Shown here: positions 1 to 64,000 of the stretch, one piece after another
How positions within the stretch are numbered: the stretch's first letter is position 1
Layout of the letters: each line of letters begins with the position of its first letter
Source of the DNA: a virus
Length of the DNA stretch: 64,000 nucleotides
IMG/VR virus record: IMGVR_UViG_3300021424_002547
Location: 35,686 to 99,685 of that record
Direction: 5' to 3' (one strand)
Position numbers and translations under genes: made by a program
Notes under the pieces: model-generated
What the model was told of the DNA's origin: nothing
The model's database searches: none
Seen by the model: the letters and a program-made list of their open reading frames with translations, nothing else

Positions 1-2
1 AT

Positions 3-509
3 TTCAATGACTTACAAAATACGTATTATGATACATATGGGTTTAGAAAATTATCTCCCTGCGCAGAACTATTAGACGCATTTCTTTTAGATTTTGATAG
101 AACGTTAATCAGAAGTAGGATAGCCATATTAAATTCTCAACATTTAGATCCAACAACTATAAATTCCTGGGGGTGGCACAGAGATGAATCTGTTTTTGAA
201 AATATACGAATTAACATACCTATCCAAACTGACAATAATTATCTTTTTCAACTATTAGGAAAATCGACTCTACATTTAAAATATGGACACATGTATTCGT
301 GGGATACCAACGTTCCCCACAGAGTATTTCCTTATATAAATTCGATAAAAAATAGAATACATATAGTTTTAGGATTTAGCCCATGGTTCGATTACAATCC
401 TTTAGATCAATGCTGGTGCAGCAATGAATTCTATGGTAAAATACACCCGTTCGAAATGCTTATTTCGGGTTTAATAAATAAAAAGATAACAGGTGCAAAT
501 TATATATGA
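3..509 (+). CDS. Fe(II)/2OG-dependent oxygenase, Asp/Asn beta-hydroxylase-like (5' truncated by window edge)
   Basis: The frame of the 291..509 ORF is open back to position 3: ...IRSRIAIL...GWHRDESVFENIRINIPI...YSWDTNVPHRV, an HxD...H facial triad in a cupin/DSBH pattern. Confidence 0.75.
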   Translation, partial: FNDLQNTYYDTYGFRKLSPCAELLDAFLLDFDRTLIRSRIAILNSQHLDPTTINSWGWHRDESVFENIRINIPIQTDNNYLFQLLGKSTLHLKYGHMYSWDTNVPHRVFPYINSIKNRIHIVLGFSPWFDYNPLDQCWCSNEFYGKIHPFEMLISGLINKKITGANYI

Positions 510-1261
510 AACTATTTTCAGCTTCGGCTATATCTTTATCTATAATACAAATAATTTCTACAATTGGAGCTATAATTGGGCTATGGGTGTTTAGTTTTGA
601 CTATCTGTCTATTATAGTTATTCTCGTATCATACTATCTATATAGTGGTATCGGAGTGAGTATGATGCTACACCGTTTTTACGCACACAAAAGTTTTGAA
701 TTTAAATATCCCATTTTAAAATATGTGTTTACCTGGTTCGCTTTAATGTCTGGACGAGGAAGTATTATAGGTTGGGTTCATGTACATCGAGAACATCATG
801 CATTTTCTGACACTGAAAAAGATCCTCATTCTCCTAGTATAAAAGGATGGCGGGTGCTTTTTCCGCATTTGATGGATTACGGTAAAAAAATAAATGTAAG
901 ACTGGTAAGGGATTTACTTAATAAAAAACAAATATATATTAATGACTATTATATGTTGCTAGTATTATCTTGTGTCTCTATTTTGATAATCATCGATCCT
1001 TGGATAGCATATTTTTGTTGGTTTGTCCCGGTATCAATTACTCATTTTGTTTTAAACACATTCATTTATTTTGGTCATAATTTAGGGTATACTAATCATA
1101 AGTATAAAGATAATAGCAAAAACCTTTGGGTATATGGCATATTGCTCTGGGGCGAAGGTTGGCATAATAATCATCATTCGAATGCCAAAAATTGGAATAT
1201 GCAAGAGAAATGGTGGGAATTAGATCTGATAGCCCCCCTTATATACTTGGTAAAAAAATGA
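506..1261 (+). CDS. Membrane fatty-acid (delta-9-like) desaturase
   Basis: Three His boxes HRFYAH, HREHH, HNNHH; DPHSP and GEGWHNNHH motifs; TM helices. Confidence 0.9.
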   Translation: MKLFSASAISLSIIQIISTIGAIIGLWVFSFDYLSIIVILVSYYLYSGIGVSMMLHRFYAHKSFEFKYPILKYVFTWFALMSGRGSIIGWVHVHREHHAFSDTEKDPHSPSIKGWRVLFPHLMDYGKKINVRLVRDLLNKKQIYINDYYMLLVLSCVSILIIIDPWIAYFCWFVPVSITHFVLNTFIYFGHNLGYTNHKYKDNSKNLWVYGILLWGEGWHNNHHSNAKNWNMQEKWWELDLIAPLIYLVKK

Positions 1262-2031
1262 AAAATATATTTTCTAGTAATACTTTAGGAGTCCAAATAT
1301 TCGCTATCATAAGCATAATCGGCACAATTATAGGAATTTACAGTCATGGATTAGACTATTTTGCTCTATTACTTATTGTTATTGGATATTTCTTATATGG
1401 ATGTCTAGGAATAGTGGTCACATTCCACAGAAATCTCACCCATAATAGCTACGAGACTACTCCTATAATAAAAAATTTATTTTCACTACTGGGATGCTTC
1501 GGTAACACAGGTAGCCCATTAGCATGGACTGCTATCCATATCAATCATCATTTAAAAAGTGATAAAGTAACCGATCCTCATAGTCCTAAATACAGAGGAT
1601 ACAAAATATTTTCATTATCGTATGATGCACGGGTGGATGGTAACACTAAATGGAAAATGAGAAAACTTATAACAGATAGATATCAACAATTTTTACATCG
1701 TTACTATTTTATAATTTTATTTTTATGGAGCCTAATCCTATTCATATTAGGGGGATCATATCTGATGATATTTTTGCACTGGGCTCCTGCCTTGCTTACA
1801 GGGATCATGAGTAATGTTGTAAACTACATAGGACATAAACCTAATTGGTTTGGAAGTTATCGTCGATATAATTTGAAAGACCAGAGCACAAACAATTGGC
1901 TATGGGCGATTCCTAGCTGGGGAGAAACATGGCACAACAATCATCATAGGCATCCTAAGAACTACAGTTGCGGTGAATCATGGTGGGAAATAGATGTATC
2001 AGCGATGATAATAAAAATAATTAAAATTTAA
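1258..2031 (+). CDS. Membrane fatty-acid (delta-9-like) desaturase, second paralog
   Basis: HRNLTH, HINHH, HNNHH boxes and DPHSP; start moved to the ATG at 1258 that overlaps the previous stop (ATGA). Confidence 0.9.
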   Translation: MKNIFSSNTLGVQIFAIISIIGTIIGIYSHGLDYFALLLIVIGYFLYGCLGIVVTFHRNLTHNSYETTPIIKNLFSLLGCFGNTGSPLAWTAIHINHHLKSDKVTDPHSPKYRGYKIFSLSYDARVDGNTKWKMRKLITDRYQQFLHRYYFIILFLWSLILFILGGSYLMIFLHWAPALLTGIMSNVVNYIGHKPNWFGSYRRYNLKDQSTNNWLWAIPSWGETWHNNHHRHPKNYSCGESWWEIDVSAMIIKIIKI

Positions 2032-2034
2032 TCA

Positions 2035-3558
2035 ATGGTTAATTGTGTCATACTTTATGGTAACTCAGATTTTCCTACAGGGCCTAAAGCAGCCGGTCCA
2101 TTTAGAATAGCGTCAGAATTAAGAGATAACGGGTATACAGTACAGACGATAGATATAGCAATTTTTAAAAAGCTAGATAAAGACTTAAAAGATATTTTAA
2201 CGAAGTTTGTAGGTGTAGAAACTTTGTGGATAGGTATAAGCGTAACATTTCTACATAAAATTTTAAGTTACCCTTTTAGTTTGCAATTAATAGATGATGA
2301 AAGATATAAATCGTTAAATTTTGAAACACTAGAAGAAGAAATACATAAACTTATTTCTTTCGTTAGATCAATAAATCCTAAAATCAAAATGATATATGGT
2401 GGAGCCAGAAATTACCGATTAGATAAATTGGGGTTTATAAAATTTGAAAAATATGTCGATAAAGAAATTGTAGATTTTACAAACTGGTTGGCTGGAAAAT
2501 CCAATAAAATAGACCTTCAATTTTATTCAAACCATATAGTCGGAAAAGAATTCGAAGGGTTTACAAAATCATCAATAAAATACACAAAATCAGATATAAT
2601 TGATTCCAAAGACGTACTTCCATTAGAACTATCCAGAGGATGTATTTTCAAATGCAAATTTTGTAGTTATCCTTTAAACGGTAAAACCAAAGGAGAATGG
2701 ATTAAACAAAGCCATGTCTTAAAAGAAGAGTTAAAAAGGAATTATAATGACTTTGGCGTCACTAATTATTCCTTTACCGATGATACATACAATGATAGTG
2801 TAGACAAACTTAAAATTTTATATGACGAAGTTTATTCAAAACTTTCGTTTAAGATAAAATTTGCCACATACATAAGATTAGATTTATTAACAACTTTTCC
2901 AGAAACCTTAAAAATTCTTAAAGAGTCTGGATTAAAAAGTGCAGTTTGCGGAATAGAAAGTACCAATCCAAAATCTGCTAAGTCAATTGGAAAAGGAATG
3001 GATCCAAAAAGACAATTAGACTTTGTAAGAGAAATTAAACAGGACGTGTGGAAAGATATATTAATTTCTGGGAATTTTATAATCGGCTTGCCGCATGATA
3101 CTAAAGAAACTATAGATGATTTTGAATCATGGCTTTTAAGTTCAAGCAATCCATTAGATTATTGGTATGTTTTCCCGTTAGGAATATTTCCTTCTTATAC
3201 GAAAAAATCATATTATCAATCAGAATTTGATTTAAATTATGAAAAATATGGATATGAGATTTTAGATTCATCTAGTGAATTTTGGAAGGTATCTGGTTGG
3301 GTCAATAAAAACACAGGATTAGATTATGATTACTGCACTGCAAGATCAAAAGAGATTCGGCGTAAATCATCTTTTACGAATTGGAAATTTGGTGGTTGGC
3401 TATGGACTTTTTATCAAGAAATAGTTAATGATTATGATATAACTAATCTCTCTCAATCAGAAATAATAAAAAAATATGATCTACTATCATTTCGAAATAA
3501 TAAAGTAAATGATTACATAGATCAACTCAAGAATATCAATCACGTAATAGAAAAATAG
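2035..3558 (+). CDS. Radical SAM enzyme with B12-binding-like N-terminal domain
   Basis: ELSRGCIFKCKFC (CxxxCxxC), FTDDT, GIES, FIIGLPHDT; N-terminal RIASELRDNGYTVQTID Rossmann-like segment. Confidence 0.85.
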   Translation: MVNCVILYGNSDFPTGPKAAGPFRIASELRDNGYTVQTIDIAIFKKLDKDLKDILTKFVGVETLWIGISVTFLHKILSYPFSLQLIDDERYKSLNFETLEEEIHKLISFVRSINPKIKMIYGGARNYRLDKLGFIKFEKYVDKEIVDFTNWLAGKSNKIDLQFYSNHIVGKEFEGFTKSSIKYTKSDIIDSKDVLPLELSRGCIFKCKFCSYPLNGKTKGEWIKQSHVLKEELKRNYNDFGVTNYSFTDDTYNDSVDKLKILYDEVYSKLSFKIKFATYIRLDLLTTFPETLKILKESGLKSAVCGIESTNPKSAKSIGKGMDPKRQLDFVREIKQDVWKDILISGNFIIGLPHDTKETIDDFESWLLSSSNPLDYWYVFPLGIFPSYTKKSYYQSEFDLNYEKYGYEILDSSSEFWKVSGWVNKNTGLDYDYCTARSKEIRRKSSFTNWKFGGWLWTFYQEIVNDYDITNLSQSEIIKKYDLLSFRNNKVNDYIDQLKNINHVIEK

Positions 3559-4066
3559 GATCAGGATCACATTTTACAGTGAGGCTTATTCTTGGAGAAA
3601 AATTTTCGTCCATTATTACCTGATGAGGTGTCATTACTTTAAATACAGTTGGCATATCCAGTACAAAATTATCCACTTCAACTGCAGATTCTTGATCACA
3701 TAAAATAAATGGAAGTTTATTTTTTTGTACTATTTTAACATTAGGTCTGGCTTTAAAAAATTTGGTTTGACTATGCTCACAGTTTAAAATCGGAATATTA
3801 ATCCTGGTCTTATATTCATAGGTATCAATATGAACTAGACTATCACCATTTTTTATTGTTTTATATAAATTAAATCTAACCGGAGTCAAATTTAATTTTA
3901 AGAAAAAGTATAGAGTATCTGCACAGTGATCAATAACACTCTGTTTGTTTAATGGTATAAATCCGATAGTTTTATCATTTAAAATATCAGTATGGACTTT
4001 GAGATAGGTTAAAAGCTCAGATTGAATACTTTTTATATTCTTTATATTAATTTTTTTATAATTCAT
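3536..4066 (-). CDS. Fe(II)/2OG oxygenase-like cupin protein
   Basis: VHID...RINIPILNC...PHQV...RISLT pattern. Confidence 0.65.
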   Translation of the reverse strand: MNYKKINIKNIKSIQSELLTYLKVHTDILNDKTIGFIPLNKQSVIDHCADTLYFFLKLNLTPVRFNLYKTIKNGDSLVHIDTYEYKTRINIPILNCEHSQTKFFKARPNVKIVQKNKLPFILCDQESAVEVDNFVLDMPTVFKVMTPHQVIMDENFSPRISLTVKCDPDPIFLLRD

Positions 4067-4601
4067 CTAGCATGTGGACAGGGTCATTTTTAAATTCTAG
4101 TGCCATAGTTATTCTCGGAGTATTTTTTTCATTCATGATAGTGTTATGAGGTACGCTTGTCCTCATTATCCATGGACCTTTAATAACAATACTATCTCTA
4201 GCCCTGTAATTATTTCCTGGTTTGTAGCTTTTTACCCCAGAATCGGGATTTATCCATTCAACTAGATCTGATGATTCATAAAATATTGTTCTTGTATTAT
4301 GTGCATTTAACAAAGGAATCAATACTTTGGCAGATGGAGGAGATATGTCTGTATGTACAGGAGAATGCTTATTATTGTACATAATAAAAATTGATGCGAA
4401 ATAAGGCTCCATATTCAGTTTAGAAAATGCATCTAGTATAATCGGACAACAATTTAATAATTTATTAAAATTTAAAATATAATAACTTGCGTTATTCAAT
4501 CTTCTATTATATATTTCGTCTATAGATTTAACAAAATTAAGAGATTTTTCGGTTATTTCTTCAATGTTTGGGATCTCTAAATACTTGTAATATTTGCTCA
4601 T
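4056..4601 (-). CDS. Fe(II)/2OG oxygenase-like cupin protein
   Basis: VHTD...VLIPLLN...VPHNT...RITMA; paralog of the adjacent ORF. Confidence 0.65.
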   Translation of the reverse strand: MSKYYKYLEIPNIEEITEKSLNFVKSIDEIYNRRLNNASYYILNFNKLLNCCPIILDAFSKLNMEPYFASIFIMYNNKHSPVHTDISPPSAKVLIPLLNAHNTRTIFYESSDLVEWINPDSGVKSYKPGNNYRARDSIVIKGPWIMRTSVPHNTIMNEKNTPRITMALEFKNDPVHMLDEL

Positions 4602-4639
4602 AAATATAATTTATCCTTATAATTTTAATAATATGTAAA

Positions 4640-5134
4640 ATGATAAAAATTTTAAAAAACTTAGATAAAACAGCCATTGAAGAAATTCTACGTACTTACC
4701 AGACATTAGATTCACAAATCCAATGGCACAGTTCTGTAAACTCGAAACAAACAAGCGTACAATTCAAAAAAGGAGAAGATCATTGGGCAAGTTCTGTTGG
4801 TCGGCAAACAGGGGCAGAAACTGACTACGATCAATTAAATCCTTTTTTTAAGAATACAATTTTTGAAGATATCATAACAGAATATAATTTATATAGAAGT
4901 AGACTTATGTGGGTTTTACCTTATAGATGTTATAGTTTTCATAGAGATAGACTTCCTCGAATACATGTTCCTATCATAACTAATGAAGAATGTTATTTTT
5001 TATTTAGGACCGGGGAAATAAGGCATTTAACTGTAGATAAAATATGGCTAACTGATACCAGGCTAGCACACACATTTATTAATACTTCTGACTATGAAAG
5101 ATTGCATTTTGTTGGTGTAACTGCTGATCAATAA
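4640..5134 (+). CDS. Asp/Asn beta-hydroxylase-like Fe(II)/2OG oxygenase
   Basis: RSRLMW...SFHRD..RIHVPIITN...DTRLAHTFIN...RLHFV. Confidence 0.75.
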   Translation: MIKILKNLDKTAIEEILRTYQTLDSQIQWHSSVNSKQTSVQFKKGEDHWASSVGRQTGAETDYDQLNPFFKNTIFEDIITEYNLYRSRLMWVLPYRCYSFHRDRLPRIHVPIITNEECYFLFRTGEIRHLTVDKIWLTDTRLAHTFINTSDYERLHFVGVTADQ

Positions 5135-5135
5135 T

Positions 5136-5858
5136 CTAATCTAACGTGCTTAATATTTTATCATGCACACACTTATGGGTATGCTTCCCAGGATGACTTA
5201 AATCTCTCGCAAAATCATTGTCTGCCCATATTTCATTTGTAAAAACTTCATTAGAATTGTAAGTCTTAAATTTAATTCGATATGAATTGCATATATTTTC
5301 AATCGCTAATATGTTCTTCTTTTGATTGAGGAAAGAATTATTATTGTTCAGCAACCACGTTTTATAAAATCCATTATTCAAATATTCCGATTTTTCGTGC
5401 CTAAAAAATAGCACATCTTCATCATCCCAGAGTTCTAATCTAGTTGGTTCTGGACTAAGACAAATTACTATCTTTGGTAATAACTTCGCTATGTAATAAT
5501 ATGCAAGTCTAAATGAAGTATCATTAGAACTTGCACCCAGAGCTAGATTATAATATTTCATATTTAGGGATTTAGATAACTGATAAGCATATACTTCTTC
5601 TAATTGTAATCCGGTTCCAAATGTTAAACTACAGCCCAAAAATAATATTGAATTTCTATCGTGAGAGAACTCGTCTGATCGAAATCCTTCATTATTAAAA
5701 TTATAATAAATTTTTTTTTCTAGCCAACCGTTGACCGCTAATAAATTTCTATTTTTTTGCAAATTACGAACGAATCTTTCCTTCGTATCAAATAATTCCC
5801 ATTCTTGTGTGGTCCCAGAAAAAATTTTCCAAGGATGACTATTTAACGGAATTTCCAT
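5136..5858 (-). CDS. SGNH/GDSL-like hydrolase or acyltransferase
   Basis: FLGCSLTFG (block I), NLALGASSN (block II), DLSHPG (block V DxxH). Confidence 0.7.
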   Translation of the reverse strand: MEIPLNSHPWKIFSGTTQEWELFDTKERFVRNLQKNRNLLAVNGWLEKKIYYNFNNEGFRSDEFSHDRNSILFLGCSLTFGTGLQLEEVYAYQLSKSLNMKYYNLALGASSNDTSFRLAYYYIAKLLPKIVICLSPEPTRLELWDDEDVLFFRHEKSEYLNNGFYKTWLLNNNNSFLNQKKNILAIENICNSYRIKFKTYNSNEVFTNEIWADNDFARDLSHPGKHTHKCVHDKILSTLD

Positions 5859-5863
5859 AAGCG

Positions 5864-5892
5864 TATTTATGGTCGAAGTTTATCAATAAATA
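5864..5892. promoter_or_regulatory. Back-to-back TAAATA late-type promoters for divergent genes
   Basis: TATTTA at 5864-5869 and TAAATA at 5887-5892, each exactly 5 nt from an ATG, with no Shine-Dalgarno. Confidence 0.6.
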
Positions 5893-5897
5893 TAGTT

Positions 5898-6533
5898 ATG
5901 GACGATATTTTGTTCGCTAAAATCATTTTTCCAGATTTAAACAAAGAAAAATCTACATACGAAATTATGAAGATTGATAAATCTTATTGGTTTTGGGATC
6001 CCTATAGAGCAACCAATATGCTTTCACTAATGACAAAAAATCCTGTCCCCGGACCATTTGGAACTAAAAATAATCTACAAGGAGAATTTCAATGGTTGGC
6101 TTATACTCCCCCAGTGATAATAGATTGGTTTGAAACATACGTTTTTCCGTGGATGGGAACTAAAACCAGAATTATGGCACTGCTTACAAACCAGAAATCT
6201 AAAAATTTAGAACATGTAGATTGTGATAAAAATTCGATCTTCACAAAACAACATAAATTTAGAATAGTTTTAAAAGGAAAAACAGAAACACTGTATTTTA
6301 AAACTGATAAGCATGATGTGTATGTTCCAAATATTACATCACCATTTTTAATGGACGGAAGTTGGCCTCACGGAATGAATAACTTCGACGATGATTATAA
6401 GTTGACTATAGCAGCCGGAGCTCCTTGGGTGGGTAACGATTCATACACCAACATAGAAATTTTAATGAAGAGATCAGAATTCGTTTTCCCAGAGGATTAC
6501 AAAATTTATTTCAAAAAGGAATTTTCTACGTGA
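5898..6533 (+). CDS. Fe(II)/2OG oxygenase-like protein
   Basis: EHVDC...KFRIVL...MDGSWPHGM...KLTI, an HxD...H pattern. Confidence 0.6.
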   Translation: MDDILFAKIIFPDLNKEKSTYEIMKIDKSYWFWDPYRATNMLSLMTKNPVPGPFGTKNNLQGEFQWLAYTPPVIIDWFETYVFPWMGTKTRIMALLTNQKSKNLEHVDCDKNSIFTKQHKFRIVLKGKTETLYFKTDKHDVYVPNITSPFLMDGSWPHGMNNFDDDYKLTIAAGAPWVGNDSYTNIEILMKRSEFVFPEDYKIYFKKEFST

Positions 6534-7198
6534 ATGATTTTATCTTAAAAACTTATGACAATTTAACGATCCAAGATAAAGAATTTTTTTTTAATTTTTG
6601 CCGAGATGCTTCGAAAGAAACGGAAAAATCGGCGTCTGTTAATATGTGGGCTAGAAATACCTTTGTTAAACCATGGACTCTGGGATATCGATTAGAATCT
6701 ACTAATGAATTTAAAGAACCGAATGGAAAATTTTATATTCTATACAATAACAACGAAGTAATTGGATGTAGCGGTATACATGTAAGCGAATTTCATCCTT
6801 TGATATTTTCGGCTGGAGTAAGGACTTGGATCAAAAAAGAGTATAGGAATCAATCTATTAACAAAAAATATTTTTTCCCAGAACAACGATCTTGGGCTAT
6901 AAAGAAAGAAGCAAAAATAATATTTCTGTCATTTAATGAGTATAATAAAAATTTAATACAGGTTTTTAAAAGAAATAGATTAGGCGAAAATAAAGAAAGA
7001 GTTACAAATAGAAATAAAAATGACCTATTCAGTAATGGACTTAAAATAATCGATTTTCCGCTGATTATTAATCAAACAAAGCAATGGATATGTTACGAAA
7101 TTATAGATGAAGATTTTGATTACGATTGGACTCGACTTGCGTACTCAGATGATAGAAAAGAACAAATTTATACAAAAGATCTTTCAAAAAGATTTTAA
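6530..7198 (+). CDS. GNAT-fold acyltransferase-like protein
   Basis: FYILYNNNEVIGCSG...RTWIKKEYRNQSI (motif A-like), FNEYN. Confidence 0.55.
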   Translation: MNDFILKTYDNLTIQDKEFFFNFCRDASKETEKSASVNMWARNTFVKPWTLGYRLESTNEFKEPNGKFYILYNNNEVIGCSGIHVSEFHPLIFSAGVRTWIKKEYRNQSINKKYFFPEQRSWAIKKEAKIIFLSFNEYNKNLIQVFKRNRLGENKERVTNRNKNDLFSNGLKIIDFPLIINQTKQWICYEIIDEDFDYDWTRLAYSDDRKEQIYTKDLSKRF

Positions 7199-7200
7199 AA

Positions 7201-8688
7201 ATGGCAGAAATAGTATTGTTTACATGTATAGAAAGTGGAGGATTTTTCCGGAGTATCGGAGCTTATCAAATAGCTAATGCGTTAAGACAACAAGGCTATA
7301 CAGTACAGGTAGTTGATTGGTTATCTACTATTATTTCCAAAAATAATAGCATTTTCCTTAATATATTAGAAAAATATGTATCAAAAGATACCTTATGGAT
7401 CGGGTTTAGCACTACTTTTTTCTTTCATAAACCTAAAAAGAATTCAAATAAAATTAATAAAATCGATGAAACATTTAAAAACAATATTTTTGATAACAAA
7501 CAAATTACCGAGATTAAAGATTACGTTTATTCAATATCTCCAAAATGTAAATTTGTTCTAGGGGGCGGCAGAGCATATATAGAAGATACTTCCGGACTAA
7601 TAGATGTTTTTATTTTAGGATATGCAGATCAATCAGTAATAGAATTCACCAGATTTTGTCAAAACAAAAATCCATTTTTCCAATATAATTTATCCAAAGG
7701 AAAAATGATAATAAACAATGATACAAAGGCAGTTAATTATGATTTTTCAAATTCCAAATTCAGTTGGCATGATTCGGATCATATAAATTTTATGGAAGCT
7801 CTGCCAATAGAAATTTCTAGGGGATGTATATTCAACTGTAGTTATTGTTCGTATCCGTTAAACGGTAAAAAGAAATTAGATTATATTAAAAATCCGGAAA
7901 TATTAACAGAACTATTTCTTTCAAATTACGAAAAATACCAGACTACAAATTATGTTTATTTAGACGATACACACAACGACAGCACTGAGAAATTAGAACT
8001 ACTATTTAATAAAGTTTATTCTAAATTACCGTTTAAAATTAAATTTTGTACCTACCTTAGATTAGACTTACTGAATGCTCATCCAGAAACTATTGAATTA
8101 TTGTTATCAAGTGGATTAGTAAGTTGTTTTTTTGGCATAGAAAGTTTAAATTATGAATCTAACCGAGTTATCGGTAAAGGCATTAAACAAGATAAAATTA
8201 TTTCCACTTTGCAAAAAATAAAAGACGTATGGAAAGAAGATGTTAGGACTGAGGGAGGATTCATAATAGGATTGCCAAACGATTCTGTCGAATCAGTTAA
8301 ATCATGGGTGTCTACTTTAGAAAATGAAAATTTATTACATAGTTATAGATTTCATTCTTTAGGAATTAATCAAGTTTTTAAACAGAAACCATGGTCAAGC
8401 AAATTTGATCAAGATCCTATAAAATATGGTTACAAAATGTTACCAAACAATCATTGGATTAATAATAAAGGTATGACGTCGTTTCAAGCATGGCAAATTT
8501 ATATAGAATTAGAAAAAAGGCTAGGCAATAAACTTCCATGGACTGGTATTTTTGATTTCCATAATCTAGGTGCAAATTTTGAAGAATGTTTTGTCAGTGA
8601 TAGAATAGAAATGTATAAAAAATATTATAACAATAAAATAGAACTATATAGTAGTTACTTAAGGAAACTGTTACATGAACAAATTTAA
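7201..8688 (+). CDS. Radical SAM enzyme with B12-binding-like N-terminal domain, second paralog
   Basis: EISRGCIFNCSYCSYPLNGK, YLDDT, FGIES, FIIGLPND; clearly homologous to 2035..3558. Confidence 0.85.
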   Translation: MAEIVLFTCIESGGFFRSIGAYQIANALRQQGYTVQVVDWLSTIISKNNSIFLNILEKYVSKDTLWIGFSTTFFFHKPKKNSNKINKIDETFKNNIFDNKQITEIKDYVYSISPKCKFVLGGGRAYIEDTSGLIDVFILGYADQSVIEFTRFCQNKNPFFQYNLSKGKMIINNDTKAVNYDFSNSKFSWHDSDHINFMEALPIEISRGCIFNCSYCSYPLNGKKKLDYIKNPEILTELFLSNYEKYQTTNYVYLDDTHNDSTEKLELLFNKVYSKLPFKIKFCTYLRLDLLNAHPETIELLLSSGLVSCFFGIESLNYESNRVIGKGIKQDKIISTLQKIKDVWKEDVRTEGGFIIGLPNDSVESVKSWVSTLENENLLHSYRFHSLGINQVFKQKPWSSKFDQDPIKYGYKMLPNNHWINNKGMTSFQAWQIYIELEKRLGNKLPWTGIFDFHNLGANFEECFVSDRIEMYKKYYNNKIELYSSYLRKLLHEQI

Positions 8689-9133
8689 AGAAAATCACTT
8701 GCGAACTATATCTAAGGTTATTTCTTGGAGAGTTCTTATAACAATCAGCCATATGGTTAATGCATTCATAGTAACAGGAAGTCTGCTAATGGGTGTTAAG
8801 ATAGCAGGACTTGCCTTGGTAATTAACAGTGCTTTGTTCTGGATCCATGAACGTGCATGGAACATTTTTCAGTGGAATCGTCGAGAGAACGAAAAATTAA
8901 ATTTCGCAGAAGGCCATCCGAGATCTATTTCTAAAGTAGTATCTTGGAGAATTTTGATCACCGTAAGCAATTTCGTGATTCCATTTGTCATGACCGGTAG
9001 TTGGGGACAGGCTGCGCTATTTGCGGGAATGGCTACTGTAGTCAATATCATTCTATATTGGAGCCATGAAAGGATTTGGAATCGCATAAAATGGGGGAAA
9101 TCTGTAGAAACAAATATATCATACATATCATAA
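8675..9133 (+). CDS. DUF2061-type membrane protein with two repeats
   Basis: Two copies of R(T/S)ISKV(I/V)SWR...HER(A/I)WN. Confidence 0.75.
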   Translation: MNKFKENHLRTISKVISWRVLITISHMVNAFIVTGSLLMGVKIAGLALVINSALFWIHERAWNIFQWNRRENEKLNFAEGHPRSISKVVSWRILITVSNFVIPFVMTGSWGQAALFAGMATVVNIILYWSHERIWNRIKWGKSVETNISYIS

Positions 9134-9135
9134 AA

Positions 9136-10068
9136 ATGAATGAAATAGTTGATTATGGCATTAATTTTGGTTTTGATAATAATAAATTTTTTGTGGATTA
9201 TATCTCGTGCGGGTCAGACATTGGAAATTATAGGGAAGAATTTAAAAAACGTGCAGTAGAATTATCTAAAGCAAGCAAAAAAATATTGTTAGGATTAAGT
9301 TCTGGGCTAGATAGTCAAGCAGTATTACATAGCTTTTTTGAGCAAGGCATTAAAATCGAATGTGCATTTTTATATCAACCTAAATTTAATGAAATAGAAT
9401 ACAATCAATTAAAAATTGTTGCTAAAAAGTATAACATAAATCCTATTATTATAGAACTTGATCCTAATAACATTAAAGAAGAAATATTAGATCACTATAA
9501 TCAAACAGGAATCCCTCCTAATCAACTGATACACAAAAAATTTCTACAACAATTACCAGAAGACTACGATTTTGTTCAAGGAGTACACGGTCCTGACATT
9601 TTTTATAGGAACAATACTTGGTATTCCCTAGATTGTGCAGATTCTATGGAAATTTCTAGGCTGAGAGGGTTCGGTATGCTGGAAAGGAAAGGAAAAATAA
9701 TATGTTGGGAAAGGACTGGTTCTATATTATTAAGTATTTTAACAGATCATATTACTACATCATTTATGTATTCGTATAACTATATCGCCAGTAACCATCT
9801 AAAAACTACAGGAAAAGAAATTAACTTTATGAAAGATCACTGGGATATCTACATCAAACCCTTTCTATATGGAAAATATTGGAAAAATGAGTTAGAATAT
9901 TTTCCTAAATATCAAGGGTGTGAAGGTATTGATTATGTCATAGACGGACCAAAACACAATTATAGGAAAAATCGTGTAGTTATAAAATACGATGCATTAA
10001 TAAAACATCTTAAAAATCCTAAAGGAACAATTAAAAGAATTTATGAGTTTGAAGAAAATAAAAAATAA
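9136..10068 (+). CDS. PP-loop ATP pyrophosphatase (asparagine-synthase / adenine nucleotide alpha-hydrolase-like)
   Basis: ILLGLSSGLDSQAV, a variant of SGGxDS; C-terminal PKYQGCE. Confidence 0.6.
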   Translation: MNEIVDYGINFGFDNNKFFVDYISCGSDIGNYREEFKKRAVELSKASKKILLGLSSGLDSQAVLHSFFEQGIKIECAFLYQPKFNEIEYNQLKIVAKKYNINPIIIELDPNNIKEEILDHYNQTGIPPNQLIHKKFLQQLPEDYDFVQGVHGPDIFYRNNTWYSLDCADSMEISRLRGFGMLERKGKIICWERTGSILLSILTDHITTSFMYSYNYIASNHLKTTGKEINFMKDHWDIYIKPFLYGKYWKNELEYFPKYQGCEGIDYVIDGPKHNYRKNRVVIKYDALIKHLKNPKGTIKRIYEFEENKK

Positions 10069-10078
10069 CAATTTTCCA

Positions 10079-10107
10079 TTGATTTTTAACTTGACTGAAT
10101 ATAAACT
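10079..10107 (+). promoter_or_regulatory. sigma70-like promoter for the tRNA-like RNA
   Basis: TTGATT-N17-TAAACT; predicted +1 falls at about 10114, the first base of the RNA. Confidence 0.5.
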
Positions 10108-10113
10108 AAAAAC

Positions 10114-10225
10114 GTGGTCGTGAGCAAATTGGCAAAGCTCCCGCTGGACCCATAGTCCAGAATGGGGACGGGACGATGAGTATAACTCGCAGTCTTTGTA
10201 GGTTCGAAACCTACCGGCCGCACCA
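10114..10225 (+). tRNA. Non-canonical tRNA-like RNA (112 nt) with elongated anticodon and variable arms; CAT in the anticodon-like loop
   Basis: Acceptor stem GTGGTCG/CGGCCGC plus A-CCA; D arm GAGC-AAATTGGCAAA-GCTC; T arm GTAGG-TTCGAAA-CCTAC; central hairpin CTGGAC-CCATA-GTCCAG; second hairpin GAC..GAGT-ATA-ACTC..GTC. Confidence 0.75.
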
Positions 10226-10266
10226 TAACATAACATAAGTAAAATACATTTTATAAGGAAAACAAA

Positions 10267-10461
10267 ATGTCAAACACAGTAGAACAATTAAAAACACAAT
10301 TCGACGCATTCCTGGCAGAAGATGCTAAATTTACAGCAGGCAATGGATCTGCCGGCACCCGTGCTCGCAAAGCACTGCAAGAAGTGGCCAAACTGGTCAA
10401 GGCCCGCCGTAATGAAATTACAGCAGAGAAGAATGCTCGCAAGGAAGCCAAGGCCGGGTAA
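10267..10461 (+). CDS. Histone H1-like (Hc1-family) small DNA-binding protein
   Basis: GNGSAGTRARKALQE signature; basic and helical; AAGGA RBS. Confidence 0.8.
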   Translation: MSNTVEQLKTQFDAFLAEDAKFTAGNGSAGTRARKALQEVAKLVKARRNEITAEKNARKEAKAG

Positions 10462-11009
10462 TGGACTACGATGCATTTTCTAGCGGTCAGGTCGTAAGCA
10501 AACTATGGTTAGCCCAAGAACTAGAACCGATCGCTAGAGTGCATGCTAATCCAGCCAGGATAGTTTTAGTAGGCGGTTGGTACGGAGTTTTTAATTTCAT
10601 ATTAAGGGTGAGATCAAATATGTCTATAGAATCTGTCAGAAGCATCGATATCGATGCAGACGCCTGTTCCGTAGCAGATAAGATTAACGATACTTGGGTC
10701 TGGCAAAATTGGAAATTCAAATCTATTAATTCTGATGCCAACGACCACGATTATTCTAACAGTAACCTAGTCATAAACACCAGCGTAGAACACATAGACA
10801 CGCATCGATGGTTTGATAATATACCAAACGGGTGTTTGGTAGCATTACAAAGCAATGACATGGATCACGAAGATCATTGTCATAATCACGGATCGCTAGA
10901 TGATTTCAAGGGCGATTTTTCGTTATCGGAAGTTTTTTATTCTGGCATCAAGCATTTTGGGTATCCAGATTGGGGATTCAATAGATTCATGATCATAGGA
11001 AAAAAATAA
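10461..11009 (+). CDS. Class I SAM-dependent methyltransferase-like protein
   Basis: VLVGGWYG motif I, SIDID, INTSVEH. Confidence 0.7.
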   Translation: MDYDAFSSGQVVSKLWLAQELEPIARVHANPARIVLVGGWYGVFNFILRVRSNMSIESVRSIDIDADACSVADKINDTWVWQNWKFKSINSDANDHDYSNSNLVINTSVEHIDTHRWFDNIPNGCLVALQSNDMDHEDHCHNHGSLDDFKGDFSLSEVFYSGIKHFGYPDWGFNRFMIIGKK

Positions 11010-11020
11010 AGGACGATTTT

Positions 11021-11494
11021 ATGGACGACAAAGACAAAATAATTGGCAATGAAGATACTATGATCAATATCGATTATCTCGGTGGTGCCGCTGGACAATC
11101 TGTTCTGAGTTTTGATTGTTCAGATACCATAACTTTAGATACATCGATAACCTCACCTTGTACTATCACCATACCAGGATACAGTGCGCACTACAATTAC
11201 CCTAATACATTTACTACCAGCAGCGGATCTGGCTATACGCTAGGTGGAAGTATTCTCAACGACGGTATAGTTAGTATAGGTAATGACGGTATTGATATCC
11301 GAGAAGGCGGGGACATCAAGATCGGAAACCAAAGCCTCAAAGAATTTATGACGAAAATGGAACAGCGACTGGCTATCCTAGTTCCAGATCCTGCCAAATT
11401 AGAAAAATTTGAAGCACTTAAAAAAGCCTATGAGCATTACAAAACCATGGAAAGCCTCTGTTTCGACGAACCGATCGATGATGAAAACAAATGA
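11021..11494 (+). CDS. Hypothetical phage protein
   Basis: ORF with AAGGA RBS; low-complexity N-terminus, helical C-terminus (LKKAYEHYK). Confidence 0.6.
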   Translation: MDDKDKIIGNEDTMINIDYLGGAAGQSVLSFDCSDTITLDTSITSPCTITIPGYSAHYNYPNTFTTSSGSGYTLGGSILNDGIVSIGNDGIDIREGGDIKIGNQSLKEFMTKMEQRLAILVPDPAKLEKFEALKKAYEHYKTMESLCFDEPIDDENK

Positions 11495-12042
11495 TAAAAG
11501 TCTACGATGATCTCATTCCTGTACATCTGCAGGATTTTTTTGAATTATCTATCCTAGGACGCACCGACAGAGAAGACGAATGCCTACATCCCACCATAGA
11601 TCTTCGTTGCAAATACGAAAGCACGTCTAGGGAAAACGACCATACTCCGATAAGTTTTACGCACGTATTAAAATCCAGTTCTAAAGTTTCGAATCACCTA
11701 GATAATTTTGGTCTCATTCCGCAGATCGTTTGCAGCGAAGAAAATGCTATCCTTAGAGAAATAATCACCGCAAGGATCTTTCTGACCGTTCCCCATAAGA
11801 CAGACTTAAAAAATTATGCTGCGCATACCGATTTTGATTTCCCGCATCATGTCTGTCTTTATTATGTAAACAACGCAGATGGACCTACAGCATTCTATGA
11901 TCAGGAAGGAAAAGTCGTCGATGAAGTAATGCCTAAAAAGGGCAGAGTAATATTCTTCGATGGATTGATCAAACACGGTGGTGGAATACCTAGGAATGGC
12001 CCTAGATGCATCGTTAACTATGATATTTTAATAAAGGAATAA
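11491..12042 (+). CDS. Fe(II)/2OG oxygenase (phage type)
   Basis: AHTD...CLYYVNNADGPT...PKKGRVIFFDG..KHG...RCIVN. Confidence 0.8.
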   Translation: MIKVYDDLIPVHLQDFFELSILGRTDREDECLHPTIDLRCKYESTSRENDHTPISFTHVLKSSSKVSNHLDNFGLIPQIVCSEENAILREIITARIFLTVPHKTDLKNYAAHTDFDFPHHVCLYYVNNADGPTAFYDQEGKVVDEVMPKKGRVIFFDGLIKHGGGIPRNGPRCIVNYDILIKE

Positions 12043-12043
12043 C

Positions 12044-12727
12044 ATGAATGTTCGCTTGGTATCCTATTCAAAACCCTCAGATGAATTTGCAGTCCTCGGT
12101 ATCCAAGATGCGCAGGAACTCATCGCGTTCTGCGCCCGTGTCAGCAATCCCGCAAACCAATTCAATTCAGAGACATCAGAGAAGCTTATCCGATATCTTA
12201 TTAAACACGCACACTGGAGCCCCCTCGAGATGGTCTCTGCTTGCTTGGAAATCACGACGACTAGAGACATCGCAAGACAGATCCTTAGACACAGATCGTT
12301 CAGTTTTCAAGAGTTCTCACAGCGATATGCTAACCCTGTCGAGGATCTTAATTTCCACATTAGAGAAGCACGGTTGCAGGACACAAGAAACAGACAGAAC
12401 AGTGTCGAATTGGATATGCAAGACCCCAAACAAAGAGAACTTGCACGTCTATGGGCGGAAAAACAACAGACTGTCATTAGAGCCAGTAGAGAAGCCTACA
12501 CTTGGGCTGTATCTAACGGTATAGCCAAGGAGCAGGCTCGCTGTGTCTTACCGGAAGGCAATACTGAAAGCCGGCTGTATATGAACGGCACACTGCGTTC
12601 ATGGATCCATTATATAGAATTACGTGCAGCCAATGGTACCCAAAAGGAGCACATGGACATCGCCCGAGCCTGTGCCGAAACCATAGCCAAAGTATTTCCA
12701 ATGGCAGAATCATTAATTTCCAATTGA
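12044..12727 (+). CDS. thyX: Flavin-dependent thymidylate synthase
   Basis: HWSPLE, RQILRHRSFSFQEFSQRY ThyX motif, EQARCVLP. Confidence 0.97.
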   Translation: MNVRLVSYSKPSDEFAVLGIQDAQELIAFCARVSNPANQFNSETSEKLIRYLIKHAHWSPLEMVSACLEITTTRDIARQILRHRSFSFQEFSQRYANPVEDLNFHIREARLQDTRNRQNSVELDMQDPKQRELARLWAEKQQTVIRASREAYTWAVSNGIAKEQARCVLPEGNTESRLYMNGTLRSWIHYIELRAANGTQKEHMDIARACAETIAKVFPMAESLISN

Positions 12728-12729
12728 TA

Positions 12730-12758
12730 TTGACAGGTTTTTAAAGATCTCGTATAAT
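12730..12758 (+). promoter_or_regulatory. Consensus sigma70 promoter
   Basis: TTGACA-N17-TATAAT. Confidence 0.85.
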
Positions 12759-12785
12759 TAAGTTGTTCGACATAGAGAAAATATT

Positions 12786-13610
12786 ATGAGAGCAAACTAC
12801 TGGTCATGTTCACGGTTCGCAGATTGGCTGCGGGGTACCGCTAAAATCAAAGCGGGCACCGGCAAAGAATGGCGCCTCTGGGAAGAAGAGGCCAAAACTA
12901 GCCATCCCATCCGTTATTGGATCGTCGAAGAGGGTCTCGATTACCTCCAAAATTTCGTCAATTGGCCCGCGGATCGACTTAATGACATCCGCTATTATAT
13001 CAACAATCGCTGGGTCAGCCATACTCACAGGCTTACTGCTCATCCTAGAGATATCAAACCAGGGTCCTGGTCAGACGTAGGAAATCGTTTCTTGCCTTGC
13101 TTGTTTAACGAACTAGTCGATTTTGTAGAAATCGAGCAGGCTTGGCATCATGTACTGTGGGACAAAGAAGCACGTGAAAAATATCAGACACCTTGGAGTC
13201 GAAATTTCTTTCGTTTTCGTACGTGGCGCTGTTCAGAAGCAGGCGTCGATCACTTGAAGTGGGCTATGACACTGACTAACGAAGAATTCTTAGACGAAGA
13301 TGAGAAGCATCTAGCAGAACCTACCTATCAGGCCAAAGCAGCCAAAGAAATTCTAGAACTTTATACTTGGTGGAAAGAAGTCTATCCAAATCGTCCAGAT
13401 GTCCACGATGCTTCAGGATGGACTGCCTACTGCGAAATGCGCCGTGAAAAAGGTTATAAGTTTCTCGATATGGAAGATAAGACTCCTGAAGAAGCGGAGA
13501 TGTGTAAAACCGCTCTTGACAAATCACAAGAGTTGGAATTACAATATGCTAAAGAAGATGAAGAAATGATGATCCGATTAATCAAAATAAGAGAAAGTCT
13601 GTGGACCTAA
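12786..13610 (+). CDS. Hypothetical phage protein (Trp-rich)
   Basis: 274-aa ORF directly downstream of a consensus promoter; C-terminal MMIRLIKIRESLWT. Confidence 0.7.
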   Translation: MRANYWSCSRFADWLRGTAKIKAGTGKEWRLWEEEAKTSHPIRYWIVEEGLDYLQNFVNWPADRLNDIRYYINNRWVSHTHRLTAHPRDIKPGSWSDVGNRFLPCLFNELVDFVEIEQAWHHVLWDKEAREKYQTPWSRNFFRFRTWRCSEAGVDHLKWAMTLTNEEFLDEDEKHLAEPTYQAKAAKEILELYTWWKEVYPNRPDVHDASGWTAYCEMRREKGYKFLDMEDKTPEEAEMCKTALDKSQELELQYAKEDEEMMIRLIKIRESLWT

Positions 13611-13801
13611 AAATCATTTTCAATAAGATCCAATCAGCCTTTGATTGGCTAGAGGATAATTTCGAGCCCATTGAAAATCGCTGGTTGGTATTTCTAGTGG
13701 CCTGTTTTTTGATCATCTTGTTCAAGGCCGGGGGTGCGACGGGTATATCTCTCCTTATAGGGTTGTTCTATATCATGTATTTCGTAACCCTAAAACGATG
13801 A
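13601..13801 (+). CDS. Small membrane protein
   Basis: Two hydrophobic segments; overlaps its neighbours. Confidence 0.5.
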   Translation: MDLKIIFNKIQSAFDWLEDNFEPIENRWLVFLVACFLIILFKAGGATGISLLIGLFYIMYFVTLKR

Positions 13802-13998
13802 TGTCTTTCCGAAATTGGGTACATAATCTCTGGCTCGAAAACTGCGAGGAGCGTCAGACGTATTCAGTTGGTGTTCGGCTTACTGAGCAGGAATACTTTC
13901 GAAGATTCAAGTGGTGGCTGCGCCGAGAGTGGCGGCATCGCCGGCAACAAGAAATTAAAAGGGAGAAGATAAATGAACGATTCAAACGATGGGCTTGA
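13798..13998 (+). CDS. Hypothetical protein
   Basis: Start overlaps the previous stop (ATGA); Trp/Arg-rich. Confidence 0.55.
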   Translation: MMSFRNWVHNLWLENCEERQTYSVGVRLTEQEYFRRFKWWLRREWRHRRQQEIKREKINERFKRWA

Positions 13999-14206
13999 AC
14001 GTCTGTATCAGGATTATTGGATGATTCATGCACAGAAATTGGAAAAACATGATCCTATAGAAGTGGCTGCGGTGCTCGTAGCACATGCTATGACATTATA
14101 CAAGACCGTCCTAGACGACGAGGATTATAATAAAATGGTTGACGATATTGGGCGCATGAGAGATCGAGTAAAAACACTAACACCAGAACAGGGGAACTAT
14201 CACTAA
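13973..14206 (+). CDS. Hypothetical protein
   Basis: GGAGA RBS; tightly packed. Confidence 0.6.
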   Translation: MNDSNDGLERLYQDYWMIHAQKLEKHDPIEVAAVLVAHAMTLYKTVLDDEDYNKMVDDIGRMRDRVKTLTPEQGNYH

Positions 14207-14637
14207 TGAACGCACAAACTCCAGCAGAAGGCATCATGAAGGTAGGCGATTATGGCAACGCTAAATTTTATAAGGTCGCTTGTCAGTGTGGTAGCCACGA
14301 TCACGATCTTGATTTTGAAGTCGAAGCAGAAGAACCCAATGTCAATGTTAACACCTATGTACGAGTAAAGACAGACTATTGGACAGAATCCGTCAAGAAG
14401 CGTTACGATATCGATAATCCTTATCTACAAGAATTAGACTGGACTCTAAAGGATATCTTTAACGGACTTATTACCCGCTTGAAGTTGACCTGGACCGTTT
14501 GGACCAAAGGTTACGTCAAATGCGAAACCACTATCGCTATGACCAAGCAGCAGGCTCTCAACTACGCAGAGACTATCCGATCTGCGGTCAACGATGTAGA
14601 AACTTTCGAGAAAGCACAGAAGAATGACTCCCAGTAA
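14206..14637 (+). CDS. Hypothetical protein with CxC motif
   Basis: TAATG coupling; ACQCGSHDH. Confidence 0.6.
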   Translation: MNAQTPAEGIMKVGDYGNAKFYKVACQCGSHDHDLDFEVEAEEPNVNVNTYVRVKTDYWTESVKKRYDIDNPYLQELDWTLKDIFNGLITRLKLTWTVWTKGYVKCETTIAMTKQQALNYAETIRSAVNDVETFEKAQKNDSQ

Positions 14638-15190
14638 AAGCCCAGATCGGCATACCTTCCAACGAGAGGGCTATGAGAAGCGCCAGGCTGAAAAAGGCGA
14701 GCCTGTCAACGACGATTATCTCGATATGTTCGCCAAGATCATCGAGGATCACAATTGCAAATGGGACGATCCTCAAAGCAAAGAACAGAATATGGAGTGG
14801 GATTTGGTTACCACAGATTGGATCCTAGCCAAGGTCCGTGCCGACGAAGCCTACGCACAGAATTTGTATGCGGCTATGTGTAATAACGGTTTCATTAAAC
14901 TGGAAGTGATCCCCGTGCTAAAAGGAGAAGAATGGTCTTGCTCCTGGCGCTATGCCGGAGGCATCGTCGCGGACATGCGGCAAGAAGGAGATTACATCGA
15001 TTGGTATTGCTCTGGTATCCGAGATACCTTCTATGCCGACACCAAAGACTATACCGAAGAACAATTAGCTAGATTAGACATAACTAAAAGATATGTAGGC
15101 GAAGGTTGCATCACCGACGAGATCCGGACAGATCTCCAGCGTCTTGGTTGGGCGGTGGCGCCCGATGGAGATTGGCAAAACTTTGAATAG
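14624..15190 (+). CDS. Hypothetical phage protein
   Basis: YAQNLYAAMCNN...SCSWRYAGG...YIDWYCSG; tightly packed. Confidence 0.65.
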   Translation: MTPSKSPDRHTFQREGYEKRQAEKGEPVNDDYLDMFAKIIEDHNCKWDDPQSKEQNMEWDLVTTDWILAKVRADEAYAQNLYAAMCNNGFIKLEVIPVLKGEEWSCSWRYAGGIVADMRQEGDYIDWYCSGIRDTFYADTKDYTEEQLARLDITKRYVGEGCITDEIRTDLQRLGWAVAPDGDWQNFE

Positions 15191-15207
15191 GAGATAAGTG
15201 AAACAAA

Positions 15208-15399
15208 ATGACCTGGGAACTATACGAGGTCTGGTCCGACACAGATGGACATGAAGAATTGGTAGACACTACCAAAAGCCGTAAAGAAGCACAGGCACTA
15301 GCCAAAAAAACCTTGAACGAGGGCGCAGACGAAGTTTGGATCTGCCGAGAAACCGGAGACGGGGACTACGAAGAAGTGGATCGATTGACAAATGCCTAG
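15208..15399 (+). CDS. Small acidic hypothetical protein
   Basis: AGGAG RBS upstream. Confidence 0.55.
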   Translation: MTWELYEVWSDTDGHEELVDTTKSRKEAQALAKKTLNEGADEVWICRETGDGDYEEVDRLTNA

Positions 15400-15413
15400 C
15401 CAGGCAGTATAAT
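15385..15413 (+). promoter_or_regulatory. Consensus sigma70 promoter
   Basis: TTGACA-N17-TATAAT. Confidence 0.85.
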
Positions 15414-15445
15414 TATTATATTAACTAGACAAGGAGCAGATCTAA

Positions 15446-16630
15446 ATGGCTGGCAAATCCAATCGTAAAAATTCCATCGCCGCATTGAAAACCGTACATC
15501 GCGAAAAACGAGTGCGTGATCTCAGTCCGAAATGGGATGGACAGGAAACTTGGACTACCGATCAGTTTCTAAAGTTTTTCAAAGACAGCATGGACTATTA
15601 TCGTTTGGAAAAGTCTAACAAGGATCTCAAGCCCGAAGTGATCAATTGGATGGGCACAAACGGCTATACCAAGGACCAGATCAAGGCCTTTAAAGATACT
15701 AAAGATCACCGCTGTAACAATACCACAGGTGCTATCGCAGCCAATCTCAATCGTGGCATGCCACCGGTACGCAGTGATTTCAACAATGGCAAGAATACCG
15801 CGCTTTGGTTAGGCAATCAGATCACAGAAATCCTAGAAGCAGGCAAGAATGACTACGAACTCGAAGTCGTAGACAACAGGCCCGCGGTTCCGCAGATCTC
15901 TATCCAGGATCGCTTGCGAGAAGCATCATATGCCATGACAGACGAAATCGAAGAGGCGCTGGATAGTTTCAGCCGAGATTATGAAAATTTCAATCCTAAA
16001 CAGTTCAAAGTGCTGAATCTGCTCAAAGGCAAGCAGGCCAAAGCCGCACACGCTCGTATTATCCGCGATATCTATGCTTCGCAGTTAGCAGAATACGAAG
16101 AAGTCCTAGAAGGGTCGTGTCCACAACTCAAAGAGGGCTATGCTCATATCTCTAAGAAAAACATCAAGAAAATCATCGAATTCTATCAAGAAATCACCAC
16201 AGCCTGCGAAATGTTGATGCAGGAAGCCAAGGTCAATAAAAAACCTCGGGTCCGCAAGGCTGTGCCCACCGAGAAAATCGTAGCCAAACTCAAATACTGC
16301 AAGAGCAACGAGCCTATGAAACTAGTTTCCGTGAATCCCACAGAGATCGTAGGCAGCAAAGAACTGTGGATCTACAACACCAAAACCCGCAAACTAGGCA
16401 AATATGTAGCCGCAGAGTACCAAGAATTAACGGTCAAGGGCACATCTATCGTCAATTTCGATGCTAATCTCAGCAAACAGAAAAATCTGCGCAGGCCCGA
16501 AGAGCAACTCAAAGAGTTCAAGGCCGCGGGCAAAGTGGCTCTACGACGGTTCCTAGAAGATATCAAAGCCGTAGATATCAAACTCAACGGACGCATCAAC
16601 GAAGACACTGTGCTGTTGAAAGTACAATAA
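15446..16630 (+). CDS. Hypothetical phage protein (394 aa, basic C-terminal domain)
   Basis: AAGGAG RBS; long intact ORF. Confidence 0.7.
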   Translation: MAGKSNRKNSIAALKTVHREKRVRDLSPKWDGQETWTTDQFLKFFKDSMDYYRLEKSNKDLKPEVINWMGTNGYTKDQIKAFKDTKDHRCNNTTGAIAANLNRGMPPVRSDFNNGKNTALWLGNQITEILEAGKNDYELEVVDNRPAVPQISIQDRLREASYAMTDEIEEALDSFSRDYENFNPKQFKVLNLLKGKQAKAAHARIIRDIYASQLAEYEEVLEGSCPQLKEGYAHISKKNIKKIIEFYQEITTACEMLMQEAKVNKKPRVRKAVPTEKIVAKLKYCKSNEPMKLVSVNPTEIVGSKELWIYNTKTRKLGKYVAAEYQELTVKGTSIVNFDANLSKQKNLRRPEEQLKEFKAAGKVALRRFLEDIKAVDIKLNGRINEDTVLLKVQ

Positions 16631-16660
16631 TGATTATTTTAAGGATTGATAAATACTGGT

Positions 16661-17536
16661 ATGAACAATACCAATCTCGATCAATCCTTGACAGATCTCA
16701 ATAAAATAATCAAAGATCTGGCGGCTGCCGCACACCAGCCCGTAGCGCAAGAAGTAACACAATTTCTAGAGTTTAGAGCCAAAAAAGGCGAGAATAACAA
16801 TGGTAAGGGTGTTATCTGGAGCGGTGATGGATACACCAAACAATTCATTTTTGCCGCCAATCCAGACAAATTTTTCAGTTCTGAAAGCATCGATCTAAAC
16901 AAAGGCAAATCTCTAAGCATAGGAAATGTAAAAGTATTAGATGAAAAAGAACTGGGTCCTAACGTAGTAAAAAGCAATCTACAACAGGTCGGACGATTAA
17001 AAGGTTTGATCGTCGACGGTTCTGTCAGTATCAATCAATATCTTATCTACAATGCCGCCACTGATCGATTGGGCATCGGAACAGAGGCTCCTAATGCTGC
17101 CTTATCTGTGGCTGAAAATGCCATAGAAGTGATGCTGGGGACCAACGACGAATTTCATGGTATGGTTGGCACTTATGCATCTACTGATTTTGATATCGTC
17201 ACGGATAATACCACTAGAATCAATATCGGCGCCAATGGAAACATCCTATTAGGTAATTTTTCCAGAAATCCCATACAGGTTTCTATCAATGGTAAATTAT
17301 CTATAGGCGTTAAGAATCCAGATCCCACAGTAGATTTACATGTGGCAGGATCAGTGAGGTTCGCCAATCATCTCCAAACATATGGAGCAGCACCTCCCAG
17401 TGAAGGCACACATGCAATGGGCGATATCGTATGGAATAGTTCTCCAAGAGTCGGTGCTGGAATTGGTTGGGTTTGTCTGAGAGCAGGCAGCCCAGGTGCC
17501 TGGTATCCCTTCGGCGAAATCAAAGAAAGAGGTTAA
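16661..17536 (+). CDS. Probable virion/tail structural protein
   Basis: LGIGTEAP and IGVKNP beta-repeat segments typical of fibres; GDIVWNSSP..GWVC C-terminus; TAAATA 5 nt before the ATG at 16661. Confidence 0.55.
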   Translation: MNNTNLDQSLTDLNKIIKDLAAAAHQPVAQEVTQFLEFRAKKGENNNGKGVIWSGDGYTKQFIFAANPDKFFSSESIDLNKGKSLSIGNVKVLDEKELGPNVVKSNLQQVGRLKGLIVDGSVSINQYLIYNAATDRLGIGTEAPNAALSVAENAIEVMLGTNDEFHGMVGTYASTDFDIVTDNTTRINIGANGNILLGNFSRNPIQVSINGKLSIGVKNPDPTVDLHVAGSVRFANHLQTYGAAPPSEGTHAMGDIVWNSSPRVGAGIGWVCLRAGSPGAWYPFGEIKERG

Positions 17537-17537
17537 T

Positions 17538-18200
17538 ATGCAGGCCCTAGCGATAGGGAACGGCGAAAGCCGTCGCAACATTGATATCAGTAGTTTTCAA
17601 AATCACACATTAATTGGTTGCAATGCCATACACAGAGAGTTTCAAGTAGATCATCTCATCTGTTGCGATCAACGCATGGTGCGAGAAGCCGTCGAAAATC
17701 CAAACACAATCAATACTACTATCTATGTCCGGGATCTATGGTATCATTATTTCCGGAAGATACGCAAAAATAAAAATATAAGCCTACTGCCCGATCTTCC
17801 ATACAAAGGAGATCGTAGACACGACCAACCTATACATTGGGGGAGTGGTTGTTACGCTGTGTTATTGGCTGCATTATTAGAGCATCGGGAGGTTTCTATG
17901 ATAGGGTTTGATCTCTATGCCAGGGAAGATCGAGTAAACAATATTTACAAGGGCACTGCTAATTATGCTGGAATAAATTCGTCTCCGGTTGATCCAGCCT
18001 ATTGGGTTTATCAAATAGGACAGGTCTTCCATTATTTTCCCGATACTATTTTTAACATCTATAATTTTAGAGAATGGTCTATCCCGAAAGATTGGCAAAA
18101 AAATAACGTTCAGTTAATACCTATAAATATTGACACAGCATTCAATACATCTTATAATAATTCATCAGCGGTCTTCAATGGCATTCACCCCGCTTTATAA
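17538..18200 (+). CDS. MptE/Maf/sialyltransferase-like (DUF115-like) nucleotide-sugar-utilising protein
   Basis: AIGNGESR, IGCNAI, WGSG..AVLLA, MIGFD motifs. Confidence 0.55.
   Translation: MQALAIGNGESRRNIDISSFQNHTLIGCNAIHREFQVDHLICCDQRMVREAVENPNTINTTIYVRDLWYHYFRKIRKNKNISLLPDLPYKGDRRHDQPIHWGSGCYAVLLAALLEHREVSMIGFDLYAREDRVNNIYKGTANYAGINSSPVDPAYWVYQIGQVFHYFPDTIFNIYNFREWSIPKDWQKNNVQLIPINIDTAFNTSYNNSSAVFNGIHPAL
18130..18158 (+). promoter_or_regulatory. Consensus sigma70 promoter for the queD operon
   Basis: TTGACA-N17-TATAAT. Confidence 0.85.
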
Positions 18201-18214
18201 ATTCTGCATGTCAT
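18167..18214 (+). ncRNA. Candidate pseudoknotted cis-regulatory leader RNA upstream of queD
   Basis: P1 AGCGG/CCGCT; loop ATGGCAT can pair with downstream ATGTCAT; A-rich linker TTATAAA; lies between the promoter and the RBS. Confidence 0.45.
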
Positions 18215-18245
18215 CAAACTTGCTCATTTATAAAGGAGACTAGAG

Positions 18246-18752
18246 ATGGCAAATTTCCAACCAGTGACATACAAATATGTCAGCACCAAAGAATATCACG
18301 ATTCATTTCCCTGTGCTTATCGACAATGGCGTGCCGATAGTCACTGCAATCTGATACACGGTTACAGTTTTTCGATGAAGTTTAATTTCGGAACCGACGA
18401 CCTCGATGTACGTAATTGGGCTGCTGACTATGGCGGACTCAAAGAATTAAAAGGTATCCTCGAAGATCAGTTTGACCATACGCTTCTTGTGGCTGAAGAC
18501 GATCCTGAACTCGAAACATTTAAACTTCTGCAAGAAAAGAAAATGGCCAAACTTACTATACTTCCTCGACTAGGGTGCGAAGGTTTGGCAGACATGCTGT
18601 ACAAATATGTCAACGGTGTTTATATCCCCGATATGTGGGGGGCAGGAGAAGCAGAAAGACTTTGGTGTTTCCGCGTAGAAGTGAGAGAAACTCAGAGCAA
18701 CATGGCTTTCCGAGAAGGTCATAGATGTTGGAATGAAGAGTTGTTAGGATGA
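18246..18752 (+). CDS. queD: 6-pyruvoyl-tetrahydropterin synthase / 6-carboxytetrahydropterin synthase family
   Basis: CNLIHGYS, DYGGLK, FDHTLL, VRET motifs. Confidence 0.85.
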   Translation: MANFQPVTYKYVSTKEYHDSFPCAYRQWRADSHCNLIHGYSFSMKFNFGTDDLDVRNWAADYGGLKELKGILEDQFDHTLLVAEDDPELETFKLLQEKKMAKLTILPRLGCEGLADMLYKYVNGVYIPDMWGAGEAERLWCFRVEVRETQSNMAFREGHRCWNEELLG

Positions 18753-19930
18753 AGATAGCCGTAGTTGGTGCTGGTATCACAGGAATAACTGCCGCCTACT
18801 ACCTGGCAAAAGATGGTCACGAAGTAACAGTCTACGATCAAGAACCATATCCTGCGATGCGTACTAGCTATGCCAACGGAGGTCAAATATCTGTATCTAA
18901 TTCAGAAACTTGGAATACTTGGGCCAACGTCGCTAAGGGATTCAAATGGATGTTTACTCAAGATGCTCCTCTCTTGATACGTCCTGATCTAGATCTAGAC
19001 AAATATGCATGGCTGATGCGATTCCTATGGCACACGCTGAATGGTTCTCAGAGACAGAACACCATAGATACTATCAATCTAGGTCTAGAAGCTAGATCAT
19101 TGTACAAAGATATCATCCAATCGGAAGGGCTAGAGTTCGATCAGAGTTACTGTGGTATCTTGCACTTTTATAAAAATCAACGATATTTTGACGCCGCTGT
19201 TGACATCAAAGGCCTCTACGAAACCAACGGCAGCGAATGGGATATCGTAGATCTCGAGAAGATCATAGACATAGAACCCGCACTGAAATCCAGTTCCGGT
19301 ATCATAGGAGGAGCATGGACTGCCAGTGATTGGACTGGCGATATACATAAATTCTGCTACGATCTCTCAGAAACTATGACAGAAAAATATCAGGTAGAAT
19401 TCCAGTTCAACGTCAAAGTAGAAGATCTACAGGAATTGAAAGCCTACTATGATGCGGTGGTAGTCTCCAATGGTGTAGGCAGCGTAAAGTCCGCTAGAAT
19501 GGTCGGTGATGATCTGCCTATCTATCCTGTCAAAGGCTACAGCATAACCATTGAGCTCGATGACCAGAGTCTTGAACATGCCCCATCAGTCAGCCTGTTA
19601 GACGATGAAGCCAAGATCGTCACGGCGAAACTAGGTCGTAGATTGCGAGTAGCAGGCACTGCGGAGCTCTGTGGTGAGAATTACGATATACGGAGATCCA
19701 GGATCGAACCCCTGTTGAGATGGGTCCATGAAAATTTCCCCGAGATCAACACCTCTCAATATTCCAGTTGGGCCTGCCTGAGACCTATGACTCCAAACAT
19801 GATGCCCATAGTCCGGCAGAGCTCACGAGAACCTAAAATATTTTATCACACTGGACATGGTCATCTAGGGTGGACCATAAGTCCAGCCACAGCTAAAAAA
19901 TTGGTTAAATTATTATATGAAAAACTTTAA
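18749..19930 (+). CDS. dadA: D-amino acid dehydrogenase (FAD-dependent)
   Basis: [47 protein letters not shown]. Confidence 0.9.
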
Positions 19931-20741
19931 TATTGGCAAAACAGTGGCCAGCAATGAGAATAAAATTTTCCTCATCGCAGGCCCATGTCAAATAGAATCA
20001 GACACTCATGCTCAACATCTCGCAGGATCTATCAAAGAAATCTGCGACGAACTAGACATAGATCTCATATACAAAAGCAGTTTCGACAAAGCTAATAGAT
20101 CCAGCATCGATACCAAAAGAGGCGTAGGTATCGATCGAGGACTGCAGATATTAAATGATGTAAAAAAGAAATTTGATCTATCAATTTTAACAGACATACA
20201 CGAAACAAATCAGGCTACAGAAGTCGCTGCCGCAGGTGTTGATGTTCTACAGATTCCCGCTTTCCTGTGCCGGCAGACTGACCTATTGCTGGCTGCGGGC
20301 AAGACCGGATGCGCCATTAACGTAAAGAAAGGCCAGTTTCTCGCACCTCACGATATGAAGAACGTTGCTGAAAAAATCGCCTCCACTGGCAATGAAAGGA
20401 TAATGTTATGCGAAAGAGGTTACACTCATGGATACAATAACTTGGTTGTGGATATGCGTAGTCTACCCATTATGGCAAGCACCGGGTATCCGGTGGTCTT
20501 TGATGCCACACATTCTGTACAGCAGCCTGGAGGAATGGGAACGAAATCAGGCGGAGATCGCGAAATGGTGCCCTACCTGGCGAGGGCTGCTGTAGCCACG
20601 GGCTGTGTAGCAGGAGTGTTCATGGAAGTGCATGAGGATCCTGATCGTGCTCCTTCAGATGGTCCTAACATGGTCAATATAAAAAATCTCTATGAGATTT
20701 TAGAAAAATTGCTAGAAATTGATAAAATAGTAAAAATATAA
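19917..20741 (+). CDS. kdsA: KDO 8-phosphate synthase
   Basis: [42 protein letters not shown]. Confidence 0.97.
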
Positions 20742-21566
20742 ATGGAACACGATAGAGGTCTTCTTAAAGAAATCCTTAACAAGCAGCAATGGAAACATTA
20801 TAAAAGTACAGGAGAATTGCCTCCTGATTTCGTATATCCAGAAGCCGAACCTATCCCAACAGACCCTACGGATTTTATCACTGTGCTCTGCGTGAGATTC
20901 GGCAACAAATATGGTCCGGAGTATGTAGAAAAATTGCGTAACATGGTCGCTAGGCACTTAACGATACCATATGAGTTCTGCTGCCTCACAGATGACCAAC
21001 ATCCGATCGAAGGTGTGAGATCTATAATTAGACCCAACGAAGGTTACACTAAAGGTTGGTGGCACAAGGTTCATATGTTCGATCCCAATCTAGAGTTGAA
21101 AGGCAGAGTATTATATATGGATCTCGATGTTATCATACATGATAACATCAATAGATTAGTCGTTGGTCAAGAAAAACGCTTTATGGGAATCAGAGATTTC
21201 AATAGAAAATTCAATCCTAATTGGAATATCCTCAATAGTTCGGTGATGAGTTGGCCAGCAGGACTACATCCCGATATTTTTACTACCTTTAAAACTGATC
21301 CAAAAAAAGCCCAAAGATTACACGGGGATCAAGATTGGATCTGGCAGGTAGCCAAATCTCGCATTACCTTTTGGCCGGATCGATGGATACTTAGTTACAA
21401 GTGGGAAGTCAGAGATCGCAGTGAAATTTTATATTCGGGAATTCAGCGAACATTCAAATCTATAAGGAATGCTCCGATACCTAGAGATTGTTCGATATGT
21501 GTATTTCATGGAGATCCAAATCCCCATGATATAAAAGATCCATATGTTGTTGACAACTGGCGTTGA
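20742..21566 (+). CDS. GT-A-fold glycosyltransferase (GT8-like)
   Basis: GWWHK, YMDLDV (DxD), NSSVM, GDQDWI, FHGDPNPH. Confidence 0.8.
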   Translation: MEHDRGLLKEILNKQQWKHYKSTGELPPDFVYPEAEPIPTDPTDFITVLCVRFGNKYGPEYVEKLRNMVARHLTIPYEFCCLTDDQHPIEGVRSIIRPNEGYTKGWWHKVHMFDPNLELKGRVLYMDLDVIIHDNINRLVVGQEKRFMGIRDFNRKFNPNWNILNSSVMSWPAGLHPDIFTTFKTDPKKAQRLHGDQDWIWQVAKSRITFWPDRWILSYKWEVRDRSEILYSGIQRTFKSIRNAPIPRDCSICVFHGDPNPHDIKDPYVVDNWR

Positions 21567-21578
21567 TCATAATATAAT
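21550..21578 (+). promoter_or_regulatory. Consensus sigma70 promoter; probably a leaderless uvsE mRNA
   Basis: TTGACA-N17-TATAAT with the ATG 6 nt after the -10 box. Confidence 0.8.
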
Positions 21579-21584
21579 AATACT

Positions 21585-22646
21585 ATGACTAAACGTATCG
21601 GTTTCGCCTGCAAATGGATCGACTATCCCGGACAGGTTGATGGAATCAAACCCAAGGACGACTGTAAAAAATACAACACAGGTTCTACTACTGTCGCTTG
21701 GTTAAATAGACAGACCAAGGACGTGGCTGTAGAAAAACTATGGTCATTGATGCAACAGAACATTGAATCTACACGCCTCCTTGTAGAACGAGTAGGAGCA
21801 TTAGATGAAAATCTTAGAATGGTACGACTCAGCAGCGATATCCTTCCTGTGTACACTGAGCCAACTTGGAGCTGGTTTTGGCGGACTGCCGATGTCAGAG
21901 CCTATTGCCAAAGAGAATTTGGACGAGTGGGAGATCTTGCTCGCGAGAAAGGTGTTCGCCTTAGTTTTCATCCTGGCCAGTTTACTGTGCTTGCTTCTGA
22001 TAATCCAGATATTGTAAATAGAAGCATAGAGGAGTTTGAATATCATGTGGATATGGCTCGCTGGATGGGATATGGCAAGACGTTTCAAGACTTTAAAATC
22101 AACGTCCACATCGCAGGCAGACAAGGTCCAATGGGAATCGTTGCTGCGCTGGCTCGTATGACTCCAGAAGCTCGCAATACACTGACCATCGAAAATGATG
22201 AGATTACATGGGGCACCGATGCCAGTCTGGAACTGGTAGAACACTGTGCTTTAGTGTTAGACATACACCATCATTGGATACACACAGGAGAATATATCAA
22301 TGCGGAAGACGACCGTGTTAAAAGGATTATTGACAGTTGGCGCGGTGTGCGTCCTGTCATACATTATAGTGTGTCACGGGAAGAGCATCTTACTGACCAT
22401 CCCGGACACCAACGCCCCGATCTTCGGACGTTACTAGAACAAGGACACAAAAAAGCCAAACTCCGTGCTCACAGCGATTTTATGTGGAACACTGCCTGCA
22501 ACAAATGGGCATTAGAACACGGCGAATGGGCCGATATTATGGTAGAGGCCAAGGGCAAAAATCTTGCCAGCTTTGCCCTCTACGAAGAAGCTAAAAGGAT
22601 TATTTCTTTGCCGCTGGCTTGCGACCACGAGTCGTTGCTTTCTTAG
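21585..22646 (+). CDS. uvsE: UV damage endonuclease
   Basis: RIGFAC, RLSSD, HPGQF, IEND, LDIHHHW, AHSD, MVEAKGK. Confidence 0.93.
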   Translation: MTKRIGFACKWIDYPGQVDGIKPKDDCKKYNTGSTTVAWLNRQTKDVAVEKLWSLMQQNIESTRLLVERVGALDENLRMVRLSSDILPVYTEPTWSWFWRTADVRAYCQREFGRVGDLAREKGVRLSFHPGQFTVLASDNPDIVNRSIEEFEYHVDMARWMGYGKTFQDFKINVHIAGRQGPMGIVAALARMTPEARNTLTIENDEITWGTDASLELVEHCALVLDIHHHWIHTGEYINAEDDRVKRIIDSWRGVRPVIHYSVSREEHLTDHPGHQRPDLRTLLEQGHKKAKLRAHSDFMWNTACNKWALEHGEWADIMVEAKGKNLASFALYEEAKRIISLPLACDHESLLS

Positions 22647-22911
22647 CAGCAGTTTTGGCTTTTGTAGCAGCCTTTTTAACTTCTGTTTTAGCTTTTTCAA
22701 CAACTACAGAAACATCTGACGCATCGACTTTACCGTCTTTGTTCACATCAGCAGTGGTCTGTACACCGCTAACTGCATTTTGTACAGCGGCTTTGACATC
22801 ATCGGCGTCAACTTTACCGTCGTTGTTAACGTCTAAACCTTTAGAATTTCTGTTGAAATAGATAAGGGCGCCAACGACTACTGCTGCTGCGATTGCTAAT
22901 AAGATTTCCAT
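22600..22911 (-). CDS. Small membrane-anchored protein with two EF-hand/dockerin-like loops and a Lys/Ala-rich tail
   Basis: N-terminal TM; DVNNDGKVD and DVNKDGKVD; AAGGAG RBS before the ATG at 22911. Confidence 0.65.
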   Translation of the reverse strand: MEILLAIAAAVVVGALIYFNRNSKGLDVNNDGKVDADDVKAAVQNAVSGVQTTADVNKDGKVDASDVSVVVEKAKTEVKKAATKAKTAAKKATTRGRKPAAKK

Positions 22912-22931
22912 GGTTAAATCTCCTTGTAGGT

Positions 22932-22949
22932 TATTTACCACGGTAAATA
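22932..22949. promoter_or_regulatory. Palindromic bidirectional late-type promoter
   Basis: TATTTACC-AC-GGTAAATA perfect inverted repeat between divergent genes. Confidence 0.6.
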
Positions 22950-22954
22950 CAGTC

Positions 22955-23512
22955 ATGCTACATTTTATTAAAAGTCTGACCGAAAGCACAGATCGCAGAG
23001 AAATCTACCAAGAAAAACTAAAATTTGGTAAAAGTGAACTGGCTCCGGTTATGAGCGAAGATACTATTAAGTATCACTATGATGGACTGGCTGCCAAGTA
23101 TTCAGAGCGTTATAATAAAGGCGAAGGTGATCCAGATTTTAATTATGGCGGTGCTGTTCTGCACAATATTTTCTTTGCTAACTTGACCCCTCCCAGAGCT
23201 GCTAATAAACCAACGGGGCTCAGTAAGTCTTTGATAGAAAATAAATGGGGAAGTTTTGACGAGTTTAAAGACGAAATTGAAAAAACTGTTATGTCAATTC
23301 AAGGTAGCGGGTGGCTATATATGGATACCACCGGAGAAATAAAAACTATACGCAATCACGAGTATAAGAAGAACATGAAGATTGCTCTGTTGATAGACTG
23401 GTGGGAGCATGCTTGGGCTCTTGATTATCAACAGGACAAAGTTAAATACCTTAACAATATTTGGCGTATCATCAACTGGGACACAGTTGACATTAGACTA
23501 CAAGGAGCGTAA
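22955..23512 (+). CDS. Fe/Mn superoxide dismutase
   Basis: Metal ligands YHY, LHNIFF, DWWEH; QGSGW; likely start at ATG 22955. Confidence 0.88.
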   Translation: MLHFIKSLTESTDRREIYQEKLKFGKSELAPVMSEDTIKYHYDGLAAKYSERYNKGEGDPDFNYGGAVLHNIFFANLTPPRAANKPTGLSKSLIENKWGSFDEFKDEIEKTVMSIQGSGWLYMDTTGEIKTIRNHEYKKNMKIALLIDWWEHAWALDYQQDKVKYLNNIWRIINWDTVDIRLQGA

Positions 23513-23515
23513 AAT
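23487..23515 (+). promoter_or_regulatory. sigma70-like promoter upstream of iscU
   Basis: TTGACA-N17-TAAAAT. Confidence 0.55.
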
Positions 23516-23639
23516 GTTAGATATACTATTTTGGATAGCAGTAGGGGCATTCATTGGTTGGAATTTTCCACAGCCATTCTGGGCTAAAATGATCCAAGAA
23601 AAAATTCAAAACATGCTGGCGAAAAAACCGCAGGAGTAA
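23514..23639 (+). CDS. Small membrane protein
   Basis: AAGGAG RBS; MLDILFWIAVGAFIGWNFPQPFWA. Confidence 0.6.
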   Translation: MLDILFWIAVGAFIGWNFPQPFWAKMIQEKIQNMLAKKPQE

Positions 23640-23642
23640 TAA

Positions 23643-24032
23643 ATGGCATACAGCGATAAGGTTATTGATCATTATGAAAATCCACGCAACGTAGGTTCAT
23701 TTGATAAGAACGATGAAGATGTTGGTACAGGAATGGTGGGAGCGCCAGCATGCGGAGACGTGATGAAACTGCAGATAAAGGTCAACGAAAATGGCATTAT
23801 ATCCGATGCACGTTTTAAGACGTATGGATGTGGTTCAGCGATCGCGAGCAGTTCGCTGGTTACGGAGTGGGTCAAAGGTAAAACTCTTGAGGAAGCTGGT
23901 ACTATTCGAAACACGGAGATTGCCAAAGAACTTGCTCTACCGCCTGTCAAGATCCATTGCTCGATCCTCGCGGAAGACGCCATCAAGGCTGCGATAGAAG
24001 ACTATAAGAAAAAACATTCAGAGGCGAATTAA
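23643..24032 (+). CDS. iscU: Fe-S cluster scaffold protein
   Basis: HYENPRNVG, GAPACGDVM, YGCGSAIASSS, LPPVKIHC. Confidence 0.97.
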   Translation: MAYSDKVIDHYENPRNVGSFDKNDEDVGTGMVGAPACGDVMKLQIKVNENGIISDARFKTYGCGSAIASSSLVTEWVKGKTLEEAGTIRNTEIAKELALPPVKIHCSILAEDAIKAAIEDYKKKHSEAN

Positions 24033-24034
24033 CA

Positions 24035-24271
24035 ATGGAACACCTCATCATGTATTGGGCATTAGTCGTTGCTCCTGCAGATTTAGGTAGAGTAGATACT
24101 GTTTTTCAAACCTACGAACCTTGCCGCGTCCAAGCAGAACAGTATAGACGCATGGGGTACAAAGCAGACTGCGTACCCACTAACCAACTAGAAATTTCTC
24201 GTAGCGAACAGCAATTACGTAGTCTAGCAAATTTGCTCTATGGTAACACTGACAGAACTAGCAGCCACTAA
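24035..24271 (+). CDS. Hypothetical protein
   Basis: Fills the gap between iscU and iscA; two Cys. Confidence 0.45.
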
Positions 24272-24560
24272 GGTCAAAACTAATCTAGAACGCAGAGGGC
24301 AAGGCCTTGGTATCCGTCTAGGTGTTAAAACTACAGGATGTTCTGGTCTTGCCTATGTGTTAGAATTCGTAGATAAAGAATCATCCAACGACTTAAAATT
24401 CACTAGCCATGATGTAGATATTTTCGTGGATCCCAAAAGTCTTGTCTATATCGATGGTATAATCATGGATTGGCAAAAACGGGGCCTTAACGAAGGTTTT
24501 GAGTTCATCAATCCGCAGGAAAAGGATCGCTGCGGCTGTGGTGAAAGTTTTCGAGTTTAA
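24240..24560 (+). CDS. iscA: A-type Fe-S carrier
   Basis: TTGCSGLAY and CGCGESF. Confidence 0.93.
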
Positions 24561-24844
24561 AATTTTCCCACTGGCCAATCTATACTGGCAGGCATGTCCC
24601 AGATTTTTTTACGTTCAACACCCTTGCGCTGGGCGAATCTCTTAGCATCACAATTATTGCAGCAATGGAAATAATTATTGCTGAGCCTCCTGTGATCGAT
24701 CTTTTTCAAATCTCTTTCAAACAGTTCATCGCAGTTATCACAACGGAATATCGCTACGACTTTTTTCCGTAGATAACGATGTGCGACACCTAGTTTACTG
24801 AATCTAGAATATTGATTATCGACGGTTTTCTTTTTTAAGAACAT
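24557..24844 (-). CDS. Small Zn-binding hypothetical protein
   Basis: CDNC and CCNNC pairs; TAAATA 4 nt upstream of the ATG. Confidence 0.6.
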
Positions 24845-24911
24845 CAAGTATTTACATTCGGCTTATAAAATTCTTTGGTAAATATACTATAACCATTTAC
24901 TAGGGTAAAAT

Positions 24912-27900
24912 ATGGCACGTAAAATCATTGATATAGGTACAGTAGGCAACGATGGTACCGGCGATAGTATTCGCGATTCCTTCCGCAAAGTTAACGATAA
25001 CTTCCGTGAATTATATAGTTCATTGGGTCTTGGAGAAAGACTTACATTTATTGGCCTAGATGATACTCCCGGCGCATACGTTGGGCAGAATGATTCCGAG
25101 TCCGGAAACACTCCTGTGCTCACGGTCAACAATACCGAGTCCGGTCTACAGTTCAAAAAAATAGTGCCGGGCGAAGGAATAAGCATAGATTTTACCACTG
25201 ACCCTAATGAAATATCCATCAGTTCTGAATTTTCGCAGGTTGTGGGAGATCCTAGTCCACAACTAGGGGGAGATCTCAGTACCAAGTCAGGAGGTTTTCA
25301 GCATAGGATCATCGATCTAGGGACGACCAATGATCCTCTATTTCCAATATTCGAGCATGAAGCAACCAGCAAAGGTTATGTAGATACCAAACTCAGTATA
25401 GCAGGTACGGAGGCCATAGACCCACGAACTGGATTGAACGATACCAGTTTTGGACGCATGACCGGGCCATTGGTATTGGCTCGTGATCCCGTTCCCGATG
25501 ACGACGAAGTCTTCGGAGGATTGGTCGCAGCCACTAAAAGATATGTAGATAACTCTGCATTCGGCAGCGCCGTGAACCTATATGTGGCTACCAGCGGAGA
25601 AGATGATCGCCCAGGAATCGCTTTAGAATTCCAAGGTAGGGCTCTGGCCTATGCTTATCGCACACTAGAAGCGGCATTAAAACGAGCAGAAGAAATCATG
25701 CTCGAATCTAGATTAGAGATAGGGCCATACAAAAAAGTTCTAACATACGACAATGGTGCCAATGACTGTACTCTAGAAGTTATCGACGATGCTCCTAGTG
25801 CCGGTAGCGGATTCAGCGGACAGGTGCTGATGAGCGTAGATTCAATTTCCGTCGTTTATCCAGGAGTGAACTATCTAGTAGGTGATATCATCACCGTGGC
25901 AGGAGGAACGTTCATAGAACCTGCCAGATACCAGGTACTTTCAACAACAGCAACACCCGGAGGAATAATCACTGTTAGACAATTAAGTTCCGGAGTCTAT
26001 ACAGCATTACCGGGGTCTACAAACGTAGACACCACTGATAATAGTCCTATACCACATCCGGATATTGCAGACCGGGTGAAATTCGATATCACCTATAAGG
26101 TTAACAATGTACAGGTATTACCAGGAAACGGAGGTAGCGGGTATGGCCTAGTTTCTGTTCGTATCGTCGGTGGCGGGGGAACTGGGGCATTCGGTACCGC
26201 AGATGTCGTCGGAGGATCGGTGGTCAGCATAACCATAGACGACTCCGGTACTGGTTTTACCAGCCTTCCTGCAGTACAGGTCAGCCTTCCTAGATTCCTA
26301 ATCGAAACTAATGGTCAACGAACAGACTTTACCGGCGATGTATCCACTAGCACACCCGAAGCGATACGCACTAGAGACCTCAGAGAAGGATTATTTCTAA
26401 GAGGAGAAACTTCAGGTGCTTTAGCACAGATACTAGCACATAGCGGAGAACTAGACAGCGGTGGTCGAGAAATATTTGACGTAGATATCAAGTTTGGCGC
26501 TTTCCAGATCGGAGAAGTTATATCTTATGGCGATGTATCTAGACAAACACAGATAACAGTGTTAGTAGAAAGTGGCATCTACGAAGAAAATCTTCCATTA
26601 AGAATTCCCCAGAACACTTCTATCGTGGGAGACGAATTTAGACGTTGTATCATCCGACCGAAACCAGGTATAAGTTCTAGCCCCTGGGCTTTTCTAAAAT
26701 TCCGCAGAGATCTAACCATAGGCGAAGATGGTACTGACCAGATCTCGCTGACTGATAGATTATTCGGATATCATTATCTCACAGATTCGGCAGATCCGGT
26801 ATATCCTTTGATCAATAACAGAGGAGCCTATAGATCAGCGGCACAATTATTAGTTTTAAATAGATCTTTTCTACAAAAAGAAGTCATAGGGTGGATCGAC
26901 TATCAGATTACTAATAATATTGCTCCTTTCGTAGCGGCCTTTGACTATAATAGGAACCTCTGCGAAAGGGATGTAGGTCTTTTGATCGATGCTATGGTGT
27001 TCGATCTACGCTATGGTAGATCGGATAGAACGGTCAGCGCCGCATTAAAATATTATTCTAATGCCAGCGGATTGATCGCTATCGGAGCGCAGTTAGACGA
27101 AACTGTAGCGGCGATCAGACGACTAGGAGTCCTGGCGCAGGCTGTGATACGCAATATTGAAATCACAGAGTTATATCAAGAAACTTTTTTACAGGTAATA
27201 GATGGAGCATTCATCGCAGAGGTTGGCACAGGCGGTACTTCTTTCAATATCGCAGGTGCCGGTAATTTTGATCCTGTGATAATCACTTCCGCCACTCCAC
27301 ACGGTCTAATCAATGGTGATAATGTGATCATCGATGCAGTAGGCGGTATGACTGAACTTAACGGCAATGATTATTTCGTTTCGGTAGTGGATAGTACTTC
27401 TTTTAGATTGTTCAACGATGCAGCATTGACAGATACCGTAGATGGTACTACGCTAGGTACATACACTAGCGGCGGCACGGCCTATAACAACGGCGGAGTG
27501 ATCGGTGCGCTGATCAATGTCATCATAGACGTTATCGACGAATCTGGTCCGGGATTTGGATCTGTAAACACACCCAAGAACAACGATCAGATGGATATGT
27601 TCTTGTGCAACGACAGCGTACGGTTACAGGCCATCACTGGTCAAGGACATGGCGGATTCATGATGGTCTTGGACCCTACGGGGCAGATATTGGCCAAGTC
27701 TCCTTATGCCCAAGAATGCGCCAGTTTTTCCAAGAGCACAGGCAGACAGACATTCGCTGGCGGACAATACATCGATGGATTTACTGGAAACATAAAATTT
27801 GAATTAGTTGGTAAGAGAGAGATCGCTGTCGCTGCTATGCTCGCAGGAAGATCCTATACTATCAAGACTCCCGGCAGCACCACTTTTACATCACTAGGGG

Positions 27901-30900
27901 CCACAGATAATAATATAGGAACAGTCTTCAATTACAACGGATTTCCAGTCGCTGGAAACGGTACCGTGGAAGATAACAGTTTCTTGTTAGTAGAAGGACT
28001 GGATAGATTTCCCCAACTGCCGGCATCTTTCATCGTACAAGACACAGTTTATAGAATCAACTATGTTAGAGATTTTACTTTCAATGTGGCTGGATCTACG
28101 GCATCATTCGTTCTAGACGAAGCCACACCCTGGCCATTCGGTATATTTTCATACGATGACGATATCTGTTACAGAGATGTAGGATTGATCATCGACGGCC
28201 TGGGTTATGACATCGTGCTCGGTACTAACTACCATATGCGCAAAGCAGGCCTGACCTACAGGCAGGCCAATGCGGCCGTGGTGATTGTTGATCAATTGGA
28301 TCTCACTGCCAGAGCGATTTCTTATGCACACGATCTCGCTATAGATTATCTTGCATTGTATCCAAGCGCACAGTCGGTGGCAGAAACTAGCCAATTGGTA
28401 TTAGACAACATCGTAAGGAACGGGGTTACATTTGCACCAGCATTATCTTTTACCAATCCTCCGGGATTGACTAGCAATATCATTAATGCCAAAAGTCTGT
28501 TACTTGCTAATTTAAACTATATCGCAGATGAAGTTGTGGGTTATGTTACTGCTACCTATCCCTCTTTGACTTATAATACTACTACCTGTGCTAGAGATAC
28601 ACGATTTATCGTAGAAGCATTGATCTATGACATTACATATGGGGGTAACAGCCAGACCAGAGACGCGGGGATTAGATATTATAATGGAGTAGGAGATGCT
28701 ATCGTTTTACAGATACCCTCGGGACAGTTATCGGAAACTGCAGATGCTATAGATTATATTAGATATCTTTGCAAACAGGTTATATTAGATCTTCCGCCCG
28801 CAGTCACTTACAGCGTTACTTCACGAATTTCAGGCGCTGTGAGCGATGTAACCGTGCAAAATCTGATCGAAACATTATTACTGGAAACTTCAGATATAGT
28901 AGCGAATGGCGTAGGTGCCGCGGCAGCCGAGGTACTTCCAGATCTAGATGCTTATGCATATACAACTTTAAGCAAAAATGCGCGAACTGCCTTGCTGGCA
29001 GAAAAAATCGACATACAGCAGGCAACCATAGAGTTCGTGGACGATAATGCCAACATCTATGAGGTGTTGATGCCAGGTAACAGATCTATGTTGTCGAATG
29101 ACTTTACACAGATCAATGATCTAGGTTACGGTATAGTTACACAGAATGGCGGATTGGCAGAATGCGTTTCTATGTTCACCTACTACTGCCATATTTCTTA
29201 CTATGCGGTCAATGGAGGACAGATCCGGTCAGTGGGAGGCTCTAGCGCACACGGAAATTTCGCCCTGGTCGCAGAAGGTGCGGATCCTCTAGAAGTTCCT
29301 ACCCCGGTCACACTATATTATGATCTGGCCCAGGGTGCTGATGTATATTTCCCCAGCCCGACATATGCCAATACTGTCAACGGATTGATAATCTACGTAG
29401 ACAATCTAGTATATGCTCCTCTGGATCGAGGAGAATTAGAAATCGATCATGGGCTAGGCAGCATCTATAGATATCCTATAGCCACTAGCGAATTCGGCGG
29501 AGATCTACCTCCTGGAGTGGCTAAACTGAGTTTGCAGAGTTCTGAGGGGGCGGGAGTAGAAGGGCTAGCAGCAACAGTTCCCGATGGAACCCGGGTCACT
29601 GTTAGACAGAATGCGCAGACAGTTCTTACCGGTGATGTAGTAGATGTGGCTGTGCGACCATCTACAGGCATGGTGCTTCGAGAATCGCCCACGGTCTATA
29701 GAATCTTGCAGTTTGAAGAGTATCAAGATCCCGTAGGTGAAAGGACCTGCACGATCAGTATATCTAGTCCCGCAATTATCACTAGAGTGGCGCATGGTCT
29801 CCAACCGGATTATCAGATCAGCTTGGCCACTACCGGTTCTCTGCCCACGGGAGTCAATTCGGTAGACATATATTACGTTTTAGCGGATGGATTCACTGCC
29901 GACAGTTTTAGTATCTCCGCGACCAAGAGAGGAACAGCAATCATTACCAGTGGTAGCCAATCTGGCACACAGGGATATTTCGTAGAGGGTTTGGCCAGGA
30001 CTACCCTAAGAGAAAACTATAATTATGTAGATCTTTCTATATGGCCTAGCCAACCATTCTCTGCAGGTTCACAGATCTGTACTATATCTATAGCCAGCCC
30101 TGCTGTAGTGACACTGGTAGGTCATGGATTTCTCGCTGGGGACACCATAAAAATTGAAACCGACGGATCGTTGCCCACGGGAATAATCAACGGTGGACAT
30201 GTTTTCGTAAAAACAGTTCTGAGTCCAAATACATTTACCATCACTAGAGAGGCTATTCCTGGATCAGTGGCAACAGATACCAGCGGTACACAGAGTGGTG
30301 TCCATCGCGTGGGTAAAATCGTGGGTGCGGCGGGGGATTCTACCTTCGCAGTAGTACCTCTAGGAGGAGATGAGAAAGATAGAGTACTGAATACTTTGAT
30401 CGTGTGGAAAGGTGTAGAACACGAACTAATAGCCTATAACGATGAAAATATCACTGGTCAACCTTTTGCCACGATAACACTCGATCCACCGTTAGTTGAC
30501 AGTGTGATCTATTTCACTGCGCTACCTGCATTAAAAGGAGCAGTTCCTAAAGACGAACCGGGAACATTGACCATCAGGATCGGCCTGACTAGGGTGACTT
30601 CTCATGATCTGCTAGACATCGGTACTGGTTCTTATTCGGATACAAATTACCCCAACGAAATATATGGACCGCCGGTTAACTCCTATAATCCTGGACAAGA
30701 GATACAAGAACGAGGAGTGGGGCGAGTTTTCTATGTGACCACCGACCAATTCGGTAACTTTTCAGTAGGTCCATATTTCCGGGTCGACCAAGGTACTGGT
30801 ACTGTGACATTCGCGGCGTCGATCGCGCTGAGCAATCTAGACGGAATCGGATTCAAGCGAGGTGTTCCTATCTCAGAATTTTCTATAGATTCGTCGATGT

Positions 30901-32465
30901 CGGATAACGCTACTGATTCTGTACCTACCGAAAACGCTACGAGAACCTATATCGATCGTAGATTAGGTGTTACACACGGCGGAGGAATCGTAGCGGGAAC
31001 TTCATTGATCCCTGCGTTCTCGGGTGGATTCATGAGCCTAGATGGACAGTTATCTATGAAAGGCAACATGAGCATAGGCAATTTCAAGATCACTGATCTT
31101 GCGGATGCCACGAGTCCTCTAGACGGCATCAATCTACGGAGCATGACTTTTGCCAATTTCCAGGATGCTTCGTTGTCCAATGTCAGTGCTGCGGATATAT
31201 TGACATTCACTGGCGCTGGAAATATAGTCCAAAATTCCACTGTGATAGGCGATATCAGTTTTAATATCGACAGCACGGCTAATACTGTAGACGCTCAGAT
31301 CAACCCAGGATCGATCTCGAACTCGGATATCAATATATCAGCAGCGATATCTCAGAGTAAATTAGCAATGACGGCTGCTTCTACCCGAGCCAATGCCACG
31401 GGAATCGCTCAGGCAGATCGAGGATTAGCCAGTTTCGATTCCGCGCAGTTTGACGCCACCAACGGATGGATCAGTGTAAAAAACAATGGACTCACCCTCA
31501 ATAAACTATCCCAGATAGCCACTAAAACCGTAGTAGGAAATTCCGGATTGACCACTGCAGATCCCGCAGCAGTGACATTTACCACTGTGGTAAATGATGG
31601 TGGCGCTATCAAAAAATCTCAGTACAACAGCGGGACTGGATATCTCCGCAGGATCGGATTTACTTCTACGGCAGATGGTGATTATGCCATCGTAGATGAA
31701 TCAAGCCCCAACGTAGTCAGCACTTTAGTTAAACGAGACAGCAGTGGTGATTTTGGTGCTAGAAATGTTTCTGTAGAAAGACTGTTAGTCGATACCAAAG
31801 TCACGATAGATACCACTACCAGCGCCACAGGAGGTTATACACAGTACCACGGATTCCTGGGACAGGTGGGTATTTTAGTAGGCGACGGATCGCTGGCCAC
31901 CGATAAGAGGAGTTTCTACGATAACGATGGTCATACGTTTCGGACTCAAAACGGTCTCAGCAATGCTCCTATCATATGTTCTTCGGTACAGGCTGTCGCG
32001 CTGACCGCTGGGGCTTCATCAACTACAGGAACAGTGACTGGGACTTGGTCACTGTCTAGTGGAAGCAGATGGCAGGCCACATACTCTGCCGACCTAGCAG
32101 AGTATTACGAAGGCGATCGCGAATATGAAGTAGGAACTGTATTGGTATTCGGAGGAGACAAAGAAGTCACGGTAGAAGGCAAACAAGGCAACACCAAAGT
32201 GGCGGGAGTGGTATCAGATTCTGCTGCTTTCGTCATGTATGATGCCTGCCCTGGACATAAGAATCTAATCGCATTGCAAGGGCGTGTTCCCTGCAAGGTC
32301 GTAGGAAAAGTACGCAAAGGAGATCTAATCATAACTTCAAACATACCAGGAGTCGCGATATCTTCGGGCAGTGAAGCACGAGCAGGAACCATCGTAGGCA
32401 AGGCCCTAGTCGACTACGATTCAGATCATATCGGCACTATAGAAGTGGCCGTGGGAAGAACATAA
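24912..32465 (+). CDS. Giant baseplate/tail-fibre protein (2517 aa)
   Basis: T4 gp9/gp10-type N-terminus (IDIGTVGNDGTGDSIRDSFRKVNDNF), beta-helix cap (SGIYEE..P..IP...SIVGD), repeated HG(L/F) beta-sandwich domains, C-terminal ADLAEYY...IALQGRVPCKV intramolecular-chaperone-like domain. Confidence 0.85.
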   Translation: MARKIIDIGTVGNDGTGDSIRDSFRKVNDNFRELYSSLGLGERLTFIGLDDTPGAYVGQNDSESGNTPVLTVNNTESGLQFKKIVPGEGISIDFTTDPNEISISSEFSQVVGDPSPQLGGDLSTKSGGFQHRIIDLGTTNDPLFPIFEHEATSKGYVDTKLSIAGTEAIDPRTGLNDTSFGRMTGPLVLARDPVPDDDEVFGGLVAATKRYVDNSAFGSAVNLYVATSGEDDRPGIALEFQGRALAYAYRTLEAALKRAEEIMLESRLEIGPYKKVLTYDNGANDCTLEVIDDAPSAGSGFSGQVLMSVDSISVVYPGVNYLVGDIITVAGGTFIEPARYQVLSTTATPGGIITVRQLSSGVYTALPGSTNVDTTDNSPIPHPDIADRVKFDITYKVNNVQVLPGNGGSGYGLVSVRIVGGGGTGAFGTADVVGGSVVSITIDDSGTGFTSLPAVQVSLPRFLIETNGQRTDFTGDVSTSTPEAIRTRDLREGLFLRGETSGALAQILAHSGELDSGGREIFDVDIKFGAFQIGEVISYGDVSRQTQITVLVESGIYEENLPLRIPQNTSIVGDEFRRCIIRPKPGISSSPWAFLKFRRDLTIGEDGTDQISLTDRLFGYHYLTDSADPVYPLINNRGAYRSAAQLLVLNRSFLQKEVIGWIDYQITNNIAPFVAAFDYNRNLCERDVGLLIDAMVFDLRYGRSDRTVSAALKYYSNASGLIAIGAQLDETVAAIRRLGVLAQAVIRNIEITELYQETFLQVIDGAFIAEVGTGGTSFNIAGAGNFDPVIITSATPHGLINGDNVIIDAVGGMTELNGNDYFVSVVDSTSFRLFNDAALTDTVDGTTLGTYTSGGTAYNNGGVIGALINVIIDVIDESGPGFGSVNTPKNNDQMDMFLCNDSVRLQAITGQGHGGFMMVLDPTGQILAKSPYAQECASFSKSTGRQTFAGGQYIDGFTGNIKFELVGKREIAVAAMLAGRSYTIKTPGSTTFTSLGATDNNIGTVFNYNGFPVAGNGTVEDNSFLLVEGLDRFPQLPASFIVQDTVYRINYVRDFTFNVAGSTASFVLDEATPWPFGIFSYDDDICYRDVGLIIDGLGYDIVLGTNYHMRKAGLTYRQANAAVVIVDQLDLTARAISYAHDLAIDYLALYPSAQSVAETSQLVLDNIVRNGVTFAPALSFTNPPGLTSNIINAKSLLLANLNYIADEVVGYVTATYPSLTYNTTTCARDTRFIVEALIYDITYGGNSQTRDAGIRYYNGVGDAIVLQIPSGQLSETADAIDYIRYLCKQVILDLPPAVTYSVTSRISGAVSDVTVQNLIETLLLETSDIVANGVGAAAAEVLPDLDAYAYTTLSKNARTALLAEKIDIQQATIEFVDDNANIYEVLMPGNRSMLSNDFTQINDLGYGIVTQNGGLAECVSMFTYYCHISYYAVNGGQIRSVGGSSAHGNFALVAEGADPLEVPTPVTLYYDLAQGADVYFPSPTYANTVNGLIIYVDNLVYAPLDRGELEIDHGLGSIYRYPIATSEFGGDLPPGVAKLSLQSSEGAGVEGLAATVPDGTRVTVRQNAQTVLTGDVVDVAVRPSTGMVLRESPTVYRILQFEEYQDPVGERTCTISISSPAIITRVAHGLQPDYQISLATTGSLPTGVNSVDIYYVLADGFTADSFSISATKRGTAIITSGSQSGTQGYFVEGLARTTLRENYNYVDLSIWPSQPFSAGSQICTISIASPAVVTLVGHGFLAGDTIKIETDGSLPTGIINGGHVFVKTVLSPNTFTITREAIPGSVATDTSGTQSGVHRVGKIVGAAGDSTFAVVPLGGDEKDRVLNTLIVWKGVEHELIAYNDENITGQPFATITLDPPLVDSVIYFTALPALKGAVPKDEPGTLTIRIGLTRVTSHDLLDIGTGSYSDTNYPNEIYGPPVNSYNPGQEIQERGVGRVFYVTTDQFGNFSVGPYFRVDQGTGTVTFAASIALSNLDGIGFKRGVPISEFSIDSSMSDNATDSVPTENATRTYIDRRLGVTHGGGIVAGTSLIPAFSGGFMSLDGQLSMKGNMSIGNFKITDLADATSPLDGINLRSMTFANFQDASLSNVSAADILTFTGAGNIVQNSTVIGDISFNIDSTANTVDAQINPGSISNSDINISAAISQSKLAMTAASTRANATGIAQADRGLASFDSAQFDATNGWISVKNNGLTLNKLSQIATKTVVGNSGLTTADPAAVTFTTVVNDGGAIKKSQYNSGTGYLRRIGFTSTADGDYAIVDESSPNVVSTLVKRDSSGDFGARNVSVERLLVDTKVTIDTTTSATGGYTQYHGFLGQVGILVGDGSLATDKRSFYDNDGHTFRTQNGLSNAPIICSSVQAVALTAGASSTTGTVTGTWSLSSGSRWQATYSADLAEYYEGDREYEVGTVLVFGGDKEVTVEGKQGNTKVAGVVSDSAAFVMYDACPGHKNLIALQGRVPCKVVGKVRKGDLIITSNIPGVAISSGSEARAGTIVGKALVDYDSDHIGTIEVAVGRT

Positions 32466-34792
32466 TGGCAAAACAAACTATCAATCCGGGTGCTGCTCCT
32501 ATCGTATGGAGCACCGTGGATGAAGCATTCAGGGCTATCAATGATAACTTCACTGAACTTTATCTAACTGTATCAGGGGGTCCTGGTTCAGTGATCGATC
32601 TCACAGATCTAGGCACCAATCTCATACCTAGAGATACTGAATTCTATGATCTAGGATCTGCTGCCAAGCGATGGAAAGATCTATATCTCAGCGGATCTAG
32701 CCTTCATCTAGGCAGCGCGATACTGACCGCCACTGGTTCCTCGATCAATCTTCCTGCGGGATCGACCATAGGCGGCTCAGTCTTAGACAACGAATATTTT
32801 AGAGAAATCGCAGTAGCAGGTCAAAATAATATCGTAGCAGATGCTGGAGGTACAGATATACTAACTGTTGCATCCGGTACTGGTATCTCTTTAACTACCA
32901 ACGATACCACAGACACCTTGACCATCGCGAACAGCGGAGTAACCAGTTTAACTACCAGCAGCGGTCTAAGCATCAATACGTCTGCCGTTGGAGCAGTATC
33001 TATAACCAATACCGGTGTGACTGGGTTAACTGCAGGGGCAGGGATTTCTGTCAATCAATCTACAGGTCCTATTTCTATCAGCAATACCGGAGTATTGTCT
33101 GTGACCACATTTGGTGGATCAGGAATCACTATCAATAATCCATCCCCGGGTGTTTTCGAATTCGTGAATTCTTTGCCGAACGTCCAACAAGATACGTTTA
33201 GAAGCATCCTAGTGGCTGGTCAGGCCACAGTGCAGGCAGACAACGCAGCAGATAATTTAATTTTGCTTAATGGTACTGGCATCAATATTACCACTGATGC
33301 TGCCACCGATACCATTACGTTCACTAATACGGGTGTTACGACTCTAGCAGGATCCGGCGCCGGTATAAGTGTGAGTGCTGCTACGGGATCTGTGAACATA
33401 TCTAATACCGGAGTCACTAGCCTAGTAGCAGGCAGCGGAATAAGTGTAAGCACGGGTACGGGAGCAGTCACAGTCACAAATACTAGATTTGGATTCCAAA
33501 ATTTCGCTGTGGCTAGCAATCCTAATCCTATACAAGCAGACAACGACTCTGATACATTTACATTCGTGGCCGGCGAAGGAGTAGTCCTGATACCCAATCC
33601 AACCAACGACAGCCTAGAAATCAATGTGTCATTTATCAACGGCAATGTATTTGCACACGATTCCACATTGTTGATAGATGCTGCAGGATCACAGATCTTA
33701 GGAGATATCAATACTGCTCGATTAAGAACTTCCGAAACGCAGATAGCGCTGGGTTTCAGAGCAGGAGCAACATCTCAAGGCGCCAATTCGATCGCTATAG
33801 GAAATTCAGCAGGCTTCCTTAATCAACCAGCTAATTCGATCATCATCAATGCCAGCGGTTCTGTTCTCAACGGTTCAGCGGCTGGGTTCTATGTAGAACC
33901 TATAAGAGAAGACACAGGACCTCAGGTGTTATATTATGATCCCACAGGAACCAAAGAAATAACATGGGGACCGGTGCCCAGCGGCGGAGGAGGCGGAGGG
34001 GGTGGTGGTGGCGAAAATTTTGAATTTAATGTAGCCGGTGATGATTCTACCATGAGAACAATTTTCTCAGGAGAAACTCTGCGTTTTGCAGGCGCTGGCG
34101 GTATTACCACAACAACTGATGGTGAAGGTAGAGTCACCATTACAGGTCCAACATTAGCCACAGTAGCTACCAGCGGAAATTATTTAGATTTAAGCAATCG
34201 ACCATCATTAGCCACAGTAGCTACCAGCGGAAATTATTTAGATTTAAGCAATCAACCATCTATACCTGCTGCATATTCTGTAACCAGTATTGATGCCTTA
34301 TCAGATGTTGACACATCAACTACTCCTCCAACAAATGGTCAAAGCCTAGTTTGGAGTACGGCCAGCAGCAAATGGTTACCTAGCACTGTAACCGGCGGCG
34401 GCGGTAGTGCTTTACAATCAAGAACTTCAATTTCTGCTAGCACAATTAGTATTGCAGATGGAGCCTCAAGTGATATTACTTTGACTGCATTTAAATCATA
34501 TGCTTTGTTAAAAATTCAAACTTCTCATGCATCTTGGGTTAGATTATATGTTGATGGAGCATCTAGAACAGCAGACTCTAGCAGGGCCGAAGGGGTTGAT
34601 CCTAGTCCCGGAGCAGGCGTAATAGCAGAAGTGATTACTACCGGAGCACAAACAATTTTAATGAGCCCCGGCGTTATTGGTTTTAATAATGACGGCACGG
34701 GCGCTACGCAACTTTATGTTGCTGTAAAAAATAAAAGCGGATCTGCAAATGCAATTACTGTGACATGTACAGTCCTACAATTAGAGGCTTGA
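32465..34792 (+). CDS. Tail fibre / baseplate structural protein
   Basis: AFRAINDNFTELY N-terminal motif; repeated NTGV(T/L)SL.AG.GI fibre repeats; poly-Gly linker. Confidence 0.8.
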   Translation: MAKQTINPGAAPIVWSTVDEAFRAINDNFTELYLTVSGGPGSVIDLTDLGTNLIPRDTEFYDLGSAAKRWKDLYLSGSSLHLGSAILTATGSSINLPAGSTIGGSVLDNEYFREIAVAGQNNIVADAGGTDILTVASGTGISLTTNDTTDTLTIANSGVTSLTTSSGLSINTSAVGAVSITNTGVTGLTAGAGISVNQSTGPISISNTGVLSVTTFGGSGITINNPSPGVFEFVNSLPNVQQDTFRSILVAGQATVQADNAADNLILLNGTGINITTDAATDTITFTNTGVTTLAGSGAGISVSAATGSVNISNTGVTSLVAGSGISVSTGTGAVTVTNTRFGFQNFAVASNPNPIQADNDSDTFTFVAGEGVVLIPNPTNDSLEINVSFINGNVFAHDSTLLIDAAGSQILGDINTARLRTSETQIALGFRAGATSQGANSIAIGNSAGFLNQPANSIIINASGSVLNGSAAGFYVEPIREDTGPQVLYYDPTGTKEITWGPVPSGGGGGGGGGGENFEFNVAGDDSTMRTIFSGETLRFAGAGGITTTTDGEGRVTITGPTLATVATSGNYLDLSNRPSLATVATSGNYLDLSNQPSIPAAYSVTSIDALSDVDTSTTPPTNGQSLVWSTASSKWLPSTVTGGGGSALQSRTSISASTISIADGASSDITLTAFKSYALLKIQTSHASWVRLYVDGASRTADSSRAEGVDPSPGAGVIAEVITTGAQTILMSPGVIGFNNDGTGATQLYVAVKNKSGSANAITVTCTVLQLEA
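34152..34260 (+). repeat. 54-bp tandem duplication (2 copies, 1 mismatch)
   Basis: Encodes LATVATSGNYLDLSN(R/Q)PS twice. Confidence 0.95.
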
Positions 34793-34793
34793 T

Positions 34794-37769
34794 ATGGCAT
34801 TACTTGAGTACATTAGACGCAGGAAATTTATTGTAACTGTTCGAGATCGTAGTGATCTCAATACAGTTTACAGTGAACTTGAAACTGATGGTAAAACTCC
34901 ACAGGGTCTAGACCTATTAAGGCCTATAGACTGTATTGATCGCAGACCTACTAGCAGAAACACAGTGTATCTAATGACAGATTGGGAAGCAGCCGCATTA
35001 CGTCAAGATCCTAGAATAATTTCTGTAGAGTTAGAACCTGCCGAACTGGGTATTTCAGCTGGTATTAATTCAACTACACAAACCAGCAGTGATTGGAATA
35101 AGTCTAATACTACTTCTAGCACAAATAAAAATTGGGGCTTGCTTCGCTGTGTCGAAGGTGAACAGCGAGTAGGGTGGGGTGGTACGGGCCGTCAAGGCAA
35201 TGGTGTTGGTACTGCGGCACAGACAGGCACTATTACCCTTACACAGACAGGCCGGAATGTCGATGTAGTAGTCTGTGACGAAAACGGTTTGGTATGGAAT
35301 CATCCTGAATTTGCAGTAAATGCTGATGGCACTGGAGGCACTAGAACTATTCAATACAATTGGTATCAGCATAATCCCGCAGTTAAAGGCACTGCTGCAG
35401 GCTCATACTCATACGGTGTTGGCGCCCATAGCACTCATGTTGCTGGTACGGTGGCTGGTAACACACAAGGTTGGGCGAGAGACTCTAATATCTATAATTT
35501 GTATTATCTAGCAGGAGACGACCTTGATTATACTTTTCCCTACGTTTATGATTATATTAGACAATTTCATGCGACTAAGCCAGTAAATGTAAACACTGGA
35601 AGAAGAAATCCTACTATAGTTAACAATAGTTGGGGCATGAGTATATTTCCTCCTTCGTGGAGTCTTAGTGATATAACTGCGGTAACATATCGTGGCATTA
35701 GGTATACGCCAGCTGCCACTCCAACAACTTTTCTAGGTACTAGTGGTGTTTGTAATGCTAATTCCAAGTTAGCAGACTTATTAAATCTAGAGGCAGGCGG
35801 CAATAGAATTACAACCACTGGTCCTTCACCAGCAGGTGCCGGTAATATTACCAGTAGGCCTGGAACTTGGAGCCAAGAGGGCGGCCAAGCCTATATCACA
35901 GAGACAACTGCACCAGCAGCTACCTATGCTGTAGTTGTACAAGGTCCTTGCACTGTGACACTGTTTTCTAATGTAGCATCAGGTGGGATAGCTGGAGTAA
36001 CTACATTATCTATTGGTATCACTGCGGCCACAAGTGTTGGGGTCATAATCGCTTCCTATAATCAAGGACCAACCAGTTCCGGTGAAGGCGGCAACGTTGA
36101 ATTAACAATAAATGAAGTGCTCAACTTACCACTGAACGAGGCATATACGCTGACATTCACCACAGCTTTAACATATCAAGAAGTTGCTAGTCCATTGACA
36201 GCCTTTGCTATGAGTGTGACTGTCAGTGTGGCTACTGGTGCTGAATCGGCCTCTGTAGCCGGTATCGCAAGTAGTCTGCTAGGCGCCGCAGCACTTACCG
36301 CATCAACCACGCCATCAGTTGGCAGTAACGATGACGGATATTGGACTTTAAATTTACCATTTGGTATAAATTTTTTAGGCAATACGTATAATACAATCTA
36401 CGTAGGCACAAACACATATGTCACCTTTGGTGCGGGTTCTACACAATATTTAAATGTAAGCCCAACAACTCCTAATTTGCCTAAGATAATGTGGTGTGCA
36501 AAAGATAATTCTGTTCAAAGAATTTACTATGGTGTAGAAGGTGCAGAGGTCGGAACATTTACTGTGATTAACTCCGGATCAGGCGCATACGTTATCAATG
36601 GGTCAAGTAACCCCACACTAACTCTCAAACGAGGTAGTACATATACGTTCAATATTAGTGCCGGTGGGCATCCTTTTTGGATCAAAACAGTTTCAAGCCT
36701 TGGTACTAGTAATGCCTATAATTCTGGCGTTACCAATAACGGCACACAATCTGGCACCATAACATTCACTGTGCCAAATGATGCTCCGGCAACTTTATAC
36801 TATAATTGTCAATTCCACATTTCGATGAAAGGAACAATTGATGTCGTTTCCAGCACACAAACCTATAGAGTAAGAATTGAAGGTAATGCCTCTACCGGTG
36901 GCACATTAGGTAGTCCTGGTATGGTCTGTGAGTATGTTTTCTATGAAAATACTCCTGCTCAGATAGATCTACAAGTAGGAGTAAACAATGCCAAACAGAA
37001 CAGCAGTGGATTTTCCACTGCCCAACTAAATGCATGGGGATTTATTTCTGGACAAAGAATACCTGCTAGAGTCGCTGCACTAGATGCAGATATCGAAGAT
37101 GCCATAGATGAAGGAATAGTAAATGTTGGCGCTGCCGGTAACGGTCGTTGGAAACATAGTATACCTGGTGATGCAGACTGGAACAATACCTTTGAAATGG
37201 GAATAAGATATCCTGCTAGTGTCTCGACACCCTATTACTATATGCAGGGCTCAAGTCCAACTGCTAATGACAGCACCAGTGGTGGCACTTATGATCTACC
37301 AAATATCTGCGTAGGAGCAGTAGATAGCATACAGATTGATCAAAAAGTTATTTTTAGCGACTGTGGCAGCGGTGTCGACCTTTGGGCCCCAGGTACCGCT
37401 ATAGTAAGTGCATATACAAGCGGTATTGCCGATCCTAGAAACGCCAGTTATTATGTATACAAAATCGATGGAACCAGCATGGCTTCTCCACAAGTTTGCG
37501 GAGTTTTAGCCTGTGCTTTAGAAGTATATCCACGCATGACTCAAGAAGAGGCCAAAGCGTATATTTTATTCTATACAAAATTATCTCAATTAACTGCGAC
37601 AAATGGCGGTCCAACAGATGCACAAGACTTGCAGGGTGCGCCAAATAAGTTTTTGTTTTACTATAAAGAAAGACAGACAACCGGAAATATATTTCCTAAA
37701 ATTAATTTCAAGACTAGACCAACTAGCGGCGCGGTGTGGCCTAGACCTAGAATTCGAAGAACAATTTAA
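34794..37769 (+). CDS. Subtilisin-family (S8) serine protease with large inserted domains; probably virion-associated
   Basis: Catalytic D (VVVCDENG), H (HSTHVAGT), oxyanion N (AAGNG), S (GTSMASPQV); lies among tail genes. Confidence 0.88.
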   Translation: MALLEYIRRRKFIVTVRDRSDLNTVYSELETDGKTPQGLDLLRPIDCIDRRPTSRNTVYLMTDWEAAALRQDPRIISVELEPAELGISAGINSTTQTSSDWNKSNTTSSTNKNWGLLRCVEGEQRVGWGGTGRQGNGVGTAAQTGTITLTQTGRNVDVVVCDENGLVWNHPEFAVNADGTGGTRTIQYNWYQHNPAVKGTAAGSYSYGVGAHSTHVAGTVAGNTQGWARDSNIYNLYYLAGDDLDYTFPYVYDYIRQFHATKPVNVNTGRRNPTIVNNSWGMSIFPPSWSLSDITAVTYRGIRYTPAATPTTFLGTSGVCNANSKLADLLNLEAGGNRITTTGPSPAGAGNITSRPGTWSQEGGQAYITETTAPAATYAVVVQGPCTVTLFSNVASGGIAGVTTLSIGITAATSVGVIIASYNQGPTSSGEGGNVELTINEVLNLPLNEAYTLTFTTALTYQEVASPLTAFAMSVTVSVATGAESASVAGIASSLLGAAALTASTTPSVGSNDDGYWTLNLPFGINFLGNTYNTIYVGTNTYVTFGAGSTQYLNVSPTTPNLPKIMWCAKDNSVQRIYYGVEGAEVGTFTVINSGSGAYVINGSSNPTLTLKRGSTYTFNISAGGHPFWIKTVSSLGTSNAYNSGVTNNGTQSGTITFTVPNDAPATLYYNCQFHISMKGTIDVVSSTQTYRVRIEGNASTGGTLGSPGMVCEYVFYENTPAQIDLQVGVNNAKQNSSGFSTAQLNAWGFISGQRIPARVAALDADIEDAIDEGIVNVGAAGNGRWKHSIPGDADWNNTFEMGIRYPASVSTPYYYMQGSSPTANDSTSGGTYDLPNICVGAVDSIQIDQKVIFSDCGSGVDLWAPGTAIVSAYTSGIADPRNASYYVYKIDGTSMASPQVCGVLACALEVYPRMTQEEAKAYILFYTKLSQLTATNGGPTDAQDLQGAPNKFLFYYKERQTTGNIFPKINFKTRPTSGAVWPRPRIRRTI

Positions 37770-37780
37770 CGGAGCGCGAT

Positions 37781-38122
37781 ATGGCGAAACAAACGATTAA
37801 TGTTGGAACAACCGCAAATGACCGAAAAGGTGACAGCCTTAGAGCTGCTTTCCAAAAAGTAAATGCTAATTTTACAGAATTATACATTACATTAGGTTTG
37901 GATAGCGGAGGGCTTAATTTAGGGACTATTGAATTTATCGGCAGCACTATAAGCACAACAGACAGTAGCAGTATTACATTAAATCAAAAAACTATTTTGA
38001 CTAGTCAACTAGATGTGGGGATGGAGGTCTTTGCTAAAAATCTTAGGCGTGTGTCAAGCACCGCTGGATTGAAACAGGTTTATTTTGATCCCACCACAGG
38101 TGAATTTGTAGTATTAGATTAA
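37781..38122 (+). CDS. Short gp9/gp10-type structural protein
   Basis: INVGTTANDRKGDSLRAAFQKVNANFTELY. Confidence 0.75.
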   Translation: MAKQTINVGTTANDRKGDSLRAAFQKVNANFTELYITLGLDSGGLNLGTIEFIGSTISTTDSSSITLNQKTILTSQLDVGMEVFAKNLRRVSSTAGLKQVYFDPTTGEFVVLD

Positions 38123-38148
38123 GGTAAATATTTAAGAGAGAGCGCGAT

Positions 38149-39033
38149 ATGGCCATACAAACATTTATCATTACTTCCGTACCAAATCCCGAAGGTGCCG
38201 GAGCTATATATCAGGTTGACGGTCAAAACAAGCCTGTGCTTAATTTGGTTCGTGGTGGAGTATACACATTTATTCAAAGTGCAGCATCCAACACCAATCA
38301 TCCAATTGCGTTTAAAGATGATACCGGCGCTGCCTATACTGTAGGAGTGGTCAGTACAGGGGTTCCTGGTCAGACAGGTGCACAAACTGTGTTTACTGTT
38401 GCAGCCAACGCTCCTGCCAGTTTAAGATACTACTGTGTCACGCACGGCAACAACATGGGTAATACCATAGTTGTCACTGGCAATGTATCAGGTATTCAAA
38501 CTATTAATATCGGAAATATAGTCAACGACGGCTTAGGCGATGACCTACGCACCGCATTCCAAAAGGTAAATGCTAATTTCACTGAATTAAATGCTAGTTT
38601 AACTGTTACCGCTAAAAACATAGGTATTTCTGGAGAGGGTATCTTCGCACAAAAGATAGGAACCGAATTACAATTTAAAAATATCGTAGGCGGTACGAAA
38701 ATCACTCTGGATGCATTTGACAATCGTATCGTAATCAATAATACACAGACAGATTCCTTTGAAAACATAACCACCCAGTCCGGAACCATCGCAGCCAGCA
38801 ATCATACCAACATAACTATACAAGGTGGCAACGATGTGGCTGTTACAGCATCGGGCAGCATAATAACAGTCGATACTCTGCTAGACCTTAATCAAATTTT
38901 GACAGTATACGATTTTGGACCTATCAATCCGCCATATACTAGTGTAGTGCAATTTTTGTCATCGGCGACTAATATCGATTTTGGAACCATAACGACACCC
39001 TCTGGATTAGAAATTGATCTAGGGCCTATCTAA
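38149..39033 (+). CDS. Structural protein: cupredoxin-like N-domain plus gp9/gp10-type motif
   Basis: NHPIAF...YYCVTHGNNMG; INIGNIVNDGLGDDLRTAFQKVNANF. Confidence 0.75.
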   Translation: MAIQTFIITSVPNPEGAGAIYQVDGQNKPVLNLVRGGVYTFIQSAASNTNHPIAFKDDTGAAYTVGVVSTGVPGQTGAQTVFTVAANAPASLRYYCVTHGNNMGNTIVVTGNVSGIQTINIGNIVNDGLGDDLRTAFQKVNANFTELNASLTVTAKNIGISGEGIFAQKIGTELQFKNIVGGTKITLDAFDNRIVINNTQTDSFENITTQSGTIAASNHTNITIQGGNDVAVTASGSIITVDTLLDLNQILTVYDFGPINPPYTSVVQFLSSATNIDFGTITTPSGLEIDLGPI

Positions 39034-39043
39034 GGAGACAGTC

Positions 39044-41533
39044 GTGGCAGTTACGTGGATTACTCCGGCAGGCGACCTAGGCACAGTCACTGAGCGACAG
39101 ATCTTAAACATCATTATACAGGCTACATCCGAAGAAGGATCGATTAGTTACTCTTTAATAGCAGGTAATTTACCTAGAGGACTTAGATTAGAATCGAGCA
39201 CCGGAACGATAAAAGGCAGCGCCACAGAAGTCCGACGATTCACTACCAGCAGATTCGTCATTAGAGCCAACGATGGTGCAGATATAGAAGACCGAACCTT
39301 TAGCATAAGTGTAGATGGATCCGACGTACCTCGATGGCTGACTGAACAGGGATTTCTAAAGGTTGGTAACGGAGATAATTATTTCGTTCTCGATAATGAG
39401 CAGGTAAATTTTGCCTTGTCGGCATTGGACTCGGATCTAATAGCAGGTGATACACTAGAGTATTATCTAATTCCCAACGGTGGAGATCTTCCCCCTGGAC
39501 TTTCTTTGAGTCGCGATGGCATGATATCTGGCTTCACTGATCCTATATTCGCTCTAGAAAATGTTACCGATCCTACCGGTGCGTTTGATACCAACGGATA
39601 CGATGTAACTTACTATGACAAACCAGAGGCTAGATCTAATGGTTTTGATACCTATCTCTACGACAATGTCACTTTCGATTACACAGAACCTAGCAGAGGT
39701 CCTAGACGCCTTAGTAGATTTTATACTTTCATCGTAGCAGTATCTGACGGAGTCAACGAAGTCCGTAGAGTGTTCCGTATCTGGGTGGTCACTGAAGAAT
39801 TCCTACAAGCAGATAACGGTATCATGCAGGTCGATACCAATCTATTCCGATCCGACAATACTGGCGATCGAGTACCCATATGGATCACTGACAGTTACCT
39901 AGGAAAGTATCGAGCAGACAATTACGTGACCGTGTTTATAGATGTCTATGATCCTCCTAGCCTTTCTGGGGTAATAACTTACTTTCTGCTGTCTACTAAT
40001 CCCGATGACGGATCTCCCAGCATTTTGCCTCCCGGATTACAGTTAGACACTATAACTGGAGAACTTGCAGGTCGAGTTCCATATCAAAACGCGGTAACTA
40101 AAACTTATAAATTTACCATGCAGGCCATAGACTTCCCTGCATCCTTGGCCACAACTACCTATACCTTTGTAGGCAATTGGAATTCCACCAGAGAATATTT
40201 TCCCGACGAAGCAGTGACTTATCTAGGTTTTATTTTTATCGCCTTGGAAAAAAATAGAAATGTCATTCCCGTAGAAGGAGTCACATGGAATCAAGCCGTG
40301 GCCACTGCGGAAAAAACTTTTACCATAGATATCATCGGAGAAATAGAAAGTGCTATATCATGGATTTCAGATTCGGATCGTGGATCGATTAGGCCTAATC
40401 AGCCCAGCACACTGTTCGTAGAAGCACGTAGTTTATACTATGGCGGCAAAGTAGTCTATGAGTTAACTGCGGGAACGTTGCCTCCGGGATTGATACTATT
40501 AAGCACCGGAATCATACAAGGAAAAGTAAAACAGTTCGCAGATGATCAAGGTCCGGGCATCATAAGATTTTATGAAAGAGTTGACAGCATAAATCTGTTA
40601 GAAGACAGCTCGAGTCTATCTAGAGATTACACATCGGCATCTTTTGATAGTGGATCTACTACATTTGATCGCAAATTCACCTTTTCGATCAAGGCCAGAG
40701 ACACTGCCAATTTCGCAGAAAACATCAAAAATTTCTCGGTATTCGTAGATACCCAAGTAGAAAAATCTTTCGCTAATCTTTATTTCAAGGCATTCCAGAA
40801 CAAAGAAAAAAGATTAGCATGGTACGATTTTATCACCAACAGCGATATTTTTAGAAGCGAGGAAATATATCGATACGGTGATCCTAACTTTGGAATACAA
40901 TCTGAATTACGTATATTGATCTACGCTGGAATAGAAAGCCTAGACGCTGTGAAATACGTACAGGCCATGAGTCGAAACCATTATCGGAAGCAGATACATT
41001 TTGGAAATCTTAAATTTGCCGTGGCCAAAGATCTCGTGACCCAAGAAACTATCTACGAAGTAGTTTACGTAGACATAGTAGATGATTTAGAGAAAGATGG
41101 AAAAAGCATCGGTCAGGTCGTTCATTTACCAGACAATATTAACAGCAGAGTATTAGTCAGTTATGATGCTATAAAAATAGACAGCGATATTCCATTAGTC
41201 AGCGATAGAGACCATCAACGTGTGTTTCCAAACAGTATCAAAAACATGCGACGTCGTATCAAGGCTCTAGGAGAGCGTGATCGCACTTTCTTACCTCTCT
41301 GGATGAGATCTATCCAGAGCGACAACTTTGTAGAAACTGGTTACGTGAAATCTTTGATACTGTGCTATCTCAGACCGGGATTCAGTGAATCTGTGATTTC
41401 AAGGATAAAATCTGTTAATTACGATTTCAAAAGCATAGATTTTACCGTGGATCGATATGTGATAGATATTTTAGACGGGCAGATAGAGGATAAATATCTT
41501 GCATTTCCGCAACGTGGAGAAAAATTACCGTGA
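39044..41533 (+). CDS. Baseplate wedge-like protein with repeated Ig-like (He_PIG-type) domains
   Basis: Four LP(R/P)GL.L...G.I.G repeats; C-terminal LPLWMRS...DRYVID. Confidence 0.75.
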   Translation: MAVTWITPAGDLGTVTERQILNIIIQATSEEGSISYSLIAGNLPRGLRLESSTGTIKGSATEVRRFTTSRFVIRANDGADIEDRTFSISVDGSDVPRWLTEQGFLKVGNGDNYFVLDNEQVNFALSALDSDLIAGDTLEYYLIPNGGDLPPGLSLSRDGMISGFTDPIFALENVTDPTGAFDTNGYDVTYYDKPEARSNGFDTYLYDNVTFDYTEPSRGPRRLSRFYTFIVAVSDGVNEVRRVFRIWVVTEEFLQADNGIMQVDTNLFRSDNTGDRVPIWITDSYLGKYRADNYVTVFIDVYDPPSLSGVITYFLLSTNPDDGSPSILPPGLQLDTITGELAGRVPYQNAVTKTYKFTMQAIDFPASLATTTYTFVGNWNSTREYFPDEAVTYLGFIFIALEKNRNVIPVEGVTWNQAVATAEKTFTIDIIGEIESAISWISDSDRGSIRPNQPSTLFVEARSLYYGGKVVYELTAGTLPPGLILLSTGIIQGKVKQFADDQGPGIIRFYERVDSINLLEDSSSLSRDYTSASFDSGSTTFDRKFTFSIKARDTANFAENIKNFSVFVDTQVEKSFANLYFKAFQNKEKRLAWYDFITNSDIFRSEEIYRYGDPNFGIQSELRILIYAGIESLDAVKYVQAMSRNHYRKQIHFGNLKFAVAKDLVTQETIYEVVYVDIVDDLEKDGKSIGQVVHLPDNINSRVLVSYDAIKIDSDIPLVSDRDHQRVFPNSIKNMRRRIKALGERDRTFLPLWMRSIQSDNFVETGYVKSLILCYLRPGFSESVISRIKSVNYDFKSIDFTVDRYVIDILDGQIEDKYLAFPQRGEKLP

Positions 41534-42114
41534 GCAACATCAATTATTTGAGCATAAATGAAAACTTTCCTGTGGCAGGAGAAGACAACGACACGCAGGT
41601 TTTCCGTGACAATTTTGACACGATTAAAACCAGTCTGCAAATAGCCAAAGACGAAATCACAGATCTAGAAGATAACGCAGCTAGATTAGACATAGATAAT
41701 GATTTCAATAGAACTCTCATAACTCGTGCGGTCATGCAGGACAACTACGAAAAAAGATTCGACGGAGGAACTGTTATTACTCCGTTGGTTGTGGATTTCG
41801 AGAATGGGTCGTATCAGATTTTTCGTTTTGGTGCAGATACTGTGATTGAGTTCCTTAACTTTCCGGACAGCAATACGTTACCTCCGAGCGTAGGTAAACT
41901 TACTTTAGAATTATACGGGGATGGCACGACACGAACTTTGACATTTAGTACCAGCGGTGGTACAGTATTGAAAAAGAATACCACATTTCCTGCACCTTTC
42001 ACCGTGACTAGCCAAGAATTGGCTGCAGGTGGCGGTAATCCAATTATCATAGAAGTGTGGCGACATAAATCGGATAGGATTTTCCTTAACTATCTAGGAC
42101 AGTTCTCGTCATAA
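41530..42114 (+). CDS. Virion structural protein
   Basis: FPVAGEDNDTQVFRDNF N-terminus plus coiled coil; last gene of the structural block. Confidence 0.65.
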   Translation: MSNINYLSINENFPVAGEDNDTQVFRDNFDTIKTSLQIAKDEITDLEDNAARLDIDNDFNRTLITRAVMQDNYEKRFDGGTVITPLVVDFENGSYQIFRFGADTVIEFLNFPDSNTLPPSVGKLTLELYGDGTTRTLTFSTSGGTVLKKNTTFPAPFTVTSQELAAGGGNPIIIEVWRHKSDRIFLNYLGQFSS

Positions 42115-42115
42115 A

Positions 42116-42352
42116 ATGTTCCATCCATTCGAACAGAATCTTTCTGACTTGAAAGATAATGAATTGGAAGAAAAAGTCCAAGAATTAACTAGAAAATACT
42201 ACCAAGCATACCGTCTGGGCAAGCCAGAACTGTTGACACAGATCTCTACTTTTGTTACAATATACAAAAACGAGTTATCTAAAAGATATCGTGAACGTAC
42301 ACAAACAGAACTTAATGGCGATTTGGATCAACTGATCAATGTCAACAAATAA
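42116..42352 (+). CDS. Small coiled-coil hypothetical protein
   Basis: Tightly packed ORF. Confidence 0.55.
   Translation: MFHPFEQNLSDLKDNELEEKVQELTRKYYQAYRLGKPELLTQISTFVTIYKNELSKRYRERTQTELNGDLDQLINVNK
42233..42261 (+). promoter_or_regulatory. sigma70-like promoter inside a CDS
   Basis: TTGACA-N17-TACAAT. Confidence 0.6.
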
Positions 42353-42812
42353 TTTAAATAATTTAACAGAAGCAGTAATGATACACGGTCCAGACATATT
42401 GTCTGATTGTGCGATCTCTGCTGAATATCTAACACAATATCTAGATAAAATCTCCGAAGAACGATTGCCTTATCCAATACCTTTGGCCCAAATAGATATC
42501 GAAAAATGGTTTATTCCCGATGAATATGCCGACATGGATATCGAAGAATTTTTGATCGGCATCTGTCCTGAGCAAAACTATGATAGATTAATCAGTGAAC
42601 TACACCTTTTTCGTAATCATAAAATGATCCCGATGCTGTGTGCGATGAAATATATAGTAGACACTCTGAGGAAAAATAACATAGTATGGGGCGTAGGACG
42701 CGGGTCTAGCGTGGCTAGTTATGTGCTCTTTTTACTAGGTGTGCACCGGATCGATAGTGTTAAATATAGATTACCAATAGAAGAATTCTTCAAGGAGATA
42801 CAAAATGGGTAG
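42339..42812 (+). CDS. Stand-alone fragment of the DNA polymerase III alpha (DnaE) palm region
   Basis: RL..EL..F...YIVD.LR.NNIVWGVGRGSSVASYVLFLLGVHRIDSVKY.L..E.F. Confidence 0.8.
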   Translation: MSTNNLNNLTEAVMIHGPDILSDCAISAEYLTQYLDKISEERLPYPIPLAQIDIEKWFIPDEYADMDIEEFLIGICPEQNYDRLISELHLFRNHKMIPMLCAMKYIVDTLRKNNIVWGVGRGSSVASYVLFLLGVHRIDSVKYRLPIEEFFKEIQNG

Positions 42813-43035
42813 AGTCTACACAAGCATGCAGGGCAAACCTATAGACATGGACAGATTATCGTTAAAAAACGAACTCACGCCTGCTATAGGAAATATGAAA
42901 GTCAATGCCAGGGGCGATGAACTAGGTCCCGGAGGACAGATTCTGAGAACCAAAGAACAGATATTACAGGATTATTACAAAAATAACCCTAGAGCATTCA
43001 AAGAAGAAGTTGTTACGAGAGGAAACAAAAAATAA
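42805..43035 (+). CDS. Hypothetical phage protein
   Basis: AIGNMKVNARGDELGPGG; AAGGAG RBS. Confidence 0.6.
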   Translation: MGRVYTSMQGKPIDMDRLSLKNELTPAIGNMKVNARGDELGPGGQILRTKEQILQDYYKNNPRAFKEEVVTRGNKK

Positions 43036-43394
43036 TGAATTCGTCGTATAACGTGAAAAATATCAAGATACGTGCGCTAGGCGATAATGTTATTGTGACT
43101 GGAATGAATTTTGGCGAAAGAAAGACGCAAGGTGGAATCGTGCTGCGCAGCGATGATGGCAAAACTCATGGTATCCGGCCACGATGGGGTCAGGTATACA
43201 AAATTGGACCGGAACAAACAGAAGTCAGCATCGGACAATGGATTCTGATAGAACACGGCCGATGGACTAGAAAAATCCGTATCAACGACGGAGACGGTGA
43301 AAAAGATATCTGGCGTGTAGATACTGATGCGATACTGGCCACGTCAGAGGACGCTCCTAGCGCAGATGCTGAACTCATTGTAGACAGTATCTAA
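43035..43394 (+). CDS. groES: GroES-like co-chaperonin (gp31 analogue)
   Basis: IRALGDNVIV, KTQGGIVL mobile loop, GQVYKIGP, ILA. Confidence 0.8.
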   Translation: MNSSYNVKNIKIRALGDNVIVTGMNFGERKTQGGIVLRSDDGKTHGIRPRWGQVYKIGPEQTEVSIGQWILIEHGRWTRKIRINDGDGEKDIWRVDTDAILATSEDAPSADAELIVDSI

Positions 43395-43395
43395 T

Positions 43396-43635
43396 ATGGG
43401 ATTGAAAAAAAACTGGGATGTTTTCGATATCGCTAATCAAATTAATGCATTAGCCAGAGAATGTTCCAGTTCATACAATGACGGATTTACATCATTTGAA
43501 TTTAAAAAAGATCTTTATCAAATCAAAAATGCTATAGATCATGCTCTTAAAATGGCTCCGGACTTTGGTGACATGGAGAAAGAGTGGTTGACAGATCAGG
43601 AGAAAAAGCGTATCATTAAGCACTTAAAGTCTTAA
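43396..43635 (+). CDS. Hypothetical protein
   Basis: Tightly packed ORF. Confidence 0.55.
   Translation: MGLKKNWDVFDIANQINALARECSSSYNDGFTSFEFKKDLYQIKNAIDHALKMAPDFGDMEKEWLTDQEKKRIIKHLKS
43588..43616 (+). promoter_or_regulatory. sigma70-like promoter
   Basis: TTGACA-N17-TATCAT followed by an AAGGAG RBS. Confidence 0.65.
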
Positions 43636-43644
43636 GGAGATACC

Positions 43645-44046
43645 ATGACCAATCCATTCCTGGATCAAGAAAAATTTATGCGGGCCTGCGGGCAAACGAT
43701 AGATCAGCGCAATGCCGATCAATTTAACATGTATCTTCAACTCATCGAAGAAGAAGCCGAAGAACTGAACCAGGCTATCAAAAACAAAGACAAAGTAGAA
43801 ATGTTAGATGCTTTGATCGATATGCTGGTTGTTACTATAGGTGCTATAAATTCTCTCGGCGCAGATGGCGAAGGTGCATGGAAAGAAGTAATGCGGACGA
43901 ATTTCTCCAAGATAGACCCCGAGACTGGTAAAGTCCGCAAACGTGAAGATGGCAAAGTCCTGAAACCAGAGGGCTGGTCTCCTCCGAATCTTAAACCATA
44001 TCTTAACAAAGAATCATCATATCTGCGCCAAGGATTCGAACCATGA
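43645..44046 (+). CDS. MazG-like NTP pyrophosphohydrolase (PRA-PH-like)
   Basis: LIEEEAEEL, DALIDML, NFSK, REDGKVLKP. Confidence 0.85.
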   Translation: MTNPFLDQEKFMRACGQTIDQRNADQFNMYLQLIEEEAEELNQAIKNKDKVEMLDALIDMLVVTIGAINSLGADGEGAWKEVMRTNFSKIDPETGKVRKREDGKVLKPEGWSPPNLKPYLNKESSYLRQGFEP

Positions 44047-44792
44047 CTGTGAACGTCTATTGGACTAGGTCAAATCCAGGGTGGGAAGATCTGCAAAAAT
44101 TAGGGTTTTCCTCAAGTACCTATATGAGTCCTATGCGGATTGAAGAACCAATATCTCTCACTAAACATCTAGATTATAAAAATTTCTTCGGTCCGCTTGT
44201 CAGTAAGTGCCCGGCGGTGATCGATGATCTAAAAAATACTTTCGTTATCAAGAGTCCTGTCGATCTTACTCTATACATCGAAAATAATTCTTTTAAAATC
44301 GATCATCAAGAACTAGATTTCGCACAGTCGTTCATAGGCGAACCACAAGGAAAATTTGGCATACACCAACTGTCTTTCTGTTACAATTTTTTCAGTGAAA
44401 AAAGTTTAACCATAACCCAATTACCTGCGTTCTACGACAGTAATAGTTTTACTAATAATACTTTCAGCATATCTGGCAGTTTTGATATAGGACGATGGTA
44501 CAGACCATCGGGCAAGCCCGCATTTATAATAAGGCCTGATACTAAAAAAATAACTATAAAACAGGGCGATGCATTGCTATACATAAAATTTAACACAGCA
44601 GATAAGATTAAATTGATCGAATTTGACGATAGCGAATTCTTATCGATGAAAGAACGTAGTCCTGAATGGATGTGCGGTACCTTAAAAAGACACACCAATA
44701 GCATCATATCTCTGTCGAAATGCTATGAAATATTCGATCAATATAAGATGCGCAGACGTATCATGAAAACAATAAAGAACAATTTAATTTAA
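44043..44792 (+). CDS. Hypothetical protein
   Basis: KCPAV...FVIKSPVD and IKQGDALL segments; AT-richer than its neighbours. Confidence 0.55.
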   Translation: MTVNVYWTRSNPGWEDLQKLGFSSSTYMSPMRIEEPISLTKHLDYKNFFGPLVSKCPAVIDDLKNTFVIKSPVDLTLYIENNSFKIDHQELDFAQSFIGEPQGKFGIHQLSFCYNFFSEKSLTITQLPAFYDSNSFTNNTFSISGSFDIGRWYRPSGKPAFIIRPDTKKITIKQGDALLYIKFNTADKIKLIEFDDSEFLSMKERSPEWMCGTLKRHTNSIISLSKCYEIFDQYKMRRRIMKTIKNNLI

Positions 44793-44803
44793 AAGGCATA
44801 ACG

Positions 44804-44830
44804 ATGAAAGAACTATGGGTGAAAAAATGA
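44804..44830 (+). repeat. Duplicated 5' end of the clamp-loader gene forming mini-ORF MKELWVKK*
   Basis: ATGAAAGAACTATGGGT identical at 44804-44820 and 45270-45286. Confidence 0.85.
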
Positions 44831-45273
44831 AAGTAGGTTTTACCTGTTCAACCTTTGATCTTTTTCACGCCGGACATATCATAATGTTGAAAGAAGCTAA
44901 GGGGCAATGTGATTATCTTATTGTAGGTTTACAAACTGATCCCACAATAGATCGACCTAAAGAAAAAAATAAACCTGTACAAAGTATTTTTGAAAGATAT
45001 GTACAACTACAGGCTTGTAAGTATGTAGACGAAATCGTAGTCTATGCTACAGAAAAAGATTTGATTGATATATTGCTTTCGTATCCAATTGATGTTAGAA
45101 TATTAGGCGATGAATACGAACATAAAAATTTTACTGGTAGACAGGAATGCATCACTAAAGGTATTAAATTTTATTTCAACAAACGAGAGCATACATTCTC
45201 TACTACAGAACTAAGGCAACGTGTTATCGATACAGAAGCAGAAAAATTTATAAAAAAGGCAGAAATTAAATGA
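44827..45273 (+). CDS. Glycerol-3-phosphate cytidylyltransferase-like (TagD family)
   Basis: FDLFHAGH (HxGH), LIVGLQTD, YVDEIV, STTELR. Confidence 0.85.
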   Translation: MKVGFTCSTFDLFHAGHIIMLKEAKGQCDYLIVGLQTDPTIDRPKEKNKPVQSIFERYVQLQACKYVDEIVVYATEKDLIDILLSYPIDVRILGDEYEHKNFTGRQECITKGIKFYFNKREHTFSTTELRQRVIDTEAEKFIKKAEIK

Positions 45274-46190
45274 AAGAACTATGGGTAGAAAAATATCGTC
45301 CTAAAACATTAGATGAATATGTCTGGAGAGACGAAGAACAAAAAAAACAAGTACAGACTTGGATCAAAGAAAAAAGCATTCCTCATTTATTATTAAGTGG
45401 TGCTCCGGGTATCGGAAAAACTACCATGGCCAAGATGCTGATTAACGAAATTGGAATCGAAGATTATGATGTGCTAGAAATCAATGCTTCCAGAGAACGT
45501 GGATTAGATCTCATGAAAGAAAAAATCACGAACTTTGTCAGCATGATTGCGTTTGGTCCTTTTAAAGTTGTGCTGCTAGATGAGGCAGATCGACTGACTC
45601 CGTTCGCGCAGGATGCTCTAAAAGGAGTCATGGAAGAATACAGCAATTTTAGCAGATTCATCCTTACCTGTAACACCCCTAGCATGATCGTTCCGGCCAT
45701 ACATAGCCGATGCCAACAATTCCATTTTACTAGATTAGATTCTGTAGAATTCACAGCCAGGGCCGCTACTATTCTAGTCAATGAAGGAATAGATTTCGAA
45801 CTAGATGTTTTAGACACTTACGTAAAAACAACATACCCAGATCTAAGAAAATGTATCAACTTGTTGCAGCAAAATAGCAGAGACAGTAAACTACATACAC
45901 CAAATCAAAATGATACTGGAACCTTAGAATGGAAATTCGATATGGTCGAACTATTCAAGGCAGGAAAAATCACAGAAGCACGTAAAATGCTCTGCGGCAA
46001 AGTACAGGCGGACGAAATCATCGAAATCTATAGATGGTTATACAATAATCTTGACATCTTCGGCAGTGAAGATAATCAGGATAAGGCTATATTGATCATC
46101 AAGCAAGGCCTCGTAGATCATCCCATATGCGCAGATCCAGAAATCAATCTGTCAGCCACTCTGATCAGACTGTCTAAATTAAATGCCTAA
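45270..46190 (+). CDS. Clamp loader ATPase subunit (T4 gp44 / RFC-small-like)
   Basis: WVEKYRP, GAPGIGKT, LLDEAD, SRC motif. Confidence 0.92.
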   Translation: MKELWVEKYRPKTLDEYVWRDEEQKKQVQTWIKEKSIPHLLLSGAPGIGKTTMAKMLINEIGIEDYDVLEINASRERGLDLMKEKITNFVSMIAFGPFKVVLLDEADRLTPFAQDALKGVMEEYSNFSRFILTCNTPSMIVPAIHSRCQQFHFTRLDSVEFTARAATILVNEGIDFELDVLDTYVKTTYPDLRKCINLLQQNSRDSKLHTPNQNDTGTLEWKFDMVELFKAGKITEARKMLCGKVQADEIIEIYRWLYNNLDIFGSEDNQDKAILIIKQGLVDHPICADPEINLSATLIRLSKLNA

Positions 46191-46674
46191 AAAAAGCAAT
46201 ATCGCTAAGGGAAGACACAGTTATGACTCTGAATTAAGCACTGGATTAGTGACTTTTTTTAACAAGAACGTGTCTCCATACCCGACAGATGTCGGCTCTC
46301 CTAGTTTTGATTTGGTTCCAGTAACCAAACAAAAAGATATAATGATCAACCATGCTAGATTATATGCGCAGCAAGAATATAATAGGATAATGGAATTGGT
46401 AGAAGTTTTACAAAAACAAGCAGCATCTATCAAACGCAGATTGGACGTCACTGATATGGTACATGCTGCCGAATATCATTTCCAAGTCACGATGGGGCAA
46501 TGCTATTGGTTAGTATGGGATAAAAGAAAACAAAAAATATTACTAGCAGGACTTGGTCCCGATCAGTGGAGTACAGGGGCGCCGGATGATTATGAATACC
46601 GACTCAGAGTAAAATATATGGGAGATCATACCTGGCTAGAAGTAGATAATTTAGGAAACCCTATAGATGGATAA
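46183..46674 (+). CDS. DUF2452-like protein
   Basis: PYPTDVGSPSF, coiled coil, GQCYWL, LGPDQW, DHTW. Confidence 0.6.
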   Translation: MPKKSNIAKGRHSYDSELSTGLVTFFNKNVSPYPTDVGSPSFDLVPVTKQKDIMINHARLYAQQEYNRIMELVEVLQKQAASIKRRLDVTDMVHAAEYHFQVTMGQCYWLVWDKRKQKILLAGLGPDQWSTGAPDDYEYRLRVKYMGDHTWLEVDNLGNPIDG

Positions 46675-46909
46675 CAGATACATGATAGTCTGCTATGTGA
46701 AAAAGCCAGACGGAAAATTCGACGAACTTACCGAATTTAAAAGGCATTATAGAACTAGCCATATACAAACAGCCAAAGTCATATTAGATCTCAAAGAAAA
46801 AAAAGTCATCAAGAATGGGCTTAATCCTCAAGCCACATTCGAAGATATGATCGAGTTTTATAAAAGGATGATAGGAGATCGATTGATCCCCCATCTACCT
46901 AAAGATTAA
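46667..46909 (+). CDS. Hypothetical protein
   Basis: Tightly packed; converges on phoH. Confidence 0.55.
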   Translation: MDNRYMIVCYVKKPDGKFDELTEFKRHYRTSHIQTAKVILDLKEKKVIKNGLNPQATFEDMIEFYKRMIGDRLIPHLPKD

Positions 46910-47643
46910 TCATCGCCGTATATAGACAAGATCTCCTTAACTGCTTCGTGTCGTTCGATATCACCTATAGTGAAATGACATAGATCTACGTATCTATGAT
47001 TTTCAAAATTATTATAGAGATTTAAAAACTCTAATAATCCGTTATTGCTAGGACGATCAGCCTGCTGTAGGTCACCAGTGACAACCATCTTAGATTCTTG
47101 ACCTAATCTCGTTAACAACATCTTCATCTGGCTAGGCGTAGCATTCTGCATCTCGTCGGCGATGATAACAGCGTTCTTGAATGTTCTTCCACGCATGTAT
47201 GCTAAAGGACTGGTTTCAATCACCCCCTCAAGTATCATATTAGTAATTTCTTTAGCATAATAATTTTCTGCGAAAACATCCATGATTGGTTTAGTCCAAG
47301 GTTCCATTTTCTGTTGCAAATCTCCCGGAAGAAACCCGTGTTCCTCATCCACCGATACAGCAGGTCTAGTAATAATAATCTTATTTGCATCGCCGTACTT
47401 GAGTTGATCTATAGCCCATTGCACCGCAAGCATAGTCTTACCTGTACCTGCAGGACCGATAGCGAAAATGATCATTTTCTGCGGATCGTTGAGTTTTAAA
47501 AGGTATGATTCTTGATTGAGGTTTTTTGGGTAGATCTGAACCCTGTGGCGTTTTTGATGTTGATTATCTACTAACTTAATGACATTTGACTGCTGTTCTT
47601 GATAAGAGTGAGACTTTTGTGCTACTGCTCTTTTTCGCTTCAT
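46906..47643 (-). CDS. phoH: PhoH-family ATPase
   Basis: GPAGTGKT, GFLPG, YMRGRTF, DEMQN, GDLQQAD, IERH. Confidence 0.95.
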   Translation of the reverse strand: MKRKRAVAQKSHSYQEQQSNVIKLVDNQHQKRHRVQIYPKNLNQESYLLKLNDPQKMIIFAIGPAGTGKTMLAVQWAIDQLKYGDANKIIITRPAVSVDEEHGFLPGDLQQKMEPWTKPIMDVFAENYYAKEITNMILEGVIETSPLAYMRGRTFKNAVIIADEMQNATPSQMKMLLTRLGQESKMVVTGDLQQADRPSNNGLLEFLNLYNNFENHRYVDLCHFTIGDIERHEAVKEILSIYGDD

Positions 47644-47784
47644 ATAAGGTTAGCCCTCCTTGTTAAGTGCTAGGCACGGACCTTGGACCGTAGTGCCCGT
47701 ACCGAGCACAAAAGTATTTAACAAAGTCTCTGAAAAGTTAACTGTAATGATAAACTATCGTCGATAAATACAAAGGGAGATATT

Positions 47785-48306
47785 ATGGCTGATATTAAAG
47801 ACGTTATACAAAATATAGAGCAGATCTACGGATCAAATAATAGTCTAAACATGCTTAAAGATTTTGAACGTGTCATAGACGAATTAGATGTCTATGTCTT
47901 TGACAATTGGATCGACGGTGAATTAATAGCAGGCCCGAAAGAAAGTCGTTATTTTGTAGAATGTACTTTTATGTGGCCTAAAGAAAAGATGCCGGAACCA
48001 ATCGGCGGGCAGAGATTATTAGATTACGGATGCAAGGTACAATTTGCAGAAAGCCAGATGGCCAAAGTGAGAAAAATTAAAACTCCAGATGATATACGTC
48101 CAGGCACCCGTAAAGGCAAAATTGACCAAGAAGATATCTGGATGGTTAAAATTATTATGCCTAAAAAATTAATGAACGACATCAATAGAGGATATAGAAC
48201 TCTAGATAAAAATAAAGTAGAAGATATTCTCAATCAAAACAATGTTGTTAATGTCCAACCAGAACCTACACAGGAACCAGCAAATGCAGAACAACCTGCC
48301 GCTTAA
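47785..48306 (+). CDS. Hypothetical phage protein
   Basis: TAAATA plus GGGAG RBS; DFERVIDELDVYVFDNW. Confidence 0.65.
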   Translation: MADIKDVIQNIEQIYGSNNSLNMLKDFERVIDELDVYVFDNWIDGELIAGPKESRYFVECTFMWPKEKMPEPIGGQRLLDYGCKVQFAESQMAKVRKIKTPDDIRPGTRKGKIDQEDIWMVKIIMPKKLMNDINRGYRTLDKNKVEDILNQNNVVNVQPEPTQEPANAEQPAA

Positions 48307-49024
48307 TGAAGGTCTGAGATCCAGTGATCTCAAAGAGATGGTATATAATACTTTAGAGATCGACACTTATAGATCTAAGATGGGTGAGGATCGAGATGTC
48401 TGCGTTTTAAGTTTTAAAGTCAAAGATCGGGCACCGGCTAAAGATCTAATGGAGTTTATAGAAAAAGGCTACAACTTCGTGTTAGATGCCGATGTCAGTT
48501 CCGGTGAAAACAAAAACGGTGAATATTTCGTTTTCGTAGAATTAGACCGCACAGAAAAACTCGCAGAACAGATACAAGAATTAATGTATGGCATCAAAAG
48601 GCTCACAGAGATAGATTCCTATAAATTTAAGTATCACAAAAACGACAAAGAGCATGAATTAACCACAGAATCGATCAAATCGTTCGTTCCCAATACTCCG
48701 GTAGACTACGAACGTACCATGAATAAATTACAGGTAGAAAATTATAAAAGATTTTTTAATAAGACACTCATGGACGATCTTAGTTTAGAAAAAGATATTA
48801 TTACTTTTTATAAACCTTTTGACAAATCATATAAGTTTAAAATAATCGACGATCAGGATATCACACCTATAGCAGAGGGGGCGATATCATTAGACGAAAA
48901 ATCTGTTGGAGAAACATTTTGGCTTACTAAAATGTTTGGAGATTATAATATCGCTAAAATAGGTGAAAACTTTCTATTCACCAATGGCGATAAATCAATT
49001 TTATTACAAAGGATCGAACTATGA
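48284..49024 (+). CDS. Hypothetical phage protein
   Basis: Likely start MQNNLPLNE; LDADVSSGE. Confidence 0.6.
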   Translation: MQNNLPLNEGLRSSDLKEMVYNTLEIDTYRSKMGEDRDVCVLSFKVKDRAPAKDLMEFIEKGYNFVLDADVSSGENKNGEYFVFVELDRTEKLAEQIQELMYGIKRLTEIDSYKFKYHKNDKEHELTTESIKSFVPNTPVDYERTMNKLQVENYKRFFNKTLMDDLSLEKDIITFYKPFDKSYKFKIIDDQDITPIAEGAISLDEKSVGETFWLTKMFGDYNIAKIGENFLFTNGDKSILLQRIEL

Positions 49025-49650
49025 GTTTTACATTCGAATTTAAAAAAGAGCACCTATCTGAATTAATAGGAAAAAACCCCTATACAGATTATTGGTATAA
49101 CGCGATGTGTGAAATATTACCCGTATATGATATCAACACTCCGGAGCGTGTAGCAGCATGGTTGGCACAGTGCGCACACGAAAGCGGTTATTTCAAATTC
49201 TTAAAAGAGAATTTAAACTACAAAGCAGAAAGTCTGCTGAAAACTTTTCCCAAGTATTTTAAAACACTGGATGAAGCCAAGCAGTACGAAAAACAGCCAG
49301 AGAAGATCGCCAATCGTGTCTATGCCAATCGCATGGGCAACGGTGATGAGGCTTCGGGAGATGGATTCCGTTATCTAGGACGTGGTCTGATACAGTTAAC
49401 CGGCAAGAACAATTACACGTTCTTTGCTGCCAGCATCGATACACCTTTAGAACAGGTTCCTGAATATCTACAGACATTCGAAGGCGCCGTGCAGAGCGCC
49501 TGTTTCTTTTGGGAACAAAATGGGCTGAACAAATTCGCTGATAGCAGAGATATAGTCACTATGAGCAAGCGTATCAATGGTGGTACTATCGGCATGGAAG
49601 ATCGTCTTATGAAATACGAAAAGTGCCTTAAGATGTTTGGAGTAAAATAA
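49021..49650 (+). CDS. GH19 endolysin
   Basis: AQCAHES, ENLNY, YANRMGNG, YLGRGLIQLTGKNNY, RINGG. Confidence 0.92.
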   Translation: MSFTFEFKKEHLSELIGKNPYTDYWYNAMCEILPVYDINTPERVAAWLAQCAHESGYFKFLKENLNYKAESLLKTFPKYFKTLDEAKQYEKQPEKIANRVYANRMGNGDEASGDGFRYLGRGLIQLTGKNNYTFFAASIDTPLEQVPEYLQTFEGAVQSACFFWEQNGLNKFADSRDIVTMSKRINGGTIGMEDRLMKYEKCLKMFGVK

Positions 49651-50150
49651 TGTTTGGGATAGGAGGTGCCATCAAAGCGATAGTAACGCTGATCATAGTG
49701 TTGATAGTGGCTGCAGGTGGTTATTTCCTAATCAATCTCAAAGCCGACCTCGCCATAGCCCAAGAAAATAGTCGTAAACTCGAAGAAGGAGTTCGACTAC
49801 AGAATGAGGCCATGGCACAGATGAAGGCTGATCAGGAAAAAATCAAGGATCTCAATAATGAACTTAATACCACAATTAAGTTACAAAACAAAGATATGGA
49901 GAACCTCAAAGACCGCTTCAGCACCAATGCTGCAGGTGAAAAAAGAGACTTTGGTAAAACCGCCGCTGCTAAACCCGCGAGTTTAGAACGTGCTGTTAAC
50001 AGAGGAACTATTAACGCACTGCGTTGTTTAGAAATCGCTTCAGGAGCGCCTTTGACAGAGGCAGAAAAAAATGCAACCAAACCAAGTGAAATCAATCGTG
50101 AATGCCCCTCGTTGGCTCACCCTAACTACAAGCCTGCTGCTGGTCAGTAG
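49650..50150 (+). CDS. Inner-membrane spanin (Rz-like)
   Basis: N-terminal TM plus long coiled coil, directly after the endolysin. Confidence 0.7.
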   Translation: MFGIGGAIKAIVTLIIVLIVAAGGYFLINLKADLAIAQENSRKLEEGVRLQNEAMAQMKADQEKIKDLNNELNTTIKLQNKDMENLKDRFSTNAAGEKRDFGKTAAAKPASLERAVNRGTINALRCLEIASGAPLTEAEKNATKPSEINRECPSLAHPNYKPAAGQ

Positions 50151-50505
50151 TCTCTCTGGCTGTGCCAGTTTCGACTTCTTAGGCAAGCGTGAGAAGCCTA
50201 TCGAGATCATAACCAAGGCTGCTGACAAGACACCATTAGATATAGCACATCCCGATCCACTGAGACTCAAACCTGTAGAATGGGTAGTGATGACTCCTGC
50301 TAACCAAGAAGAGATATTCAAAAAAATAGAAGAAAAAGGCACAGATCCAGTAGTATTCGGTCTCACACCGGACGGATATCAAGCATTGGCTGTGACTATT
50401 GCTGAACTGCGCAATATGATAAACACACAGCGTAATATCATAATCAAATACAAAGAATACTACGAGCCCAAAAAAGAGCAAGCGAACACAGAAGCAAAGA
50501 AATGA
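50071..50505 (+). CDS. Outer-membrane lipoprotein spanin (Rz1-like); true start may be GTG at 50086
   Basis: Lipobox-like LLLVSSLSGC; overlaps the 3' end of the i-spanin in another frame. Confidence 0.7.
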   Translation: MQPNQVKSIVNAPRWLTLTTSLLLVSSLSGCASFDFLGKREKPIEIITKAADKTPLDIAHPDPLRLKPVEWVVMTPANQEEIFKKIEEKGTDPVVFGLTPDGYQALAVTIAELRNMINTQRNIIIKYKEYYEPKKEQANTEAKK

Positions 50506-50726
50506 CAGACAATGACGAGATCAAAGAACTAGGCTGGTTTGCTCGATTATTTAGAAAAAGGGCGAAACTGACCTATTGGCTTGATCAACAGGCCTATGTA
50601 ACCGAAGTGTGTCATTTTAAAGAAATCTCTCCAGAATGTATCGTGTTCAGCGACTATTATACGAAAAAGAACACTATGGTGAAATATCAAAACAAGATAA
50701 CTTATGTCTTGGAACAGACTAAGTAG
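50502..50726 (+). CDS. Hypothetical protein
   Basis: ATGA coupling. Confidence 0.5.
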   Translation: MTDNDEIKELGWFARLFRKRAKLTYWLDQQAYVTEVCHFKEISPECIVFSDYYTKKNTMVKYQNKITYVLEQTK

Positions 50727-50734
50727 GAGAAGAA

Positions 50735-50965
50735 ATGGGTTGGTTTCGTAGCATATTTACAGACGGCACGGACGACGGAATCAGCAGCAAACGTGTGGTA
50801 ACCATATTGGCATTTATCATGTGTTCGGCAGGATTTATTGGTGATTTATTCTGGGATTTAGATGTTAAGGATGTTATATTTGAATCAATGATGTATATAG
50901 TTGTAGCAGGACTAGGGTTTACAGCATCGGAAAAATTTTCAAAAAATAAGAAGGATGGTGAATAG
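50735..50965 (+). CDS. Two-TM membrane protein, holin candidate
   Basis: SSKRVV before TM1; basic C-terminus; AGGAG RBS. Confidence 0.5.
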   Translation: MGWFRSIFTDGTDDGISSKRVVTILAFIMCSAGFIGDLFWDLDVKDVIFESMMYIVVAGLGFTASEKFSKNKKDGE

Positions 50966-51021
50966 GTTGATTTTTAATGAATTTTTTGTTAAATAAAGTT
51001 GTAGTTTTAATAGGAGCGAGT

Positions 51022-51273
51022 ATGAATTCTGACAAAAGTCTAGCGAGATGGATGATATTACTAATACTTTTGCCTATAGGTCTAGCGGCATTCAGCGGAG
51101 ATCGTTTCCGTTATCCCTGTCAGGATCCTGCCAATTGGGATAAAGCAGAATGCCAAAAACCTAGATGCGAGGTAACAAGGACATGTCCGGAACATATTTT
51201 TAAAGGTGAAGGACCCTCGGGAACATCGGCCCCAGTTAAAACAGCCGTGGTTGGAAAAAAGGAATGTAACTAA
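51022..51273 (+). CDS. Small secreted or membrane Cys-containing protein
   Basis: Hydrophobic N-terminus; RFRYPCQDP..ECQKPRCEVTRTCPE. Confidence 0.6.
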   Translation: MNSDKSLARWMILLILLPIGLAAFSGDRFRYPCQDPANWDKAECQKPRCEVTRTCPEHIFKGEGPSGTSAPVKTAVVGKKECN

Positions 51274-51800
51274 TGGAAAAAATAGATCTTAAAGACGGAA
51301 AAGAAATGTTCATATATACAGAAGAACAGTTAATGGCTCGACTGAAATTTTTTATAGGTATCTGTCTAGCACTAACACTGACGGGTATCGTGTTTGTGGT
51401 GCTTTATTCGCTGATATTTGTTACACAGCCGATGAATGCCATAGCTCCTATAGATCAAAAGTTTTTTGAGCTGATCATACCTATCGCTACATTTTTAACA
51501 GGTACCCTTTCAGGAATCATGCTGGCAGGCAATGACAAGGATGCAAGGATGGAGGCACTGAAGGCTGCCAACAGAGGCGGATCACCTAGCCCTAGTCCTA
51601 GCATACCAACTCCCAGCCTAGGAGGTGGTGGTTTTTCTGCTAACGCCAATATCGGTGGCGCTAATTTTAGTTTTAATAAATCTGCAGCACCGTCCGCAGG
51701 GGCATTTACTCCTGCGGCACCGACTGCATCGTTCGCAGCACCTAAGATGAGCAGCACCGGTAAACCTATGCCTGTCTTAGAAGATGATGAAGAATTATAA
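51273..51800 (+). CDS. Two-TM membrane protein with Pro/Ala-rich tail, holin/antiholin candidate
   Basis: Two TM helices; low-complexity C-terminus. Confidence 0.55.
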   Translation: MEKIDLKDGKEMFIYTEEQLMARLKFFIGICLALTLTGIVFVVLYSLIFVTQPMNAIAPIDQKFFELIIPIATFLTGTLSGIMLAGNDKDARMEALKAANRGGSPSPSPSIPTPSLGGGGFSANANIGGANFSFNKSAAPSAGAFTPAAPTASFAAPKMSSTGKPMPVLEDDEEL

Positions 51801-51810
51801 GGAGAAAAAT

Positions 51811-52044
51811 ATGTTTAAGAAGATGATTTTCGCAGCAGGTTTAGCATTAGCCGTTTCCATGCCTACTTATGCCGACAAGCATGAAAAGAAAGCAGAACCA
51901 GAAACCAAACAGGTCTGCGTAGATGTGCAGGGCAAGGATGGTAAACCAGTAATGGATCCTAAGACCAACAAGCCCAAGCAAAACTGCGTCACAGTCAAAG
52001 TACGTGAAAAATTCGAAGGTACCAAAGTTCCTGAGAAGAAATAA
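51811..52044 (+). CDS. Small secreted protein
   Basis: Signal peptide MFKKMIFAAGLALAVSMPTYA; two Cys; AAGGAG RBS. Confidence 0.6.
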   Translation: MFKKMIFAAGLALAVSMPTYADKHEKKAEPETKQVCVDVQGKDGKPVMDPKTNKPKQNCVTVKVREKFEGTKVPEKK

Positions 52045-52071
52045 TTTAAACTCAGTAAATCTGTAGTAAAT

Positions 52072-52100
52072 AAAAGGACTGCTTAATGTAGTCCTTTTTT
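52072..52100. terminator. Intrinsic terminator, possibly bidirectional
   Basis: AAAAGGACTGC-TTAAT-GTAGTCCTTTTTT hairpin with A and T tails. Confidence 0.8.
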
Positions 52101-52115
52101 ATTATAGAAAATACT

Positions 52116-52958
52116 ATGGACTATTACTCTACTTTAGGTGTTAATAGAAACGCCACCCAAGACGAAATTAAAAAAGCGTATCGCAAGATGGCTATGAACC
52201 ATCATCCTGATCGCGGTGGAGATGAGAAAAAATTTAAACAGATTTCGGAAGCCTATGAAATCTTAAGTGATCCTCAAAAAAAACAGATGGTAGACATGGG
52301 TATAGATCCCAAGAGACAACCGCAAGGTAATGGATTCGGACAAAACGGTCCTTTCGAGTTTCATTTCAATGCTAACAATTTTGATGATATATTTGGTGGA
52401 TTCGGATTTGGTGGATTCGGACACAGACATGTTCAAAGAAACAAAACTATCAGCCTCATGGTGGATCTTACATTAGAAGATGTCTTACAAGGTAAAAATC
52501 TAGATGCAGAAATAGCCATACCTGGAGGAAGGAAAAAGATTATTAATATCGTGATACCGTCTGGAATAGAAGAAGGACAACAGATAAGATATCAAGGAAT
52601 GGGAGATAATAGCATTTCTAACATACCTCCCGGAGATTTAATAGTTAATGTTAGAATCATGCCGCACGGAATGTTTCGACGAGAAGGCGATAACCTAATA
52701 CTAGAAAAATTCATCTCAGCATGGGATGCCATGTTAGGAACAAAAATAGATATTTCTACACTAGACAACAAGTCATTAGAAATCGCTGTACCGGCAGGTA
52801 GCCAGCCCGAAACAGTATTAAGTTGCAGAAACGAAGGATTGCCAAATATGCGTAGCAAGTTAAGAGGTAATCTTTTAGTAAAAATAAAAATTAAAATACC
52901 AAAAATTACATCAACTAAACAGAAAGATCTCGTAGAACAATTGAAAAATGGATTATAA
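52116..52958 (+). CDS. dnaJ: Class B J-domain chaperone (DnaJ/CbpA-like)
   Basis: HPD motif, G/F region, C-terminal domains, no Zn finger. Confidence 0.92.
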
Positions 52959-53442
52959 ACTAGGACCGCATCAAAGCCTTCAACAAGTAAGCACTTCTTG
53001 GGATTTTTCTCGAGACGGTGATTCTGAAAAATTAGAATCTGATCTATGTTATTTTATGCAGAAACATATGGGTATAGGTTTAGCCGCTAATCAAATAGGT
53101 ATTGCTAAACAAATTTTTGTAATGGGCAGCGATAATATTCCGGGATTTCCTAAACCCTTCGCAGTTTTCAATCCAAAAATAATCAGCACAGATCAAGAAA
53201 AAGAAATCTTCAAAGAAGGATGTCTGAGTTTCCCTGGACTTTGGTTGAACGTAAAAAGGCCAAAAAAAATAATAGTGGAGTACCAGAACAGTCGAGGAGA
53301 CATCATAGAAGCAGAAATGGACGGATTAATTTCTAGATGCTTTCAGCATGAATTTGATCATCTCAATGGTATATGTTTCGTTGACATCGTTAGTCCCTTG
53401 AAGTTAAAATTAGCAATACAAAAACTAAGGAAACAAAAATAA
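52948..53442 (+). CDS. def: Peptide deformylase
   Basis: [22 protein letters not shown]. Confidence 0.95.
53381..53410 (+). promoter_or_regulatory. sigma70-like promoter upstream of clpA
   Basis: TTGACA-N18-TAAAAT. Confidence 0.45.
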
Positions 53443-55772
53443 TGATAGAGCCCAGCCAGCACCTGCATAATATCTTTAATACCGCCGTTGAAATAGCCAA
53501 GCAGTTAAATCATGAGTACATCACTATAGAACATCTAGTCTATAGCATCATGAGTGATCAAGAATCGTATGACATGATTTCTAACTTTGGGGCCGATGCT
53601 AATTTTATTAAGACCAATCTAGATCATTATCTAAAAAATAACCTCAAAGAAATCATCTCACAATCTCAGGTAAAGAAACCTAAAAAAACCACTAGTGTTG
53701 AACGTGTGTTGAATCGATGTTTTACACAGGTTTTGTTCAGCGGCAGGCAACGCATGGAGATCGCAGACGTTATTATCAGTGTACTGGCTGAAAAAAACAG
53801 TTTTGGTTATTATTTTCTAAACAAAGGCGGTCTGACTAAAGAAAAATTTGTGAAATATTTCCAAGAAAATGTTATCATAGAAGAAGAACAAGAAAGTATT
53901 CCAGCGACCACGAACAATCAGATAGAAAGAATTCTAAATCAATTCTGCACGAACCTAACCTTACAGGCTAAACAACGTAAGATTGATCCGGTGATAGGAC
54001 GAGACGAAGAATTAGAAAAAATCCAACTGATTCTAGCACGTAGAAATAAATGCAATGTGTTAATGGTAGGAGAACCCGGAGTAGGCAAGACTGCGATCGC
54101 AGAGGGGTTGGCTCGAAAGATTTTCGAGGACAAGGTTCCTAAATTTATCAAAGACCATACAGTCTATACTTTAGATATATCAGCATTATTAGCCGGGTCA
54201 AAGTATCGTGGTGACTTTGAAGAACGAATCAAAGCCGTATTCACCGCACTAGAAAAAAAAGGTAAGATCATTTTATTCATCGACGAAGCACACATGATGC
54301 AGGGTGCAGGGGCCGCTAATCAATCAAGCAACGATATGAGCAATATGCTAAAACCCATATTGACCAAAAAGTCTATGAAAATCATAGCGTCCACTACCTG
54401 GGAAGAATATCGAAAGCACTTTGAAAAAGACCGTGCTTTGATGCGTCGTTTCCAGCGTGTGACCATCGATGAACCCAATGAAGAACTAACTATTAAAATC
54501 TTAAAAGGATTGAAAAAGTATTATGAAAAACATCATGAAGTAAAAATTACCGATGCTGCTATAGATCAGGCTGTGAAACTTTCTATGAAATACATGTCAG
54601 ATAAAAAACTGCCAGATAAAGCCATAGATATCTTAGACTGCGCAGCGGCTCGATATAAACTTAAAGATGACGAAAATATGGAAGGTGTAGAACAGATCGT
54701 AGATATAGAACAGGTTACCTACGAACTCAGTAAGATGATCAACATGCCATTAGAGATTGTTGCTCAGAAAGAAAGCAAAAATCTTTCTGATCTAGAAGGA
54801 AATATGAAATCATCAGTTTTGGGTCAAGATGGAGCTATTGATACACTGCTAGATAAAATATTCGTCAGCCAAGCAGGAATGAAATCACCTAACAAACCTG
54901 TTGGAAGTTTTCTATTCCTAGGACCTACTGGCTGTGGAAAAACTGAAACTGCCAAACAATTAGCAGAAAAGATGGGAATGCAATTAGTTCGATTCGACAT
55001 GAGCGAGTACCAAGAAAAACACTCGGTGGCTCGTCTGATCGGTGCTCCACCGGGCTATGTAGGATACGAAGATAATTCCGGTCAACTGATCACTAAATTA
55101 CAAGAATATCCCAATTGTGTGTTGCTGCTAGATGAAATCGAAAAAAGCCATCCTGATGTTTCTAACATCTTGCTGCAGTTTATGGATAACGGTTTCGTCA
55201 CAGGATCGAATGGCAAACAGGCCGATGGTCGCAACTGTATCCTTATCATGACCAGCAACTTAGGTGCCCGGGACAACGAAAACAACACCATCGGGTTCGG
55301 CGAACTTGAGCGCGAAGGAGAAGATGATAAAGCTATTAAAAAGTTTTTTGCTCCGGAATTTCGCAATCGACTAGATGCAGTAGTGAAATTTGGTAGATTA
55401 AACATCGAAACTGTAGAAAAAATCGTACATAAATTTATCAACGATTTAAACTTCCAACTTAGAGACAAGAATATTGAAATAGTAGCAGATGATAATTCTG
55501 TTAAATGGTTGGCAAAAAACGGATATGATCGAAAAATGGGAGCCAGACCGTTAGCCAGATTGATCGATAATAAAATAAAATCACCGTTGAGTAGAAGGGT
55601 TCTGTTTGGCGATCTCGTCGACGGCGGAAATATACACATCCAACTATCTGGAGAAGAAATCACTTTTACCGTCACTGAACGGGCGAAACCGTTAACAAAA
55701 CAACAGAAAAAATTATTAAAGAGAGGATCTCCTTTAGTGATGGAAGAAAAAATCGAAGATGCACAAACATAG
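53442..55772 (+). CDS. clpA: Clp protease ATP-binding subunit
   Basis: Clp N-domain; two AAA+ modules ([16 protein letters not shown]); IGF ClpP-docking loop; no ClpB middle domain. Confidence 0.93.
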
Positions 55773-56430
55773 TATCACTAAAAAGAAGTTCTACGGAAAA
55801 TGGTTGTATAAGGCCGCACTAAAGATTCCCGGTGTGGCTATTCTCCGTGCGAATTCATTAGATGGTGCCATCGAGTTATTGAATAAATGTTTCTCAGATG
55901 ACCATACTAGATATCATTATTATAAAAAAGCCTTTGCTAACAAAGAAGATATGACTAATTTGTGTCAGTATCTCAAATCTTTAAGCGCAAATGATTGGTA
56001 CAAAAGGATCGAAAGAGATAATATAGATCTCTATACGAATGATCCAAAAATTCACAATTATCTTGTTAACAGATTCCGACACATATTGTGTTTGGTCAGC
56101 GAACCAGACATTTCTAGAAAGGATGAATACGAGGATACTCATCACATACTTTGCAAAAAATTACCTCACGATCGTTACAGATATCGCATCTATCTCAAAC
56201 CGCACAATATGCATGGTGATAAATCGGCCAAAAAAAATTATATCGATTGGTTAGAAACTCAAAATAGCGTTCTAATATCTCAAGCGGTCAAAAAATGGTT
56301 CATTGTCACTGATTGGAATTGGGATCCTAGATATATTTTAGTAGAAGATCATAAAACGCTGCTGTTTTTACACATGAGAAATTCAGAAGTTCTAGGAAGG
56401 ATATATGAATATATATTATCCGATAAATAA
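55759..56430 (+). CDS. Hypothetical phage protein
   Basis: Intact ORF overlapping the clpA stop. Confidence 0.6.
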   Translation: MHKHSITKKKFYGKWLYKAALKIPGVAILRANSLDGAIELLNKCFSDDHTRYHYYKKAFANKEDMTNLCQYLKSLSANDWYKRIERDNIDLYTNDPKIHNYLVNRFRHILCLVSEPDISRKDEYEDTHHILCKKLPHDRYRYRIYLKPHNMHGDKSAKKNYIDWLETQNSVLISQAVKKWFIVTDWNWDPRYILVEDHKTLLFLHMRNSEVLGRIYEYILSDK

Positions 56431-56433
56431 GAG

Positions 56434-56802
56434 ATGCCCATCGAAAACACAGTATTATTGTCAAACATAAGCACAGAATCAACTCCCGGAATCTTTTCTT
56501 ATGGAAGCAAAAAAAAGGCCGCTGGTTATCACAAAATCAGTGATGGGCTGCATACAGCGATTTATACCGTGAACAGTTTTTCCGGGACCATAAAAATACA
56601 AGGTACTCTAAATCTGTATCCGGGGGACAGTGATTGGTTTGATATCGATAACACAGAAATAGGTGGAGATAGTTCTGAGATAGGCGGAGCAGATGGATTA
56701 AATTTCACAGTCTCCCGTAATTTTACTGGCAATTTCCTTTGGATCCGTGCAGCATACCACTTAGAGAACGGTATCATAGTAGATCTTAGGTTTAGTTACT
56801 AA
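56434..56802 (+). CDS. Small beta-rich probable virion protein
   Basis: DGLHT, FSGTIKIQGTL, NFTGNFLWIRA; TAAATA-N4-ATG. Confidence 0.55.
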   Translation: MPIENTVLLSNISTESTPGIFSYGSKKKAAGYHKISDGLHTAIYTVNSFSGTIKIQGTLNLYPGDSDWFDIDNTEIGGDSSEIGGADGLNFTVSRNFTGNFLWIRAAYHLENGIIVDLRFSY

Positions 56803-56846
56803 AAAAATATTCACGATAAATATAGTATCACCTCGAGGGAGATACT

Positions 56847-57863
56847 ATGAGAGACCTTTTATCAAAATTAGACGCCATAATCAGCGAAACAGCACTGAAT
56901 CCTAAAGATCCTAAAGCAGACTATGCTGCAAAGAGCAAAGCACTTGACGATCTAGAACGGGATGGACAGACCGATAAAAGTGCCATACAACAGCGAAGAT
57001 TAGATCTAGACAAAGAAGCCAAAACTAAAAACGTCAAAGAAGACACCGTTTTCGAAGTAGGTGACGATTTCGGTATCAGTTTTTCCAAAGATCTCGAAAT
57101 AGCCACAGAAATCGTGGGTTTCGTAGAAGATGGAATCGTTATCGATCTAGATGAACAGGCCCTAGCTGTGTTGGAATCCGAGGGGCTGCTGTTTCTAGAA
57201 GGTGAGTTAGTCAACGAAGAAAAACAAAAAGGTGTTGACGGCAAAGTCTGCTGGAAAGGCTACAAGCGCATGGGCACCAAAATGAAAGGTGGCAAACGTG
57301 TAGACAACTGCGTCAAGGTAGGTGAAGATAATGATGTAGATGAAAGCGGTCTACAATATTACACAGGCAAAAAGAAATACGGCAAAGATGGCATGGCAGC
57401 ATTAGCACAAGCAGGTCGAAAAGGTGCTTCTGAAGAAGAACTAGGGCGCATCAAAGACAAATACAAAAAAGAAGATACAGATATCGAAGAAGCAAAATAT
57501 CCTTTTGCTGGTGCTAAGGTAGGACAAAAAGAAGGTCCTGCAGGACAGTTGAAAGGCAAAGATCCTGCAGGTTATCCTAAAGGAAAACTAGTAGGTGGTG
57601 AAAGTATAGAAGAAGGCATGGACGAAGCCAAATATCAAGGTAGAGAGGTTCCTCTAGGTAAGAAAATGGCCGGTGATGTAAAGAAATCAAAAGTTTATGT
57701 ACGCAAACCAAATGGTAATATTGTCAAGGTAAACTTCGGCGACAAGAAGATGCGCATCAAGAAATCCAACCCCGCTCGTAGGAAATCATTCCGTGCCCGT
57801 CATAACTGTAAAAATCCTGGTCCACGTTGGAAAGCACGTTATTGGTCATGCAGGTCTTGGTAA
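56847..57863 (+). CDS. Modular probable internal head protein ending in a DUF6321-like domain
   Basis: Modules bounded by xxE sites (ISE, VKE, VNEE, VGE, IEEA, MDEA); CWKGY..GTKMKGGKRVDNCV module; KSFRARHNC..ARYWSC C-terminus. Confidence 0.65.
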   Translation: MRDLLSKLDAIISETALNPKDPKADYAAKSKALDDLERDGQTDKSAIQQRRLDLDKEAKTKNVKEDTVFEVGDDFGISFSKDLEIATEIVGFVEDGIVIDLDEQALAVLESEGLLFLEGELVNEEKQKGVDGKVCWKGYKRMGTKMKGGKRVDNCVKVGEDNDVDESGLQYYTGKKKYGKDGMAALAQAGRKGASEEELGRIKDKYKKEDTDIEEAKYPFAGAKVGQKEGPAGQLKGKDPAGYPKGKLVGGESIEEGMDEAKYQGREVPLGKKMAGDVKKSKVYVRKPNGNIVKVNFGDKKMRIKKSNPARRKSFRARHNCKNPGPRWKARYWSCRSW

Positions 57864-57864
57864 T

Positions 57865-58200
57865 ATGAAATTATTAGAAATGTTTAGTCCCATTGGGGCT
57901 CCTAAAGACGATCAACAAGATATTGATTGGTTAGAAGATCTTAAATTTTTTATCGACAATGACGATAAGATGCTCAATCAATTTTTCTTTCCTGCTATAA
58001 AAAAGCACAAGGAGCATCAAGGAAATCCTAATGCATACAAACTGTACATCAGACCGTTGAGTAAATGCAAAGAAGCCTATTGCAAAAAATTTGAAATCGA
58101 GCAACCGGAAGAAAAATTTACAAAAGAAAAGATTATCGAACTAGCCAAATATATCGCTTCAGAACAAGAAAACTTTTTGAAAAAAGGCGATTATAATTAA
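57865..58200 (+). CDS. Hypothetical protein with MKLLEMF N-terminus
   Basis: ATG 1 nt after the previous stop. Confidence 0.6.
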   Translation: MKLLEMFSPIGAPKDDQQDIDWLEDLKFFIDNDDKMLNQFFFPAIKKHKEHQGNPNAYKLYIRPLSKCKEAYCKKFEIEQPEEKFTKEKIIELAKYIASEQENFLKKGDYN

Positions 58201-60656
58201 TGTTATTATCAGAATTATTCGAAGATTCAGTCAAGCATGTTACATTCTGTTTCGGTAGAATGAATCCTCCTACCATAGGTCACAAACAGGTCCTAGATAC
58301 TATGAAATCTCAGGGCGGGGAAATAAAGATATTCGTTAGCCAGAGCCAAGATGCCAAAAAGAATCCTCTAGATTATTCTACCAAGATCAAATTCATCAAG
58401 GCCATGTTTCCAGAATATGCCCAGGATGTGGTAGAAAATTCTAGCCTAAACACCGTGGTCAAGGTGGCCAGTTATCTCTATGATCAGGGATATACTGCTG
58501 CGACATTTGTCGCAGGTAGTGATCGTCTAGACGATATGAAAAAACTACTGGAAGCATATAATGGAGTAGAAGGTAAGAGCCACGGTTATTACAAATTCGA
58601 AGTGCTAGATTTTGCCAGCAGCGGTGAGAGAGAAGACGGTGCTGAAGGTGTTGCAGGTGTTTCAGCTAGTGGTGCCAGAGCGGCGGCAGCTAATGGCGAC
58701 TTGGAATCGTTTAAAGAAGCCACAGGGGCCGGTGAACTAAGCGAAAAGTTATATGCGGCTGTTCGTAAAGGTATGGGCATATCAGAATCATACAAAATCG
58801 CAGAATCCGTTTCTATAGATTCAGCGATAAAGAATATCGTTGCTACAGGTGATAGTGTCGCAAAGACCTATGGCGATCTCAAGACCATGGCGGAGAAGTG
58901 GGTCTATAACAACGGCACGCTCAAAGGATTCCACAGGAATGCCGCAGGTGTAGGTAAACGTTGGTATGACACATTCTTTTGGAACAAGATGGAAAACGAT
59001 CTACGCACACTGCTACAGAAAAATCCCAAGGCCGCAGCGAAGATACAAGACTTTCTCAACATAGAGAAGGACGACAAAGGTCATGTCAGTTTTAACATCA
59101 TCGGACGCAGCCTGCCGAGAATATTAAACGACGTGGGCGAGAAAATGGGCAACGACGATCTCAAGAGATTTGGTGCTAACTGGTTCAAGCGACAGAAAGA
59201 CTACGAAGATTATCTAGGTCGTGTAGAAAAAGAAGTAAACGATGAAGAAGATGATGATGACTTCTCTCCCGCACCTAAACAACCCAAAGACAATGTGGTA
59301 GGCCGTCAGAACGCTGCTGCCGAAGACATAGTAAACCAGATACTCAAGAGTATTGACAAGAAGGCTGCGGGAGAGATACGCAACATCATCGCCAGAGAGC
59401 CTAATAAACTACAGGCCCTGCAGAAAGAGTTAGCGAAACGCAACATCAAGGTAGGCGAATCGATACGCAGGATAAAGGAACAAATCCTCGCCGAACTGCT
59501 CGAACTAACTACAGAATTCGTGAAATTAAATGACGGTAGTTTTGTTCAGATACAATATAGACCGATGTTAAACAGGCAACCTATGCCAGGTTCCGTACAA
59601 ATATCGGTAGCAGATCCAAGAGTCATTCCTAATATCACAACAGTTAGGCCGTTGGCCTCTGCGGGAGCATGGCAGCAGGACGCAATAAACAAAGCAGCAT
59701 CATCTGGACAGTTAAAACAAAAACAATCAGGACAAGGTGTGGCGGAAGGCATCCGTGTGGTAGATCAAGACTACGATCTCGATCAAATCATATTAACTTT
59801 AGATATCGAAGGTCGGAGAGCATCATTTACCTATACTGATTACGATGAGAACTTTGAAAACGCAGAAAGAAAGGATGTGTTTGATCAACTACAGGAAAAA
59901 TCATGGTATAAGGGTTTAGATCATCCTACTAAAATGGAGATCTTAGATGCTGCCTACAAGGCTATAAGAGGTGAAGAACCGAGCGAATACAAACCTACAG
60001 TTGGTGATGAGCCATTAGACATAGACGAAGGTGTCTCGGAAGGCGATTTAGAAGAAGACTGGCGGAAGAAATTGGCCGCTGCGGGCATGGCCGGCATGAT
60101 GGGACTCAGCGGTGCTGCTGGTGCAGCAGATCGTGTACCGGATACTGCCAAAGAACCTATCATAGCTACTGTAGTCATCGACGGTGAAGCGAGGAGATTA
60201 GATCTCACTCCTAAAGGGTTTGACGATGTCAAAGAAGCAGAAAGATTTTTAAAAAAATTCTTGGCGGATCGAGGTATAAAAGATTGGCAGGCCAAGATAG
60301 AACGCAGTAAACCGGGAACAGGCAAGTATGAGAGGTTGACTATCTCAGGCATGGGTGGATTAGAAAGCATACATGAAGCGCCTATAGAGATGGATCCTAG
60401 CGATCCAATGGATCCTATGATCTACGGACACGATCGAGCCAATCCCGGAAAACTGAAATATCGCATGGCAAGAGCGGCCGGACAATTAAAAGATCTATCT
60501 TCGAGAGTAGACGGTGCAAGCGCCAGTGAATGGCAGATGATGGCTCGTCAATTCGAAGAACTGAAGATGAACATGGAACAGATAAGACATGCCTTGGAAG
60601 AACTGGGCAAAGTCAGGAAGAAGGGTGGCATTCGATCGATGGGAATAACAGTATGA
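58200..60656 (+). CDS. HxGH nucleotidyltransferase (cytidyltransferase-like) fused to several C-terminal modules
   Basis: FGRMNPPTIGH, KKNPL, AGSDR, SASGAR; GVAEG and GVSEG junctions. Confidence 0.75.
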   Translation: MLLSELFEDSVKHVTFCFGRMNPPTIGHKQVLDTMKSQGGEIKIFVSQSQDAKKNPLDYSTKIKFIKAMFPEYAQDVVENSSLNTVVKVASYLYDQGYTAATFVAGSDRLDDMKKLLEAYNGVEGKSHGYYKFEVLDFASSGEREDGAEGVAGVSASGARAAAANGDLESFKEATGAGELSEKLYAAVRKGMGISESYKIAESVSIDSAIKNIVATGDSVAKTYGDLKTMAEKWVYNNGTLKGFHRNAAGVGKRWYDTFFWNKMENDLRTLLQKNPKAAAKIQDFLNIEKDDKGHVSFNIIGRSLPRILNDVGEKMGNDDLKRFGANWFKRQKDYEDYLGRVEKEVNDEEDDDDFSPAPKQPKDNVVGRQNAAAEDIVNQILKSIDKKAAGEIRNIIAREPNKLQALQKELAKRNIKVGESIRRIKEQILAELLELTTEFVKLNDGSFVQIQYRPMLNRQPMPGSVQISVADPRVIPNITTVRPLASAGAWQQDAINKAASSGQLKQKQSGQGVAEGIRVVDQDYDLDQIILTLDIEGRRASFTYTDYDENFENAERKDVFDQLQEKSWYKGLDHPTKMEILDAAYKAIRGEEPSEYKPTVGDEPLDIDEGVSEGDLEEDWRKKLAAAGMAGMMGLSGAAGAADRVPDTAKEPIIATVVIDGEARRLDLTPKGFDDVKEAERFLKKFLADRGIKDWQAKIERSKPGTGKYERLTISGMGGLESIHEAPIEMDPSDPMDPMIYGHDRANPGKLKYRMARAAGQLKDLSSRVDGASASEWQMMARQFEELKMNMEQIRHALEELGKVRKKGGIRSMGITV

Positions 60657-61798
60657 AAGCCAAAGATTTTATACCCGCAAGCAAACCTAGAAACTTTGTA
60701 GCCAAGAATCAACAGACCGCAGGCGCTGGTGCACATCGCGACAAGAAGAAAGCGCAGAAACAGGGCTACGAGAAGCACAAAGGCAAAGGTGTCCGGGAAG
60801 GCAGTAAAATCGCTGTAGATCGCAAAACCGGTCGATACTATGATCCAGATAAAGAACTTGACAAACTATTGAACCAACACAAAGCTCAATTTCAAGGTAT
60901 GGCCGCGATTGAAAAAGCACAGAGTTCTGCTAAAAAAGCCAAACCTAAAAAGCCAGATGTCTCAGAAGGCGACGAACCAGATGAGCAGTATCTAGACAAG
61001 GTCATCAGCGATCTATACAAGGATACCTACGGTATGCGTCCAGATCACGAGTTCGGTCGAGAGTGGATGTCAAGCAATTACGAAGAAAAACTTGAGATCT
61101 ATAACAGCATATTAAAAAATCTACACAGTGATATGGATGAAGGTATTGGTGGTACGATCGCCGGTGGCGTGGGTCAGTTCATTGGCAATAAAATCGATCC
61201 TCTACATGGAGAAATCTTAAGAACTCACGGTGAGATGGCTGGTAGAAAAGCAGAATATATTATACGAAAGTATATGCACTTACTACAGAAATCTCTCAAG
61301 AAACAACTAGATTCTGGAGAGAAGGAAGGTGTCCGAGAAGGCAGCGACTGGGGCGAACCTAGAGAGATACTGGAAGATGTTCTACAGACTTTGGAGCGTG
61401 AAGTAGAGTGGCCATTGACCGAGGTAATGGATCCTAGAGAAGTACGCCAACTATTGGCACCTATCATAAAAGCAGTAAATGATAAAATGATGAGTATGAA
61501 AGAAGCACAAGACGACTGGGGCGGTATGAGCCACAGAGAATTCAAGCGTAAAGAATTACAGCATGAACTAGGACATGAAGACGATCCGGACTTTGAACGC
61601 AAGATGCGCCAACAACAGATGGATAAGGATAAAGGCCCGTGGTATATCCGTATCAATGGTAAGATCTACAAGCAGAAGGGCGAAGCCAAAGTGTTCGACT
61701 GGAAAAAAGGTGCTAACAATTATGCCCTAGCCATACTGAAGAACAAGCCGGAGTTGCAAGGTAAAGTCCTGATAACTAAAAATCCCTCGGATCAATGA
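60653..61798 (+). CDS. Modular probable internal head protein
   Basis: Start MKAKDFI (ATGA coupling); GAGAHRDKKK; GVREG x2, DVSEG, MDEG, MKEA junctions. Confidence 0.65.
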   Translation: MKAKDFIPASKPRNFVAKNQQTAGAGAHRDKKKAQKQGYEKHKGKGVREGSKIAVDRKTGRYYDPDKELDKLLNQHKAQFQGMAAIEKAQSSAKKAKPKKPDVSEGDEPDEQYLDKVISDLYKDTYGMRPDHEFGREWMSSNYEEKLEIYNSILKNLHSDMDEGIGGTIAGGVGQFIGNKIDPLHGEILRTHGEMAGRKAEYIIRKYMHLLQKSLKKQLDSGEKEGVREGSDWGEPREILEDVLQTLEREVEWPLTEVMDPREVRQLLAPIIKAVNDKMMSMKEAQDDWGGMSHREFKRKELQHELGHEDDPDFERKMRQQQMDKDKGPWYIRINGKIYKQKGEAKVFDWKKGANNYALAILKNKPELQGKVLITKNPSDQ

Positions 61799-62034
61799 TG
61801 GAAATCGCAGAATTAAAAAGGTTGGCTGGTATCAATGAATTTAAAGGATATGTAAAATACGATCCTGTAAATCCCAACGATGGTAGTAATATCAGCATAA
61901 CTGGTAATGAAAAGGGCGAAATACAGAAAAAAAACAATATAAAACCAGGAACTCCTGAATGGTTCCAACTATGGTTTAGTTTGCCTTACATGACCGGGGA
62001 ACGTCCAGTAGGAGATAAAAAATGGTTGAGATAA
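61795..62034 (+). CDS. Hypothetical protein
   Basis: LKRLAGINE; [13 protein letters not shown]. Confidence 0.6.
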
Positions 62035-62348
62035 CTGAAGCAGCAAAAATAAAGATCATAGATCTGTTGATTGACGAAAACAATCCCAAGTTATTTCTCC
62101 GCACCTTTGTGCAGGGAGGTGGATGTAGCGGTTTCAGTTATGGATTTACTTTTGATGAAGAAGTTAATGAAGATGATTTTGAATTTTCTCTAGATGAAAA
62201 ATATAAGTGTGTTATTGATTCTATGAGTATGCAATACATGACCGGAGCGACAATAGATTATAAAGAAGAACTAATGGGTAGTCAGTTTACCATAAAAAAT
62301 CCAAATGCTGAAACTACCTGCGGATGTGGGAGTAGTTTTTCTATATGA
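62022..62348 (+). CDS. erpA: A-type Fe-S carrier, ErpA-like
   Basis: [26 protein letters not shown]. Confidence 0.88.
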
Positions 62349-62716
62349 GAGCCCGAGAATTCATCAAAGAAGCAAGAAATACACAGGGAGATGTGGCCTC
62401 TGGTTTCGATCCAATCCAGAGCGATCCTCTGACCTTGACCTATGTGTTTCCTACTATGCCTGCGAACAATCCTTACAGGACCTACAGGTTCAGCATGGCC
62501 GTGGCCAATCATGATGCAGAACCTATGGAAAACCCTACCAGCCAGATGGCCATGATGTCGGCCTATACCAAAGAAGAAGATGACATGCTGAAGAAAGCCA
62601 TGAAGAAAACCGGCGATCGTGGACACGTTGTAGGCAACCAAGGCAGTAAAGAACCAAAAGACACCGGTCATCACAGTCCTGTGGCACGGGCCAAACGCAA
62701 TCGCTGGGGAGTGTAA
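62345..62716 (+). CDS. Probable internal head protein
   Basis: [10 protein letters not shown]-terminus. Confidence 0.6.
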
Positions 62717-62719
62717 GCA

Positions 62720-63895
62720 GTGAGAGCCCGAGAATTCGTCATCGAGAAGAAACGCCGCAAGCGTAGACCACGGTGGGCTGCCTATGGTCCAGGACCCTAC
62801 GGCGGTTATGGCTACTACGCAGGTTATAGTGGAGACGGCGGAGGCGGTGATGGCGGAGTAGGTGAAGCCAGCTATCCCGGCAACGTCGGAGCCATGGAGA
62901 TAACTAAATTCTTTAGGATAGCAGGTCCTAAAGAAAAAGATCTGTTGAAAGTGTTGATACAACGCAAAGACTACAGCCGAGCCTGGGCATTGATACAGGG
63001 TATCACGGGTGTAAAACTACAGGGACGAGAATTCCAAACCGACGAAGGATGGCGAGATACACTGGCTGGATTGGCGTTAGGTACCGGTGTAGCCATGGGC
63101 AGCCCTGCTGATGCTAAAACTAATGTAGAACGAGTTGTCGTATCACCGGGACAAACTGTGTATTCTATAGCCAAAGCATTTGATACTACCCCGGAAGTCA
63201 TTCAAAAATTAAACAAATTAGATAAAGATTTTACTATCAAACCCGATCAGGTTATAAAAGTTCCTAAGATAGATACAGTTGAAATTCCTTCTAAAGAAAA
63301 AAAATCTATTGATAGTAAAAAATCTGTAGAAAAGAAAGATGAAAAGAAATCCGAAAAGAAAATAGACACCAACAAAACTCTAACCGGAAAACCTTTTGAA
63401 GCATTGCTAACTCGAACCGCTCGGTCGTCCGGAATCACAGATCCTATCGAACTGGCGGCTTTCCTAGCCCAGACTTCTGTAGAGACTGGAAGATTCAAAC
63501 ACATGAGAGAAGTCGGCAACAAAGAAAGGATCGAAAGGATGTACGATCTAAAATTCAACCGACAAGGTGCTAAGATACTAGGCAATACCAAACCCGGAGA
63601 CGGCTGGAGATATCGAGGTAGAGGATTTATACAATTGACTGGCAGAGACAATTATACCAGAGCCGGCAGAGATCTCGGCCTCGATCTAGCCAAAGATCCC
63701 GATCTAGTGGCCAGAGAGCCTGAAGTCGCGGCCAGAGCCAGCGTATGGTATTGGAAAACCCACGTTAGACCACAGGTAAACGATTTTAGAGATACTGCTG
63801 CAGTTACCAAAGCGGTTCAAGGGGGGTCGTCTGCGCTGGATCGTAGAGAACGCGAATTCCAAAATTTTAAACAATTACAATTGGCTAAAATATGA
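62720..63895 (+). CDS. Polyprotein ending in a LysM plus GH19 peptidoglycan hydrolase
   Basis: LysM VSPGQTVYSIAKAFDTTPEVIQKLN; GH19 AQTSVET, YRGRGFIQLTGRDNY; MRAREFVIE N-terminus (GTG start). Confidence 0.85.
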   Translation: MRAREFVIEKKRRKRRPRWAAYGPGPYGGYGYYAGYSGDGGGGDGGVGEASYPGNVGAMEITKFFRIAGPKEKDLLKVLIQRKDYSRAWALIQGITGVKLQGREFQTDEGWRDTLAGLALGTGVAMGSPADAKTNVERVVVSPGQTVYSIAKAFDTTPEVIQKLNKLDKDFTIKPDQVIKVPKIDTVEIPSKEKKSIDSKKSVEKKDEKKSEKKIDTNKTLTGKPFEALLTRTARSSGITDPIELAAFLAQTSVETGRFKHMREVGNKERIERMYDLKFNRQGAKILGNTKPGDGWRYRGRGFIQLTGRDNYTRAGRDLGLDLAKDPDLVAREPEVAARASVWYWKTHVRPQVNDFRDTAAVTKAVQGGSSALDRREREFQNFKQLQLAKI

Positions 63896-64000
63896 AAGCT
63901 CACGAATTCATAACTGAAAATTTTGCAGACGGTAAACGCAAAGGCAAGAGCCGTCCAGGGCGTGTAAAACGTTCAGGAGCCAGTTGTAATGGTAGCGGGG
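63892..64000 (+). CDS. Probable internal head protein (3' truncated by window edge)
   Basis: MKAHEFITENFADGKRKGKSRPGRVKRSGASC... Confidence 0.6.
   Translation, partial: MKAHEFITENFADGKRKGKSRPGRVKRSGASCNGSG

Follow-up and report, generated by a model that had tools for sequence, protein, structure and literature searches.

A family of anticodon-less tRNA-Leu look-alikes carried by uncultivated T4-like lake phages

Introduction

Non-decoding tRNA mimics that are under selection are rare, and the known cases, namely tmRNA, viral tRNA-like structures, and the tRNAs of cell-wall synthesis, revealed new biology. The tRNA-like domain of tmRNA embodies the idea of a chargeable, anticodon-less mimic served by a synthetase that ignores the anticodon; it is specific for alanine through the G3.U70 pair, has no D stem, and is accompanied by a tag reading frame and pseudoknots. 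Non-proteinogenic tRNA-Gly species of Staphylococcus, the donors for cell-wall synthesis by FemXAB, keep their anticodon and evade translation via weak binding to EF-Tu. Among viruses, the 3' tRNA-like structures of plant RNA viruses and the tRNA-like RNAs of murine gammaherpesvirus 68 likewise engage host tRNA enzymes, and these mimics are the 3' ends of RNA genomes or products of eukaryotic pol III. YrlA and other bacterial Y RNAs, which occur in some phages, are also non-coding RNAs with a tRNA-like module, and their ends form a Ro-binding stem. Phage T4 produces the small stable RNAs C and D (species 1 and 2), which adjoin or derive from tRNA genes; rnaC possesses a T-arm-like hairpin, but the T4 RNAs are devoid of the D arm and of the A73-CCA acceptor end.

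The RNA described here was found in a window of 64,000 nt that corresponds to bases 35,686–99,685 of a 99.7-kb IMG/VR viral contig, and no description of such an RNA was found in the literature. Its pair 3-70 is G-C, it contains no reading frame, and ARAGORN reports no tmRNA, all in contrast to tmRNA. Its likeness to the staphylococcal tRNA-Gly lies in the notion of a charged tRNA that feeds a transferase outside translation, whereas in the look-alike the anticodon arm itself is gone and the T stem is ordinary. Unlike the mimics of eukaryotic viruses, it comes from a DNA phage that encodes it as a gene of its own, and its core is a true cloverleaf; unlike YrlA, it ends in a free CCA acceptor. 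The closest relatives are class II tRNA-Leu molecules such as that of T4 (AF158101, 72370–72456), with which the look-alike has in common A73-CCA, an acceptor stem of 7 bp, a D arm whose 3-bp stem closes an AAAUUGG-type loop, a canonical T arm, and the long variable arm. What sets it apart is that it has neither the anticodon stem-loop of 5 bp and 7 nt nor a leucine anticodon, the place of which is taken by an arbitrary hairpin of 12–38 nt.

Results

Anatomy of the RNA

The 112-nt RNA occupies positions 10114–10225 of the window (plus strand, as do all RNA elements given below) and scores 104.1 bits (E = 4e-23) against R1, a covariance model built from the family described below with the window sequence in its seed alignment. 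The 5' strand of the acceptor stem, GUGGUCG (10114–10120), pairs with CGGCCGC (10215–10221) over 7 bp, two of which are G.U pairs, and the 3' acceptor segment (10215–10225) ends with the discriminator A73 at 10222 and the encoded CCA at 10223–10225. The D arm (10123–10139) has a 3-bp stem and a GG-containing loop of the AAAUUGGCAAA type, as in T4 tRNA-Leu, and the T arm (10198–10214; GUAGG/UUCGAAA/CCUAC) has a canonical loop. The original prediction, which was made from the letters of the window alone, had described this acceptor stem with its encoded A-CCA as well as the canonical D and T arms, and all of them are present. It had also proposed an oversized core with 57 nt between the D and T arms; the core is indeed oversized, but the gap amounts to 58 nt, which two hairpins fill in the MFE fold. 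Both hairpins had likewise been anticipated. The first, CUGGAC-CCAUA-GUCCAG at 10144–10160, forms the distal part of an over-long “anticodon” arm (10140–10166), a hairpin of 10–11 bp with a 5-nt loop that reads, in the MFE fold, CCC(G), CUGGAC, CCAUA loop, GUCCAG, AA(U) bulge, and GGG, that is, a CCC/GGG base helix and a bulge beneath a 6-bp helix. The second, of 27 nt at 10170–10196, is a long variable arm of class II type. The fold z-score of the window RNA is only -2.6.

Standard detectors pass over this RNA. ARAGORN with default settings called neither a tRNA nor a tmRNA for it and made no calls anywhere in the window, and no Rfam family reached its threshold for 10114–10225. Only the tRNA model (RF00005) matched in a permissive Rfam search with E up to 10, at 24.8 bits against a gathering score of 29, over the full length and with the middle handled as insertions, and neither YrlA nor any other Y RNA was matched in that search. 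Among the features of a canonical tRNA, the 7-bp acceptor stem, the D arm with G18G19, and the T arm with a UUCRANY loop are present, while the anticodon stem of 5 bp with a 7-nt loop, U33, and a conserved anticodon are absent. Judged as a class II tRNA-Leu, the RNA has A73, CCA, the long variable arm, and the Leu-type D arm (3-bp stem, AAUUGG-type loop) but no leucine anticodon (NAG or YAA).

Homologous loci and covariation

Three exact-pattern scans of IMG/VR, one each for the hairpin, for the D arm, and for the boundary where the variable arm meets the T arm (the third yielding counts that are to be read as “at least”), returned over 120 homologous loci from many metagenome datasets, which is a lower bound; these loci comprise 89 distinct sequences. 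All 16 matches of the 17-nt hairpin pattern were true homologs, sharing the 5' 60 nt of the window copy and having compensatory changes in the variable arm. Two alignments were scored against the proposed structure: an 82-sequence MAFFT alignment, the extraction for which demanded seven of seven acceptor pairs and so dropped three loci with a single A.C mismatch, and an 89-sequence alignment that contains these loci and, because it was fitted to the family model, is biased towards the proposed structure. In the second D-arm variant found in the family, the exact register of the D stem is ambiguous.

Paired cells made up 87.7% of the 82-sequence and 91.4% of the 89-sequence alignment. The covariation scores were 0.26 and 0.34, respectively, against 0.12–0.13 for column shuffles, none of 500 being as high, and sliding the partners by 1–3 columns lowered the score to 0.04–0.09. 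Two-sided changes were seen in five of the seven acceptor pairs, with 98.9% of cells paired. The pairs C27-G53 and C28-G52 of the long arm were always paired, with three pair types each; all six pairs of the distal “anticodon”-arm helix covary, as do pairs of the variable arm, where A60-U80 alternates with G-C and the inner helix also covaries. The T arm is 100% paired, and its second stem pair changes from U-A to G-C in 15 of 89 sequences. In the 82-sequence alignment U8, G18G19, the U preceding the T stem, the T loop, and A73 are invariant, and CCA is encoded in all but three sequences, which have CCG instead. Compensatory changes across all helices indicate that selection maintains the structure and that the gene is not a pseudogene in decay. 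The RNA at 10114–10225 is thus real beyond chance, given that 89 distinct homologs retain every helix with compensatory changes. A few copies (L082:6074–6183, L146:6483–6588, and L121:3045–3169), in which the 5' acceptor strand or the entire 5' half is swapped for unrelated sequence, score lower, at 28–72 bits, and look broken or recombined.

Loss of the anticodon arm

When the arm that follows the D stem and precedes the variable arm was excised from all 89 sequences and folded, its length ranged from 12 to 38 nt, apart from one outlier of 70 nt. The terminal loops were GNRA in 25 sequences, YYAYA/UCAUA in 21, and UUCG in 10, the rest being assorted, and the shortest members (96–100 nt in total) have just a stem of 4–6 bp capped by a tetraloop. 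A 5-bp stem with a 7-nt loop occurs in none of the 88 members with arms of 12–38 nt, and the sole 7-nt loop belongs to the 70-nt outlier. The CAU of the window copy is not conserved either, since the loops of close relatives read CCAUA, UCAUA, CUAUA, and CCACA. The arm is interchangeable across the family, and the proposal in the original prediction that the RNA does not decode is borne out by the missing anticodon loop: the look-alike is very probably a non-decoding derivative of tRNA-Leu. An alternative pairing of the CCAU loop with an AUGG in the bulge, which would produce a pseudoknot, was considered and rejected, because the bulge reads AAU, AAA, UUA, or AGU across the family and does not covary with the loop.

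Leu-type body

Members of the family score 51–119 bits with R1. The best ordinary tRNAs are the tRNA-Leu of T4 (43 bits) and the tRNA-Leu(CAA) of the same contig (38 bits), with tRNA-Ser and tRNA-Tyr below tRNA-Leu, so that a clear gap separates the look-alikes from real tRNA-Leu at 38–43 bits. The D arm is letter-identical to that of ordinary tRNA-Leu genes on other phage contigs and near that of T4 tRNA-Leu. The resemblance to tRNA-Leu pointed out earlier is accordingly upheld by the top-ranking matches, and the ancestry of the family is of Leu type. Homology to the T4 stable RNAs was rejected, R1 giving only 19.9 bits on a part of rnaC and nothing on rnaD.

Several ordinary tRNAs deserve mention in their own right. 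Outside the window, the contig encodes a 95-nt tRNA (G000:C1:10106–10200; L168:1501–1595) that ARAGORN assigns to Ile(UAU) and in which A73 and a G1.U72 pair accompany a long variable arm of class II type; its R1 score of 35.7 bits adjoins those of tRNA-Leu. The combination of a class II body with an anticodon that reads AUA is unusual, and LeuRS might charge this tRNA. In the tRNA-Leu(CAA) genes of the contig (G000:C1:11039–11120 and 11730–11810) the variable regions are much reduced, and two other phage contigs (L031:184–260 and L056:1927–2003) carry 77-nt, class-I-shaped CAA tRNAs with the Leu-type D arm of the look-alike.

Promoter and transcript start

The upstream flanks of the family (88 unique) contain TTG at -35 to -33 in 82–91% and TATAAT or TATACT at -12 to -7 with 64–92% per position, when nucleotide 1 of the RNA is taken as +1. 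Their consensus is a near-perfect TTGACA-N17-TATAAT that ends 6 nt short of nucleotide 1. The conservation of +1 at G1 suggests that the RNA is a primary transcript for which no RNase P is needed, and a σ70-type promoter suggests transcription by the host polymerase, i.e., early in infection. In the window copy only a weak σ70-like remnant is left (10079–10105, plus strand), consisting of TTGATT (10079–10084), a 15-nt spacer, and TATAAA (10100–10105) ending 8 nt ahead of G1, and a scan with consensus promoters called none upstream of G1 in this copy. The original prediction had placed a promoter of the RNA's own from about 10114. Promoter-like hexamers do exist, but they lie upstream, at 10079–10105, and are weakened, and 10114 is likely the transcript start instead.

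The damage seems to have come from the neighborhood. The GC content rises from 0.30 to 0.44 near position 10000, and the AT-rich island that occupies 1–10068 of the window, with genes for a radical SAM protein, a GNAT protein, a DUF2061 protein, and a PP-loop ATPase, takes the position that a divergent radical-SAM gene has upstream of the RNA in most relatives. The island thus seems to have been inserted beside the RNA, and read-through from it may contribute to transcription of the RNA in the window. Contigs of 80–96 nt in a lake metatranscriptome match 10125–10223 at 95–99% and thereby hint, if only weakly, at a stable RNA, since DNA can occur in RNA libraries; such contigs cannot reveal the ends of the RNA, and the lack of coverage at 9900–10115 and 10224–10385 is not evidence of absence.

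Phage context and distribution

CheckV estimates the contig to be 28% complete, which would correspond to a genome of about 350 kb. Its clamp loader is closest to that of the Pseudomonas jumbo phage PA5oct (54% identity), and lake-water metagenomes, of which many may be the contig's own source, contain near-identical DNA. The contig has 22 ordinary tRNA genes at 7738–12877 of its own numbering, outside the window and about 33 kb upstream of the look-alike. Related large contigs (146–199 kb, 41–53% complete) also carry one copy each, apart from their tRNA arrays.

No copy was found in PA5oct or in Synechococcus phage S-SRM01, which are the closest isolates as judged by the clamp loader and the Hc1-like protein described below, respectively, and a blastn search of 50,697 isolated phage genomes with three family members gave no family match. 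A pattern scan of 185,579 prokaryote genomes, one per species, yielded a single true member of 96 nt (L176:3191–3286/L177:2785–2880; CAUYTX010000437.1) on a 14-kb tRNA-array contig labeled Gammaproteobacteria; this contig is probably phage DNA, and its label is possibly a clue to the host. The look-alike is a member of a big conserved family of phage RNAs without an Rfam entry, and the family is carried once per genome by uncultivated, T4-like lake phages of roughly 350 kb.

Discussion

The features that the family has kept are those that a leucyl-tRNA synthetase would read. Bacterial LeuRS does not use the anticodon, and minimal tRNA-Leu molecules without an anticodon arm are still chargeable. 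Because A73, CCA, the Leu-type D loop, and the elbow are the parts read by LeuRS, we infer leucylation by the host enzyme, and the RNA is probably charged. Our favored reading, to which we hold tentatively, is that the look-alike is a tRNA mimic that accepts leucine and functions away from the ribosome. According to this reading, host RNA polymerase would transcribe the RNA early from its σ70 promoter, starting at or beside nucleotide 1, so that no 5' leader has to be removed; the transcript would fold into the L-shape of a tRNA with its acceptor end, elbow, and long variable arm intact and with an arbitrary stable hairpin in place of the anticodon arm; the host LeuRS would charge it with leucine; and the charged RNA would work apart from the ribosome. 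Its likeliest role would then be to supply leucine, as a private carrier, to an aminoacyl-tRNA-dependent transferase, and minimally it might be a tRNA-Leu body that occupies tRNA-binding proteins. Service as an aminoacyl donor agrees with the conserved A73-CCA and the Leu-type elbow, and we consider it possible, though clearly less assured than charging. Several points speak against a leucine carrier. A73 and CCA are common to many types of tRNA, and the T stem is ordinary, with no sign of EF-Tu avoidance. Known aminoacyl-tRNA transferases, moreover, work with ordinary tRNAs, so the need for a private donor is not obvious. Genes for LeuRS (PF00133), L/F-transferase (PF03588), and FemAB (PF02388) were not found in four partial contigs of 28–53% completeness, nor was a TROVE/Ro gene (PF05731) found in them; at such completeness these absences carry little weight either way.

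One specific use of a donor would be a phage-run N-degron pathway. Bacterial N-degron transferases attach leucine from Leu-tRNA to proteins, and ClpS recognizes N-terminal leucine. In the window, genes for DnaJ, peptide deformylase, and a ClpA-like protein adjoin at 52116–55772, the last being a double-AAA+ ATPase at 53442–55772; ClpP is encoded on this contig (G000:C1:6514–7017) and in two relatives, and ClpS in two relatives (G001:C1:136322–136555 and G003:C1:38307–38543). These genes together are a possible set for N-degron proteolysis run by the phage and offer one lead in favor of a donor role. ClpS and ClpP have been noted in jumbo phages before (PMC7824862). If the look-alike took part in such a pathway, the host LeuRS would charge it, the lack of an anticodon would keep it outside translation, and the leucine would be passed to a host enzyme of L/F- or Bpt-type or to a small phage protein with a transferase fold, whereupon N-terminal leucine would mark chosen host or phage proteins for the phage ClpS, ClpA-like protein, and ClpP. 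We regard a private leucine carrier for this pathway as doubtful.

Two proteins were considered as transferases. In one relative, a protein of 151 amino acids is encoded about 10 kb from the RNA (L178:1231–1683; G001:C1:85730–86182). It matches Pfam ATE_C at 22.9 bits, below the 25-bit cut-off, and its predicted fold (pLDDT 88.7) is most similar to A-PGS/MprF, ATE1, and FemX, all of which are aminoacyl-tRNA transferases; its family is a single-domain phage version. The family is, however, far commoner than the RNA, being present on at least 548 viral contigs, and the protein was rejected as a dedicated partner, because the RNA lies within 10 kb at only 2 of 80 loci and three jumbo phage genomes of at least 98% completeness carry the protein without the RNA. 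The GNAT gene of the AT-rich island (6530–7198, 222 amino acids), 3 kb upstream of the RNA, was also rejected as an aminoacyl transferase, as its confident predicted fold is that of the ordinary acetyl-CoA GNATs PaiA and SpeG.

The main rival to a leucine-accepting mimic is a sponge, the host target of which would be a protein that recognizes the tRNA-Leu body or the CCA end. An abundant early RNA, charged or not, would present a class II tRNA-Leu body with CCA and thereby titrate or inhibit its target, which might be LeuRS itself or a defense toxin acting on the acceptor end or elbow of tRNAs by modification or cleavage. The strong early-type promoter at +1 and the stand-alone single gene with no conserved partner gene are in keeping with such a role, as are the nearly phage-only occurrence, with one 14-kb contig among the 185,579 species genomes, and the free variation of the distal arm, which would be expected if the body alone matters. 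tRNA-directed toxins are, besides, common in anti-phage defense. A catalytic enzyme would, however, be hard to titrate against the large host pool of tRNA, and the strict set of leucine identity features would be unexplained unless the target reads the same features. A sponge is possible on this balance, but we would not call it likely.

A lesser rival is a role in cis. An Hc1 histone-H1-like gene (10267–10461, plus strand; Pfam Hc1, E = 3.5e-14) follows the RNA in the window, and such a gene lies 39–65 nt downstream, or closer in a few cases, in 78 of 112 family loci. The spacer contains the motif AUAAGUA (10235–10241, plus strand), which is kept in 53 unique spacers and is often set within a small hairpin of variable stem. 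This motif could be a processing or regulatory site, whereas the idea of a general late promoter or genome-wide motif was discarded, there being only 13 copies on the contig. The RNA might accordingly be the 5' module of an early operon, in which a tRNA shape at the head of the Hc1 transcript guides tRNA 3'-end enzymes or RNase E, or shields the 5' end, and so determines how stable the downstream mRNA is or how well it is translated. The frequent Hc1 neighbor, the conserved motif in the spacer, and transcription from nucleotide 1 would accord with this idea, and no terminator-like site was found in the window to separate the Hc1-like gene from the RNA. On the other hand, the link to Hc1 is frequent and not obligatory, since in the other 34 loci the RNA is followed by genes for 2OG oxygenases, methyltransferases, a glycosyltransferase, RimK, or small secreted proteins, or lies in tRNA arrays. 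A plain hairpin would also suffice for stability, and the invariant A73, the Leu-type D loop, and the conserved variable arm would be unneeded for processing. A role in cis is therefore improbable, and, because A73 as well as the D and variable arms would be dispensable for processing enzymes, the leucine-accepting mimic is favored over it.

The remaining explanations are far weaker. The original prediction had suggested a decoy for anticodon nucleases, for which the general shape of a tRNA and nothing more can be adduced. Such a decoy must display the loop that is cleaved, and here that loop is missing and replaced by GNRA, UUCG, or YYAYA, the length of the arm varies threefold, and CAU gives way to UAU and CAC even in close relatives (CUAUA and CCACA), all of which makes this role very unlikely. 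The suggestion of a precursor from which splicing of an intron or insert would yield a decoding tRNA fares still worse. When ARAGORN is permitted introns and run at the reduced threshold of 80%, it does yield a model of tRNA-Pro(GGG) with an 18-nt intron; the same setting, however, makes 175 calls on the contig of about 100 kb, which are mostly noise, and the model disrupts the D stem, while covariation backs the long hairpin and not the anticodon stem drawn by ARAGORN. The members of 96–100 nt, which consist of a stub and a tetraloop at this place, leave nothing to splice, so that no excision could form an anticodon loop, and we consider a precursor to be highly improbable. That the RNA is a functionless, decaying pseudo-tRNA, as its escape from standard tRNA detectors might suggest, is almost inconceivable in view of the compensatory changes in every helix, including the extra ones, over 89 distinct sequences, the conserved promoter, and the single copy per genome across many metagenomes.

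The anticodon-less tRNA-Leu look-alikes are new among tRNA mimics. The family, which is represented in many lake metagenomes by more than 120 contigs and is predicted to be driven by a strong early promoter, retains the features that are read by the one class of bacterial synthetases that ignores the anticodon. As a defined class, it can be adopted by tRNA annotation pipelines and merits an Rfam entry. It raises the question of what advantage a phage draws from a tRNA body that can be charged but is of no use to the ribosome, whether as a donor of leucine, as a sponge in the contest with host defense, or as a regulator of LeuRS.

Follow-up and report, generated by a model that had tools for sequence, protein, structure and literature searches.

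The window analysed here is the whole 64,000-nucleotide stretch of DNA, the end of which is also the end of a 99,685-bp contig (CheckV completeness 28%) from an uncultured T4-like marine phage with a genome of roughly 350 kb; homologues of its proteins are also found on contigs of 335–364 kb. Towards the contig end lies a run of genes, A to I, the features of which are as follows (a slash stands behind the glutamate at which a leader or module would end).

56816..56823, + strand: late-promoter-like GATAAATA, 31 nt 5' of gene A, then GAGGGAGA (ribosome-binding site)
56847-57863, + strand: gene A, 338 aa, with the helical leader MRDLLSKLDAIISE
57865-58200, + strand: gene B (111 aa), which begins with the leader MKLLEMF; Pfam and PHROGs give no family
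58200-60656, + strand: gene C, starts MLLSELFE
58200..58223, + strand: C leader MLLSELFE (L-F-E/D); homologous polyproteins begin M-[LK]-L-x-E-L-F-E-[AD]
58224..58787, + strand: C module 1, residues 9-196, HxGH nucleotidyltransferase, ends GISE
58788..60377, + strand: C modules 2-5 (residues 197-420, 421-516, 517-614, and 615-726), set by breakpoint clusters
60378..60656, + strand: C module 6 (residues 727-818), the conserved module at the C-terminal end; it shares 77% identity with residues 191-290 of the orthologue in the relative G004
60653-61798, + strand: gene D, start MKAKDFI, inside a longer mechanical ORF from 60530
60653..60799, + strand: D leader MKAKDFIPA and basic DUF7230 peptide (pI 10.5) to GVRE49; HSP ends at 47-52
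60800..61798, + strand: D modules 2-6 (residues 50-105, 106-163, 164-229, 230-284, and 285-381), set by HSP boundaries
61795-62034, + strand: gene E, 79 aa, leaderless, without a family in Pfam or PHROGs, kept in relatives
62022-62348, + strand: gene F, ErpA/IscA-type Fe-S insertion protein, leaderless
62345-62716, + strand: gene G, 123 aa, leader MRAREFIKE/A and one module without a known family
62720-63895, + strand: gene H, 391 aa, leader MRAREFVIE; GTG start with GGGAG 8 nt upstream
63892 to 64000 (contig end), + strand: gene I, leader MKAHEFITE/N and a basic peptide, incomplete

The ATAAATA-type element ahead of gene A, GATAAATA, may function as a late promoter; we call it promoter-like on the basis of NATAAATA, a late-promoter motif of T4-like cyanophages. 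The window has nine copies of ATAAATA on its + strand and one on its − strand, and eight of the nine + strand copies precede an ORF start by 11–40 nt. For the classical T4 late promoter, TATAAATA, there is a single occurrence versus 7.2 expected, so it is not used here, and a scan for sigma-70 promoters and terminators gave hits at chance level only.

An initial annotation of this DNA had described successive genes with starts that it likened to the T4 capsid-targeting sequence. All of the gene starts it quoted (A, B, C, D, G, H, and I) were found within 56847-64000, but genes E and F, which lie inside the run, are leaderless, and an x-x-E ending applies to only some of the leaders: those of A (IISE14), C (LFE8), G (IKE9), H (VIE9), and I (ITE9) end in a hydrophobic residue-x-Glu, whereas those of B and D do not. 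In its strict form, M-[KR]-x-[KRHQ]-[ED]-F-[IVL]-x-[ED], the leader occurs three times in the 99,685-bp contig, exclusively in this cluster, as compared to approximately 0.0004 occurrences expected from composition. Orthologues of B begin MLLKEMF or MLLNEFF, and 93 of the 120 D homologues listed start with M-[KR]-x-x-[DE]-hydrophobic followed by differing cargo. The region has no match among 50,697 cultured phage genomes (megablast), and our literature search retrieved no earlier description of prohead-protease polyproteins, DUF7230, or a virion 'cytitidyltransferase'. Similar clusters are present in cultured Kyanoviridae (Melnitz, C48C1, and S-CREM2), where starts such as MKKFKQYIDE and MKNFSSFLTE fully fit the T4 pattern of an aromatic residue at position 4, hydrophobic residues at 7 and 8, and Glu at 10 (rules from PMC9026906).

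Behind these leaders the cargo is unrelated from gene to gene, and the long proteins are chains of unrelated modules, so that the structural part of the initial annotation holds; the cargo types it named are likewise present, namely an HxGH nucleotidyltransferase (C), basic peptides (A, D, and H), and a LysM-GH19 hydrolase (H). The architectures of homologues combine PF01467, PF01329, PF19782, PF00182, PF01476, PF13328, PF01966, PF04545, and PF23876, their enzymatic or regulatory modules including pterin dehydratase, HD, and sigma-70 region 4. Every joint quoted previously was recovered, i.e., GVAEG, GVSEG, VGE, and IHEA in C, two copies of GVREG, DVSEG, and MDEG in D, and VGE, IEEA, and MDEA in A.

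In A, modules are delimited by E14, E65, E160/E166, (E215), and E260, and separate PHROG families match residues 9-67, 64-169, 108-214, and 257-338. Homologues of the protein number at least 7992; in the 120 that were listed, E14, E65, E160, and E166 are conserved in 92–98% and E260-A261 in 100%, beside a variable cassette. Among homologues, the IEE/A joint is not conserved. The last module (57627-57860), a 78-aa, Cys-containing, very basic peptide (pI 11.3), forms a gene of its own in many marine phages that are not T4-type, and since it also stands free in podoviruses and archaeal viruses without a T4-type protease, modules are not head cargo by nature.

C comprises a leader and six modules. 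The first matches PF01467 (E = 1.5e-7) and phrog_3041 (E = 1.2e-47), and homology breakpoints mark its edge at 196/197. NMN/NaMN adenylyltransferase models of NCBIfam scored far below their cut-offs, and a PDB sequence search with this module returned a single weak match, to an uncharacterised protein; only the superfamily can be named. Modules 2-5 are bounded by VGE420, GVAE516, IDE610/GVSE614, and IHE726, in agreement with breakpoint clusters at 420-422, 512-516, 607-617, and 722-731, and module 5 begins with a signal-peptide-like hydrophobic stretch. Alignment of the 324-aa G004 orthologue covers C residues 1-~200 (80% identity) and 717-816 (77% identity), and hence the four modules that are missing in G004 sit exactly between ISE/ and IHE/A.

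D likewise has six modules, the first of which matches phrog_1359 and, just under the cut-off, PF23876 (E = 1.1e-5); modules 2-6 are bounded by DVSE105, MDE163, GVRE229, and MKE284. Breakpoints fall at 49, 105, 163, 229, and 284, E229 is conserved in at least 90% of homologues, and two of the homologous polyproteins, P0014 and P0064, carry D modules in a different order. In the AlphaFold2 model, the low-pLDDT stretches (1-52, 94-109, 158-193, 218-233, and 286-294) include or abut all five joints, which are thus predicted to be flexible linkers. Foldseek with this model, a poor multi-module query of mean pLDDT 61, gave no match in the PDB at E <= 0.001, and as tblastn of D had no match, its modules are known from metagenomes only.

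Of the remaining genes, F, which has no leader, is probably not cargo; it matches PF01521 (E = 8.5e-18) and scores 154 bits against the NCBIfam ErpA equivalog, the cut-off of which is 117. An 82%-identical relative, L002, has no G between F and H, and its run goes on with I (67 aa) and two further genes; complete I orthologues in L002 and L003 are 66-67 aa long. In H, the leader is followed by a Gly/Tyr-rich poly-basic peptide that ends at GVGE49 and by a module of 60 aa that ends at TDE109; a hydrophobic signal-like stretch comes next, and then LysM (PF01476, E = 3.5e-11) and a GH19 muramidase/chitinase (PF00182, E = 1.1e-14). Two of its joints are atypical (TDE109, and Lys as P1' after E9). 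H matches phrog_181 endolysin (E = 4.7e-42) and could simply be an endolysin. The stretch that precedes its LysM-GH19 hydrolase is one copy of a signal-peptide-like module that opens with basic W-R-K-K, continues with a hydrophobic core rich in Ala/Gly, and often closes in A-x-A-like fashion; each of the 27 distinct copies of this module begins directly after a joint Glu.

The joints are strongly enriched in the polyproteins. For [ILVM]-x-E-[GAS], A, C, and D together have a density of 12.0 per 1000 aa, compared to 2.5 in the remaining contig ORFs of >=100 aa that lie upstream of the cluster (Poisson P = 4e-8), and [GD]V.EG occurs five times in the approximately 30,000 aa of + strand ORFs, confined to C and D. 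Among 80 joint contexts, P3 is V in 28, M in 19, L in 17, I in 11, and A in 5. The coincidence of homology breakpoints with predicted Glu sites, which had been put forward as a test, was borne out for D and C. Overall, 33% of 17,529 breakpoints, which are not independent of one another, lie <=5 aa from a joint motif versus 12.3 ± 0.8% at randomised positions, a comparison to be read in light of the tendency of alignments to end at conserved motifs. Right-hand alignment ends peak exactly on the joint Glu, and junction peaks that were listed without reference to the motif nearly all show [VMIL]-x-E-[GAS]. Modules are thus exchanged exactly at joints. Furthermore, the end of a leader is equivalent to an internal joint: of 232 unique contexts in which a sequence found directly after a leader is internal elsewhere, 86 (37%, background 2.6%) have [ILVMFA]-x-E immediately ahead of it, and the fused forms P0036, P0213, and P0222 hold whole leaders internally.

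Evidence for a protease and for presence in virions comes from relatives. No protease gene is present on the 99.7-kb fragment; a search of it with PF03420 gave no match, a negative that carries no weight, as the fragment is only 28% complete and control genomes were likewise silent. As none is encoded on its own fragment, a gp21-type protease for this phage is deduced from G004, a syntenic relative with a 77%-identical ClpA, which encodes a T4-type portal (6e-111), a Peptidase_S77 (3e-24), and a gp23 (3e-100). Its capsid protein has LLE/S, LLE/G, and LAE/S ahead of the Gp23 domain, nine such joint sites are found in the 364 aa of its scaffold-position protein, and the gene between its portal and protease begins MLLNEFFY, a B-like start. 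In S-CREM2, gp154 shares 37% identity with C residues 18-200, and gp160 has matches to A residues 121-195 as well as to the terminal modules of many polyproteins; mass spectrometry identified both in CsCl-purified virions, which demonstrates presence and is silent on cleavage (PMC10665884).

We consider it probable (roughly 60%) that the locus is a late-expressed run of capsid-cargo genes of a T4-like jumbo phage, in which leader-loaded chains are cut by a gp21-type protease. Targeting, cutting, retention in the head, and ejection, as well as functions of the released fragments, are the inferred part of this reading, and some modules, for example the basic peptides, could be DNA-binding or core components instead of effectors. 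A T4-type capsid-targeting leader of 8-14 residues, generally with a hydrophobic-x-Glu end, would direct its protein to the core of the prohead. A, C, D, and H would be chains of unrelated 40-220-aa modules (HxGH nucleotidyltransferase, LysM-GH19, very basic peptides, and helical domains of putative function) joined by flexible linkers with [V/M/L/I]-x-E followed by G/A/S/T, and a gp21-type (Peptidase_S77) prohead protease would cut after every joint Glu. A single leader would thereby load several independent proteins, the pieces of which would remain in the head and exit with the DNA. Over evolutionary time, joints would be the points at which modules are gained, lost, and reordered, and where adjacent tagged genes fuse, the old leader would turn into an internal joint.

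Alternatively, these could be polyproteins similar to prohead core or scaffold proteins, loaded and cut to yield pieces for assembly or DNA condensation, most of which are expelled or act as counter-ions like T4 gp22 and the internal peptides. Many fragments are indeed short and helical, with a pI that is either very high (9.5-11.3) or very low (4.2-4.5), the joints of the G004 scaffold-position protein are equally dense, a B-like gene lies between the G004 portal and protease, and A belongs to a highly conserved, very abundant family that is not fast-changing. However, there is no obvious assembly role for a nucleotidyltransferase, a LysM-GH19 hydrolase, or the pterin dehydratase, HD, and sigma-70 region 4 modules of homologues, mature S-CREM2 virions retain the nucleotidyltransferase homologue (PMC10665884), and modules of C and D turn over rapidly; we regard this explanation as unlikely.

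Equally improbable, in our view, is that the proteins are ordinary uncut multidomain proteins, with Glu linkers that are spacers or recombination microhomology and N-termini that are shared because of duplication or start constraints. The joints do share the nucleotides GGTGTC nnn GAAGGC, so that part of their conservation could reflect recombination, G and H have 15 identical nucleotides after the start codon, and uncut packaging is possible for polyvalent proteins in other phages (PMC5512222). Yet, in distant homologues, P2, P4, and P1' vary while P3 stays V/M/L/I and the Glu is kept, and the same rule applies at leader ends as well as within the capsid protein and the scaffold-position protein of G004; the Glu codon at joints (GAA in 22 of 23) is uninformative, GAA being merely the usual codon for Glu (81%; 328 versus 76 GAG).

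That the products are not head cargo, but act in the infected cell or are exported and processed via another system, H being a signal-anchored endolysin and the conserved upstream genes for DnaJ, deformylase, and ClpA handling the products, is the least probable explanation: signal-peptide-like stretches after joints in C and H, the DnaJ and ClpA-like genes that accompany the cluster syntenically (not only in the window, where a deformylase lies between them, but also in L002, L003, and L011), and the endolysin score of H in PHROGs fit it, but the hydrophobic stretches are internal, mostly about 110 to 1140 residues from the start, and would therefore be usable only after a cut, homologues are found in purified virions (PMC10665884), and the leader resembles the T4 targeting sequence rather than an export signal.

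Combined with the preferred reading, in which chains are loaded and cut, these stretches suggest a further, quite speculative step, to which we would give low odds: cutting would unmask export or membrane-insertion signals at new N-termini in the next host, injected wall hydrolases or membrane proteins would be re-targeted to the envelope, and, together with gene fusion, this would constitute a plug-in effector system.

The T4 capsid-targeting sequence is a known route for loading single proteins into the head. Here, this loading logic appears to be extended to multi-cargo chains, the parts of which are swapped between phages at protease joints. If cutting and delivery take place as proposed, a large, mostly unannotated pool of small proteins would reach the cell before phage gene expression, and such early-arriving proteins would be natural candidates for counter-defence, host takeover, and envelope functions. 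The leader plus [VMLI]-x-E joints would furthermore provide a simple rule for spotting virion cargo in metagenomes, and natural design rules for multi-protein loading of T4-type capsids.

Among known systems, classical viral polyproteins carry a protease domain within the chain; in A, C, D, and H, no peptidase family was detected (Pfam, PHROGs, and NCBIfam). T4 gp22, gp67, and gp68 are likewise cut at many L/I-x-E sites into small peptides, but they are single-function assembly proteins, while the pieces here are unrelated domains that include enzymes. In phiKZ, 201phi2-1, and SPN3US, which are also jumbo phages, many head-internal proteins are cut after Glu, sometimes multiply, by a gp21-related protease, and paralogues share N-termini; in these phages, P3 is small, as in (S/A/G)-x-E or A-x-E, and propeptides are approximately 100 residues long (PMC5694885), in contrast to the V/M/L/I at P3 (as in T4), the leaders of 8-14 residues, and the shuffling modules of the present cluster.

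The polyvalent proteins of Iyer et al. 2017 (PMC5512222) are similar in having 2-15 unrelated domains per polypeptide, mosaicism, predicted head packaging and host delivery, and a proposed proteolytic release. They contain MuF/portal fusions and zincin-like peptidase, ART, and ParB-like domains, with autoproteolysis proposed (PMC5512222), whereas neither the proteins of the window nor the precomputed Pfam lists for homologues include a MuF/portal fusion, zincin-like peptidase, ART, or DdrB-ParB; our modules are much smaller, and their punctuation fits a trans-acting prohead protease.

The closest resemblance in organisation is to the T4 internal proteins IPI, IPII, IPIII, and Alt, which also combine a short leader ending in hydrophobic-x-Glu with unrelated, often basic cargo, are encoded by clustered genes that vary between relatives, and are cut C-terminal to Glu (PMC9026906, PMC5694885); a T4-type Peptidase_S77 is present in the lineage. 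Scans of the cluster proteins with Pfam, PHROGs, and NCBIfam revealed no homology to these four proteins. The T4 leader determinants are positions 4 and 7, aromatic or hydrophobic in IPIII (PMC9026906); the window leaders are one residue shorter and have A/R in place of Tyr4, while the Phe/Ile pair before x-E is kept. Finally, each T4 internal protein carries a single cargo and has one extra trimming site at most, whereas one leader here precedes up to six or seven unrelated, exchangeable modules.

The initial annotation had proposed that polyproteins tagged with a short capsid-targeting-like leader are loaded into the phage head, diced at x-x-E joints between modules by the prohead protease and ejected with the DNA. 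All of the gene starts that it quoted were found in the sequence, and every quoted joint was located. Genes A–I, of which A, C, D and H encode long multi-module proteins, are tightly packed on the + strand, several starts overlapping the stop of the preceding gene (in the case of C and D, as ATGA):

56847-57863, + strand: A
57865-58200, + strand: B
58200-60656, + strand: C
60653-61798, + strand: D
61795-62034, + strand: E, without leader
62022-62348, + strand: F, without leader, ErpA-type Fe-S insertion protein
62345-62716, + strand: G, leader-tagged
62720-63895, + strand: H, GTG start
63892 onward, + strand: I, running off the contig end

The window spans bases 35686-99685 of an IMG/VR virus contig. 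This source contig (99,685 bp) encodes T4-type baseplate, tail-fibre and clamp-loader proteins, and from its CheckV completeness of 28% the full genome would measure about 350 kb; the cluster is truncated by the contig end at window position 64000. The assignment of F rests on an NCBIfam equivalog match above cut-off, and its position inside the cargo run is conserved in relatives. The region just upstream (52116-55772) encodes DnaJ (J and C-terminal domains), a peptide deformylase and a double AAA+ protein of the ClpA/ClpB type. In three related loci (L002, L003 and L011) the genes for DnaJ and the ClpA-like protein likewise adjoin the cluster; a link to cargo folding or loading is possible.

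The motif GATAAATA lies 31 nt upstream of gene A and also precedes the gene at 56434-56802, just upstream of the cluster, whose 122-aa product has a hit (E = 2.6e-6) to a PHROG labelled virion structural protein. T4-like cyanophages use an NATAAATA motif as late promoter. Across the window, ATAAATA occurs nine times on the + strand versus once on the - strand, and eight of the nine + strand copies lie 11–40 nt upstream of an ORF start; the classical T4 late promoter TATAAATA is depleted in the window (1 seen, 7.2 expected).

474, 4600, 5886, 16649, 18123, 41490, 47764, 56423 and 56816, + strand: ATAAATA

Both leaders and joints are commoner than chance would give. Three matches to the leader in its strict form, M-[KR]-x-[KRHQ]-[ED]-F-[IVL]-x-[ED], are present on the contig (in G, H and I) versus ~0.0004 expected, and all five occurrences of [GD]V.EG in ~30,000 aa are in C and D. 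In A, C and D, [ILVM].E[GAS] reaches a density of 12.0 per 1000 aa; for the remaining ORFs of 100 aa or more that the contig has upstream of the cluster, the figure is 2.5 (P = 4e-8). In the joint logo, P3 is V/M/L/I, P1 is Glu and P1' is G/T/N/S/A; T4-type proteases cut C-terminal to Glu with a hydrophobic P3, and the targeting sequence comprises 10 residues (PMC9026906, PMC5694885).

Leader-adjacent sequences turn up again inside other proteins, where [ILVMFA]-x-E immediately precedes 86 of 232 unique contexts (background 2.6%); judged from these copies, the leader end is equivalent to an internal joint. In three metagenomic homologues (P0036, P0213 and P0222) a complete leader (MKAKEFIP...) lies mid-protein. 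Here adjacent tagged genes have fused in frame, and joints may arise in this way. Some similarity among joints at the DNA level indicates that recombination may contribute to their conservation. Furthermore, L002, an 82%-identical relative, has no G between its ErpA gene and H (62345-62716 versus L002:11516-11580), and the first 15 nt after the start codon are identical between G and H, together suggesting gene gain or loss via leader recombination.

On D and C, homology boundaries cluster at the predicted x-x-E sites, as the proposal anticipated. A collection of 5.8 billion proteins yielded 449 homologues of D, most of them spanning only 15–75% of it, with identity up to 84%. BLAST boundaries fall at residues 47-52, 101-112, 154-166, 224-238 and 282-295, corresponding to sites E49, E105, E163, E229 and E284, and two homologues (P0014 and P0064) have D modules in a different order. 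Over all pairs, for which counts are non-independent, 33% of the 17,529 internal breakpoints are no more than 5 residues away from a joint motif, compared with 12.3 +/- 0.8% for randomised motif positions, and right-hand breakpoints peak at the Glu itself. When junction peaks were listed without reference to the motif, [VMIL]-x-E-[GAS] was present at nearly all of them, one module being preceded by differing joint versions across homologues. On C, breakpoints cluster at 196/197, 420-422, 512-516, 607-617 and 722-731. The clearest example comes from a pairwise comparison: a 324-aa orthologue of C in G004, the contig holding L011, matches residues 1-~200 (80% identity) and 717-816 (77% identity), so that C has an insertion of four modules whose ends fall precisely at ISE↓ and IHE↓A (arrows, predicted cuts).

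Conservation was also evident at individual sites. In an alignment of 34 sequences whose members gain or lose whole cassettes, conservation of E229 in D is at least 90%. The family of A is very large (at least 7992 homologues); among the matches listed, 120 homologues show 92–98% conservation of E14, E65, E160 and E166, an invariant E260-A261 beside the variable cassette 216-259, and no conservation of E215. An AlphaFold2 model of D (mean pLDDT 61) comprises confident helical or small alpha/beta pieces, with no fold match in the PDB; its low-confidence stretches (1-52, 94-109, 158-193, 218-233 and 286-294) contain or abut all five sites.

The predicted fragments are 40–283 aa long; many have a strong basic (pI as high as 11.3) or acidic character. 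By Pfam, C residues 17-120 form a cytidylyltransferase-like HxGH domain, H is LysM plus GH19 and may act as an endolysin, and D residues 11-47 give a near-threshold DUF7230 match. Homologues of C add pterin-4a-carbinolamine dehydratase, HD, sigma-70 region 4 and several DUFs. Consecutive pieces of A match different PHROGs families, and the match ends (67, 169, 214 and 257) coincide with predicted sites 65, 166, 215 and 256-260. Its last module (57627-57860), a basic Cys-containing peptide of ~80 aa, exists as a gene of its own in pelagiphage podoviruses and siphoviruses, Roseobacter and Flavobacterium phages and Nitrosopumilaceae spindle-shaped viruses, all without T4-type head proteases. Each of the 27 distinct copies found of a signal-peptide-like module begins immediately behind a joint Glu, the joint being [ILVMFA]-x-E in 24. 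The module opens with [GDN]-W-[RK], continues with a hydrophobic core rich in Ala and Gly and often closes with an A-x-A-like sequence; in H and its relatives it directly precedes LysM-GH19:

60057-60134, + strand: signal-peptide-like module, C residues 620-645
63047-63124, + strand: signal-peptide-like module, H residues 110-135

No head genes were found on the 28%-complete contig. G004 (134.8 kb, same ~350-kb class) has the window's gene order at L011 (DnaJ, ClpA-like, two small genes, B, C, D, ErpA, further tagged genes), its ClpA-like protein being 77% identical, and encodes the T4 portal (6e-111), Peptidase_S77 (3e-24) and the Gp23 capsid protein (3e-100). Its scaffold-position protein (364 aa) has nine joint motifs, LLE↓S, LLE↓G and LAE↓S lie ahead of the Gp23 domain (start residue 53) in its capsid protein, and portal and protease are separated by a small gene with a B-like start, MLLNEFF.

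Cultured Kyanoviridae carry comparable clusters. The product of Melnitz gene 18, a chain of 650 aa, opens with MKKFSEIIE↓A and has the nucleotidyltransferase first and the basic module of A last. In CsCl-purified virions of S-CREM2, mass spectrometry detected the cytidylyltransferase gp154 and its neighbours gp155, gp156 and gp160, which the authors suggested are encapsidated (PMC10665884). In our comparison, gp154, which begins MKNFSSFLTE↓A, shared 37% identity with C residues 18-200 (E = 1e-27), and gp160 aligned with A residues 121-195 as well as with the terminal modules of many polyproteins. A virion location is thus supported for two module families; these data bear on location, not cleavage. 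For the window phage, we infer packaging, cutting, ejection and the function of the products.

The searchable literature yielded no account of module chains with protease joints of this kind. Polyvalent proteins (PMC5512222) resemble the system in concept, but their signature domains and self-processing peptidases are absent from it. The P3 preference of the joints is T4-like rather than phiKZ-like. T4 internal proteins follow the same working logic, a leader plus gp21, although they have no homology to the window proteins; in contrast to them, each leader here is followed by several shuffled cargos.

Follow-up and report, generated by a model that had tools for sequence, protein, structure and literature searches.

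A signal-peptide-like segment behind a candidate head-protease site in a modular protein of a giant T4-related lake phage

The DNA analyzed here (the window) is the terminal 64-kb part of an IMG/VR viral contig that measures 99.7 kb. It carries a modular gene for an 818-aa protein and, downstream of it, a gene for a LysM-GH19 protein, both of which contain an internal signal-peptide-like segment behind a glutamate. The features are as follows (arrows mark inferred cuts).

58200..60656, plus strand: modular ORF of 818 aa, from the ORF list; module limits by BLAST against 113 homologues
58200..58223, plus strand: N-terminal tag MLLSELFE, which ends in L-F-E and resembles the T4 capsid-targeting sequence; from the N-termini of homologues
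60028..60046, plus strand: junction repeat AAGGTGTCTCGGAAGGCGA encoding (E)GVSEG, with a V-S-E site two codons before L617; from a repeat search
60048..60056, plus strand: L617-E618-E619, an L-x-E motif with the inferred cut E619↓D620; module D homologues start at query residue 617
60057..60125, plus strand: signal-peptide-like segment, residues 620-642, DWRKK / LAAAGMAGMMGL / SGAAGA; from sequence features
60126..60377, plus strand: predicted cargo domain of about 80 aa, residues 643-726; from AlphaFold2 and 38 clusters of homologues
60369..60377, plus strand: I724-H725-E726, a second L/I-x-E-type site, closing module D; from the starts of module E homologues
60378..60653, plus strand: module E (APIEMDPSDPMDPMIY...), residues 727-818, without a signal-like segment of its own; from homologue matches
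62720..63895, plus strand: tagged LysM-GH19 protein (MRAREFVIE...), with LysM at 63137-63265 and GH19 at 63443-63772
63038..63115, plus strand: T-D-E ↓ GWRD TLAGLALGTGVAMGSPA DA, junction and signal-like segment before LysM-GH19; from the sequence

CheckV puts the completeness of the contig at 28%, so that the full genome would measure about 350 kb. The contig DNA is present in 20 metagenome runs from lake water; no RNA run was present among the sequencing runs listed with it. The clamp loader encoded in the window is 93% identical to that of one contig (G006) and about 70% identical to those of four other contigs checked, and by the same protein the nearest cultured relative is PA5oct (54% identity). 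The source is a giant T4-related freshwater phage, from lake water, with a genome of roughly 350 kb.

Residues 560-818 of the large protein were searched against 5.8 billion proteins, which yielded 113 homologues of widely varying architecture, and mapping these back onto the query split the protein into five parts. Residues 1-208 form a cytidylyltransferase with the tag at its front (PF01467; PHROG 3041/395), in which the Pfam CTP_transf_like match covers residues 17-120. Behind it lie module B (approximately residues 195-433), module C (approximately 490-615), module D (617-726), and module E, the commonest module across the family, to which homologue matches begin at query residues 722-726. 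Module D starts exactly at L617 in at least 10 independent contexts or architectures and is accessory, being absent from a complete relative (G007). A tblastn search of 50,697 deposited phages with modules D and E gave no match. The 818-aa protein belongs to a family of extreme mosaicism, in which the junctions carry nucleotide repeats.

The limits of the modules tend to coincide with candidate protease sites. Homology breakpoints lay no more than 4 residues from an [LIV]-x-E site in 47% of cases versus 20% for randomly placed sites, a value reached in 13 of 2000 random placements. At the nucleotide level, the junction repeat is a direct repeat with copies at 59734, 60028, 60786, and 61326; the conserved joint, AAGGTGTnnnGGAAGGC, occurs four times, and one copy ends one base before the L617 codon. 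By analogy, nucleotide repeats at the joints fit a shuffling of cassettes, as is known from the internal-protein loci of T4.

A preliminary description of this DNA had placed a cryptic signal peptide about 620 residues into the protein, after DLEE and before ADRVP, and we confirmed this position and layout. D620 is the D of DWRKK, and residues 612-650 read GVSEGDLEE ↓ DWRKKLAAAGMAGMMGLSGAAGA ↓ ADRVPDTA. The n-region is DWRKK, with a net charge of +2; the h-region, LAAAGMAGMMGL, is uncharged, with a Kyte-Doolittle value of about 1.3 over 19 aa and 1.6 over the best 10; and the c-region, SGAAGA, provides an A-G-A ↓ A site. Using rule-based features together with the Pfam Tat model, we found the n/h/c organization of a Sec-type (signal peptidase I) signal, at a modest hydrophobicity. 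The window copy reads WRKK and lacks the RR-x-F-L of a twin-arginine (Tat) signal, in which S/T-R-R-x-F-L-K precedes the h-region. Because the segment begins at residue 620 of 818, away from the N-terminal position of a Sec signal, it would become N-terminal only after the inferred cut E619↓D620. Together, these observations support the view that no sequence hallmark of a Sec-type signal peptide is missing from the module D segment.

Across the whole 99.7-kb contig, only two uncharged stretches of at least 15 aa are preceded by E-[DG]-W-R, namely those of module D and of the LysM-GH19 protein; both are Ala/Gly-rich, with Kyte-Doolittle values of 1.27-1.31, and most ordinary membrane helices of the contig reach about 2 or more. 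Such weak hydrophobicity brings to mind a different role, that of an internal signal-anchor in the producing cell. The protein would then insert uncut, its N-terminal part remaining cytoplasmic and everything beyond residue 643 becoming periplasmic, with a possible release by signal peptidase; the tag would be no capsid address, and the GH19 enzyme would serve in lysis or exclusion after SAR-like delivery by Sec. The RKK on the N-terminal side fits the positive-inside rule, the Ala/Gly-rich composition of the segment family (A 39%, G 18%) is SAR-like, a GH19 domain lies behind the segment in the neighboring gene, only one such segment is present in the 818-aa protein of the window, and packaging into the capsid is only deduced. 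Against the SAR comparison, the segment is not N-terminal, its AxA is conserved, and it leads nonmuralytic cargo too; further evidence on this reading comes from the tandem units described below.

The cargo behind the segment is, as previously described, a domain of about 80 aa closed by IHE: it ends ...GGLESIHE↓A at E726, and the A727 codon occupies 60378-60380. AlphaFold2, run on a 19-sequence alignment, predicted a beta-beta-alpha-beta-beta core at residues ∼652-717 (60153-60350) with a pLDDT of 84-91. A Foldseek search of this domain against the PDB gave no match at E ≤ 0.001, and the ESM Atlas held no usable match. With VIA-align wide, the best Z score was 6.1, for a de novo designed protein, followed by PurS at 5.3-5.6; we rejected these structural matches as a functional lead, as they merely share the common beta-beta-alpha-beta-beta arrangement. 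In the same model, the hydrophobic segment was predicted to be disordered (pLDDT <50) and thus to lie outside the fold.

Disorder of this kind, in a family so mosaic and with nucleotide repeats at its junctions, might also be expected if the segment were a relic captured with a module from a secreted-protein gene, or a simple Ala/Gly spacer, with no present role in export. The homologues, together with 60-odd related loci, supplied 95 distinct segments of the E-(G/D/N)-W-(K/R) type, a few of which are spurious and lie in noncoding frames. Their common pattern is [LIV]-[DE]-E ↓ [GDN]-W-[KR]..., followed by a core of Ala, Gly, and Leu and by an AxA. The preliminary description had suggested a search for such a motif and a tie of the motif to Glu sites, and in this collection it is tied to [LIV]-x-E sites. 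Three residues before the inferred cut, 82% of the segments have L/I/V/M, compared with a background of 1.8% per position for the motif in the same proteins, and the residue two before the cut is D/E in 65%; the residue after the cut is G/D/N by requirement of the search pattern, and W-[KR] usually follows it. The uncharged stretch has a median length of 19 aa and consists of 39% A, 18% G, and 12% L. It ends in a strict AxA in 79 of the 95 segments and in small-x-small in 93. Typically, the signal-like segment stands 2-5 residues behind the [LIV]-x-E motif, and a typical copy, VEE↓GWKSK-LAGAALAAANLL-GSPAQA↓AEEP, has textbook signal-peptide form.

Several homologues hold a different segment, VEE↓DISRRSFLRGAGALATGAALGATGANA↓Q, at the equivalent position and before homologous cargo. 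The Pfam TAT_signal model matches two of these 489-aa proteins, P0028 and P0037, internally, at residues 201-221, with 24.5 and 23.0 bits against a gathering cut-off of 22.7. At this position, the Sec-type segment is thus interchangeable with a predicted Tat signal. Even stand-alone small relatives keep tag, junction, and signal, as in P0116 (MRAQEIIQE↓GWRENFAAAGIAGALAMGTPAQA), and none of those seen had the signal directly at Met1. The n/h/c organization, the lack of charge, and the AxA are kept down to ∼30% cargo identity. Junction and putative signal form one conserved, portable cassette and not a chance association. A relic or linker without function is improbable in our view, because n/h/c, lack of charge, and AxA persist across 95 variants while the other linkers of these proteins are highly charged, because Sec-type and Tat-type segments replace each other, and because the presence or absence of the segment tracks the type of cargo.

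The hydrophobic residue at the junction (L/I/V/M) could in principle be encoded by a start codon, so that a separate secreted protein would be translated from inside the gene. The junction codons found were ATA (11), GTA (6), GTT (5), ACA (5), GTC (3), TTA (3), and GTG (1), and L617 of the window is encoded by TTA. TTA is not a start codon, and an internal start at the junction was rejected on this codon usage; we regard it as extremely improbable.

The preliminary description had also pointed to a parallel segment in the LysM-GH19 gene and proposed a recurring E-(D/G)WR module for export or membrane insertion. The parallel is real: at 63038-63115, at least 110 residues inside the tagged protein, the sequence reads TDE↓GWRDTLAGLALGTGVAMGSPADA. 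The residue three before this cut is Thr and not L/I/V, and for this reason the tie of the LysM-GH19 junction to a T4-type site is weaker. The proposal is supported in part, by recurrence, portability, Sec-type features, exchange with Tat, and GH19 cargo, and is weaker at the Thr of the GH19 junction. Wherever a GH19 module was seen, it stood behind E↓GW[KR]D and a hydrophobic segment; the contexts were the window, L001, L002, L023, L032, L034, L038, L053, L056, P0080, and G006, a near relative. The V-x-E↓G joint is also found before Pterin_4a and Sigma70_r4 modules, there with no hydrophobic stretch, and the cytidylyltransferase follows directly behind the tag with no signal-like segment. These contexts support the view that the segment follows the expected compartment of its cargo, being present before periplasm-directed modules such as GH19 and not before cytoplasm-type ones.

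Two tandem signal-cargo units are found in six proteins. P0080, for example, consists of a tag, an N-module, a signal, module D, a second signal, and LysM-GH19, and P0011 has a Pterin_4a module after module D, with V-N-E↓G as the joint between them. Tandem units and the P0011 layout are topologically sensible only if the parts are separated, and we conclude that the units would be separated before export. An uncut signal-anchor protein conflicts with these layouts: tandem units would strand the second cargo, such as the LysM-GH19 of P0080, in the cytoplasm, and the cytoplasm-type Pterin_4a behind module D in P0011 would be dragged out. The junction is, moreover, tightly coupled to [LIV]-x-E, and internal Tat signals like those of the homologues would have to function within a soluble enzyme; we know of no Tat signal that works 200 residues inside one. 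We consider the signal-anchor reading unlikely.

Judged by eye, most full-length homologues that start with M begin M-x-[LIA]-x-[EDQ]-[LIF]-[FIL]-E. In the window, the 818-aa protein carries the tag MLLSELFE, neighboring genes encode MRAREFIKE and MRAREFVIE, and a further tag is MKAKDFI; they resemble the start of T4 IPII and IPIII (MKTYQEFIAE), and this is a resemblance only. In T4, these 10 residues are the capsid-targeting sequence (CTS) removed by gp21, a protease that cuts after L/I-x-E (PMC9026906). No gp21-type prohead protease (Peptidase_S77) was found on the window's own 99.7-kb contig; because this contig is a 28%-complete fragment, the finding says nothing about absence from the phage. 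Peptidase_S77 is encoded by all five contigs checked that carry the window's clamp loader (70-93% identity), including the 93%-identity G006 and a 100%-complete 354.7-kb genome, and by four of five large contigs carrying modules D/E. The cutter at the junctions is thus likely to be the head protease. PA5oct encodes Peptidase_S77 and a free 190-aa homologue of the cytidylyltransferase, has neither the tag nor a tagged polyprotein system, and its free homologue bears no mass-spectrometry virion note.

The data suggest that module D is a cassette of cut site, export signal, and cargo in a bead-on-a-string polyprotein. The polyprotein would enter the prohead through its CTS-like tag, MLLSELFE, and a gp21-type prohead protease would cut it after Glu at the junctions (..GVSE↓G.., ..LEE↓D.., and ..IHE↓A..), releasing D620-E726, a fragment of ∼107 residues that would now begin with the signal. 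The fragment would be ejected with the DNA into the next host, exported to the periplasm by host Sec, or by Tat in the case of the twin-arginine variants, and cut by signal peptidase I after A-G-A. The small domain, plus the LysM-GH19 of the neighboring gene, would then act on the envelope from the periplasm. To our knowledge, there is no precedent for Sec or Tat picking up an ejected protein. With moderate confidence, we read module D as capsid cargo: cutting by the head protease would unmask its Sec-type signal, and export would follow. The wider scheme, which may be termed "inject, then export," is more tentative, and we put it forward as a possibility that is somewhat less probable than not: giant T4-related phages would pre-load their capsids with polyproteins, and host translocases would deliver the resulting effectors, including a wall hydrolase, to the periplasm within moments of DNA entry, before phage gene expression.

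The logic of cleavage and packaging would apply equally if the freed hydrophobic N-termini served ejection itself, entering the inner membrane from outside to build or anchor a DNA conduit while GH19 opened the wall, as in T7 gp14-16. A wall hydrolase accompanied by hydrophobic segments recalls T7 gp16, which has a lytic transglycosylase domain. Yet the conserved AxA and the true twin-arginine motifs suggest that the segments are recognized by signal peptidase and TatBC and do not simply insert into lipid, and 12-19 weakly hydrophobic residues would make poor stable anchors. Contractile-tail phages, moreover, deliver wall hydrolases on the tail tip. We rate such a role in membrane insertion as hardly probable.

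Virion-delivered phage proteins act in the cytoplasm, as do T4 IPI and Alt, or form the entry channel, as do T7 gp14-16. If unmasking and export in the next host take place as proposed, virion proteins addressed to host Sec or Tat would represent a new viral route to the periplasm at time zero, with possible uses in superinfection exclusion, receptor masking, countering of periplasmic defenses, and wall remodeling. They would also provide a natural protease-gated signal peptide in bacteria, and the cassette layout (tag, V-x-E joints, optional signal, and cargo) could guide phage-mediated delivery of proteins to the periplasm. Our literature searches turned up no account of phage proteins in which an export signal lies hidden behind a head-protease site. 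New in this work are the Sec-type form of the segment and its interchange with Tat before the same cargo family, together with the codon test for internal starts, the correlation of segment with cargo compartment, the topology argument from tandem units, and the census of proteases in near relatives.

Several known systems share parts of this arrangement. In alphaviruses, the cut made by the capsid autoprotease exposes the signal sequence of PE2, and flaviviruses have internal signal sequences; in both, as may be the case here, proteolysis of a viral polyprotein makes an internal export signal N-terminal or active. These eukaryotic systems differ in that export is co-translational and into the ER of the producing cell, whereas here the cut would occur in the prohead and export, post-translationally, in the next host. 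Alphavirus capsid/PE2 may nonetheless be the closest mechanistic analogue. Secreted and SAR endolysins, such as P1 Lyz and fOg44 Lys44, are Sec-dependent through a Gly/Ala-rich, weakly hydrophobic leader, and the likeness is that of a peptidoglycan hydrolase behind such a segment. Their signal, however, is at the true N-terminus and they are synthesized late, for lysis, while the segment described here lies at least 110 residues inside a tagged protein and leads nonlytic cargo too.

Among jumbo phages, phiKZ and SPN3US package many head-internal ejection (inner-body) proteins that are cut by a gp21-like protease at S/A-x-E (PMC9026906). On the reading proposed here, they share with the present system head-internal proteins and several cuts after Glu, and they differ in having S/A instead of L/I/V three before the cut and in that no export signals have been reported. 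The likeness to T4 IPI, IPII, IPIII, and Alt comprises a short N-terminal tag ending in hydrophobic-x-Glu, highly diverse cargo behind a conserved tag, with conserved nucleotide joints that favor shuffling, and a protease of the gp21 family (Peptidase_S77), here found in relatives. T4 internal proteins carry a single cargo, act in the cytoplasm, and have no hydrophobic or export signal, whereas the proteins described here, known from sequences alone, have several cargos strung together, some of them led by a Sec- or Tat-type signal that directly follows the candidate cut site. Read by analogy, the arrangement is a variant of the T4 internal-protein (CTS/gp21) system.

The preliminary description had proposed recombination joints in this region, and this proposal was borne out by nucleotide repeats found both at the module joints and at gene starts.

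Nucleotide repeats in the window
59734, 60028, 60786 and 61326: repeat at module joints, AAGGTGTnnnGGAAGGC, coding for G-V-x-E-G
62346 and 62721: repeat at two gene starts, TGAGAGCCCGAGAATTC, coding for MRAREF

The metagenomic homologues P0140 and P0145 carry two tandem copies of the junction (...NQLDEDWQHKMLAMSMAGMVDML NENNQLDEDWKKKLAAAGMAGVMGLS...), with the hydrophobic segment degenerate in one of them.

The most widespread piece of the polyprotein family is the helical module that closes the 818-aa protein, and the gene ends as follows:
60378-60653: module E, residues 727-818, helical and C-terminal, APIEMDPSDPMDPMIYG...EELGKVRKKGGIRS
60653: probable ATG of the next gene, MKAKDFIPASKPRNFVAKN..., encoding a tag (a short N-terminal sequence resembling the T4 capsid-targeting sequence) and DUF7230

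Module E is usually C-terminal; otherwise, it is followed by GIDPMIDS-VEE|GW... and another cassette. It might act as a second capsid or scaffold address. At 60653-60656, the likely ATG of the tag-DUF7230 gene runs into the TGA that ends the 818-aa ORF, and this ATGA overlap suggests that the two are translationally coupled. The listed 422-aa ORF starting at 60530 is probably over-extended.

Three protein-handling genes lie immediately upstream of the tagged cluster, at 52116-55772:
52116-52958: DnaJ
52948-53442: peptide deformylase
53442-55772: ClpA/ClpB-like double AAA+ protein, 776 aa

Further features of the window:
62022-62348: HesB/IscA-type Fe-S assembly gene (PF01521)
49021-49650: 209-aa ORF that gives a second, weak GH19-like match, scoring 14 bits and so falling short of the cut-off
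50113: ORF with a lipobox-like LSGC signal

The HesB/IscA-type gene lies within the tagged cluster and carries no tag, and the same gene adjoins the GH19 gene in the near-relative contig G006 (locus L154). Because the weak GH19-like match lies near the lipobox-like ORF, these two ORFs may be the real lysis cassette, in which case the tagged LysM-GH19 protein is probably not the lysis enzyme.

A syntenic cluster is present at 5365-13139 of the deposited 156-kb phage C48C1 (L063; OQ984149.1, Kyanoviridae), comprising a DUF6267-like gene, a cytidylyltransferase, and small genes. No signal-like segments were seen in this cluster, whereas tags of the form M-x-x-F-K-x-[FY]-[ILV]-x-E begin the products of nearly all its genes; this suggests that the tag system predates the buried signals and is more widely distributed.

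Follow-up and report, generated by a model that had tools for sequence, protein, structure and literature searches.

A signal-like segment buried in a tagged LysM-GH19 wall hydrolase of a giant T4-like phage points to possible export in the next host

A giant, uncultured T4-like phage from a lake encodes a LysM-GH19 wall hydrolase in which a signal-peptide-like segment, GWRDTLAGLALGTGVAMGSPADA, is buried behind an N-terminal tag similar to the capsid-targeting sequence of T4. Comparison with related sequences suggests that this protein could be packaged in the capsid, cleaved there and exported in the next host, a course of events that we regard as quite possible although not probable.

Results

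Domain layout of the protein

We analyzed the window, that is, the whole stretch of 64,000 nucleotides of phage DNA, and all of the features described below lie on its plus strand. The open reading frame at 62720-63895 encodes 391 amino acids from a GTG start, and a Shine-Dalgarno-like GGGGAG can be read in the sequence 8 nt before this codon (62706-62711). Residues 1-9, MRAREFVIE (62720-62746), form the tag, which ends in V-I-E. They are followed by residues 10-49 (62747-62866), a polybasic KKRRKRRPRW and then a Gly/Tyr-rich stretch that closes with G-V-G-E49; AlphaFold2 predicted this stretch to be disordered (pLDDT ~30-40). Residues 50-109 (62867-63046) were modeled as a small module of three helices (58-67, 70-81 and 85-96; pLDDT ~80-85), ending in R-E-F-Q-T-D-E109. 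This end is an internal copy of the N-terminal tag motif, and the coding sequence CGAGAATTC is common to both. The signal-like module GWRDTLAGLALGTGVAMGSPADA occupies residues 110-132 (63047-63115), with K133-T next; position 63041, where the original prediction had placed the start, is the codon of D108.

The remainder of the chain is a wall hydrolase. LysM lies at residues 140-182 (63137-63265; Pfam PF01476, E 3.5e-11, 43.3 bits against a cut-off of 20.9) and has a confident predicted fold (pLDDT 82-85). It is joined by a Lys/Glu/Ser-rich linker (residues 183-221, 63266-63382), which is predicted to be disordered and differs in length among the aligned relatives, to a GH19 muramidase domain (residues 222-391 plus the stop codon, 63383-63895; pLDDT 90-96). 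Glyco_hydro_19 (PF00182) matched residues 242-351 (E 1.1e-14, 55.3 bits against a cut-off of 25.5), the domain matched the endolysin family PHROG 181 (E 4.7e-42), and the closest solved structures in the PDB were the phage GH19 endolysins 4ok7 and 7r6s (E ~1e-21). The catalytic pair E255/E264 (E-x8-E) was invariant in an alignment of 39 relatives. The original prediction had read TDE-GWRDTLAGLALGTGVAMGSPADA-KT followed by LysM, a Lys-rich linker and GH19 with its catalytic Glu, and each of these elements was confirmed in the frame.

The buried segment

The segment GWRDTLAGLALGTGVAMGSPADA consists of a short n-region with Arg, a 14-residue Gly/Ala/Leu h-region (T114-G127), and A130-D131-A132 immediately before K133. 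Its n-region is net positive only when the chain begins at G110. Its best 15-residue hydrophobicity, given as a simple Kyte-Doolittle mean, is 1.27, which is low for a Sec signal; relatives reach values of up to 2.07. A Sec-type signal is located at the N-terminus, and this segment begins at residue 110; it has a single Arg (GWRD) and not the Tat motif S/T-R-R-x-F-L-K. Its composition is like that of SAR endolysins, but it lies inside the chain, and the phage has an endolysin-spanin cassette elsewhere. In the AlphaFold2 model the segment had a pLDDT below 50 and packed against no domain, and there was no sign that the three-helix module covers it. Therefore, any masking would be a matter of position and charge, not of folding.

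The low hydrophobicity of this copy, the low model confidence and a GxxxGxGxxxG pattern are what would be expected of a flexible Gly/Ala-rich linker or a glycine-zipper oligomerisation stretch in a cytoplasmic or capsid-internal protein. We consider this very improbable, given that the segment occurs strictly with wall-acting cargo, has A-x-A at its end and can be exchanged for Tat signals, and that, to our knowledge, the LysM and GH19 families can act only outside the cytoplasm.

An internal translation start, which would yield a normal N-terminal signal peptide, had been named in advance as a possible refutation, and we looked for one. From M59, ~50 codons before the segment, up to residue 132 there are seven in-frame ATG, GTG or TTG codons (M59 itself, L76, V78, L79, L91, M126 and, within the h-region, L118), and a Shine-Dalgarno-like motif precedes none of them. 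Scans for sigma-70 promoters and terminators across 56000-64000 gave no more hits than expected by chance. Some distant relatives do have Met just before the signal (DMSRRGFLG in L024, AMPSWMKK in L027), but this Met is not conserved, being Leu in relative L034 and Ile in relatives L041 and L040. An internal start is not supported as the source of the signal, and it is hardly credible as an explanation.

Position of the segment in the family

Related contigs were taken from IMG/VR. The N-terminal part was matched by 551 proteins, with cargo in chains of 263 to 1479 residues. The segment was kept in 116 of the 120 relatives listed, which are all of those bearing GH19 (116/116), and in every one of them it lies directly before the wall-hydrolase (LysM/GH19) part, at positions from 2 to ~1200, and is preceded by Glu; these relatives, like the junctions counted below, belong to related sequences and are non-independent events. 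The common pattern is xxE/[GD][WLI][RK], where the slash marks the junction, and two to four acidic residues always precede the segment. Relatives carrying ParB-N or other cargo lack it. Judged from these aligned sequences, its conservation and placement are more than chance. A tblastn search of 50,697 cultured-phage records with the first 141 residues returned no match, and blastn of the whole gene cluster likewise gave none.

The end of the segment is more variable. A-x-A closes it in ~80 of the 116 relatives, including most LysM-bearing forms; about one third of the relatives are without A-x-A and resemble membrane anchors. Variants ending in ...GM..KQALTSP, with Kyte-Doolittle means of up to 2.07, are hydrophobic enough for a stable anchor.

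The comparison shows that the chain is a string of modules joined at the conserved E9, E49 and E109. F6 and E9 of the tag are conserved in the family, and E49, E104 and E109 are invariant in the alignment. The Glu in front of the hydrophobic segment marks a universal boundary between modules and corresponds to the terminal Glu of the tag, and modules start at the same residue after Glu whether they stand behind the tag or inside a longer chain. For example, FIIE/LKITD (L008) matches GVTE/LKITD (P0115), ELDE/GWKEKLAAAG in a 212-aa protein (L005) matches SIDE/GWKEKLAALG (P0020), and FITE/NFADGK of a separate gene matches IEHE/NFADGK inside L015; in P0087 and P0105 an HD domain begins right after VGE. 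The junctions fall in stretches that AlphaFold2 predicts to be disordered and accessible. Furthermore, some relatives have enzymes of cytoplasmic type (HAD, HD) in the same chain, upstream of the signal, an arrangement that fits a chain that is cut.

Next, we considered the residues around the junctions. Val, Ile or Leu occupies P3 in 28 of 45 distinct junctions, again counted over related sequences, against a background of 17%; the junction before GWRDTLAGLALGTGVAMGSPADA has Thr at P3 (T-D-E), against Leu/Ile/Val at T4 sites. In the 391-aa protein [VIL]-x-E occurs only at E9 and E49, and its cargo contains none against 3.2 expected (p ~0.02). The observed/expected ratio of this motif was 0.67 for the cargo of the family, compared with 2.42 for the N-terminal parts and 1.16 for control proteins.

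Tat signals in place of the segment

In other phage contigs a twin-arginine (Tat) signal takes the place of the segment before GH19. The arrangement of tag, RRGFLG...AQA and GH19 was found in L024, L034, L035 and L041, and in L040 the signal is internal; together with L010, these are the only relatives with Tat motifs. With Pfam TAT_signal they score 16-20 bits, short of the curated cut-off of 22.7, and the Tat reading therefore rests on the visible RRxFL motif. Leaders of both kinds, Sec-like and Tat-like, also precede a homologous small second cargo that is unrelated to GH19. A module like GWRDTLAGLALGTGVAMGSPADA is present a second time, as DWRKKLAAAGMAGMMGLSGAAGAA (60057-60128), after D-L-E-E619 inside an 818-aa neighbour, and the small domain behind it is homologous to the one behind the Tat-like signal of L010 (BLASTP E 2e-4; TAT_signal 20.4 bits).

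A Tat signal makes sense only for a protein that starts in a cytoplasm. Because Tat signals take its place before homologous cargo, GWRDTLAGLALGTGVAMGSPADA behaves, in this comparison, as a real export signal, as the original prediction had supposed. For the same reason, we ranked readings of the protein as an SAR endolysin or as a protein inserted directly into the membrane lower.

Tag, gene cluster and prohead protease

The tag had been described beforehand as capsid-targeting-like, and MRAREFVIE indeed fits the leader pattern of T4 IPII and IPIII, whose start, as read from the T4 record, is MKTYQEFIAE; this is a pattern match only. Adjoining genes begin with MRAREFIKE (62345) and MKAHEFITE (63892), and the 818-aa neighbour, an enzyme (58200-60656), begins with MLLSELFED, to be compared with MELITELFDED of T4 Alt. 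Across the 99.7-kb contig, tag-like starts are confined to the beginnings of genes and to this tightly packed cluster (56847-64000).

The T4-type prohead protease, Peptidase_S77, was found in two (G001 and G004) of four related large contigs that encode homologues of the 391-aa protein; neither it nor head genes were found on the contig of the window, which CheckV rates as 28% complete. The capsid protein of G001 has YLSE/SATAG aligned to FLTE65/AEIGG of T4, an L-x-E site, and T4 gp23 loses 65 residues by cleavage (PMC9958956).

A T4-late-promoter-like motif, GATAAATA, lies at 56815-56822, ~25 nt before the first gene of the cluster. With its context it is kept before the orthologous gene in L006, L007 and L010, and it occurs again at 47763, upstream of the lysis cassette. 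The looser form [GA]ATAAATA also precedes head and virion genes of G001; the window has one exact match to the T4 late promoter TATAAATA, fewer than chance would give, and only the looser form is placed before genes. We infer that GATAAATA is probably a late promoter. The gene product may then be a late-expressed, capsid-targeted precursor, which we suggest tentatively; late expression would fit a role in lysis equally well.

This introduces the question of whether the enzyme could instead be exported in the cell that produces it, with the segment acting as an internal signal or signal-anchor, or with the upstream part removed by a cytoplasmic protease. The protein would then be an accessory lysis enzyme, membrane-tethered or secreted in the manner of Sec-exported or SAR endolysins, and the tag would be no targeting signal but a recombination scar left by cassette shuffling. 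The late-type promoter shared with the lysis cassette is consistent with this, as are the SAR-like, Gly/Ala/Thr-rich composition and the anchor-like hydrophobicity of the ...GM..KQALTSP variants. In addition, adjacent genes share 17 of 18 bases in the DNA that codes for the tag, as recombination predicts, and the short tag-Tat-GH19 forms (206-220 aa) keep a net positive n-region even with the tag; the producing cell could probably export these forms with the tag in place. However, small basic proteins and enzymes without an export signal begin with the tag as well, and a plain Met-basic-hydrophobic start was seen in none of the relatives. In this protein 109 residues come before the signal (up to ~1200 in relatives), and the weak hydrophobicity of the signal and the preceding acidic residues are unfavourable for Sec targeting; the HAD and HD enzymes fused upstream in some relatives also speak against export from the producing cell.

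Moreover, a complete lysis cassette is already present at 49021-50505. As the original prediction had stated, it contains a separate GH19 endolysin, which we located at 49021-49650; this enzyme is signal-less and has the same E-x8-E pattern. It is followed by an i-spanin-like gene with an N-terminal TM (49650-50150) and an overlapping o-spanin-like lipoprotein gene with the lipobox LSGC (50071-50505). Taken with this cassette, we consider export in the producing cell unlikely, though it deserves serious attention.

Discussion

We propose the following mechanism from the arrangement of the modules. The N-terminal tag, like the capsid-targeting sequence of T4, would take the precursor into the prohead core, where a T4-type prohead protease would cut behind the Glu residues at the junctions. 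The resulting LysM-GH19 product of 282 residues would begin with G-W-R-D, so that the buried signal would now be N-terminal and the preceding acidic stretch lost. In the next cell, the host Sec system would export this product, signal peptidase I would cut after A-D-A132, and LysM would then bind the wall and GH19 cut it. In the producing cell, the signal would be internal, weakly hydrophobic and acid-flanked, which would keep the enzyme from the wall, and lysis would be left to the separate endolysin and the spanins. A signal made in one cell would be used in the next. Wall cutting in the next host may serve entry, wall remodelling or action against competing phages; we know of no reason for a phage to want early wall hydrolysis from within. 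As a more general proposal, held with slightly less confidence, T4-like jumbo phages may load their capsids with pre-secretory proteins whose buried Sec or Tat signals are made N-terminal by the prohead protease, so that the translocases of the next host deliver enzymes to the periplasm before phage gene expression.

The closest parallels for the tag are T4's internal proteins (IPI, IPII, IPIII) and Alt, with their 9-10-residue leader M-[KR]-x-x-(x)-E-F-[IV]-x-E. The capsid-targeting sequence of T4 internal proteins is removed by the prohead protease gp21. The likeness extends to the T4-like lineage, with Peptidase_S77 in relatives of the present phage, and to a diverse, fast-changing cargo behind a shared leader, enzymes such as Alt included. 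However, T4 internal proteins have one leader and one cargo, whereas here several modules are joined at further Glu sites; and T4 cargo acts in the cytoplasm, whereas the last module here carries a predicted export signal and a wall hydrolase.

Exported endolysins such as Lys44 of Oenococcus phage fOg44, which has a Sec signal, and the SAR endolysins P1 Lyz and R21 of phage 21 are also similar, being phage muramidases with an export or anchor segment that is rich in Gly/Ala and weakly hydrophobic. In those proteins, however, the signal is N-terminal and the protein is the phage's lysis enzyme, whereas here the signal is internal, behind the tag and further modules, and the endolysin cassette is separate.

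A further group is formed by ejection and tape-measure proteins of podoviruses and siphoviruses with wall hydrolase domains, such as the transglycosylase gp16 of T7, Pb2 of T5 and the tape measure of mycobacteriophage TM4. They resemble the present protein as wall hydrolases carried in the virion and delivered at entry, sometimes with membrane-active segments, and podovirus ejection proteins pair membrane segments with wall hydrolases. By analogy with T7 gp16 and T5 Pb2, the packaged and processed protein might insert its exposed N-terminus directly into the inner membrane at ejection, without Sec or signal peptidase, and work at the entry site. The anchor-like variants without A-x-A are in line with such insertion. 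However, proteins of this type act at the entry channel without host export systems, whereas the Sec- and Tat-like signals here imply a cytoplasmic route; Tat signals, which substitute before both GH19 and the second cargo, would have no role in direct insertion, and the A-x-A of most LysM-bearing forms points to signal peptidase I. T4-type tails also have their own wall hydrolase, and in G004 a GH19 match lies in an 895-aa open frame ~4 kb upstream of the prohead protease gene. Direct insertion is therefore, in our view, decidedly unlikely.

A precedent exists for a long propeptide in front of a membrane-type segment. From the head ejection protein gp47 of SPN3US, the prohead protease removes a 111-residue propeptide by a cut after Glu (ALE-111), and the mature protein has an N-terminal predicted transmembrane helix that its authors think meets the host membrane, as direct insertion would have it (PMC5694885); phiKZ gp86 and 201phi2-1 gp148 are grouped with it as head ejection proteins with long propeptides. 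The likeness to the present protein is a part of ~110 residues before a membrane-type segment and a cut after Glu, which is proposed here. However, this Salmonella giant phage belongs to a phiKZ-like family with an A-x-E cutting rule, and its gp47, likened here by description only, has no described LysM/GH19, signal-peptidase site or Tat variant. The claim in the original prediction that no described system has this logic was thus too strong. Our literature search, which covered few of the subscription journals, yielded no paper about head-packaged phage proteins with Sec or Tat signals.

For mass spectrometry and export assays, exact predictions follow from the sequence rules described above. 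If the proposal is true, head-packaged phage cargo would reach beyond the cytoplasm of the infected cell, and ready-made enzymes would be in the periplasm within moments of injection by way of the host Sec and Tat systems. The head protease would act as a safety catch that leaves the enzymes harmless where they are made. Host manipulation would gain a further route and signal peptides a new use, and the proposal would explain why cytoplasmic-type enzymes and wall hydrolases stand in one reading frame in many uncultured T4-like phages.

Modular architecture of the 391-aa protein

The window forms the final 64 kb of one 99,685-bp viral contig, whose completeness is 28% (CheckV). Its baseplate and other proteins are ~40% identical to those of T4-like cyanophages (Kyanoviridae), and the closest cultured relatives of a gene neighbouring the 391-aa ORF are Phage C48C1 and Methylophilales phage Melnitz. 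Therefore, the source is an uncultured, T4-like phage, probably of jumbo size.

The ORF (62720-63895, + strand; 391 residues) has a GTG start with GGGGAG 8 nt upstream. Its N-terminal tag, MRAREFVIE (residues 1-9), is followed by KKRRKRRPRW and a Gly/Tyr-rich stretch ending in GVGE (residues 10-49), a region ending in QGREFQTDE (residues 50-109), a signal-like segment, GWRDTLAGLALGTGVAMGSPADA (residues 110-132), LysM (residues 140-182) with a Lys-rich linker behind it, and GH19 (residues 222-391), both domains being Pfam matches above threshold. Thus, the elements from which the original prediction of a protease-unmasked signal had been built, namely the tag, the segment buried after TDE, LysM, the Lys-rich linker and GH19, are all present. 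The GH19 part groups with phage endolysins (PHROGs; solved structures), and its E-x8-E pair (E255 and E264) is invariant in relatives. In the AlphaFold2 model, LysM, GH19 and a three-helix module (residues 58-96) are all confident, with low confidence at residues 1-55, 100-134 and 185-213; because the proposed cut sites are located in these low-confidence regions, all of them are predicted to be exposed.

The segment as a predicted export signal

A search with residues 1-140 returned 551 metagenomic proteins, of which 120 matches were listed and examined. In all 116 GH19-bearing proteins among the matches listed, the segment lies directly ahead of LysM/GH19 and starts with [GD]-[WIL]-[RK] behind a Glu, at a position (110 to 383) set by which modules come first. 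The four listed relatives without the segment were P0114, which carries a ParB N-terminal domain, P0115 and P0118, which carry an unknown helical domain, and P0119, which gave no GH19 match. With residues 106-391 as a second query against the whole library, segment and hydrolase were found in chains of 263-1479 residues at start positions 2-1202. The shortest forms consist of tag, segment and hydrolase, as in MRAREFDQELDE/GWRDT (the slash marks a proposed cut after Glu), and no relative has a plain Met-Lys-Lys-hydrophobic start.

The original prediction had itself raised the competing idea that an internal translation start yields the signal. Past M59 and up to residue 132, the only in-frame start-type codons are L76, V78, L79, L91, L118 and M126; an SD-like motif precedes none of these seven candidates, M59 included, and a Met at the junction before the segment is not conserved among relatives. 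This idea is therefore unsupported, and we regard it as improbable in the extreme.

An A-x-A motif (ADA, AEA, ASA, AAA or AQA) closes the segment before the polar hydrolase part in ~80 of the 116 relatives, and 67 of these 80 forms have LysM. Forms resembling a stable anchor (...GM..KQALTSP or ...AAYDAYK) mostly lack LysM (27/32). This apparent split is the usual choice of wall hydrolases between retention on the wall by a binding domain and a membrane anchor. Elsewhere, in contigs of further uncultured phages, a twin-arginine signal (RRGFLG...AQA) comes right after a tag of the same kind and leads into GH19 (L024:9860-10519, MRAKEFVSE/DMSRRGFLGALG...AQA; L034:7541-8167; L041:9851-10468; L035), and in L040:169-1341 the twin-arginine form is internal (...DVEE/DISRRGFLG). 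To our knowledge, no Tat-routed phage muramidase has been described. Fusions with HAD were likewise present among the family's relatives. The neighbouring 818-aa enzyme (58200-60656) contains a second Sec-like module, DLEE/DWRKKLAAAGMAG... (60057-60128), ahead of a small domain, whose homologue in contig L010 (BLASTP E 2e-4, cargo only) sits behind VDE/VDRRGFLKGLGAAALAG, a Tat-like leader (Pfam TAT_signal, 20.4 bits). Since a swap of Sec-like and Tat-like leaders before the same cargo is otherwise hard to explain, both would be export signals used from a cytoplasm. LysM and GH19 function solely outside the cytoplasmic membrane. Based on the A-x-A end, the Tat-GH19 forms, the second Sec/Tat pair and this site of action, sequence comparison establishes the segment as a predicted export signal; that it is a linker unconnected with membranes is very improbable.

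Tags, junctions and the prohead protease

The nearest known system to the tagged cargo is the T4 capsid-targeting sequence with internal-protein and Alt cargo. T4 IPII and IPIII both begin with MKTYQEFIAE (T4 record); in IPIII, the N-terminal 10 residues are enough for packaging, and the prohead protease gp21 cleaves them off (PMC9026906). The last three genes of the window all have tag-like starts, MKAHEFITE being the last, and across the contig, sequences of this type are confined to the beginnings of genes in this cluster. The 818-aa enzyme begins with MLLSELFED, compared with MELITELFDED in T4 Alt, and a fuller version of the T4 pattern is seen on neighbouring genes of Melnitz and C48C1 (e.g. 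MQGFKTFLSE and MKNFKNHIAE). Moreover, in three pairs a module starts at the same post-Glu residue behind a tag or within a longer chain (FIIE/LKITD and GVTE/LKITD; ELDE/GWKEKLAAAG and SIDE/GWKEKLAALG; FITE/NFADGK and IEHE/NFADGK). Because modules begin identically behind either, tag ends and internal junctions are one kind of site.

At 28 of 45 distinct junctions ahead of the segment, P3 is Val, Ile or Leu, against a background of 17%; in the 391-aa protein it is Thr, within REFQTDE, a repeat of the tag motif REF..E. This protein has [VIL]-x-E at E9 and E49 only, with none in the cargo (LysM and GH19) against 3.2 expected. Across the family, cargo has an observed/expected ratio of 0.67, compared with 2.42 for the N-terminal parts, which are rich in junctions, and 1.16 for 20 control proteins. 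Peptidase_S77, the T4-type prohead protease family, is encoded in two of the four related large contigs that hold homologues of the gene. In one of these two protease-encoding contigs, G001, the capsid protein site KYLSE/SATAG aligns with the T4 gp23 maturation site FLTE65/AEIGG; the gp23 propeptide has 65 residues (PMC9958956). About 0.5 kb past the window end, a small basic protein (L009:402-590; orthologues L007:11416-11601 and L010:11462-11719) starts with MMKIREIFE/TATAGSTSAGNV, and its post-tag residues copy the predicted mature capsid N-terminus of G001 (KYLSE/SATAGATSAGNV), as though this small protein had taken over the cleavage site of a capsid protein.

Lysis unit, putative late promoters and neighbouring genes

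A separate GH19 lysis cassette, as originally described, was borne out: ORF 49021-49650 has no signal, and behind it comes an i-spanin-like gene that overlaps with an o-spanin-like lipoprotein gene. Further downstream, small membrane proteins are encoded (50735-50965 and 50977-51800), among them a candidate holin of 76 aa with two hydrophobic stretches. Because an 895-aa open frame in a further related contig matches GH19 (G004:C1:108912-109094; 28 bits; located ~4 kb upstream of the gene for the prohead protease), these phages may have three GH19 enzymes: endolysin, large virion-type protein and tagged cargo.

Directly upstream of the tagged cluster, a protein-handling block (52116-55772) contains DnaJ-like (52116-52958) and peptide-deformylase-like (52948-53442) genes and a 776-aa ClpA/ClpB-like ATPase (PHROG 4871, E 1e-248), and its gene order is kept in L006, L007 and L010. 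The 818-aa chain with its T4 Alt-like N-terminus has a cytidylyltransferase-like domain at residues 17-120 and numerous V-x-E/G junctions. Its stop codon is overlapped by the ATG of a 381-aa tagged protein (60653-61798; MKAKDFIP...), which has the junctions GVRE/G (twice) and DVSE/G (once). It also contains PRNFVAKNQQTAGAGAHRDKKK..., a short module of basic character that scores 25.8 bits against Pfam DUF7230, slightly below cut-off, and that we take to resemble the ribosome-rescue factor ArfA.

The sequence GATAAATA occurs at 56815, ~25 nt ahead of the opening gene of the gap-free cluster, and is kept there in relatives. Its general form, [GA]ATAAATA, is found at a distance of 10-50 nt upstream of the unit containing the lysis cassette and of the tagged cluster (47763, 56422 and 56815), and equally upstream of head and tail gene starts of a relative (L096:349, 4800 and 12707); in G001 it precedes head and virion genes. 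Exact TATAAATA is rare. The motif is probably the T4 late promoter in this clade's form, and at 56815 it fits late expression, which is compatible with a virion role and a lysis role alike and separates neither.

Proposed mechanism and precedents

The original interpretation was that head maturation exposes the signal for use in the next host. This interpretation is supported in part: the modular grammar, export-signal identity and T4-type context hold at the level of sequence; packaging, cleavage and the cell that does the exporting are parts that we infer. The most likely mechanism, proposed tentatively, is the whole chain from packaging through cleavage and ejection to Sec export in the next host. 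The tag would bring the precursor into the prohead, and cuts behind E9, E49 and E109 would leave a 282-residue product, with a usable signal now N-terminal and the preceding acidic stretch gone. This product would leave with the DNA at ejection and be exported by the host Sec system, with trimming behind A132; LysM would then keep the enzyme on the wall, where GH19 would cut.

A somewhat unlikely alternative is that the producing cell itself exports the protein, which would serve there as an accessory lysis enzyme, the tag being a mere recombination scar. Export with the tag retained could occur for the short tag-Tat forms, and two neighbouring tagged genes (62345-62365 and 62720-62740; ATG/GTG AGA GCC CGA GAA TTC) share their opening 18 coding bases save base 1. 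CGAGAATTC of this DNA is found again where the internal REF motif is encoded (63026-63034), and both features suggest that cassettes were shuffled, or genes converted, at the tags. Packaging followed by direct membrane insertion during entry is weakened by the Tat variants, and we consider it distinctly unlikely.

Returning to the chain that ends in Sec export, the claim that no described system has such logic was too strong, given its nearest single case, SPN3US gp47. There, the prohead protease cuts a 111-residue propeptide at ALE-111, which leaves the mature protein with a predicted transmembrane helix at its N-terminus that the authors believe contacts the host membrane (PMC5694885). What is new is the predicted Sec-type signal with a signal-peptidase motif ahead of a wall hydrolase in a multi-module T4-like phage chain, as well as the putative Tat-type signals at the same place in relatives; our literature search found no paper on either signal type in this setting. 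The sequence rules yield exact, testable predictions.
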